Translations under genes and position numbers: made by a program
Shown here: positions 1 through 34,890 of the stretch, one piece after another
How the letters are laid out: the number at the start of each line of letters is the position of its first letter
How positions within the stretch are numbered: the first letter of the stretch is position 1
The notes under the pieces: generated by a model
The model's database searches: none
The model's input: the letters and a program-made list of their open reading frames with translations, nothing else
What the model was told of the DNA's origin: nothing
Virus record (IMG/VR): IMGVR_UViG_3300011338_000865
Span: 1-34,890 of that record
DNA from: a virus
Taxonomy: Duplodnaviria; Caudoviricetes
DNA length: 34,890 nucleotides
Reading direction: 5' to 3' (one strand)

Positions 1-24
1 CGAATCTATTAAAGACTCAGACAA

Positions 25-87
25 ATGATATTCTTTTTCTACCTGTTCATGATCATTCTTCTCTTTATTCTCTTAACTGAAAACTAA
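25..87 (+). CDS. 20-aa hydrophobic micro-protein (MIFFFYLFMIILLFILLTEN)
   Basis: Read manually; below the ORF-track cut-off. ATG overlaps the TGA of an upstream truncated frame (ATGA, 25-28); TAA lies 5 nt before the next ATG. Confidence 0.5.
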   Translation: MIFFFYLFMIILLFILLTEN

Positions 88-92
88 ACCAT

Positions 93-473
93 ATGGAAAA
101 GCAGTTTCACTTCTACTATGATCCAGAAAAAGCAGGTGTTGAACAAATCTGGCTCCATGATAATTACAATCCAGAGGAGGATTACAGTTACGATATCATA
201 GCTCTCTACCAGGAGAAGAAAACAAAGAAGCTGTATTGGGGCATAACACAAGGCTGTTCTTGCAACTCTCCATTTGAAGATGAAACGCTCGACGATCTTA
301 CAGAGCTTACTCCTAAAACAGCACAAGCATTCTTAGATGACTTATCAGATCACTTTGATATGAATACACTTATCAATAACAAGACAGGTGCAAAGGAACT
401 CTCAGAACTATTCCAGAAGCTTACAAAGATAGGAATCCCACTCACACTACCACCAGTAGAAATAGAAGAATAA
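93..473 (+). CDS. hypothetical phage protein (acidic, GCSC motif)
   Basis: 126-aa ORF with LYWGITQGCSCNSPFE; last 18 aa encoded by direct-repeat copy 1. Confidence 0.75.
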   Translation: MEKQFHFYYDPEKAGVEQIWLHDNYNPEEDYSYDIIALYQEKKTKKLYWGITQGCSCNSPFEDETLDDLTELTPKTAQAFLDDLSDHFDMNTLINNKTGAKELSELFQKLTKIGIPLTLPPVEIEE

Positions 474-482
474 ATATCCCGG
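417..482 (+). repeat. 66-bp direct repeat, copy 1
   Basis: AAGCTTACAAAGATAGGAATCCC...GAATAAATATCCCGG; 65/66 identical to 1343-1408. Confidence 0.97.
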
Positions 483-1342
483 CATGAAAGTGTTTTGTGG
501 TGTTGAATTTTTATTTTCTTTGATACCTGATATTATGCGGATCGGAGGTAATAATAGAAATTATGACCAAACAAATTGAGCTTTTTTTCGGTGATAGCAA
601 AGACGTTTTGAAAAAATTACCTAGTAACTCTATTGATCTCATTTTCACGTCACCACCTTATGCAGATCAACGAAGTAAAACTTATGGAGGAATCCATCCT
701 GATAGCTATGTAAAGTGGTTTCTACCTATTTCTAAAGAACTGTTGAGAGTGTTAAAAGTTGATGGGACTTTTATTTTGAATATTAAAGAAAAGGTTGTGG
801 AGGGTGAAAGGAGTACTTATGTGTTAGAACTAATTTTAGAAATGAAAAAACAAGGATGGTTTTGGACAGAAGAATTTATTTGGCACAAAAAGAACTGTTA
901 TCCGGGTAAATGGCCTAATAGATTTCGTGATGCTTGGGAAAGGTTACTGCAATTTAATAAAAGTAAGAAGTTTAACATGTATCAAGAATCGGTGATGGTG
1001 CCTACAGGTGATTGGGCAAAATCACGATTAAAAAATCTTAGCGCAATAGATAAAGTAAGGGATAATTCAAAGGTGGGCAGTGGATTTGGAAAGAATATTT
1101 CAAATTGGATCGGTAGAGATCTGGCTTATCCAACTAATGTTGTGCATCTGGCCACTGAGTGTTCTAACAAATCTCACAGTGCAGCCTTTCCAGAAGCTCT
1201 ACCAGAATGGTTTATTAAGCTATTCACAAAAGAAGGCGATATCGTTTTAGATCCTTTTATGGGTTCTGGTACAACTAATATTATTGCTAATAAAATGCAT
1301 CGAAAAACCATTGGTATTGAAATCTTATACGAGTATTACAAA
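483..1342 (+). mobile_element. inserted methyltransferase cassette (moron-like) between 66-bp direct repeats
   Basis: 860 bp of unique, visibly AT-richer DNA with its own leader (TGnTATTAT 528-536, GGAGGT 544-549). No transposase or integrase inside. Confidence 0.6.
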
Positions 1343-1399
1343 AAGCTTACAAAAATAGGAATCCCACTCACACTACCACCAGTAGAAATAGAAGAATAA
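563..1399 (+). CDS. orphan beta-class N4-cytosine/N6-adenine DNA methyltransferase
   Basis: Motif IV TSPPY near the N-terminus and motif I VLDPFMGSGTT near the C-terminus (beta order); HSAAFP motif; GIEI. Confidence 0.95.
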   Translation: MTKQIELFFGDSKDVLKKLPSNSIDLIFTSPPYADQRSKTYGGIHPDSYVKWFLPISKELLRVLKVDGTFILNIKEKVVEGERSTYVLELILEMKKQGWFWTEEFIWHKKNCYPGKWPNRFRDAWERLLQFNKSKKFNMYQESVMVPTGDWAKSRLKNLSAIDKVRDNSKVGSGFGKNISNWIGRDLAYPTNVVHLATECSNKSHSAAFPEALPEWFIKLFTKEGDIVLDPFMGSGTTNIIANKMHRKTIGIEILYEYYKKLTKIGIPLTLPPVEIEE

Positions 1400-1408
1400 A
1401 TATCCCGG
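1343..1408 (+). repeat. 66-bp direct repeat, copy 2
   Basis: One synonymous difference (AAG/AAA) from copy 1; its last 3 nt (CGG) are the first 3 nt of the tRNA-like gene. Confidence 0.97.
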
Positions 1409-1491
1409 AAGGATAGCACTAACGGTAGTGAGCGCTGGTGGCCAGTAAAAAGATCCAGAGATATCAGGTTCGACTCCTGACCTTCCGACCA
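1406..1491 (+). tRNA. tRNA-Pro-like gene with aberrant anticodon arm (possible pseudo-tRNA)
   Basis: Acceptor CGGAAGG/CCTTCCG + A + CCA; T arm TCAGG-TTCGACT-CCTGA; D-loop with GG. No canonical 7-nt anticodon loop (GCTGG-TGG-CCAGT). Confidence 0.7.
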
Positions 1492-1493
1492 AT

Positions 1494-1581
1494 GGGTGGT
1501 TAACCAAGCGGCAACGGTACCAGGCTGTAAACCTGGCGTCAGCATCTGTCTTCGTAGGTTCGAGTCCTACACCACCCACCA
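1494..1581 (+). tRNA. trnY: tRNA-Tyr(GTA)
   Basis: Acceptor GGGTGGT/ACCACCC; anticodon arm CCAGG-CTGTAAA-CCTGG; long variable arm; T arm GTAGG-TTCGAGT-CCTAC; encoded CCA. Confidence 0.95.
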
Positions 1582-1618
1582 TTACTAACAAACTAAACCC
1601 CAGTTAAGGTAGAAAAGC

Positions 1619-1906
1619 ATGAGACAGACAACCAATAGAATACTTTACACACTCGTAAACCTAGCATCAGGCTCTATAAAAGATGACCTACCAGCTAGAA
1701 GACTCCTAACTGATCTTAGAGTAGACCATACCAAGCTAGAAGACATACTCCAATCTATCCAAGAAGCAGCTAACCATATGCACGGAGAATGGGAAGGAGG
1801 ACACATCAGGTTCTCTTCCCCACAAGACCAGAAAAAGCACGCTACAAAGAGCCACGAACGCATCTGCAAGCTCATAAAAGAAGCACAAAAACTCATAGAT
1901 ACGTAA
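1619..1906 (+). CDS. hypothetical protein
   Basis: 95-aa ORF filling the gap between the tRNAs and the HNH gene. Confidence 0.65.
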   Translation: MRQTTNRILYTLVNLASGSIKDDLPARRLLTDLRVDHTKLEDILQSIQEAANHMHGEWEGGHIRFSSPQDQKKHATKSHERICKLIKEAQKLIDT

Positions 1907-1930
1907 AAATAGCATAAGCATACCATTTTT

Positions 1931-2362
1931 ATGATTAAGAAAGCTACAGCCCTACTTTTAAAGGAAAGAGCTAACTATGCATGTGAGAATAAAAACTGTA
2001 AGAGAAACGATTGGAATTATCATATGCATCACGTTTATTGGAAGAGCCAGTACAGGATGGATGATAGAGATGAGCTGTGGAATCTAGCCTACATTTGCAA
2101 TACATGCCACTATTCTATCCATAACCAAGCAAACATTCGCCTCGATGCTGAATTAAAGGCATTAGCAGACGAGAGAAAGCCAAAGGAGGAGAGGTCTAAG
2201 AAGAAGATAGCTAAGCCAAAGGCAATCATGGAGGCACGCAAGAGCCACTACAAAAGGAACCTAGAGCGGTACAAGTTCCTCAATGGAGGCAAGAGCCCAT
2301 GGAGAGTTTATTATGAACGCTCTAAAGTTATTAAAGGCTTTAACGAAGTAAACAATAGATAG
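1931..2362 (+). CDS. HNH endonuclease
   Basis: CxxxxC...HMHH...NLAYICNTCHYSIH Zn/HNH pattern; directly upstream of terL. Confidence 0.85.
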   Translation: MIKKATALLLKERANYACENKNCKRNDWNYHMHHVYWKSQYRMDDRDELWNLAYICNTCHYSIHNQANIRLDAELKALADERKPKEERSKKKIAKPKAIMEARKSHYKRNLERYKFLNGGKSPWRVYYERSKVIKGFNEVNNR

Positions 2363-2420
2363 TAGACCTCATGTGCAAAATTCAATAAAGTTGTTGTGTA
2401 AAACTTCTTTTGAGTAAAGC

Positions 2421-3791
2421 ATGCAAATAAAGCTAGAGTATCCCATCGGAAAGAACGGAAAGAGAGAACCATTACCAAAACAACAAGATTTCCACAACAG
2501 TTCTGCACATTTTCGCGCGTATGTTGGTGGAGTAGGAAGCGGCAAAACTGTGGCTGGCTGTATAGAGGGAATCAAGAAGGCACTAACCTACCCAGGATCT
2601 ACAGGACTTATAGCAGCTAACACATACCCACAGTTAGAGAAGGCTACCAAGAAGACATTCTTTGAGGCGTGCGATCCTAGGCTTATTAAGCGTAAGAACG
2701 AGTGGGAGGTAGAGTTCTTCAATGGTTCTAAGATCTACTTCATCAACCTTTCTAATCCAGACTCGCTTCGTGGACCATCAGTGCTGTGGATCTACATGGA
2801 CGAAGCAGCAGATGCGTCAGAGTTTTCTTTCCTCACGCTTATTGGGCGCTTGCGTAATGATGCCAAGACTCTCTACCCAGACTCAGCCTTTAGCTTCTTC
2901 CTCACATCAAACCCTAATGGTAAGAACTGGGTGTATCAAAGATTCTTTGCTAAGCCAAGACCAGGTTATTATGGTGTACAGACAACTACATTCGACAACG
3001 CAGCAAACCTACCAGAGAACTATATTGACGGCTTAAGAGAGGCATACTCAGATGACATGGCTAATCGCTTCTTGTATGGCTCGTTTGACGTGTTCATTGG
3101 TCAGATATTCAATGAGTTTGAAGAAAATGTTCATGTTATTCAGCCAAGGGAACTACCAGAGCACTGGTTTAGGTACAGATCAATTGACTTTGGTTGGTCT
3201 CATCCAACGTGTGTGCTGTGGGCAGCTGAAGACTTCAAGGGAAACTTGTACTTTTACCGTGAGTTCCATAAGTCTGAGGTGCCAGCGTACGAGTTAGCTA
3301 GGGTGATCACTGAGCTTTCTGGGCAAGAGAAATACGAATACACAGTTGGTGATACATCAGGTGTTGCAGTAAGCCAGACAGATGGTGAGTCAGTGTATAG
3401 GCAGTTGTATGAATACGGTCACATCCAGGTAACACCAGCATACAAGCAAGACAAGATGGGGCGAATTGACCGTGCCAAGACCATGTTCAAGCACCGTAAG
3501 GTATTCATCTTCAACACATGCACCACGCTTATTGCACAGCTACCGCAGTACCAGTGGGAGAAACCAACCTATGAGCAGGCGCTTTCTAAACAAAGGCCAT
3601 TAAAGGTCAATGATGATTCAATAGACGCATTTTTGTATCTACTCGGAAGCAGACCAGACTCATTTGGATTGCCATCAGAAGAGGTAAAGAAGGAACTTTC
3701 ACCATATGAACGTGCAATGGTCTGTGATCCTGACTATGAGCTTTCACAAATCAACAACAAGAAGAAAAATCAGCATAAAGTTTATTACTAA
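2421..3791 (+). CDS. terL: terminase large subunit
   Basis: Walker A GGVGSGKT, Walker B IYMDEA, coupling motif TSNP, nuclease SIDFG...DDSIDA. Confidence 0.96.
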   Translation: MQIKLEYPIGKNGKREPLPKQQDFHNSSAHFRAYVGGVGSGKTVAGCIEGIKKALTYPGSTGLIAANTYPQLEKATKKTFFEACDPRLIKRKNEWEVEFFNGSKIYFINLSNPDSLRGPSVLWIYMDEAADASEFSFLTLIGRLRNDAKTLYPDSAFSFFLTSNPNGKNWVYQRFFAKPRPGYYGVQTTTFDNAANLPENYIDGLREAYSDDMANRFLYGSFDVFIGQIFNEFEENVHVIQPRELPEHWFRYRSIDFGWSHPTCVLWAAEDFKGNLYFYREFHKSEVPAYELARVITELSGQEKYEYTVGDTSGVAVSQTDGESVYRQLYEYGHIQVTPAYKQDKMGRIDRAKTMFKHRKVFIFNTCTTLIAQLPQYQWEKPTYEQALSKQRPLKVNDDSIDAFLYLLGSRPDSFGLPSEEVKKELSPYERAMVCDPDYELSQINNKKKNQHKVYY

Positions 3792-3795
3792 CAAC

Positions 3796-4050
3796 ATGGA
3801 AACAACACGCAAGTCGCTACGCGGATACATGAAAAAGGGTACAACTTACCATCAAACGTTTGATAGGAGCAGAAAGAAGAAGGCAGATTCATTTCACAAC
3901 GGTTGGCTCTCCGGCCTCAAAAAGAGTTACATTCAAGGGAGGATGTCAAAGGCAGAGTATGAAGATAGGGTTGAGCAGTACAAGTTACTTAGTGGTTCAT
4001 CGCACGCAAAGACATATCGAGTGGCCCAATGGTGGAGTAGAAAGGGCTAA
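3796..4050 (+). CDS. small basic hypothetical protein
   Basis: ATG 4 nt after the terL stop, preferred over the overlapping start at 3706. Confidence 0.6.
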   Translation: METTRKSLRGYMKKGTTYHQTFDRSRKKKADSFHNGWLSGLKKSYIQGRMSKAEYEDRVEQYKLLSGSSHAKTYRVAQWWSRKG

Positions 4051-4055
4051 CATAA

Positions 4056-4068
4056 ATTGAATATAAAG
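4056..4068 (+). promoter_or_regulatory. conserved intergenic motif ATTGAATATARAS (putative late promoter/operator), copy 1
   Basis: ATTGAATATAAAG; AACAAT 16 nt after TTGAAT. Confidence 0.65.
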
Positions 4069-4108
4069 GTATTTGCGAAACAATACCGGTGAAGTAACCA
4101 CACAGGTC

Positions 4109-4420
4109 ATGTCATCAGGTCTTGTTGCATTCGTTTTCATTACCCTTATCACACTGGTAGGTATTTTTTGTTATGTGATTGTTCACTTGCAGAACCTCCA
4201 TTCAAAGGAGAGGGATGATCTGACTAAGAAATTAATGGCCAAGAACCTTACTGAGTACCAGCAAGAGCGTGCTTATGCTGATTATTACGCAGTTAAGAAA
4301 GAGGAGGTTAAACATCAGCCAGTGCCACAGGAATCACAATACCTCACGCTATCAGAGCTTGAGAATGACCCAGTTGCCCTAGCTCAACTCAATGATCACG
4401 TTGAATCTATTACACGTTAA
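4109..4420 (+). CDS. hypothetical protein with N-terminal transmembrane helix
   Basis: GLVAFVFITLITLVGIFCYVIV hydrophobic stretch; ATG 4109 chosen over TTG 4073. Confidence 0.7.
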   Translation: MSSGLVAFVFITLITLVGIFCYVIVHLQNLHSKERDDLTKKLMAKNLTEYQQERAYADYYAVKKEEVKHQPVPQESQYLTLSELENDPVALAQLNDHVESITR

Positions 4421-4422
4421 TT

Positions 4423-6225
4423 ATGAATAATATTTTTTCAGAAGATAGTGGTTTGTATTCTAAAGATGAAAAAGATGTCGTTAACTTTGTTGTAGCTGAG
4501 TTATTCCAGCCAGCAAAGAACTATCGCCAGAAAACTGATATGCGTTGGTACATCTACAACTCTTACTATGATGGCAACTCTTGGATTATGTACAGCAAGG
4601 CCAATGGTCGTATTGAGAACATTTACTTAGAAGAATGGCGTGCAAAGTTTAGCGTGCCTGATATCTTCGTAGCTCACCGCTCTATTAAAGCGCTCATCCT
4701 GAACAAGAATCCAATCTATGATGTTGTTCCTACCTACAATGACAGTGGCATAGATCTAGAGGATGGACCAGTAGACCCAGCAACAGGAAAGCGTATTGGT
4801 AAATTTAAGGAAGGTGAAAAGGTGTCAGCAGCAAAAAGAGCTGGTCAGTTACTCACATATTGGGAAAAGGCACTACTGCTACCAATGAAACGCGATTCAG
4901 TTTGTGACGATGCTTTGAAGATGGGCAATGGGTATTTGAAGATGGGTTTTGACCAGGATGCTGACAATGGTAAAGGTGATGTTTCTATTGCCCGATGTTC
5001 ACCATTCTCTCTGTATATTGATCCAAATACTACTGACATGAGCACGTTCGAGAACTGCCGCTATATTATTTATGTGGTTCCGAGAGATGTGCAATATATT
5101 GAGTTGATGTACAACAAGAAAGTAGAGGCTGACAACAAAGTATCTTCTAGCTCATACGAGTCACTTTATAAACAACAAAAACTGAGTGTTACCGATAAGA
5201 CAAACTCATCATCTAACTCTGTGCTTGTCTATGAGAGTTGGATCAATGAACCTTACCGAGACACCTTACCCAATGGAGAGCCTGTTGTTCGCTACCGTAT
5301 GCGCTGTATTACTTGTACTCAGAGTGTACTACTTCGTGATGTTTATGACCCATTAGCAGGTAATGGTAAGGAATTTAATGAGTTTCCATTTGAAACATAC
5401 CAAGTTAACTGCACACCTGGTGACATCTACGCAGACGGCATTATTAAGCAACAAAAAGACCTTATTGATCGTGCTAACCGTGGATTGAGTCAGGCAGCAG
5501 ACAACGCAGCCCGCATGTCTAATCCTCGTATCATGGCTCCTCGTGGCTCAGTTAAGCCAGACGAGTTTAATGATATTCCTGGTAGTGTGACTGAATTTAC
5601 AGTGGGTAATGGTGGTGAAAGACCAGAGATTATCCCAGGTGCTAATGTAGGAACTGATGTGATGAACCTGGCAGACCTTGCTCGTAAAATGGGACAAGAT
5701 GCTGCTGGCATCCATGATGTATCACGTGGTGTGTTGCCTCCTGGTATATCGTCTGGACGTCAACTAGAGCTTGCACAATCAGCAGATACCATGGTTCTTG
5801 GTCCATACATTAGAGACCTAGAGAGCTTCTTGAAGCGTGTTGCAGTGAAGATGCTCAAGATTGCACGTAACAAATACCCAACTCAGAAAGAGATGGTTCT
5901 CAAAGGAACACGTGGCCAGCTTACCAACTTAAAGATTGCACCAGAAGACATAGATTTTTCTGATGTAGACGTACAAGTATCAAGCTTCTTAGCGAATACT
6001 AAGGCTGGAAGACAAGACGCTTTACTAGACCTCTCAAAGGCAGGAGCACTAGACCCTGAAACACTACTCGAATACTACGAATTCCCAGATATCGATGCCA
6101 TTATCGACCGATTGCATGAGCATAAGGATTTACTGGCACAACAAGGTGGACAAGGACAACAACCTGGTAGCCCTCCACAAGCACCACAAGCACCACAACC
6201 ACAAAGACCACTACCCTCTCGTTAG
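4423..6225 (+). CDS. portal protein (P22-like)
   Basis: 600 aa between terL and scaffold; portal-like segments (G.GYLKM, RCSPFSLYIDP, GIHDVSRG...SGR); Q/P-rich C-terminal tail. Confidence 0.9.
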   Translation: MNNIFSEDSGLYSKDEKDVVNFVVAELFQPAKNYRQKTDMRWYIYNSYYDGNSWIMYSKANGRIENIYLEEWRAKFSVPDIFVAHRSIKALILNKNPIYDVVPTYNDSGIDLEDGPVDPATGKRIGKFKEGEKVSAAKRAGQLLTYWEKALLLPMKRDSVCDDALKMGNGYLKMGFDQDADNGKGDVSIARCSPFSLYIDPNTTDMSTFENCRYIIYVVPRDVQYIELMYNKKVEADNKVSSSSYESLYKQQKLSVTDKTNSSSNSVLVYESWINEPYRDTLPNGEPVVRYRMRCITCTQSVLLRDVYDPLAGNGKEFNEFPFETYQVNCTPGDIYADGIIKQQKDLIDRANRGLSQAADNAARMSNPRIMAPRGSVKPDEFNDIPGSVTEFTVGNGGERPEIIPGANVGTDVMNLADLARKMGQDAAGIHDVSRGVLPPGISSGRQLELAQSADTMVLGPYIRDLESFLKRVAVKMLKIARNKYPTQKEMVLKGTRGQLTNLKIAPEDIDFSDVDVQVSSFLANTKAGRQDALLDLSKAGALDPETLLEYYEFPDIDAIIDRLHEHKDLLAQQGGQGQQPGSPPQAPQAPQPQRPLPSR

Positions 6226-6230
6226 GTTGA

Positions 6231-6243
6231 ATTGAATATAGAC
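6231..6243 (+). promoter_or_regulatory. conserved intergenic motif, copy 2
   Basis: ATTGAATATAGAC directly after the portal stop. Confidence 0.6.
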
Positions 6244-6283
6244 ACGGTTAGAGCGATTCTCATAGTGAACTTACTAAAAACAG

Positions 6284-6586
6284 ATGGATAACATGCCAAA
6301 TGACTTCGGACAAGCGCCAGATCCCCAGATGCAAGCAATGATAGAACTTGTAAAAAAGTATCTCGCTGAAGGTCTTCCTAAAAATGAAGCAATGAAGCGT
6401 GCAATGCTTGAAGTAGAGGCAGCACAAGAAGGTGAAGGAGTTGCAGAAGAAGGTGGAGAGATGATGGCACCTGAAGTACCAGTGGATCCAGCAATGGCAC
6501 CACCAGCACCAGGAGCGCCAGCAGGCATGGACCCTGTAGCAATGATGAAACAGATCGCATTAGCAAAGCGTGGCGCAGTAAAATAA
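6284..6586 (+). CDS. small low-complexity (M/P/A/E-rich) protein
   Basis: 100-aa ORF between portal and scaffold. Confidence 0.7.
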   Translation: MDNMPNDFGQAPDPQMQAMIELVKKYLAEGLPKNEAMKRAMLEVEAAQEGEGVAEEGGEMMAPEVPVDPAMAPPAPGAPAGMDPVAMMKQIALAKRGAVK

Positions 6587-6589
6587 ATT

Positions 6590-6719
6590 GATGGGTTGTA
6601 CTCATCCCTAGCTTATCGCTAGGCCAAGAACATTCACTTGTCGCTTACCCACCACATGCGAGAACATTTTGTCCTGCCTTGATCCTGTGGTGGGTAGCAA
6701 GGCAGAGCAAAGTGCTCTC
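6590..6719 (+). promoter_or_regulatory. structured 5' leader of scaffold/capsid operon with alternative helices and uORF
   Basis: Hairpins 6590-6606 and 6607-6623; helix A 6646-6656/6686-6696; helix B 6660-6681/6698-6719; uORF 6656-6682. Confidence 0.6.
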
Positions 6720-6750
6720 AATGCACTTTATTTTAACTCTATCTCATTTT

Positions 6751-7572
6751 ATGGAAATGCAAGATCAATCCCATACTGAGGCCTTGGCACAGGGCGGAAA
6801 CGCTCAAGATCCCAACGCTGAATTTGGCAATAGTCAAGCGTCAGGACAGGGCACCTCACCTGCACAAGAACAGGGCCAGACAGGTTTCGACCCAAATGCG
6901 TTTAACAAACTTAAGTCTGATCACCAAGCAACACTTGGACGCTTACGAGCGCTTCAAGCAGAGCAAAGTAGATTTCTTGAGGAACGTAACACTTATGCGC
7001 AAAGAGAAACCGAACTAGCTGCGCGATTAGAAAGACTGGAGTCCAGCTTAAAGGGGAACCAGCAGCCTGGAAAAGTAGACTACGATTCAATGTCACGTGA
7101 CGAACTCATTCAACATCTAACAGATGCTGGTGCGTCAGAGGGTGAAAAACGTGCATGGGCTCGATTTGAAAAGTACATGCAAGATCAAAAGCAAGCTGAA
7201 AGTCTTAAACAAAAAGAAGCTGAAGCGGCACAAGAAGAAGAACGATATCAGAAACGATGGGATGAAGTATTCTCAACCGATCCAGAGGTAGATGTGGAGG
7301 ATCTCGAGAAATTTATGAAGGCAGAAAGAATTTTTGATCCGGTCTGGGCATACACCGTCAAACATAGAGACCTCCTGACAAAGCAGGCCGAAGTGAAAGC
7401 GGAGCAAAGAACGGTTCAAAAGATCTCAGCGAACAAACGAAACTTCACTGAGGGTCCAGGCAAAGCTGGTGTCACCCCACCAAGCAAGCCAAAGTTAACT
7501 GATAAGGCATCAAGACTTTCATACATTAAGGACCGTATGAGAGAAGGGCTCACAGAAATGAGCGATGAATAA
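6751..7572 (+). CDS. capsid scaffolding protein
   Basis: Q/E-rich, coiled-coil-like; immediately upstream of the major capsid gene. ATG 6751 preferred to TTG 6679, which lies inside the structured leader. Confidence 0.8.
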   Translation: MEMQDQSHTEALAQGGNAQDPNAEFGNSQASGQGTSPAQEQGQTGFDPNAFNKLKSDHQATLGRLRALQAEQSRFLEERNTYAQRETELAARLERLESSLKGNQQPGKVDYDSMSRDELIQHLTDAGASEGEKRAWARFEKYMQDQKQAESLKQKEAEAAQEEERYQKRWDEVFSTDPEVDVEDLEKFMKAERIFDPVWAYTVKHRDLLTKQAEVKAEQRTVQKISANKRNFTEGPGKAGVTPPSKPKLTDKASRLSYIKDRMREGLTEMSDE

Positions 7573-7599
7573 TTTTATTAACTCAATTACTATTAATTT

Positions 7600-8829
7600 A
7601 TGGGAGCAAATTTAACTTCGGTTGGTGGCTTGCTTAAGCAAGTATACGCCAACGCAATCAAAGAACAGTTAGAAAACAACAACGTTCTTTGGAAAATCGT
7701 GCAAAAGGACTTCGACATGAAGAACTTGCAAGGTAAAAACATTATCGTTCCTGTTCATACAGGTCGTAATGCTGGTATTGGTGCTCGTGCTGAAGGTGGT
7801 ACTCTTCCAACAGGTTACAACCAAACTCACGTACAAATCCCAGTTCCTTTGAAATTCTTATACGGACGTATTGATATGACTGGTCAAGCGATGCTCTTGG
7901 CTAAGAAAGACATCTCAGCATTCGTAGATGCAAAAGCAAACGAAATGGAAGGTATCGTTAATGACGTTACTCGTGATTTCAACCGCCAATTGCATAACGA
8001 TGGTACAGGTGTAATCTGTCAAGCTAACGGTGCTGGATCAGGTGCAACCACTTTGATCTTGAACAACCAAAACGTTGGTTACAGCGTAGCTCAATACCTA
8101 CAAGGTGCTTACATTGATATCAAAACTACCAGAACTGGTGGTACTACAGAAGTAAGTAATGTACAAGTTTCAGCTGTTACTGCAGACACAACTACTGCTG
8201 CAACTGTAACTCTTGCTACATCATCTACTTGGTCAGACGATTCATTCGTATTCATCTCTGGTAACCAAAACAACGAAATCGTTGGTTTGCGTGGTGCTAT
8301 CGATGATGGTGGAATCTTGGCTACTTACATGGGTGTTGATCGTACAGCAGCTGGTAACCAATACTGGCAGTCTAACGACTTAAACAGCAGTGGTACTCCT
8401 CGTAACACTACAGAGGCAATCTTCGATGATGGTTTCTTGGCTTGTATTCGTAAGGGTGGAAAACCTGATCACGCTATTACAGCCTTCCAACCATTCAAGA
8501 CTTTAGGTGCTGCATTGGTGCAACAGAAACGTTTCATCACTGATAGCGATGCTAAGTTGAAAGATCTTCCAGGTGGATACATGGGATACAGCGTAAACGG
8601 CATCAAAGTCGTTGCTGATATCGACTGTGCTCCTGGTACTATGTACTTACTTCGTGGAGAAGATTTTTGTATTTACCAACCAGGTGATGCAGACTTTATC
8701 GACTTCGGAAGTGGAACTCCATGGTTGCAAACTTCTAACCAAGATGCTGCTACAGCTGCTCTTCGTTGGTATGTTGCATTCTTCTGTTCTCGTCCAAACG
8801 TTCAAACTGTTATCCGCGACCTTCAATAG
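7600..8829 (+). CDS. major capsid protein
   Basis: 409 aa after scaffold; strongly biased codon usage; followed by a terminator; capsid-like segments (ARAEGGTLP, FNRQLHNDGTG, GLRGAIDD). Confidence 0.9.
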   Translation: MGANLTSVGGLLKQVYANAIKEQLENNNVLWKIVQKDFDMKNLQGKNIIVPVHTGRNAGIGARAEGGTLPTGYNQTHVQIPVPLKFLYGRIDMTGQAMLLAKKDISAFVDAKANEMEGIVNDVTRDFNRQLHNDGTGVICQANGAGSGATTLILNNQNVGYSVAQYLQGAYIDIKTTRTGGTTEVSNVQVSAVTADTTTAATVTLATSSTWSDDSFVFISGNQNNEIVGLRGAIDDGGILATYMGVDRTAAGNQYWQSNDLNSSGTPRNTTEAIFDDGFLACIRKGGKPDHAITAFQPFKTLGAALVQQKRFITDSDAKLKDLPGGYMGYSVNGIKVVADIDCAPGTMYLLRGEDFCIYQPGDADFIDFGSGTPWLQTSNQDAATAALRWYVAFFCSRPNVQTVIRDLQ

Positions 8830-8844
8830 GCGTAACAAAACTCC

Positions 8845-8880
8845 AACAAGAGGCCCTGCTAACCACAGGGTCTTTTTGTT
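8845..8880 (+). terminator. rho-independent terminator
   Basis: AGGCCCTG-ctaacca-CAGGGTCT followed by a T-run. Confidence 0.85.
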
Positions 8881-8886
8881 ATTGGT

Positions 8887-8899
8887 ATTGAATATAAAG
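8887..8899 (+). promoter_or_regulatory. conserved intergenic motif, copy 3
   Basis: ATTGAATATAAAG immediately downstream of the capsid terminator. Confidence 0.65.
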
Positions 8900-8910
8900 C
8901 GGTTTTAGGC

Positions 8911-9306
8911 ATGTTTACTGTGGAACATAATTCTTCCCACCATATGCAACACAGTGCCTACCGTCGAGGTGTCTTGTCAAAAGAAGCAGAAGCAATGGAG
9001 ATAGCCTTACAAGAACTAGACCCATATCTGTATGTAGACGCAAAGCATCGTGAGCATGGTCAGTTAGAGGTATGGAGAAACCATCCAACCTGCCACTTGC
9101 CATTACCTGTACTTGATATTCCTCCACATACTCCGGTAAGTGAGGTTATTTTTAAGCTAAAAACAATGGATAATCAGGGGATAGATATTGGCCGTGAGAA
9201 TGCGATCTATTCAGATCAAAAGGCGCGTGAAAGAAAGAAAGATAAGCGTCGAGAGGCTGAGGCTTTTGCGTTCGAGCTTGGTACTTACATTCAAAAAAAC
9301 TTATAA
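8911..9306 (+). CDS. hypothetical protein
   Basis: 131-aa ORF after the capsid gene. Confidence 0.7.
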   Translation: MFTVEHNSSHHMQHSAYRRGVLSKEAEAMEIALQELDPYLYVDAKHREHGQLEVWRNHPTCHLPLPVLDIPPHTPVSEVIFKLKTMDNQGIDIGRENAIYSDQKARERKKDKRREAEAFAFELGTYIQKNL

Positions 9307-9313
9307 TAAATTT

Positions 9314-9730
9314 ATGCCAAATTTTTGCATCAAAGAAAGCATGATTCACATGCCAGTATGGGTAGAGAATCCAACAAGCAAGCCACTTACTTGGAGATAC
9401 GATAATGAGTACACAACATTTGATCCTGGAATGTTCCGTGATCTCAATACTAATGAGATGTGGCCAGTGCCATTTGAAATTGCAGTACACTTCCAGAAGT
9501 CATTACCAGAATTAATTATTCATACGGTTAAGCCAGCAGAGAAGAAAGAGGATGAAATCAACGTAGAAGATCTAAAAGGAAAGCCATTAGAAGACATGGA
9601 TATAAAAGAGCTTCGTGCACTTGGTCATTCTATGGGCCTTACTTTCAATCGCAATCTCACAAAGGCAAACATCATTAAAAAGCTTACACCAGTAGAGCAG
9701 CCAAGTGATGAACAACAACCAACAGAATAA
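9314..9730 (+). CDS. hypothetical protein with C-terminal Rho-N/HeH-like helical motif
   Basis: LEDMDIKELRALGHSMGL...TKANIIKKL; start reassigned to the non-overlapping ATG. Confidence 0.65.
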   Translation: MPNFCIKESMIHMPVWVENPTSKPLTWRYDNEYTTFDPGMFRDLNTNEMWPVPFEIAVHFQKSLPELIIHTVKPAEKKEDEINVEDLKGKPLEDMDIKELRALGHSMGLTFNRNLTKANIIKKLTPVEQPSDEQQPTE

Positions 9731-9734
9731 TTGA

Positions 9735-9747
9735 ATTGAATATAGAG
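9735..9747 (+). promoter_or_regulatory. conserved intergenic motif, copy 4
   Basis: ATTGAATATAGAG; AACAAT 17 nt after TTGAAT. Confidence 0.65.
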
Positions 9748-9787
9748 GTGGGCCGTTGAACAATTCTTGTAGCACAAAACAAATCAT

Positions 9788-10456
9788 ATGGATCTTGCTG
9801 TTATGAGAGAACGGCTCACAGACTACCTCAATGATGACTCGACTCAACGTTGGAGTGAAGAGACTCGTGACGCCTACATAAACATTGCGTACAAACGCTT
9901 CTGTAATACTGATAATTGGCCTTTTCGTGAGGCACTCAGCACTTCTATTACTACGGTAGCTGGCACTCAGTCTTACACTTTGCCACAAACAATTAACATG
10001 CCATTAGGCGTGTGGGTTACTAGTATTAAAGAACCAAATAAGCTCGTCCCAGTTACAAGAAAAGAGCGAGACACCTTTACCTTTAGCGGTAATGGGCGTC
10101 CTTTATTTTACTTTCTTTTTGGACCTGACTCATTACAGCTCTATCCAACACCAGATAATGCCTATCCACTGCTTATTGAATACCAAGCAAGAATAGCTGA
10201 CCTGGTGCTTACAACAGACGAACCTATTTTCGACTCTGATTTTCATTATCTGATCCCTTTATTAGCAGCTTCCATTCTTAAGAGAACAAGTGGTGGTAGT
10301 GATGACAAAGAAGCAGATGGTCTTTATCAGGAGTATTTAGCTGGTCTTGAAGATGCAAAATTCAGAATGCTTCCTCGTGAGTTAGATAGACCGAAGGGTG
10401 TTGCCAGTCTCTACGATTTTGGCGGTTACAGTCCACGAATACAATCAAACTTTTAA
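9788..10456 (+). CDS. head-tail adaptor (tail tubular protein A-like)
   Basis: YINIAYKRF...WPF, TVAGTQSYTLP, GRP..Y, LYPTPD and EPIF...FH pattern typical of podophage adaptors. Confidence 0.8.
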   Translation: MDLAVMRERLTDYLNDDSTQRWSEETRDAYINIAYKRFCNTDNWPFREALSTSITTVAGTQSYTLPQTINMPLGVWVTSIKEPNKLVPVTRKERDTFTFSGNGRPLFYFLFGPDSLQLYPTPDNAYPLLIEYQARIADLVLTTDEPIFDSDFHYLIPLLAASILKRTSGGSDDKEADGLYQEYLAGLEDAKFRMLPRELDRPKGVASLYDFGGYSPRIQSNF

Positions 10457-10465
10457 TAAAATATT

Positions 10466-11392
10466 ATGGCTCAAGTTACTACATCAGGTAATCCGTTTGC
10501 TACTCGTCTTCTTGGAGATGGTACTGGCGTTACCTTCACAACAGCAGACCTAGGAGGAACAGCAAACAATTACGAGCTGCGTGTTGTGGGTTCAGCATAT
10601 TTCAATGTTCCTAGTGGTCTCACAATTACATTACAAAGAACATTTCAGAATCCAGGTGATCCAAATGCTGTTTGGACTACCATTACTACTGGCTTAACCA
10701 ACACTGATTACTACTATAACGGACCACTTGTATCTGGTCTTCGCTTCTTACGTACAGCTGGTACAGGAACAGTAGTTGGAACAACATCAGAAAGACCTGG
10801 AATATCAGGAGGATCAACAACCAGTCCTTCAGTTGTTGTCGGTAATGTAGCAAGTGGAGCAACTGACTCAGGCGCTCCAGTAAAAGTTGGTGGTGTCTAC
10901 AATACATCAGCTCCTACGCTTACCAATGGACAACGTGGAGACATGCAATTGGACGTCAACGCGAACCTCAAGACACGCGAACAGTACCAACCAGGCTACG
11001 AAGATAATACGAACGCAAACGCAGCTATTATCGAGAAATTGTTAGCTGGTGTTTCTACGTATTCTCCAACGTTATTCACCAACTTTGGTGCTAATGCAAC
11101 GCTGAACGTCAAAGCAACTGCGGGTAATGTCTATGCTATTCACTGCCAGAATACCAACGCAGCAATTCGTTATATCCAGATCCATAACACAGCTACTACT
11201 CCAGGTGGTGGCGCTGTTCCATTACTTTCATTTGCTATCCCTGCTTCTAGTTCAGTAACTATAACCCACGATCTATTAGTAGCTGGTGGTGTGTACTTCT
11301 CTACAGGTATTGCATTTGCATTCTCTACAACATTAGCAACGTACACAGCAGGAACAGCAGGTGAACAAAGCACAACCATCCTCTTTAAATAG
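10466..11392 (+). CDS. putative virion structural protein (T/G-rich, multi-domain beta)
   Basis: Composition and position in the structural module. Confidence 0.65.
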   Translation: MAQVTTSGNPFATRLLGDGTGVTFTTADLGGTANNYELRVVGSAYFNVPSGLTITLQRTFQNPGDPNAVWTTITTGLTNTDYYYNGPLVSGLRFLRTAGTGTVVGTTSERPGISGGSTTSPSVVVGNVASGATDSGAPVKVGGVYNTSAPTLTNGQRGDMQLDVNANLKTREQYQPGYEDNTNANAAIIEKLLAGVSTYSPTLFTNFGANATLNVKATAGNVYAIHCQNTNAAIRYIQIHNTATTPGGGAVPLLSFAIPASSSVTITHDLLVAGGVYFSTGIAFAFSTTLATYTAGTAGEQSTTILFK

Positions 11393-11422
11393 AGGGTGTT
11401 TTTCATACATTAACTTATCAAT

Positions 11423-11707
11423 ATGCCAAAATGTTTTATCAATTCAGAGCTTGAGCTAGCTAATGGAACCTCACAATACAAGGTGACATTTGAAGCTGAC
11501 GATGGCTACCAAGAGCAACAAGTATATCAATGCACAGAAGCAGAGCTGAAAGAAGCTTTGACTCACTTTAATGATAGCCACCTAGCAACCAAGGCTGCAG
11601 AAAAAGAAGTGAGCACAGTAGTTGCTCCAGAAGTGATTACCGTGAAGCCATCTAAGGAAGCTGTTGCCAACCTCAAAAAGATCGAAGTTGCAGAAGAGAT
11701 TAACTAA
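11423..11707 (+). CDS. hypothetical acidic protein
   Basis: 94-aa ORF in the operon. Confidence 0.65.
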   Translation: MPKCFINSELELANGTSQYKVTFEADDGYQEQQVYQCTEAELKEALTHFNDSHLATKAAEKEVSTVVAPEVITVKPSKEAVANLKKIEVAEEIN

Positions 11708-11715
11708 CGAATCGT

Positions 11716-13149
11716 ATGCCAAGGACAGCAACAACAGGAAGAGTAAGTAGAGCACCAATAGGATTTAACTCATTACTTTGTAATGGTAATTCACCTACGT
11801 CAGCTGTCTCTGGTGGTAACTTAGGGATCAGTGGTAGTAGTGCGTTTTCTTTTGCTGCGTGGGGCTATTTAAGCTCAGTCACTGGCACACAAACGCTAGT
11901 AGCGCTAGGTGATGCAGCTGGTAGTAATACTGGTGTCATTATTCAGTCATTTTCTAATGCTTGGCAGGTACTCATTCAAGGTACAGGAGTGGTACCAGCA
12001 TCAGTATCTATTCAACAAAACCAATTCTATGAAGTTGTTGTTACGTATGCTGGTGGATCAGCTCCAGTCAACATCTTTGTTAATGGGTTAGCTATTAATG
12101 GAAGTGGTGCAGTCACCATGAATCTCACCAATACGACAGTAAAGATGGGTAGAAACTATAGTAGTGCCAACCCACTCTTTGGAGCATTATCTGATGTCCG
12201 CGTTTGGAATGTTGCTTTAACTGCAAACCAAATTGCTACCATGTATGCGACACGGGTAGTTCCAACAACAGGCCTTGTCAGAAGATACAAGCTGAATGAG
12301 GGAACAGGTTCATCTATCGCTGACAGCTCAGTCACTAATGATACTGGTACGGTTACTAATGCACTCTGGTCTAAGAATAATGTGCCGTATGGTCTCAGTA
12401 TTCCACCAGTTGCCACACCAAATCAGATATCATCTTGTCTCTTTTACTTTGAGGCTGATCAGGGTGTCACGCTTGATGGTTCTAACAAAGTGTCTCAATG
12501 GAATGACTTGTCTGGTAATGGGTCACACCTTACCCAGTCAACAGCTGGTCTACGTCCAGGCTATACACTCTCAAGCATCAATGGGCTTCCAAGTGTTAAC
12601 TTAGTAGCTGGTAGTGGCAATGTCATGAACGCTACTACGACCCTCTTTGCTGCCCAACCACATACGCTTGTTGTTGTTGCTAAGTCTTCGAGCACACAAC
12701 CACTAGCACACAGTGGCATTGTAGCCCTTGGCTCAGGAGGAGCAGGAGGAAATACCACATCAATAGGAACAGATAATGCAAGAAAGATTTGGTTTGGCGG
12801 TGCAGGTGATGGCACACCAGCTTATTTTGTTCCTGTTACTGGAACAACATACCTCCTGATAAAAACCTGTGATGGAAGAACGACATCAGGGTTTATTAAC
12901 AATGTGAGTCAAGGATCAGTGAAGCAGTTAGTAGCATTTATCCCATCACCGCTTACAGCAGCTCTTTTTGGACAGTATTCAACAGGTACAGACTCAGGTA
13001 ACTGGAATGTTGTTTCAGTTGCCGCATTCTTAAAAGAGTTAACACCAGCAGAAATGAATGCATTGAGTAGCTACTACAATACCAAGTATGCATTGGGCCT
13101 TTCAATTGGTTCACGTACAGCAACTAGTGGACGAACGCTCATAACCTAA
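11716..13149 (+). CDS. LamG/concanavalin A-like domain virion protein (two domains)
   Basis: FSFAAW...GALSDVRVWNVALTANQI...LNEGTGS, then FYFEAD...VSQWNDLSGNG...INGLPSV. Confidence 0.85.
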   Translation: MPRTATTGRVSRAPIGFNSLLCNGNSPTSAVSGGNLGISGSSAFSFAAWGYLSSVTGTQTLVALGDAAGSNTGVIIQSFSNAWQVLIQGTGVVPASVSIQQNQFYEVVVTYAGGSAPVNIFVNGLAINGSGAVTMNLTNTTVKMGRNYSSANPLFGALSDVRVWNVALTANQIATMYATRVVPTTGLVRRYKLNEGTGSSIADSSVTNDTGTVTNALWSKNNVPYGLSIPPVATPNQISSCLFYFEADQGVTLDGSNKVSQWNDLSGNGSHLTQSTAGLRPGYTLSSINGLPSVNLVAGSGNVMNATTTLFAAQPHTLVVVAKSSSTQPLAHSGIVALGSGGAGGNTTSIGTDNARKIWFGGAGDGTPAYFVPVTGTTYLLIKTCDGRTTSGFINNVSQGSVKQLVAFIPSPLTAALFGQYSTGTDSGNWNVVSVAAFLKELTPAEMNALSSYYNTKYALGLSIGSRTATSGRTLIT

Positions 13150-13156
13150 AAAGATT

Positions 13157-13906
13157 ATGGCAAGAGTAGCTACTACAGGAAGAGTGAAAATGAGAACCAT
13201 TGCTAGTGTTGCAAAGTTTGATGGCACTTCAAGCCAGATTGACCTAGGTACTGGTGGAGCAATTGCAGCAGCAACAGCTACATTTTCTTGTACATGCTAT
13301 TTAAAAAGAGATAAGGCTACCGGTCTTACTGCAATGGTAGGAGATAACAATAATGCTGCACAAAACCACTGGAATTTCCAGATACAAGGACCTAACAGAA
13401 AACTACTTTCAACTATAATTACTACATCAGGTGCAAAAGCATTGATTGGTGTAAGAAATATCCCACAAGGTTTTTGGACACATGCGGCGCTGACATACGA
13501 TGGAGCACTTATTACCTTTTATGTGAATGGTGTTTTTGATACTAGCACGACACATACAGGAACAGTTTTAGCTTCTACTGCCGGCGTTTTAATTGGTACT
13601 GGATCTGCGCCAGTAGGTGGGGCTTACCGTTTTTTTGGAGGCAGCATAGCAGAAGTAAAGTATTGGGATAGAGCTTTATCTGCAACCGAAATAGCAGATC
13701 TCTACTTTGATAATAGGAATGATACCTCTATTCGTACCAACCTCAAAGGAGAATGGTTGCTTAATAGTAATGTGAATGATTCTTCAGGCTTTGGAAATAA
13801 CGGAACTGCAACCGCTATTACTTATGACACGCTTGATGTTCCACTTAAAGAAAGAACTGCTTCTACTGGAAGAACAGGAGTAGTTAACCGTACATTAATC
13901 ACTTAA
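13157..13906 (+). CDS. LamG/concanavalin A-like domain virion protein
   Basis: WTHAALTYDG...FYVNG...GSIAEVKYWDRALSATEI...DSSGFGNNGT. Confidence 0.85.
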   Translation: MARVATTGRVKMRTIASVAKFDGTSSQIDLGTGGAIAAATATFSCTCYLKRDKATGLTAMVGDNNNAAQNHWNFQIQGPNRKLLSTIITTSGAKALIGVRNIPQGFWTHAALTYDGALITFYVNGVFDTSTTHTGTVLASTAGVLIGTGSAPVGGAYRFFGGSIAEVKYWDRALSATEIADLYFDNRNDTSIRTNLKGEWLLNSNVNDSSGFGNNGTATAITYDTLDVPLKERTASTGRTGVVNRTLIT

Positions 13907-13908
13907 AT

Positions 13909-15474
13909 ATGGCAACAGACCCATACCTTCTTTACCGGGTTCAGAACGTTAACAAAGGGCTAAATACCTACAAAGATATAACACTTCTTGATGATGAAGA
14001 AGTGGCAGGAGTCCAGAACATGGACTTTGACTTCCCAGGTAAGGCTACGCAAAGAGCTGGTTATGAGCGCGTTGGTAATGAAATCAGCGCTTCATTCAAA
14101 CCATTAGGATTTGGACGCCTCAAGATTCAGTCGAATGGCAACGATTATTTAGTCGTTAAAGTAAATACTACGTTCTACTACCTAGAGGATTCTTCAACAT
14201 CTACCTGGACAGCTATTGCAGGTGCTTATAACGCGTCTGAGAGCACGTTTGATGTCTACAATGACAAACTCTATGTCTATAACCCAGTAGATGATCTTTT
14301 GGAATGGACTGGTACTGGAGCATTTACTGCGTATGCAGCTGCACCAAAAGGTAAATTCGGTAAAGTGTACCAGAACAGAGGTTATGTCGCTGGCGTCACT
14401 GGTAACTTATCTCGTCTTTACTATTCAGTCATTGGTGACGTGAAGGATTTTGCAGGTGGTGGCTCTGGTTTCATCGATATCAATAAGAATGATGGTTATG
14501 CTATTACCGGTATTGGTGAATCTGAAGGAACGTTGCTTGTGCATAAAGGTGAAGGTGGAGTATATGCTGTTAGTTTTGATTCATCTTCTGTTCCTTATGT
14601 AACAAAGGCAGCAGCATACGAAGGATGTATCAGACATCAAACAATTAGCAAGTTTGAGAATCAGAGTATTTACCTATCGACTGACTCAGTTCGCTCTATT
14701 GGGCAAGATGCCTATTACCCAGTGTCACAAAGAGATGGGGAAGTATCACTCAATATTCGTCCTAATATTCTCAATTTAAAAAGTACGTTTGGTTCATTAG
14801 CATATGGCTACTATACGGACAATAAGTACTATCTAGCGGTACCAGTAAACCAGAGTGTCTATAACGACATTGTGTATACCTACGCCTATGGAGCTTGGTC
14901 GATGTATCAGGGTGTCTATGCGTACGGGTTTATAAAATGGAATGGATACCTTCACTTTTTTGATTCCAGAAAAGCACAGCTGTACCGCTTTAACCCAGAT
15001 GTAAAAACAGATGATGGTGCAGCTATTAACTCGTATATACAGACAAAAGCATTCCACCTTAGTGATGAGGCGAATAGGAAGCAGCTCCTTGGTATTAATG
15101 TACGACAGCGTGCTGACCAAGGGACATCAGTCCTTATCAACTATGCACCAGACTTAGGAGACTTTGCTGATGGTATGTCAGCTAGCCCAAATACAGACGC
15201 AATTGAAGGCGGAGAACCAGCACCTGGTTTCGGCTCACTCTTTGGTGGTTTTGGTATGTATACATTGCCATTTGCTGGATCAGGCGCAATAGCAGACAGC
15301 ACTATCTTTATGAACTATCGATACTCTTTTAGAAACCATGTGACGTACGCACAAATACAATTCCAACATACCAGCATTAACTACACATGGGGATTAATTA
15401 GCTTTGATTTAGTTTATAGCAGCGGTCCATACCACGATTGGGTCGATATCAACACGACAAAGGTCTACCAGTAG
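13909..15474 (+). CDS. tail nozzle / tubular protein B-like (beta-propeller)
   Basis: GLNT...NMDF...R.GY N-terminus, SRLYYS, DG.AI.SYIQTK; aromatic-rich; synteny. Confidence 0.75.
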   Translation: MATDPYLLYRVQNVNKGLNTYKDITLLDDEEVAGVQNMDFDFPGKATQRAGYERVGNEISASFKPLGFGRLKIQSNGNDYLVVKVNTTFYYLEDSSTSTWTAIAGAYNASESTFDVYNDKLYVYNPVDDLLEWTGTGAFTAYAAAPKGKFGKVYQNRGYVAGVTGNLSRLYYSVIGDVKDFAGGGSGFIDINKNDGYAITGIGESEGTLLVHKGEGGVYAVSFDSSSVPYVTKAAAYEGCIRHQTISKFENQSIYLSTDSVRSIGQDAYYPVSQRDGEVSLNIRPNILNLKSTFGSLAYGYYTDNKYYLAVPVNQSVYNDIVYTYAYGAWSMYQGVYAYGFIKWNGYLHFFDSRKAQLYRFNPDVKTDDGAAINSYIQTKAFHLSDEANRKQLLGINVRQRADQGTSVLINYAPDLGDFADGMSASPNTDAIEGGEPAPGFGSLFGGFGMYTLPFAGSGAIADSTIFMNYRYSFRNHVTYAQIQFQHTSINYTWGLISFDLVYSSGPYHDWVDINTTKVYQ

Positions 15475-15477
15475 CGA

Positions 15478-15490
15478 ATTGAATATAAAG
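15478..15490 (+). promoter_or_regulatory. conserved intergenic motif, copy 5
   Basis: ATTGAATATAAAG; TACACT 16 nt after TTGAAT. Confidence 0.65.
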
Positions 15491-15527
15491 GTCTAGATTT
15501 TACACTTCACTTTGAAACAACATACAT

Positions 15528-17261
15528 ATGGCAGTTACTACTTATAGAGCAGCGAATTTTCAAACCGGTCTAACTCTGAATATGCCTGGCGGTACAGGCA
15601 CAGGAACTTCAACCTGGACACTGAACCAAAGTACTGCAAATTTACCATCAGGAACATTTCGCTTCATTGTCTATACAGATGAGGCTACATTTGCAACTAC
15701 AAAAGAAATTTGTGAGGGTACAGTAACAGGAGGTTTTACTGTTAGTGTTACAGCTAGAAATGCAGAAGGAGACACAACAGCAATTGACCATCCGAATGGT
15801 TCTATCTTCGCGATTGTGAATACAGCTGGTATGGAGAATGCTCAGAACGAGGCTATTGCTGACTTGTACCTTACAGGTGGAACAGCAGTAGTTACAGCTG
15901 GTGAAGCATATGCAGCTACTACCGCAGTTACGAATAACAACGTAGCGCAGGCATACAGTTTACCAACACTTTTACAACAAGATTCATCTACTGGTAAGTG
16001 GCTCAAGATGGCAGGCACACTAGCACTTGGTGCACGTGTCCGTATTGCTATGGCATATGAGGCATCAGCTGGTGATGGATCAAGTGTGCGCATCTATCTA
16101 CCTGGTAGCCTTATTACGTTATCTTCTGCTCAAACAGCTGAGGTCGGAAGAATTGCATCTAACTCGCTCACGTCAGGTGCCGTAGAGTCTACTGTTTTGC
16201 CACCTTATTACTCATATATCGGATGGTGGCCTTCTGCAACCACATTTAAATTTGAAGGTCTCATATTTAACAATGTAAACCCAAAGCAAATTCAGACGCC
16301 AGTAACATCAGGAGAGGCATTTTCTATCCGGGATGCACTGTATATCAAGGCTTCAGATGGTCGCGCTTACAAAGCAGATGCCGCAACATCACAAGAGTCT
16401 GGTACGTGCTATACACCTCTCTTTGCTGCACAAGCAGCAACTGGAGCAGCACAGACTGTTCTAGCATTTACACCAGGTGCTTATATCACTGGATTCGCTG
16501 GTCTCACTCCTGGGGTTCCTTACTATCCAGGTACAGCTGGTGCAATCTCAACAACACGAGGCAAGTTTAGTAGAGTGCTTGGTTATGCAGTATCAGCAAC
16601 TGAGTTTTTGTTTGTTCCTGGTAAAGATAGTGATGATATTATCCTGAGAGGTATAGTTGCTGGAGAAAACTGGACGGTTGGAGAGGCACTTTATCAGAAG
16701 AAATCAGATGGTCGTTACTATCGAGCTGACGCCGATGTTGCTGAATCAGGTATATGTGAGAATCCAGCATTCGCATTTGCAACACATACTGGTGGAGCAG
16801 GATCAGAACAACTTGTTTACTTACCAGGTAGCAACTTCTTTAGTGTTGTAAGTGGTTCAGCAGGTGATCGCGCTTATCCTTCAGCAACTACAGGTGCAAT
16901 AGCGCTCAATACACCACCTAGTTACGATACATTCTATCGAGTACTTGGCCTTTTCTTCCGTGGCAACTCATTTTTATTTACTCCTCAAGAGATGCAGTTC
17001 CTTCCTACTGGCATTCAGGAGAAGGGGTATTGTGGAGCTGAAAGCGTTTCATCACCGATAACAATAGGAGTTGGTGTTAACTTCAAAAAAATCATGGTGA
17101 ATACTCCTTCATCAATAACTTTCACTGTTACAAGCACATCAGGTGTATCCACCGGCCCATCAGCAGTGAATATAAACCGTTTTGGGTTTGGTTTTGTTAT
17201 TCAAAGGGCTTCAGGTGGTGCGTATTACTGGTATGGAACATACCAAACAGTCGGTAACTAA
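15528..17261 (+). CDS. putative tail fibre/spike with three internal repeated domains
   Basis: Follows the nozzle gene; N-terminal anchor-like region; repeats begin near 15891, 16302 and 16656. Confidence 0.7.
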   Translation: MAVTTYRAANFQTGLTLNMPGGTGTGTSTWTLNQSTANLPSGTFRFIVYTDEATFATTKEICEGTVTGGFTVSVTARNAEGDTTAIDHPNGSIFAIVNTAGMENAQNEAIADLYLTGGTAVVTAGEAYAATTAVTNNNVAQAYSLPTLLQQDSSTGKWLKMAGTLALGARVRIAMAYEASAGDGSSVRIYLPGSLITLSSAQTAEVGRIASNSLTSGAVESTVLPPYYSYIGWWPSATTFKFEGLIFNNVNPKQIQTPVTSGEAFSIRDALYIKASDGRAYKADAATSQESGTCYTPLFAAQAATGAAQTVLAFTPGAYITGFAGLTPGVPYYPGTAGAISTTRGKFSRVLGYAVSATEFLFVPGKDSDDIILRGIVAGENWTVGEALYQKKSDGRYYRADADVAESGICENPAFAFATHTGGAGSEQLVYLPGSNFFSVVSGSAGDRAYPSATTGAIALNTPPSYDTFYRVLGLFFRGNSFLFTPQEMQFLPTGIQEKGYCGAESVSSPITIGVGVNFKKIMVNTPSSITFTVTSTSGVSTGPSAVNINRFGFGFVIQRASGGAYYWYGTYQTVGN

Positions 17262-17271
17262 AATAAATACT

Positions 17272-17892
17272 ATGAAAATTACACTATTACCAGAACAAGA
17301 AAATTTTCTCTTTGAATTCGATGGCGTAGAGCAAGAAGTACGCTTCAGTGATGTGCTTGGTTCTGATGCTTGGAAAGAAAGTAAAATGGTCCAGGTAATC
17401 CATAAGGCAGTGAATGAGCACGGACAACATGCAATAACCACACTCAATCGTAATGTCTTTTTAGAAACCATGAAGGAAGGTGATGAAGAATACCAGCGTT
17501 CAAGAGGCGCTTGGGATCTCAGTACCACCATCCACAAACTCTATGCTCTCCTCGATGGAAAAGCTTTAGAAGAAGCTGAGTTAGAGATTGAACACATTTC
17601 AGCTCAACATACTGCAATGGCTAAGGCTAATAGAGATTTCAATAATGAGCAGGTAGAAAAGATTGTATCCCTTGAACAGGCACTAGCAGAAGCCAAAACA
17701 GAAGCAGAGGTAGAGAAAATCAATAAGAAGATTGAGAAGCTCAAAGCTAACAGAAAGCTCTACAGCATTCCAAAAGAACTCAAGAAGATGTACTTCGCTG
17801 CACGTGATGAATCTAAACCTGAAATAACATTCGCTAATGTCACGCCTGAGGCTGTTAAACAAGCTTATGGTGATGACCTAACTATTGCTTAA
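17272..17892 (+). CDS. hypothetical protein (acidic, coiled-coil)
   Basis: ATG 17272 after the fibre stop. Confidence 0.7.
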   Translation: MKITLLPEQENFLFEFDGVEQEVRFSDVLGSDAWKESKMVQVIHKAVNEHGQHAITTLNRNVFLETMKEGDEEYQRSRGAWDLSTTIHKLYALLDGKALEEAELEIEHISAQHTAMAKANRDFNNEQVEKIVSLEQALAEAKTEAEVEKINKKIEKLKANRKLYSIPKELKKMYFAARDESKPEITFANVTPEAVKQAYGDDLTIA

Positions 17893-17902
17893 CCTAATTT
17901 AT

Positions 17903-18175
17903 ATGATGAAACGACCAAGCCCACTCCGTAATGTGATGGCAAAAGGAACCAGTGTTACTCCCAATAAATATGATTCAAAAGAGTTTAGAGGAACTCTTAT
18001 TGAAGGACGTAACGGCAACTGGCATACACCAGAAGGCGATGCCTTTGTTGATGGAACATTAGACCCAAAGACAGGAAAGAAAATGCAGTCAACAGTTATA
18101 AAGATGAGTCCACAAACTCGCGGCTTCACCAAAGCAGCTGATATGTACAGCAGATTCTTACCAAGAAAAAAGTAA
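17903..18175 (+). CDS. small basic hypothetical protein
   Basis: In-frame ATG after the previous stop. Confidence 0.6.
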   Translation: MMKRPSPLRNVMAKGTSVTPNKYDSKEFRGTLIEGRNGNWHTPEGDAFVDGTLDPKTGKKMQSTVIKMSPQTRGFTKAADMYSRFLPRKK

Positions 18176-18189
18176 CTTAGCGATTCACC

Positions 18190-19587
18190 ATGGCAAGACC
18201 ATACAAGACACGACAACCTCAGCCCCTAGCAAATCTTACTGATCCTAGTACTGGTCTTCCACGTGACCCAAACTTTGTTCAGACGTGGGACAATAATCAA
18301 CAAGAACAAGGATATAAAGATCCAATTGACTACAGTAAGGATTCTTACAACGAGCCAGCACCTCAGCAACAACAGAGCATTACGAGCGGGTATAACTTAC
18401 CAGCTCCAGATCCTGCACGTCCTGAGGCTTCACCAGCTCGAAGAACATATCAGTCATTTAATGATTATCGTGATCAGTTCTCTGATCTAGCACCATCTAC
18501 TAGCGACTTTGATCCTAATCCTTACAAGACTGCATACGATTCTCAGGTAGCAGCAGCTAACCAAGGAAGAGATGTAGGACTTAATCAGGCTTCACTTGAT
18601 AGACAGGCAGCATTAGATGTAGCTCAGAAGTCTGCTGATAAACAAGTCAAACAAATTCAAGATAGTTATGATCCTAACTTACAAGTACTCAAGCAGTCAC
18701 TCAGTGACCGTGGTATTTTAGATAGCTCTGCAGCTGGAGAGAAGTTAATTAAACTTCTTTCTGACAACCAGAACCAAGTTAAAGAGGTGAATGATAACCT
18801 TACTGCGCGACAAAAAGAGATTGAGTCAACATACGGACAACGCACAGCAGCAGTACAACAACAAACAGCGCAGGCTTTAGCTGATCAACAAACATTACTT
18901 GCACAGCGACTTGATGCTTTATCTAAAGATAGAAGAATAGCTGAAGAAAACAAGAAACAATTTGAGTATCAGATTTATCAAGATTATCAAAAAGAAGTTC
19001 AAAGCATAAATGAACAAGACAGACAGGCACGTTTAGATGAATACAAGATGAAGCAAGACGCGCTTGATTATGAGCTACAAACAGCTAATGCAACTGGAAT
19101 GTTCCAGGGTGCTCCTACCTTGCAAGCTAAACAAATGGATTTTGAGAATCAATTAGCTCAAGCAAAGTTTGATGCAGATCAAATAGCAGCTTCAAAGAAA
19201 GGCGGTGGAGGAGGAAGTGGAGGAGCTGGATTAGGATCTGATACAGATGCTATGCAATCTGGTATTGCTCAGATCATGTCACTTATTGATCTCGGCTACT
19301 CACCTGAAGATGCCTATGCACGTGTTGAAAGAAACTACAATGCAGCAGGCAAGAGAGCACTGAATGACGCATTTATTCAGGCGACTACTGTCCCTGTAGA
19401 TAACAGACCACCAGCACAAAAGTTCCTAGAAGACATGTTAATTGGTGGCCTAATGCCAGGGCTTAAGAAAATGCCTAAACCATTAATTCAACTAGATCCA
19501 TCCAAGAGAAAAACCCCACAAGCAAAAACGAGTGATGAGGATGGGCTTGATGCACTTATTAAAGCTTCAGCTCAAAAGTACGTCTAA
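18190..19587 (+). CDS. putative DNA ejection/internal virion protein
   Basis: Q/A/D-rich long coiled-coil with Gly linker; podophage synteny. Confidence 0.65.
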   Translation: MARPYKTRQPQPLANLTDPSTGLPRDPNFVQTWDNNQQEQGYKDPIDYSKDSYNEPAPQQQQSITSGYNLPAPDPARPEASPARRTYQSFNDYRDQFSDLAPSTSDFDPNPYKTAYDSQVAAANQGRDVGLNQASLDRQAALDVAQKSADKQVKQIQDSYDPNLQVLKQSLSDRGILDSSAAGEKLIKLLSDNQNQVKEVNDNLTARQKEIESTYGQRTAAVQQQTAQALADQQTLLAQRLDALSKDRRIAEENKKQFEYQIYQDYQKEVQSINEQDRQARLDEYKMKQDALDYELQTANATGMFQGAPTLQAKQMDFENQLAQAKFDADQIAASKKGGGGGSGGAGLGSDTDAMQSGIAQIMSLIDLGYSPEDAYARVERNYNAAGKRALNDAFIQATTVPVDNRPPAQKFLEDMLIGGLMPGLKKMPKPLIQLDPSKRKTPQAKTSDEDGLDALIKASAQKYV

Positions 19588-19599
19588 CAATACCTACTG

Positions 19600-22500
19600 A
19601 TGGCATCAATATTTGAAATACTTTTCGGTAAAAAAGACAAGGCTACTGCAAATCCATATATTCAGCCATCATTTAAAAGTGCAACTCCTGAACAAATACT
19701 TTCTCCTAGTGCGTTAAAGAAGTACCAACAAGGAACAAATACTTCAACAAAAGGAACACCAGAGCAGTTACGTAGAGAAAGAGATGCGTCATTTGCACGT
19801 GATGAAACAGCATTCATTAAGAATGTGAAACCACTTATTAAGGAAGGTGCAGACACTGCCTACGGATTCTTTCAAGCACAAGAGGAATTAGCTAAGCCAG
19901 TTAAAAGAAATCAAGGTGAATCAAACCTCGACTATGCTGCTCGTTCAACTGGTACTAAGTTTGCACCTGGTATCTTTAGTCAGGGATATAAAGCGGCAGA
20001 ATTTGCTGTCCCAGCACTCAGAGCAGGCACTGTCACTCCAACCATTATAGGGAAAGCAACAAACGCGCTATTACCAGAATCAGTATCTAGTAAAGTAACA
20101 CCACTCTTTCAGGCGTACTCAGTGCTCAGATCTCCAAACAAGTGGGCAGCACTCGGAAACATTGGTATCGACTATGGAACTGACTTCACTTCTAAGCTTT
20201 TTACTGGAAAGACGCTCAACGAAAATATCGATCAGAGCACACTACCTGATTGGGGTAAAGGGTTTGCAAAGACAGGATACAATATAGTATCAGGTTTAGC
20301 TGGAGCAAAAGCTGGTACGAAAGTAGGCAAGTATGTTAGCGACGTAACCAAGGCTGGCAAGGCTGCTTTACCAAGTATCGCCGAAGGACGTCGTGTTTAC
20401 AATGAAACAGGTTCTTTCGACAAAGCACTTGATGCTATTACATACAAAAACTTAGAGCTTGAGAAGGGTCTCAAGAATGCTATTACTGGCGAAGCAGAAG
20501 TAAAGGGGTATACGAATATTCCTAAACCAATAGATCCATCTACAGTACCAGTGCCACCAAAAGTGGTAGATCAGAAGTTCCGTGGAGATAAACTAAACCT
20601 AGAACCAGAGCAGTTGAAACAAATTGAAGATAGGCTTAGTGGACTTGGACTCACAACAAGAACTGTTCGTTCATTTGATGAAATGAAGGCAATGGCTGAC
20701 GAGCTCGGTACAGACTCAAGAGCGTTACTCTCTGGAAACGGCAAACTAACAGACGCTAAAGTTATTGCATTAAAGAACCTGATTAATCAGAACGCAGATT
20801 TTATTGCAAAGAACAGTGGGTTGAAATTTAAGACTGAACAAGAGAACGCTATCCATCAACAAAAGCTACGAGCAGCCGACGCTCAAACAAACGAGGCGCT
20901 GTCTCAACTTATCGGTGGGGGTACAGAGCTTGGGCGTGGTATTGCTGCGTTTAGAGTGCTGGCTAATAAAAATATGGAGCCATCATTCTGGTACAAGAAA
21001 GGACAACAAACACGAGGAAACGCACTCACACCAGAACAAAAAGCTAACATTGATGGACTTATCAAAGACAATGACCGAGTTGGTCTGTCTATGTATGTAG
21101 CGTCTTTACGCGATCCATCATTATCAGAAAAGTTTAGCACACTTTGGAAGGCGGGACTCCTTACTAACGTAACTACACATGTAGCCAACGTAGCTGGTAA
21201 TGCAAGTATGGCTGGTCTTCGTGGATTATCTAACCTAGTAGGTACTGGTCTCGACAAAATAATATCACTTGGCACAGGGAAGAGAACCATGACAGTATCG
21301 CCAGGCGCAGCAGTTAAAGGCTTAGGTACTGGCGCTAAGAAAGGTTGGGCTGTATTAAAAACAGGAGTAAATCCAGATGACTTTGAAGGTAAGCTAGATA
21401 TTAGAGGAAACATCAACTTTGGTGACAGTATTCTAGGCAAAGTAGCCAATGGCTATACAAGAGCTGTGTTTGGTTCGCTCCAAGCAGAAGATGCATTGTT
21501 CCGTGGCATGCATGAAAGTGCGTCACTTGCTAACCAGGCTAAGCTTATTGCTATTAATGAGGGTCTCAAGGGACAAGCACGACAGTCACGCATTGCAGAG
21601 CTTATGGAAAATCCAACAGATGCAATGAAACAAACAGCATTACAAGAAGCAAAGATTGCTACGTTTAATAACGACAATATTGTAGCTAGTAAAGTTGGGC
21701 AGTTAAAGGCAGGTAGAAACAAAGATGATTCTTTTGGAAGCAAGGCGCTTTCTACAGTCGTTGATGTGACTATGCCATTCGTAAAGACACCAACAAACGT
21801 AGTTGCTCGTATTGCAGAGTACACTCCACTGGGACTTCTCAAACTAGCAGCTGGCCAAATCAACAAAAACACACGTGGCCAGAAACGTTTAGTAGAAGAC
21901 CTTAGTAAGGTGGTTACTGGTGGTGCAGTATTAGCACTTGGATCAGCTCTTGCTGACCAGGGTCTGTTGACTGGTTCTATGCCAGCAACTCCAGCAGAGC
22001 GTGCGCAGTGGGAAGCTGAAGGGAAACAGCCAAACTCAGTTTACATTAATGGCAGGTGGTATCAGATCAATAAACTAGCACCAATTGGTTTTCTTTTTGC
22101 TTTAGCAGCTGATAACGCTACTAGTGGTAGTATTGCAGAAACTGGACTTAAGGGAATCAAGAATCTCACAGACCAAACATTTCTTACAGGACTCAGTGGA
22201 GGTATCAAAGCAGTGACTGATCCAGAGCAGAATGCAGCAAACTATGCCAAACAAACTATCTCTTCAGTGATTCCATCAGGACTCGGTGCAATTGCACGTG
22301 TCATTGATCCTACTGTTCGCACCACTGGTGGGATTGGTGAAGCAATACAGGCAAAGATTCCAGGTTTCTCATCAAGCCTTGCTCCACGCCTAGATGTATT
22401 TGGACAAGAGGTAAAGAACGAAGGTGGCGTACTTGGACTATTAGATCCAACGAGAAGCAAAGCTGACAAGTCTAATGACCCTGTATTGCGTGAATTTGCC

Positions 22501-22881
22501 AAGCTTGGTGTAAACGTTGGCCTGCCTAGTAATCGCATGTTTAATACGACATTAGATACATATGAATTCGCAGAGTTTCAAAAAGTAAATGGTCGCGTTC
22601 TCAAGGACGTGTTAGATACTTTAGTGGTATCTCCACTCTTCCAAAATGCGAGCACAGCAAAGAAACAAGAGTTGCTTGAAAAGACTGTGACTAAGGTTCG
22701 TGCACAAACAAAGGCTGCTGTATTCCCTAGAATTTTACAGAAACGGCTTGGTTTGCCTGAGGTTCAAAATCCCGAGTTACTAAATGAGATTGCTAACAAG
22801 CTCTACAAGAACGAAGCATTCAATGCTATGAGCAAAGAAAAGCAACGACAATTTGTTCTCGATATAGTGCAGCAACTTTAA
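19600..22881 (+). CDS. large DNA ejection/internal virion protein
   Basis: 1093 aa, helical A/G/K-rich; PFVKTPTN and INGRWYQINKLAP segments; last gene before the lysis cassette. Confidence 0.7.
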   Translation: MASIFEILFGKKDKATANPYIQPSFKSATPEQILSPSALKKYQQGTNTSTKGTPEQLRRERDASFARDETAFIKNVKPLIKEGADTAYGFFQAQEELAKPVKRNQGESNLDYAARSTGTKFAPGIFSQGYKAAEFAVPALRAGTVTPTIIGKATNALLPESVSSKVTPLFQAYSVLRSPNKWAALGNIGIDYGTDFTSKLFTGKTLNENIDQSTLPDWGKGFAKTGYNIVSGLAGAKAGTKVGKYVSDVTKAGKAALPSIAEGRRVYNETGSFDKALDAITYKNLELEKGLKNAITGEAEVKGYTNIPKPIDPSTVPVPPKVVDQKFRGDKLNLEPEQLKQIEDRLSGLGLTTRTVRSFDEMKAMADELGTDSRALLSGNGKLTDAKVIALKNLINQNADFIAKNSGLKFKTEQENAIHQQKLRAADAQTNEALSQLIGGGTELGRGIAAFRVLANKNMEPSFWYKKGQQTRGNALTPEQKANIDGLIKDNDRVGLSMYVASLRDPSLSEKFSTLWKAGLLTNVTTHVANVAGNASMAGLRGLSNLVGTGLDKIISLGTGKRTMTVSPGAAVKGLGTGAKKGWAVLKTGVNPDDFEGKLDIRGNINFGDSILGKVANGYTRAVFGSLQAEDALFRGMHESASLANQAKLIAINEGLKGQARQSRIAELMENPTDAMKQTALQEAKIATFNNDNIVASKVGQLKAGRNKDDSFGSKALSTVVDVTMPFVKTPTNVVARIAEYTPLGLLKLAAGQINKNTRGQKRLVEDLSKVVTGGAVLALGSALADQGLLTGSMPATPAERAQWEAEGKQPNSVYINGRWYQINKLAPIGFLFALAADNATSGSIAETGLKGIKNLTDQTFLTGLSGGIKAVTDPEQNAANYAKQTISSVIPSGLGAIARVIDPTVRTTGGIGEAIQAKIPGFSSSLAPRLDVFGQEVKNEGGVLGLLDPTRSKADKSNDPVLREFAKLGVNVGLPSNRMFNTTLDTYEFAEFQKVNGRVLKDVLDTLVVSPLFQNASTAKKQELLEKTVTKVRAQTKAAVFPRILQKRLGLPEVQNPELLNEIANKLYKNEAFNAMSKEKQRQFVLDIVQQL

Positions 22882-22891
22882 CTCTATCTCT

Positions 22892-23233
22892 ATGTCTGAA
22901 AAAAACTCCATAGAGACAAAGATCGGAATACAGGAACATGATATTGCAAGCATTAAAGATACTGTTGGCAAGATAGATATGAAGGTTGATGGTTTACAAC
23001 TATTTCTCAATAAACTTTATGAAGTTTTTGTGACGCACAAGGAACTTTCTGAATACAAAATTGTGGTTGAAAAAGAGATAAAAGATATGCGTGAGCAGAT
23101 CAAAGAACTCCAAAGGGACAACCGTAAGTTAGTTGTTCGATCAGCATTTATATCTGGTATTGGGTTCGTTGCAGTCATGTTCAAAGACATTATTGTAGAA
23201 ACTATTCTTAATACCCTTAAAGGAAAACTATGA
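22892..23233 (+). CDS. putative holin-like protein (coiled-coil plus C-terminal TM)
   Basis: Coupled (ATGA) to the endolysin gene; C-terminal hydrophobic helix. Confidence 0.55.
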   Translation: MSEKNSIETKIGIQEHDIASIKDTVGKIDMKVDGLQLFLNKLYEVFVTHKELSEYKIVVEKEIKDMREQIKELQRDNRKLVVRSAFISGIGFVAVMFKDIIVETILNTLKGKL

Positions 23234-23871
23234 CACATTTTATTTGGCCACTCCCAACTCACATTCTGACACAAGAGTTCGGAGCAAACCCACAAGTTTA
23301 CAAAGCATTTGGACTAGCTGGTCACAATGGCATCGACTTTAGAGCAAAGGTCGGTACCCCAGTAACAGCAGTAGCAGATGGCAAGATTCAAGGAACATAC
23401 AGTGACCCAGGTGGCTATGGCATGTATGTACGCATGGTAACCAATGATGGTTATGAACTAACATACGGTCACTTTTCTAAGTTTGATCCGAAGCTTTATG
23501 CAGGTTTACAAGTTAAGGCTGGTGATCTGTTAGGACTTTCAGGTAATACAGGATTTTCTACTGGCCCACACTTGCACTTTGGTGTTAGGCAACTAGATAA
23601 GAAAGGGAATGTTCTTAATTACAGTAACGGCTACAAAGGTGCAATTAATCCTTTACCATTTTTTATGGAACCAATCACGCCCCCACAACAAACATTTACG
23701 CCAGAACAAATTGATGCTTTGAAGTGGCATACAGCTAAAAAGTTTAGTAGCATAACTGAGCCTTCAGTCCTCCGTGAGCCAATCCTACGCATTGACTTCA
23801 TTACCTCAATGTACAGATACCACATAGATTTGAAAGCTCAACTAGCTAAACAAAATATAACCATTGAATAA
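23230..23871 (+). CDS. endolysin, M23 family metallopeptidase
   Basis: HNGID (HxxxD), GGYG, YGH, SGNTGFSTGPHLHF (HxH). Confidence 0.93.
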   Translation: MTHFIWPLPTHILTQEFGANPQVYKAFGLAGHNGIDFRAKVGTPVTAVADGKIQGTYSDPGGYGMYVRMVTNDGYELTYGHFSKFDPKLYAGLQVKAGDLLGLSGNTGFSTGPHLHFGVRQLDKKGNVLNYSNGYKGAINPLPFFMEPITPPQQTFTPEQIDALKWHTAKKFSSITEPSVLREPILRIDFITSMYRYHIDLKAQLAKQNITIE

Positions 23872-23872
23872 T

Positions 23873-24184
23873 ATGTCACTCATGTTGCCCCCACGTGTCG
23901 AGTCAGCGTTTGCTCCAAGAAAGCCAATTGTGAATGAGCCATTAGCTCCACGCTCAGAGACACTTACAATTGGTCAGGTAGATGAATATCAGGATGCTAT
24001 TAGCAAGGTTCGTACCATGATCACTATGGCTATTGGGACGCTCAAAGAGCTGAGTGCGCAGGCAAAGGAGAAATATAATGCTCCTGGCATGCGCTACCTC
24101 ATTGGTGAGATTCTTTCATGTCTTGGCAGTGCTAAAAAAGCAACGAGTATTAAACCCGCACAATTTAACTTTATTGAATTATGA
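23873..24184 (+). CDS. hypothetical protein
   Basis: ORF in the lysis cassette, ATGA-coupled to the next gene. Confidence 0.65.
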   Translation: MSLMLPPRVESAFAPRKPIVNEPLAPRSETLTIGQVDEYQDAISKVRTMITMAIGTLKELSAQAKEKYNAPGMRYLIGEILSCLGSAKKATSIKPAQFNFIEL

Positions 24185-24507
24185 TTGATCCAGTTTCTCT
24201 TCTCCCACCAGACCTATTAGCATTGTGCCTTTCCATGATCAGCATGCGAGTGATCAACACAGCTAAGGCATACCACACTTCACCTGAAAGGATTTATGCA
24301 CTCGTATCTTTCCTTGGTGGTTTCCTCTACGTCATTCTTACCACCTCTTGGGCTGGTAGTATTTGGGAGATGGGAATAACGCTGTTTTCAAAAATTGGAA
24401 CTGTTATGTTAGCGACGTCTGGCATATGGCATTGGACCAAGAAATTGCAAGTAGCGCAAGACCAGAAGGCTGCTGATATTAGTTCCAGCTCAGATACTTT
24501 GTTATAG
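24181..24507 (+). CDS. putative holin (about 3 TM helices)
   Basis: Three hydrophobic segments; end of the lysis cassette. Confidence 0.6.
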   Translation: MIDPVSLLPPDLLALCLSMISMRVINTAKAYHTSPERIYALVSFLGGFLYVILTTSWAGSIWEMGITLFSKIGTVMLATSGIWHWTKKLQVAQDQKAADISSSSDTLL

Positions 24508-24572
24508 TTGTCTTGCCGAATATTTTTGTACTTTATTCAGGCATTCCATAGTAGGAACTTATTAGTAATCCA

Positions 24573-24616
24573 CACAAAAAAGCTCCTCATCTAGTAATAG
24601 ATAGGGGCTCTTTGTG
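24573..24616. terminator. probable bidirectional terminator
   Basis: CACAAAAAAGCTCCTCATCTA-GTAA-TAGATAGGGGCTCTTTGTG hairpin between convergent genes. Confidence 0.75.
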
Positions 24617-24627
24617 CATCTAAGAAG

Positions 24628-25164
24628 CTAAGCTCTTGATGTAAGGTACCATTCAAGGAACATGAGCGCATCGGCTTCATCGTCAGTTTCTGCATACGTA
24701 CCATACCGCATCATCACCATTTGCTTACGAAGCATTCTTCTTTCATATGCACTCTTAAAATTGTTTTTCTGTGTTGGACCAACAACTACTTTCCTTACAT
24801 GATTATCTAATACCTCTAGCACAGTTGTATTCCCATGCTCCTCTGCTAACTGTTCAATAACCCCAATCATTTTCCAGTGACGCCTCATAACCTTAAATGC
24901 AAATGTAGGTTGAGGAACAATGATAACTAACTCGTCATGCTTGGTGTCTGGTGCTAAAACATACATCCTCTCTCTAATATGTTCTTTCAATGTGGTAAGG
25001 TAGGTATTCACTGGTAACTCAAAATGACCAACACTTGCTTTCTTTACCATCTTGTCTCTATTCCAAACAACGTCTGTATGTATATTGAATGTCCCTTGTG
25101 CTATGCCAACCTGTGTTCCTAAATCAATTGCTAGTATTCCAACATTTACTTCTTTTAATTTCAT
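24628..25164 (-). CDS. RuvC-like Holliday junction resolvase
   Basis: ILAIDLG strand-1 Asp; VRKVVVG; C-terminal DDEADAL. Confidence 0.75.
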   Translation of the reverse strand: MKLKEVNVGILAIDLGTQVGIAQGTFNIHTDVVWNRDKMVKKASVGHFELPVNTYLTTLKEHIRERMYVLAPDTKHDELVIIVPQPTFAFKVMRRHWKMIGVIEQLAEEHGNTTVLEVLDNHVRKVVVGPTQKNNFKSAYERRMLRKQMVMMRYGTYAETDDEADALMFLEWYLTSRA

Positions 25165-25739
25165 GTGGTGGGGGTAATTGAAAGCTGCACTGTCGCTCAG
25201 TACTCTACCCAACTTCCCGTTGTTTTTCCAATCCTTTTCAGTAAAAAAAAAGAATCAAAAATTAACTAAATCTTCTCTATCCCAAACGGCAGTTAGGAAA
25301 TGAAGGCACAGTCTTTCTACCTAGTATGAGTAGGTTTTTTAAAATCTTAGAGGCTTCGCTTTGTTTTTGGCTTCTCTATCCCCTACGTATAGTTGAGGTT
25401 TTTAGAAGTACGTCTTGCCAAGGTATCTTCTCTTTCCCTTGACACTACCTGTAATCATCAGGTTACTACTAATGCTCAGGTTGCTAAATGGCTGAGAAGT
25501 ACAGGAACGGATGATCTTGTTATTCCTGTTACCGTGAGCATTCTTTTAAAGTCCGTGTAGTTTTATCAGTGAACCCGGACTACGTGGCTAACCACGATTA
25601 AGCGTAAATACTGGAGGCTTTGCGCCCTTTTTTTGGGTATACCAGCTTATCTTTATTGACCGACCCCTAAGATGTAAATGAACAGACAACGGTGGGGATA
25701 TCGGAAAGATTCCCTTTCCACCATATTTCACTTTCAACA
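25165..25739. other. long structured non-coding region with 3 direct repeats (candidate origin or ncRNA)
   Basis: No ORF of 60 aa or more; CTTCTCT(A/T)TCCC at 25272, 25371 and 25427; several hairpins; A-tract. Confidence 0.5.
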
Positions 25740-25991
25740 TTAATCCTGATTGGCCAAACGAAACAACCTCCTAAACCACAACATCAGTCTATTATGCTTG
25801 CCTGTTTGTAGATTTGACGGTTCGTATGTTGAGGTAGTTTGATTCTGTTTTTCCTGACGTTTTTTTTGGTAATACTGCTTGCAGTATATTTTATTGTACT
25901 CACGATTCTTGATGCGCCAGAGTCTAGATCGCTCTTTGATCTGTTCTCTATGTTTTAAATAGTACTCTCTGTGGTATTGCTTTGGTTTCAT
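25740..25991 (-). CDS. small basic helical protein
   Basis: REYYLKHREQIKERSRLWRIKNREY K/R/Y-rich pattern like the helical part of HNH-associated proteins; no nuclease motif. Confidence 0.6.
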   Translation of the reverse strand: MKPKQYHREYYLKHREQIKERSRLWRIKNREYNKIYCKQYYQKKRQEKQNQTTSTYEPSNLQTGKHNRLMLWFRRLFRLANQD

Positions 25992-26437
25992 GAACTTTGG
26001 GGGTTAGGTGTGTCTTCCTTCGACAGCTCTTTCGACAGCTCTTTAATGAGGCCATCATTTAATACTGCTATGAGGGAAGTATCCATTTGAGTAGAACACA
26101 CTTTATCTACCTTCTCTGTCAGCGCTGATTCGCTTCTCGCTAATCCATTCACAACACTACTGATATATTGGAAACGTTTCTCTATATTGATATTATATGA
26201 GCTTAATTGGTTCACTGTAGATAAGATGTGATCAAACTTGTACTCCAGTGTACTGTCTCTCCTCCGTTCTTTTTCTAGAGTTTCTACTCGCTCCTTTAAC
26301 TCGCGCCATGATTGGTAAAACGAGTAGATTATTGCGAAAAGAATGCATCCCAAACAAACAAATGCTGCGATGGTCTGTACTAAGACTATAGGATCAACTG
26401 ATCCTGCACTTTGTATGGCTTGTGTTGTTGTGTCCAT
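25988..26437 (-). CDS. membrane-anchored coiled-coil protein
   Basis: N-terminal TM (IAAFVCLGCILFAIIYSF), then coiled-coil; ATGA-coupled to the next gene. Confidence 0.7.
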   Translation of the reverse strand: MDTTTQAIQSAGSVDPIVLVQTIAAFVCLGCILFAIIYSFYQSWRELKERVETLEKERRRDSTLEYKFDHILSTVNQLSSYNINIEKRFQYISSVVNGLARSESALTEKVDKVCSTQMDTSLIAVLNDGLIKELSKELSKEDTPNPQSS

Positions 26438-26508
26438 GAATGGTAATTATCACTCATCTTGTATCATAAACAAGATACGATGTTTAGTGGCTACCCACCT
26501 TTATTCAC

Positions 26509-26537
26509 TTGCCATATTTTCTCAAGCGTGTTATCTT
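26509..26537 (+). promoter_or_regulatory. sigma70-type early promoter
   Basis: TTGCCA-17-TATCTT with GCGTG extended -10. Confidence 0.7.
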
Positions 26538-26560
26538 CTCAGAGTCATTAACTATACACC

Positions 26561-27214
26561 ATGACAAACTACAATAATTCTAATCAGCTTTACTTTCCTA
26601 GGGAACCGGGGACAACCAAAGAGGTTTATTTTGTTGACTGCAATCTTTACACTGAAGAGAATAAAATTTCCCAAAAAGGTAGGGCTTACACACATTTTAC
26701 TTACAAGGTTCAGCTGCTTGGTTCTGATCAGCTTTATGATCTTTCAGTTTTTGGAAACCTTCATGAAAAAATCCAGATAACTAGACCAGGGCCACAAGAC
26801 AAGTGCACACTTTTTAAATTACAAACAGCAAGAGGTTTTGCTGATTCTATTCAGTTTCCAGCAATTACCCATGCTCACCGTGTTCAACATGAACAAACAC
26901 AGAGTGTACCAGCTCCCAAATTCGAGGGAGTACTATCGCCCAAAGAACAACAGGGCGCTGTTATAGGCGTATCTTGGGCAATCGGGATACTCCACCCATC
27001 TTTGACTCCAGCGATGGCTACACTCTCAAGTAGCACTGCTGCAGAGCAAGACAAGATAGATGCACGGAACCTTATTGGTACTCGTGTGCAACTGTTGCTC
27101 CAAATTAGAGATCAGGAAGCACAGGCATATATAAAGTCACAGCTCGATAGAGAGGCTCCAGCTCCATTTGAAGAGCCGAAGTCAGGCATTAACTTAAACG
27201 ACATCCCATTTTAA
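26561..27214 (+). CDS. putative single-stranded DNA-binding protein
   Basis: OB-fold-like N-terminus and acidic C-terminal tail ending NDIPF. Confidence 0.55.
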   Translation: MTNYNNSNQLYFPREPGTTKEVYFVDCNLYTEENKISQKGRAYTHFTYKVQLLGSDQLYDLSVFGNLHEKIQITRPGPQDKCTLFKLQTARGFADSIQFPAITHAHRVQHEQTQSVPAPKFEGVLSPKEQQGAVIGVSWAIGILHPSLTPAMATLSSSTAAEQDKIDARNLIGTRVQLLLQIRDQEAQAYIKSQLDREAPAPFEEPKSGINLNDIPF

Positions 27215-27224
27215 CCCACCATGT

Positions 27225-27542
27225 ATGCAGTTTTCTCCACTTCAACTGCTTCTTATTCAGAAAAAAGTAAAAGAGCTTGGCTATAAAGATGCCTCTGAAA
27301 AGTCAGGTCTAGCGTTGAGTCTTATTTTCTACATTGTAAGCAACAAAGATCGTTGCTATGCAGAAGATACTATCAACAAAATTGCTCTGCTTTTAGACAT
27401 GAAGCCATACTTTTTTCGGTACTTAGAAGAGTTCGACGCCAAAGCATTTTCTCGTAACCCCCAACAAGAAATGGCGAAACTTGTTGACACCTTTGAAAAA
27501 TCTTACCAGCTTGTTTATGAAGCAATTAAACCCACCGCATGA
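27225..27542 (+). CDS. Cro/XRE-like HTH protein
   Basis: GYKDASEKSGLALSLIFYIV...EDTINKIALLL. Confidence 0.6.
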   Translation: MQFSPLQLLLIQKKVKELGYKDASEKSGLALSLIFYIVSNKDRCYAEDTINKIALLLDMKPYFFRYLEEFDAKAFSRNPQQEMAKLVDTFEKSYQLVYEAIKPTA

Positions 27543-27948
27543 CCAGGACTTTGAAGAAGCAGAAGTCGATATATTTGTATTAGAGAAAGCACTTGAAGCA
27601 GCATACTGGATGCCACTGTACGTAAAGCGAGCTGAACTTGCTTTAGTGGCAGCAAAGCAAACGCTTATTAAAGCTGAGGCTTTGTATGAGAAACATAAGA
27701 ATGAGGCATTTATCCAGGCTGATGCTCGCACTGCTAACGAAAAGAAAGCAATTGCTGAGCTAAAGCTCATGGAAGATCAGTTTGAGTGGGAAGAAGATGG
27801 ACAGATGAAAAGATGTTCATATCACGAACTGGTGCAAATGGCACAGATCGAATACTCAACGGCTCTTGTTCACCACCACTACCAACTAAGTAGGGAAAAG
27901 GAAATAATGATGCGTGTTTCTGCCCTTAAAGAACAGATGAAGAAATAG
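27517..27948 (+). CDS. hypothetical helical protein
   Basis: ORF; start uncertain (27481 TTG or 27517 ATG). Confidence 0.65.
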   Translation: MKQLNPPHDQDFEEAEVDIFVLEKALEAAYWMPLYVKRAELALVAAKQTLIKAEALYEKHKNEAFIQADARTANEKKAIAELKLMEDQFEWEEDGQMKRCSYHELVQMAQIEYSTALVHHHYQLSREKEIMMRVSALKEQMKK

Positions 27949-27954
27949 TGACAC

Positions 27955-27983
27955 TTGCAATCTTATCACAGGCGTGATATAGT
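27955..27983 (+). promoter_or_regulatory. sigma70-type promoter with overlapping palindromic operator
   Basis: TTGCAA-17-TATAGT; GCGTG extended -10; TATCAC-N4-GTGATA at 27964-27979. Confidence 0.75.
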
Positions 27984-28009
27984 GAGTGTGCATTCTTAAC
28001 AACAAGAAT

Positions 28010-28225
28010 ATGCAAACACTATTTGTTCCTACTAAGGTTCCCTCATATATGCAAGATCAAGCAAAGTTTCACAAGGGCGAGCGAGTTATATTTGATAACC
28101 GCTTAGTTTGGGTGAATGACATTTGTTTTGATGGTGTCAGTATTTGTTACTCCCTCTCAGGAATTGATGAGTGGATTCCAGAATTTGCTATAGATTCTAA
28201 CCCAGAAGAAAATTATGAAGACTAG
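28010..28225 (+). CDS. small hypothetical protein (SH3-like pattern)
   Basis: KFHKGERV...YSL...WIPE; ATG downstream of the promoter. Confidence 0.6.
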   Translation: MQTLFVPTKVPSYMQDQAKFHKGERVIFDNRLVWVNDICFDGVSICYSLSGIDEWIPEFAIDSNPEENYED

Positions 28226-28397
28226 TGAAAAAGTTACTATTGATGGCATTGAGTTTGATGTTGACGAAGTCAAACCCTTCCTCCACAGCAAAATGCAATG
28301 GCATGTCTATGTTAGTAAAAGTGGAAAGAAATTCCTTACTACTAAGATAGGCACTGATTTCTTTACTAAGCCAACCCCAATTAAACCCACCAACTAA
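28215..28397 (+). CDS. hypothetical protein
   Basis: 60-aa ORF with an operon-like overlap. Confidence 0.6.
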   Translation: MKTSEKVTIDGIEFDVDEVKPFLHSKMQWHVYVSKSGKKFLTTKIGTDFFTKPTPIKPTN

Positions 28398-28406
28398 TTT
28401 TACTTT

Positions 28407-29006
28407 ATGTCACATCGAGCAGATACCCCCATCAGCCAACGTTTAATGACAAGTCTTCACTCTATCCTAGATACTACCAACCTCACAATTGCAGACATTG
28501 CTAGTATGATGGGATCAGATAAAGAGAATCTCCGCCGCTTAGCCTATGGTCGAGTGCAGAAACTCTATTTCTCAGGTTTCGTAGAGCGCCTTGAGCTTAC
28601 CCTTGCAGATATTGGAGATTGGATTAGTGAGAACGGCCATAATGGCATTACACAATATGTACGAAACAGTGCAAGAAAGTATTCACTACAAGCAGTCGCA
28701 CAAAAACATAATCCACCAAAGAAAAAAGTAAAGGTACAAAAAAAGGCGAAGCGTTTTGCCACTGGTGCACACTTTACTGGTAGAAGTTTGGCAGAAAGAA
28801 AGGCTGACTTAAATCAATCAGTCTCTGATTACATAGCTCGTTTACAGTCAACTGATCAGCATATGCAAAAAGCACTGAAAGAATCAGCAGAAAGAATCAA
28901 GAAGCATGAACGTATCAATACATTTATGAACATATTCATTATCCTTGATATCGTTCTTATCACTGTTCTCATACTAGTTTCACTAGTACAAGCATTCCGT
29001 TCCTAA
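28407..29006 (+). CDS. HTH protein with C-terminal transmembrane anchor
   Basis: LTIADIASMMGSDKENLRRLAYG; basic linker; IFIILDIVLITVLILVSLV. Confidence 0.65.
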   Translation: MSHRADTPISQRLMTSLHSILDTTNLTIADIASMMGSDKENLRRLAYGRVQKLYFSGFVERLELTLADIGDWISENGHNGITQYVRNSARKYSLQAVAQKHNPPKKKVKVQKKAKRFATGAHFTGRSLAERKADLNQSVSDYIARLQSTDQHMQKALKESAERIKKHERINTFMNIFIILDIVLITVLILVSLVQAFRS

Positions 29007-29027
29007 AATAAATATTAAAAACTTTTT

Positions 29028-29903
29028 ATGAAATTTTCCCTTAATGGATCTTCTGTTTGGGCTCGTATATTTTTTGGTCTTTTTCTGGTGGGTGTAGTGT
29101 TGGTTGGTGTTACTATGTATGGCTCTAACTGTTCAGGTGACACCTGCATTCAGAAGCAGATTGATGATATGCGATTAGAAAAAGATGCGTATCAGGCAAA
29201 AATCAATGATATCAATATGCACATAAACGAACTCAAAAAGGGGTTCAGTGCTGGCTACGTAATTGAACAAATACAGTCTCAGCATATGCAAAATGTTCAT
29301 CCAGATATTTTGACACAGCGTGATGAGTCTAAAGGGTTTAGCTTAATCCCTAAAGCAATGGCGGCAAGTGGAGAAACTATGCTTGATGTTCCATCAAAGA
29401 CTAGTAGCAGCAATGTCAGTGTTAGGTTTGCTCCTAACCAAATATCAGTAGGTCGTTATGGAGAAGTACTTGCAGAGCTTGGTAGTCCGTTCGCTTCTGT
29501 GCCAATTGAAAAGTACTGTAATGAAGCTCAGGTTAGTCAGTATCAGTGTGATATATTGGTCGGCATTTCATTTGCGGAAAGCAGAGTCGGAACTAGTTTT
29601 AGGAAAAGAGATGCAGCTGGCAACATAGTACTTGCTATAGAAGAAGGAAAGGCAAGATTTAATCCTGCTGGCATTAAGGGTGGTGGATTTAGTTATCCAA
29701 CTCCAGATGGTTGGTATATCAGACCATTTAAATCTTGGGATGACTTCTGGCAACAGTATCCACAAATTATGAAAAAAGGATATTTTGATAAAGGAGGAAA
29801 CACACCTGAGATTATATCAAAGTGTTACGTTAGAGGAGATTGTATTCAGGTAAAAGACGGTTGGGTTGATCGTGTTAAATCATTAATGGCTAAATTAAAA
29901 TAA
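29028..29903 (+). CDS. membrane-anchored/secreted lysozyme-fold (GH73/SLT-like) protein
   Basis: N-terminal TM; coiled-coil; ILVGISFAES (catalytic Glu), NPAGIK, FKSW, Y...W. Confidence 0.65.
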   Translation: MKFSLNGSSVWARIFFGLFLVGVVLVGVTMYGSNCSGDTCIQKQIDDMRLEKDAYQAKINDINMHINELKKGFSAGYVIEQIQSQHMQNVHPDILTQRDESKGFSLIPKAMAASGETMLDVPSKTSSSNVSVRFAPNQISVGRYGEVLAELGSPFASVPIEKYCNEAQVSQYQCDILVGISFAESRVGTSFRKRDAAGNIVLAIEEGKARFNPAGIKGGGFSYPTPDGWYIRPFKSWDDFWQQYPQIMKKGYFDKGGNTPEIISKCYVRGDCIQVKDGWVDRVKSLMAKLK

Positions 29904-29907
29904 TCCT

Positions 29908-30354
29908 ATGCAACCAAAAGATTTCAATCCAGAAGTACTGAAAAGTAGCTGGCTAAAGTTTACAAAGTTTATCAGTGCAATTTACGTGCTCAGTGTTGTA
30001 GTTATGGTCTATGCGGTTGTATCTATTTATCGAACTACTTATGAGCTTACTCGTTCAGAAATTGTTGCTTTTCTTGTTACCGTACTATCTATCCTTATTT
30101 TTCTCCTGGCTAAAAAGTTTGGAGCACGTTTCCTACCCAGTAAAACAGCTCTTGAAATCTTTGATACTCAGTTTGATGACGCAATAGAAAAAATGTGTAA
30201 GGATCTACGGGTTAAGCTTGGCAAAGAAGAGCATGATTACTCAAAAAAAGAAGATCCAGAAACACCTAAAAAACAAAGAACAGAAGAGGAACGTGTTGAC
30301 CTCTATAAAACAGCACGTGCTCTCATTGAGGAGTACAACAATAAAGATAAGTAA
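29908..30354 (+). CDS. membrane protein (2 TM)
   Basis: Two hydrophobic helices followed by a charged tail. Confidence 0.7.
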   Translation: MQPKDFNPEVLKSSWLKFTKFISAIYVLSVVVMVYAVVSIYRTTYELTRSEIVAFLVTVLSILIFLLAKKFGARFLPSKTALEIFDTQFDDAIEKMCKDLRVKLGKEEHDYSKKEDPETPKKQRTEEERVDLYKTARALIEEYNNKDK

Positions 30355-30380
30355 AATAACCCCCTAACTTTACCAACCAT

Positions 30381-31271
30381 ATGGCAGCAGATGATGTTGT
30401 TTCAACGATTATTAAAGGTCTTACACCAAAGCTACTAAAGGACAAGAGCTTTATTAAAGACCTAGACTCACTCTCACTCGAAAGGGTGCGCGAAGTAGTT
30501 AATGAAAATGGCATTAAGTCAGTTATTGTGCAACTCGGCAAAGATGGTGAAAAGAAAGATGTTGGTCAGCAACATGAGCGTTTCCCTCAACTTCTTAATG
30601 TTATGGCGAATAAGCTGCCAGTCTACATTGTTGGACCTGCTGGTAGTGGAAAGACTATGGGAGTTGAGCAAGCAGCAAAAGCCCTTGGTATTACGTTCGC
30701 TTGTATGAGTGTCGGTCCAATGACTACTCAATCTCACATCTTTGGCTACATGGATGCTCAGGGTAAATATGTAAGTACAGAGTTCAGAAAACAATATGAG
30801 AATGGTGGTGTATTCCTTTTTGATGAGATCGATGCTGGTAATCCTCAAGTACTAACCTCTATTAACTCTGCTTTATCAAGCGATCAATGTGCGTTTCCTG
30901 ATGGTATGATCAAGAAGCATGCAGGTTTTGTCTGTGCAGCATCAGGTAACACATGGGGTCTTGGTGGATCAGTGGAATATGTTGGCCGTAATGCAATGGA
31001 TGCTGCAACGCTTGACCGTTTTGTTTTCCTTGAATGGCCATATGACTTGAAGTTTGAGAAGCTACTTGCTTCTAATGAGGCTTGGGTAGATAAGATACAA
31101 AAACTCAGAGCTTTGGCTAATGAGAAAGACCTGCGTGTAGTGATATCACCACGTGCGAGTATTAATGGTGGCAAGCTACTTGATGCTGGTTTTACTGAGG
31201 AGGAAGTTTTGAAGATGCTTGTTTACAAAGGTATGGATGAGGCTATGGTCAAGAAGCTTAATGAGAATTAG
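30381..31271 (+). CDS. MoxR/CbbQ/CobS-like AAA+ ATPase
   Basis: Walker A GPAGSGKT, Walker B FLFDEID, sensor ASGNT, Arg finger AATLDRF, ISPR. Confidence 0.9.
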   Translation: MAADDVVSTIIKGLTPKLLKDKSFIKDLDSLSLERVREVVNENGIKSVIVQLGKDGEKKDVGQQHERFPQLLNVMANKLPVYIVGPAGSGKTMGVEQAAKALGITFACMSVGPMTTQSHIFGYMDAQGKYVSTEFRKQYENGGVFLFDEIDAGNPQVLTSINSALSSDQCAFPDGMIKKHAGFVCAASGNTWGLGGSVEYVGRNAMDAATLDRFVFLEWPYDLKFEKLLASNEAWVDKIQKLRALANEKDLRVVISPRASINGGKLLDAGFTEEEVLKMLVYKGMDEAMVKKLNEN

Positions 31272-32139
31272 TATGATAACTAATATTAAACTATTTAACT
31301 TTTTTATTGGCAAAGAAAACGTCCCTCATGAGATGGTAATCAAGAGAAAGCACTTTTTTAGGTCATATTCTGACCTTATTATCTGCGCGGAGAAAGGTGC
31401 TTACTCACCATCTGCCAGGGGTTTTAAGTCTGCTGCTACAAGAAATGATGGTTTTGGAGCTGCTACTTTTGATGAGGCAATCAAGAAGTCATGGTATGGT
31501 GACAAGGAAATACTCAAGTCTGTTCGTGAGTCTAGAGATCAAATAGTAAGGCACCTTAACGACACTACTTATCTACAAGACTGGCAATACTCAGAAAGTG
31601 GAGCTGGCGTTGATGTCGCTAAGTTTGTTACTGGACAGCCTGACTGTATGTTTGATGTACTACCTACAGAAAAGAAGTCAATCACGATTGCAATCAACTT
31701 TGCATACTCTTGGAGTTACGAACACGCTCAAGTTATTGCAGCTGGTGCTGCTGTGTTTATTATTGCAGAGTGGTTTCACCGTAACCGTTACAACGTTAGA
31801 ATTGTAGGTGATGAGGTATGTATACGAAATGGGCTGTACTACTGGCTTAATTTCCCGATCAAAGAGTATCATCAACCATTTGATACAGGGAGAATAGCTT
31901 TTATTCTTGCTCATCCTGCTTTCTTGCGAAAAGTAATATTTTCTGTAAATGATTCTACAGGAGATGAGACAAGAGAATTTTTTGGATTCCATACTGGTTC
32001 TGGCTATGGCAAAGTTTCTACTAGGGTAATGACTAATGCCCAGATCAAATTAAACATGCAAGATCTTTGTAGCAATGCAACATCTATTCAAAAAAGTGTT
32101 GAATTTATCAAAAAAATAATTGCTAAAAAATATGATTGA
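31261..32139 (+). CDS. probable AAA+ partner (degenerate vWA-like); start uncertain
   Basis: Directly follows the ATPase; GAGVDVAKFVTGQPDCM, then a Rossmann-like strand ITIAINFAYSWS. Confidence 0.6.
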   Translation: MRISMITNIKLFNFFIGKENVPHEMVIKRKHFFRSYSDLIICAEKGAYSPSARGFKSAATRNDGFGAATFDEAIKKSWYGDKEILKSVRESRDQIVRHLNDTTYLQDWQYSESGAGVDVAKFVTGQPDCMFDVLPTEKKSITIAINFAYSWSYEHAQVIAAGAAVFIIAEWFHRNRYNVRIVGDEVCIRNGLYYWLNFPIKEYHQPFDTGRIAFILAHPAFLRKVIFSVNDSTGDETREFFGFHTGSGYGKVSTRVMTNAQIKLNMQDLCSNATSIQKSVEFIKKIIAKKYD

Positions 32140-32434
32140 AGGACTAAAAAAAGAGTTTGTTTGTAAATATAAAGATAAAGATGGTGAAGAGTACTTTTTG
32201 GTAATTGGAACTGATGAAGATAATGATTTTGGTTATGCTTACGGTAGAGAGTTGGAGTCAATTTCAAGCGAAGATCTAGATTACATTACCGAGTTCTATG
32301 ATTTTTTTAATTTAAAGGATAAGTTTATGTACTTGCCAGAAGATCAAAGAAAAACTATCGTAGAAGATGTAATGAGGATCTTCTCAGAAGAAATAGAAGC
32401 TTCCTTACAAAGTGCTATAAAAAACTCATCATGA
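32132..32434 (+). CDS. hypothetical acidic protein
   Basis: ORF coupled to both neighbours. Confidence 0.65.
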   Translation: MIEGLKKEFVCKYKDKDGEEYFLVIGTDEDNDFGYAYGRELESISSEDLDYITEFYDFFNLKDKFMYLPEDQRKTIVEDVMRIFSEEIEASLQSAIKNSS

Positions 32435-33063
32435 ATACCTACCACAAAATAAATTCTCTTTATAAGAGAGATCCAAAAACGCATGCATTTATTCCAGAGT
32501 TATCAGATAATGAAGTAGCAGTAATTGGAGGGTGGATTGGAGAAGAAAAGATAGACGGCACTAATATTCGTGTCCACTATGACCCATTCGCAGAAACAGT
32601 TGAATTCGGTGGTCGTACAGACAATGCTCAAATACCTGCTAACTTATTCAAGTTTCTTCAGCAACATTTTACACCAGAACTATTCAAAGAATTTGAGCTG
32701 CCAGTCACTCTCTATGGTGAAGGTGTAGGCAAGAAGATTCAAAAGGATAGTCACTTATACCTACCAGAAGGACAGGATTATGGCTTTATTCTCTTTGACG
32801 TTGCACTAGGAGATTACTTAGTAGATATCCAAATAGTCACTGAGTTGGCAAAACAACTCGGAGTACCAAGGGCAACTATTATTATGGCTGGTTCTTTAGA
32901 TGATGCTGAGAGGCTGGTAAAGATTGGATTTGTCTCTTCGTTCTCTAGTAAAAAGATGGCAGAAGGTTTGGTTATTAAGACCCCAATGCCAGTCTATAAT
33001 AAGTACGGTAAAAGAATTATTACTAAACTCAAGTATGCAGACTTCCACCCTAAAACAAAGTAG
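32431..33063 (+). CDS. ATP-dependent RNA ligase (Rnl2-like nucleotidyltransferase domain)
   Basis: Motif I EKIDGTN, III LYGE, IIIa FILFDV, IV EGLVIK, V TKLK. Confidence 0.85.
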   Translation: MNTYHKINSLYKRDPKTHAFIPELSDNEVAVIGGWIGEEKIDGTNIRVHYDPFAETVEFGGRTDNAQIPANLFKFLQQHFTPELFKEFELPVTLYGEGVGKKIQKDSHLYLPEGQDYGFILFDVALGDYLVDIQIVTELAKQLGVPRATIIMAGSLDDAERLVKIGFVSSFSSKKMAEGLVIKTPMPVYNKYGKRIITKLKYADFHPKTK

Positions 33064-33241
33064 TGCGCACGAGCACGATTGGGAGGAGTTATTCATCCCA
33101 GAGATAAAAACACCAGTCTTCAAGAAATGTAGAAATTGTCCACAGAGATTGGTAATTAACTACGCTGGCTACAAAAGGTGGCGTATGAAGACATGTGGAG
33201 CAGATGCTGTTGCGTTTGCAACTGTTCAATATAAACTATAA
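33035..33241 (+). CDS. small putative Zn-binding protein
   Basis: HEHDW...CRNC; in-frame ATG 33035. Confidence 0.5.
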   Translation: MQTSTLKQSSAHEHDWEELFIPEIKTPVFKKCRNCPQRLVINYAGYKRWRMKTCGADAVAFATVQYKL

Positions 33242-33245
33242 ATAT

Positions 33246-33548
33246 ATGAAGATGAAGCCTAAAACACTAAAGAAAGGGTATGTTCTCATTAAGCAAGAAG
33301 TAGAAGAGCAAGTGACGGAGAGTGGAATTGTTCTTTCTAGTGAAACGATTGAAGACAAACAAAGAAAGATTAGACCTACTGGTTATGGTGAGGTGGTAGC
33401 AATTGCTCCTGATGTTGTCGACTTCAAGGTCGGTGATAGGGTGCTTTACTCAACTTGGGCACCCGTAACTATCACAGAAGATGAAGGAGAAGACAAAATC
33501 GAGTATCATGTGGTTGATCAACACTCTGTGTTGGCACTAATTGAATAA
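33246..33548 (+). CDS. groES: co-chaperonin GroES homologue
   Basis: YVLIK, mobile loop TESGIVL, GEVVAI, KVGDRVLYS, VLALIE. Confidence 0.9.
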   Translation: MKMKPKTLKKGYVLIKQEVEEQVTESGIVLSSETIEDKQRKIRPTGYGEVVAIAPDVVDFKVGDRVLYSTWAPVTITEDEGEDKIEYHVVDQHSVLALIE

Positions 33549-33553
33549 AAACC

Positions 33554-34099
33554 ATGGGAAAAGAACTGAAGCCCCACACCCAAAAGAAGTTCGCTAAGAA
33601 AACACCATCGCTTGCAGAACTTAAGTTTATCAGAGCATACGCCAAGCTAGGCAGTTACACCGCTGCTAGCAGACTAGCCTACCCCAATGCACATACTCCA
33701 CATGTTTACGGATATGTTGTTGCAAACAGACCACATGTGAAACCATACATCGACAAGATTAAGCAGAGCGTGCTTGACCAAGTTGATGATGTCATGATTT
33801 ACAATAGGTTTGAGGAGATCTACAACAATACGCTTTTCAAGAAGATCATTGTGAAGAAGAAACGCATTGCTGAGAATGCAGTTTATGAAGAAGAACAAGA
33901 GGTTGACCAAACACCACTAGCGTTACAGGCACTCAAAGGTATTGCTCAATTTAAGCGTGCAGCAGATGCAGAGAACAACCAACAAGGGCCTATGACAGTG
34001 ACTATTACGATGGACAATAGAATACTCAACGCAACTGAACAGAGTGCTATAAACCATCCTAAGGAAGATGACAAGCCAGAAGTAGTCATAGATATTTGA
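33554..34099 (+). CDS. terS: terminase small subunit
   Basis: KFIRAY..GSYTAASRLAY...PHVKPYI HTH pattern; ALQALK helix; extended C-terminus. Confidence 0.65.
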   Translation: MGKELKPHTQKKFAKKTPSLAELKFIRAYAKLGSYTAASRLAYPNAHTPHVYGYVVANRPHVKPYIDKIKQSVLDQVDDVMIYNRFEEIYNNTLFKKIIVKKKRIAENAVYEEEQEVDQTPLALQALKGIAQFKRAADAENNQQGPMTVTITMDNRILNATEQSAINHPKEDDKPEVVIDI

Positions 34100-34124
34100 C
34101 GGTGTTTCTTGTGCGTGATACATT
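34096..34124 (+). promoter_or_regulatory. sigma70-type promoter
   Basis: TTGACG-17-TACATT with GCGTG extended -10; overlaps the terS stop. Confidence 0.75.
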
Positions 34125-34147
34125 TCGGGAGTACTTAAACCCACCAC

Positions 34148-34411
34148 ATGTACAGAACACTTATCCGTTACCCCAGGCAGTTTCTGCCGAAGTTCGAGCC
34201 AGGAAAGGTGCTCATCATAGACGATATCCAGTTTACCGTTAGTGAGTATCGTGAGCTACCTAAGAACTCATATGGCTACAAGAACCACAACTTGGCTGGC
34301 ATCTTACTTATGCAGAGCCATGTGCACCATGTGAACGTAGTTACTAAGGTTAGGCTTGGTACGCGTGCTTCTTCACTGTATTTCGATAACCCCATACTAC
34401 AGCAATGTTAG
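34148..34411 (+). CDS. hypothetical protein
   Basis: 87-aa ORF just downstream of the promoter. Confidence 0.6.
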   Translation: MYRTLIRYPRQFLPKFEPGKVLIIDDIQFTVSEYRELPKNSYGYKNHNLAGILLMQSHVHHVNVVTKVRLGTRASSLYFDNPILQQC

Positions 34412-34509
34412 AGTTTATATTCAACGCTATTGGAGTGATGATCCAAGTAGTCGGGTACATTTGTGTTTTCATCCTCATCATGATGGCAGCCTACAGTATT
34501 TTTAACTAA
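34405..34509 (+). CDS. 34-aa hydrophobic micro-protein
   Basis: MLEFIFNAIGVMIQVVGYICVFILIMMAAYSIFN; fills the intergenic gap exactly. Confidence 0.55.
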   Translation: MLEFIFNAIGVMIQVVGYICVFILIMMAAYSIFN

Positions 34510-34517
34510 AAACTTTT

Positions 34518-34790
34518 ATGACAGATCGCGGTATTGGTTTCACAGTTGGTACCTACGTAGAGATACTTACTGGAGACAATATGGGTGATATTACAAAGGT
34601 AAAGTCTCATAAAGATGTAGGTGGAACCATATGCTACGTGCTTGCCTCTGATGAAGACTTCTACTACGGCCACGATCAGCTAAAGCCTGTACTTTCTAAG
34701 TGGTTAGGAGACTCAGAGGTAGAAGATGCAATTGCCTTACTTAAGCGTAAAGGGGTAATCAAAGATGGACAGATTCTAACTACCCTATAG
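34518..34790 (+). CDS. hypothetical protein (KOW/SH3-like N-terminus)
   Basis: FTVGTYVEILTGDNMGDITKV. Confidence 0.65.
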   Translation: MTDRGIGFTVGTYVEILTGDNMGDITKVKSHKDVGGTICYVLASDEDFYYGHDQLKPVLSKWLGDSEVEDAIALLKRKGVIKDGQILTTL

Positions 34791-34792
34791 CA

Positions 34793-34890
34793 ATGGAAAC
34801 CAAAGAGAGGATGTACTTGTGTATGTGGTGTTGGAAGCCTCGACAGGTAAATTTGTTCAGTATGACTTGTGAGTGTGGTGGTACTGGTAC
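34793..34890 (+). CDS. partial Cys-rich ORF running off the window
   Basis: METKERMYLCMWC...CECGG; no stop before the window end. Confidence 0.45.
   Translation, partial: METKERMYLCMWCWKPRQVNLFSMTCECGGTG

Follow-up and report, generated by a model that had tools for sequence, protein, structure and literature searches.

An orphan methyltransferase gene inserted with long target duplication into a tailed phage, and still polymorphic

Described systems and the present locus

The closest described events are those for which Furuta et al. 2010 (PMC2853133), in its accessible sections, defines "insertion with long target duplication" of RM genes. Those sections also cover orphan M insertions, repeats that span start or stop codons and fusions of M genes by the long-duplication route, and they report direct evidence for amplification and none for release or re-infection. 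Another relevant case is the hpyII RM locus of Helicobacter pylori (Aras et al. 2001, as cited in the available part of PMC2194252), which has direct repeats and undergoes deletion and horizontal reconstitution. In phages, orphan methyltransferases (MTases) of the 936-type lactococcal group protect against restriction, according to the available part of Murphy et al. 2014 (PMC4190342).

The locus presented here is a known type of event, the insertion of RM genes with long target duplication, found here in a phage and still polymorphic. It lies in a window of 34,890 nucleotides (the whole stretch of DNA analysed). This 34.9-kb contig belongs to a tailed phage, is incomplete and carries terminase, P22-like portal and major head genes (Table 1). 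Like the insertions in the accessible sections of Furuta et al. 2010 (PMC2853133), it combines a duplication longer than 30 bp, no mobility gene, an empty close relative and a repeat spanning a stop codon. Unlike those cases, which come from bacterial genomes, it has a phage as target, comprises M only with the native tail lost, coexists with its empty allele within samples, and is matched by an identical, differently joined copy from the same type of habitat. Because the first screen of that study, as far as the accessible text describes it, needs both R and M, the M-only insert fits the wider class and not the strict screen.

The hpyII locus, as described in the available part of PMC2194252, differs in being a complete chromosomal RM system of a naturally competent bacterium and not a phage orphan MTase. 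The 936-type phages resemble our phage in that their orphan MTase sits in a hot spot, flanked by the genes for the small and the large terminase subunit, with an HNH gene next to it; they carry other MTase families with other target sites, and neither target duplication nor empty/filled polymorphism was found in the available part of PMC4190342. In the literature covered, thinly for subscription journals, we found no phage MTase with long target duplication.

Table 1. Coordinates of the relevant features in the window
Feature	Position	Strand	Remarks
gene93, DUF7574 phage protein	93..473	+	PF24459, E 1e-11; the duplicated target is formed by its last 18 codons and stop
Left copy of 66-bp target duplication	417..482	+	single copy at empty joint 428->1355
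Foreign 80-nt leader	483..562	+	identical in L001; promoter/Shine-Dalgarno status unsupported
Orphan beta-class amino-methyltransferase (MTase), 278 aa	563..1399	+	PF01555; residues 1-260 foreign, 261-278 from gene93
Right copy of duplication	1343..1408	+	gives MTase tail, stop codon and tRNA 5' leader
tRNA-like gene	1406..1491	+	7-bp acceptor stem, T arm, CCA; anticodon arm non-canonical
tRNA-Tyr(GTA)	1494..1581	+	tRNA prediction
HNH endonuclease	1931..2362	+	PHROGs E 2.5e-8
Terminase large subunit	2421..3791	+	two SNP haplotypes here serve as markers
RuvC-like Holliday-junction resolvase, lead only	24628..25164	-	Atlas feature matches at 0.94; RuvC on 13-19% of cluster members

The repeat, the insert and the fused methyltransferase

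The initial annotation described a direct repeat enclosing AT-richer DNA, and this is confirmed. The two copies agree at 65/66 positions, with a single G/A mismatch at repeat position 12 (window 428/1354), and the 860 bp between them (483-1342) have a GC content of 34.4% versus 41.5% in the remaining window. When the insert is removed, the longest exact repeat in the window measures 16 nt and none reaches 17 nt; the 66-bp repeat is thus far beyond chance. It takes in the end of gene93 with its stop codon, crosses a short spacer and reaches 3 nt into the tRNA-like gene, and it is in frame with both gene93 and the MTase, which share their last 18 residues. This tail is present in 4/4 cluster members and in P0250, an 83%-identical homologue of gene93, and the 95-97% identical phage contig L039 has one gene93 tail, no MTase and a tRNA-Asp after gene93. 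Among 120 listed MTase homologues, the phage-type tail occurs once, namely in the window's own protein. Relatives at 93% identity do have a different C-terminus, a point that the initial annotation had proposed to check: they continue with YYKMVSEKL where the window MTase takes the gene93 tail. Since the shared tail is that of gene93, the MTase relatives have another and L039 is single-tailed, the duplicated DNA is the phage target and the DNA that came in is the MTase. Judged by the sequences of L039 and P0250, the empty state is evidently ancestral and the repeat phage-derived. An empty allele built in silico behaves as foreseen in the initial annotation, restoring gene93 and leaving a 926-bp circle that keeps the 278-aa ORF intact.

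The MTase itself scores 155 bits on PF01555 (cut-off 26.7), contains the SPPY motif and has no adjoining nuclease, in agreement with its first reading as an orphan SPPY methyltransferase. S30-P-P-Y33 and D230-PFMGSG are invariant in a 55-row alignment. With SPPY before DPFMGSG and a PF01555 domain it is like the MTases of PmeII-family RM systems, to which it is 72-93% identical, and it differs from them by the missing nuclease and the replaced last 18 residues. Among solved structures, the N4-cytosine enzyme M.PvuII is its closest match by sequence, and the structure model likewise has N4-cytosine enzymes as its two top fold matches. Conserved columns of the alignment end at residue 262; in the model (mean pLDDT 67.6) a helix at 256-264 is kept across the fusion point at 261 and the tail beyond it is of low confidence. 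It is plausible that the fused MTase would be active.

A nuclease of PmeII type, a family name taken from plasmid annotation, lies downstream of the MTase relatives in 78 of 80 GTDB loci (the best 80 of 590, from 29 of 64 parts scanned), and the two nuclease-less loci end 539 and 151 nt past the match. That the gene belongs to a family forming part of cellular RM pairs is thereby borne out, and together with the tail replacement this means that capture left the nuclease and the native tail behind. The target site is less accessible. GGWCC is weakly under-represented in the phage (15 versus 23.6 expected, z -1.8), tying as the most depleted interrupted palindrome, and motif depletion gave nothing significant in the window phage or in the second phage discussed below. 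For PmeII itself, the available part of PMC8112702 gives an m5C enzyme as the cognate MTase, so the target site is not readable from the family name.

The leader had been credited with an extended -10 and a Shine-Dalgarno sequence of its own. Both motifs are there, and their significance did not hold up: TGnTATTAT lies at 528-536, the pattern TGNTATWAT is found 5 times in the window versus 3.8 expected, and a promoter scan gave 2 sites versus 4.5 in shuffles. GGAGGT is 13 nt upstream of the MTase ATG, and the usual Shine-Dalgarno-to-start spacing is 5-10 nt. The GGAGGT stretch may be a remnant of coding sequence, and expression of the MTase may simply occur by read-through of the phage operon. 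Apart from L001, the other loci compared contain no match of at least 16 nt to the 80-nt leader.

The insert is far below 20 kb and has one main ORF and no further mobile-element gene; its 66-bp duplication exceeds the 30-bp criterion for insertions with long target duplication. Two more conventional elements were considered and rejected. Firstly, an integrase-driven element at a tRNA att site does not fit, as the repeat covers the first 3 nt of the tRNA-like gene and not its 3' end, and there is no integrase match. Secondly, an insertion sequence or transposon does not fit a 66-bp duplication and an insert free of transposase. The statement that recombinases and transposases are absent stands for the 24 window proteins scanned, of which none matches an integrase or transposase family; it is weakened by the RuvC-like resolvase and by the incompleteness of the contig. 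A search for a phage single-strand annealing protein led to the ORF at 26561-27214, which has no family match. Of the 201 inverted repeats, the 25 longest include no pair with its arms at the two ends of the insert. Concerning an integron gene cassette, the comparison covered the repeat, which is phage coding sequence and not attC. Eight of the 80 GTDB loci (L053, L055, L119 and 5 more) have the RM pair or its surroundings between 38-348-bp repeats of 75-97% identity. Three of these resemble attC arrays by eye, and multi-copy repeats surround some of the bacterial relatives. Other cargo at the repeat was sought in viral scans, which gave only the contig of L001, and in a metagenome scan, which gave only L039.

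The repeat does end 3 nt into a tRNA-like gene; the label of tRNA-Pro given to this gene is uncertain. ARAGORN calls it only at a lowered threshold, either as Pro-TGG with a mismatched stem or as Gly-GCC with a 9-nt insert; it is missing from the Rfam listing. Its acceptor stem is perfect, and in its anticodon arm either 16 nt separate CTGG from CCAG or the loop has 3 nt. The 8 runs examined list no differences in this gene. It could be a decoy, a tRNA with an intron-like insert or a decaying tRNA. The slot after the gene93 stop (window 474-1597) has exchangeable tRNA sets: the tRNA-like gene and tRNA-Tyr in the window, tRNA-Asp alone in L039 (reverse strand, about 1840-1915), and another allele of 291 nt in run X11 at 22x. 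Elsewhere in the window, upstream of the small terminase gene (30381-33548), there are genes for an AAA ATPase and its partner, an RNA-ligase-like and a GroES-like protein.

Filled and empty alleles in phage populations

Parts of window 1-3000 occur in 20 public runs, of which 8 were examined, all as contigs. The initial annotation had proposed to look for an empty allele, and its exact joint (428->1355, skipping exactly 926 bases) is printed in three of them (X5, X8 and X9), which thus provide the single-copy empty site of close relatives. In run X11 the insert is uncovered at 40-55x flank depth and two different alleles follow the gene93 stop. Contigs over both junctions occur in another four runs (X1, X3, X4 and X18, from at least three studies, one of them possibly the source of the window), with the insert at 0.27-0.61 of flank depth, depth being a rough measure and not a copy number. 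Populations therefore look mixed in 4/8 runs by coverage of insert versus flank, as had been expected. A 301-bp piece of the MTase is present at 2.2x in X9.

A second assembly, L001, reproduces the junctions. Its insert shows 0 differences from that of the window, 42/3743 positions differ overall (406-4148), and its own two repeats are identical. L001 shares 18 listed SNPs at 2381-2969, in the terminase region, with the empty contig of X5; the other SNP type is found in the window, in X1 and in the empty-bearing X9. Filled and empty alleles hence occur on both backgrounds. They coexist, the insert being present in part of the phage population, and ordinary allelic recombination of filled with empty phages accounts for the mixing of haplotypes. 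The L001 contig starts exactly 77 nt before the left junction (window 406), which we interpret as a filled/empty fork in an assembly graph with 77-letter words. A loose end of at least 255 letters leaves the insert leader at 521 in run X18; it may represent further cargo or, with a likeness of 85%, a low-complexity match that arose by chance.

The same data bear on an assembly chimera of phage and co-occurring donor, or of phage and free circle. Such an artefact might be suspected because X5 and X8 contain an identical MTase core within other DNA, and because the junction contigs carry only 30 letters on the repeat side, under the 31-letter bridging rule. Yet the window and L001 have the same junctions with different flanking SNPs, contigs over both junctions come from four runs of at least three studies, and the right copy has two linked alleles, so we regard a chimera as hardly credible.

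These two alleles concern position 12 of the repeat. In the insert-linked right copy the window has A there, L001 has G and X18 has both (7.2x and 6.3x), and node boundaries imply that left copies carry both bases too; the repeat therefore exchanges sequence with gene93 tails. This raises the question of whether the cassette cycles actively, as the initial annotation had suggested, i.e. leaves as a 926-bp circle, returns via the 66-bp homology and perhaps amplifies, forming a recombinase-free reversible switch of methylation. The mixed depth in 4/8 runs, the two bases at position 12, the ORF kept in the circle and the depth of the repeat node above neighbouring flows in X1 (30.7) and X18 (55.2) would all be compatible with such cycling, and amplification of repeat-flanked RM genes is reported in bacteria in the accessible sections of Furuta et al. 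2010 (PMC2853133). However, no circle, tandem joint or re-insertion appears in the contigs of the 8 runs, although in graphs of 31-letter words a circle and an integrated copy look identical, and in X3 the repeat-node depth falls under the flows, which marks this measure as noisy. Empty genomes need not stem from pop-out, since emptiness is also the ancestral condition. The exchange at position 12 fits ordinary recombination of filled with empty phages just as well as cycling via a circle, since allelic recombination yields the same haplotypes. Moreover, the insert is uncovered in X11 at the flank depth given above, and X5 and X8 are without the insert leader. We consider active cycling unlikely and prefer a single capture whose alleles are mixed by ordinary recombination.

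Sister copy, donor and the probable route of capture

In X5 and X8, two runs of one study where the window phage is empty, positions 562-1343 are nevertheless present with 0 differences and other neighbours. Upstream of this sister copy the loose letters give an in-frame start with seven extra codons, and downstream the native MVSEKL continues. A graph fork at 629 leads to 30 printed letters that match exactly a gene start in the record of a second phage (L124/G001; L124 3001-3030). The site in that record is without an MTase, and an exact microhomology of 7 nt links it to window 623-629. An earlier reading of the fork in X5 as a nuclease gene or integron cassette was dropped once it matched the phage gene. 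What ties the sister copy to the second phage are loose ends of 30 letters, and two other loose-end motifs were not found in IMG/VR or in G001, a record estimated as 25% complete. The majority form of the sister copy keeps only the first 68 nt of the core. Our reading is that a relative of the second phage may have taken up the same gene through junctions of its own, and that the gene body would since have been lost from most copies, the depths in X5 being 57x versus 25.7x.

The second phage encodes RecT and, from the reading of its ORFs, probably has a tail module of the tape-measure type. The name of its contig bears the same IMG sample number as L001. Between G001 9400-11900 and window 11716-13906 and about 23936-24151, tail-fibre-like and holin-like genes are common, with up to 62% translated identity; to judge from these sequences, the sharing by two phages of different morphotype suggests a common host. 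Shine-Dalgarno motifs are nearly absent from both (1/29 ORFs in the window, 1/28 in G001), which we take as a hint, not a decisive one, to a host among Bacteroidota or Patescibacteria. The tail-fibre-like protein was found in 0/401 genomes of the phylum of G004, and no taxon names appear among homologues of the major capsid protein or terminase.

With two phages holding the same gene, it has to be asked whether it came from another phage or prophage of the same host instead of the chromosome, or passed from the ancestral allele to the second phage. The unchanged core 562-1343 in other DNA, the exact 30-nt match at the fork to a phage sharing tail-fibre-like and holin-like genes with ours, and the apparent ending of both copies at or near the same AAGCT might be read in this way. 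On the other hand, nesting is absent: the window copy has the 80-nt leader missing in its sister, and the sister has four native codons (MVSE) missing in the window. This favours separate capture from one donor; the second-phage link is moreover 30 letters long and the two further loose-end motifs were not located. Transfer between phages is thus quite improbable in our opinion. As to the donor, the start pattern of the MTase occurs in 0 JGI/ENA metagenome records, the best GTDB match reaches 82% (29 of 64 parts scanned), the best plasmid match 72.5% DNA identity (14 records), and INPHARED gave only distant MTase and tRNA-Tyr matches.

We therefore return to capture from a bacterium. Probably, the 860-bp MTase fragment was captured once from a bacterial PmeII-type RM locus by target-duplicating illegitimate end-joining, and protects phage DNA from the matching enzyme. 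The join might have arisen by a template switch during replication, or two broken copies of the phage genome might have been joined via the donor fragment; the nearby HNH endonuclease is a possible source of breaks. Either way, the joined strand would exit the phage at 482, where the tRNA-like hairpin starts, run through the donor and re-enter 66 bp upstream at 417. In the copy with the native tail, AAGCT, the first five bases of the repeat, recurs in frame 12 nt past the junction, as seen in one 30-letter loose end from two runs of one study. This suggests joining at the AAGCT microhomology followed by a 12-nt in-frame slip, possibly between A runs; the alternative is a direct junction with 1 nt of homology. 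With the stop codon inside the duplication, neither gene93 nor the tRNA leader nor the MTase frame is broken, and the MTase gains a terminus. The product would have survived for this reason, with no phage function lost. The allele would then spread when filled and empty phages infect the same cell and recombine in the ordinary way, and it could disappear again when one repeat recombines with the other; host strains with and without the cognate nuclease would hold it at intermediate frequency.

The long-duplication route is not the norm of this MTase family in phages, because a near-identical flanking repeat is present in 0/33 other viral loci (their best repeats are 77 bp at 78% and 38 bp at 87%); a nuclease is nearby in 7/33. 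A more daring view is that a host MTase passes unchanged among unrelated phages as a removable anti-restriction patch, that recombinase-free 66-bp pop-out and pop-in of a promoter-independent circle tunes methylation, and that the second phage, having captured the gene, now deletes it via its own microhomologies. We find this combination doubtful.

Taken together, the capture is real, recent and still polymorphic. How phages take up host defence genes without homology or integrase is mostly deduced from insertions that are old and fixed. For this locus, public data contain the states before and after the event, its two junctions, a differently joined sister copy and mixed populations. The case bears on the long-standing proposal that repeat-flanked RM genes are released and re-inserted, and it suggests that anti-restriction methylases can persist at intermediate frequency in wild phage populations.
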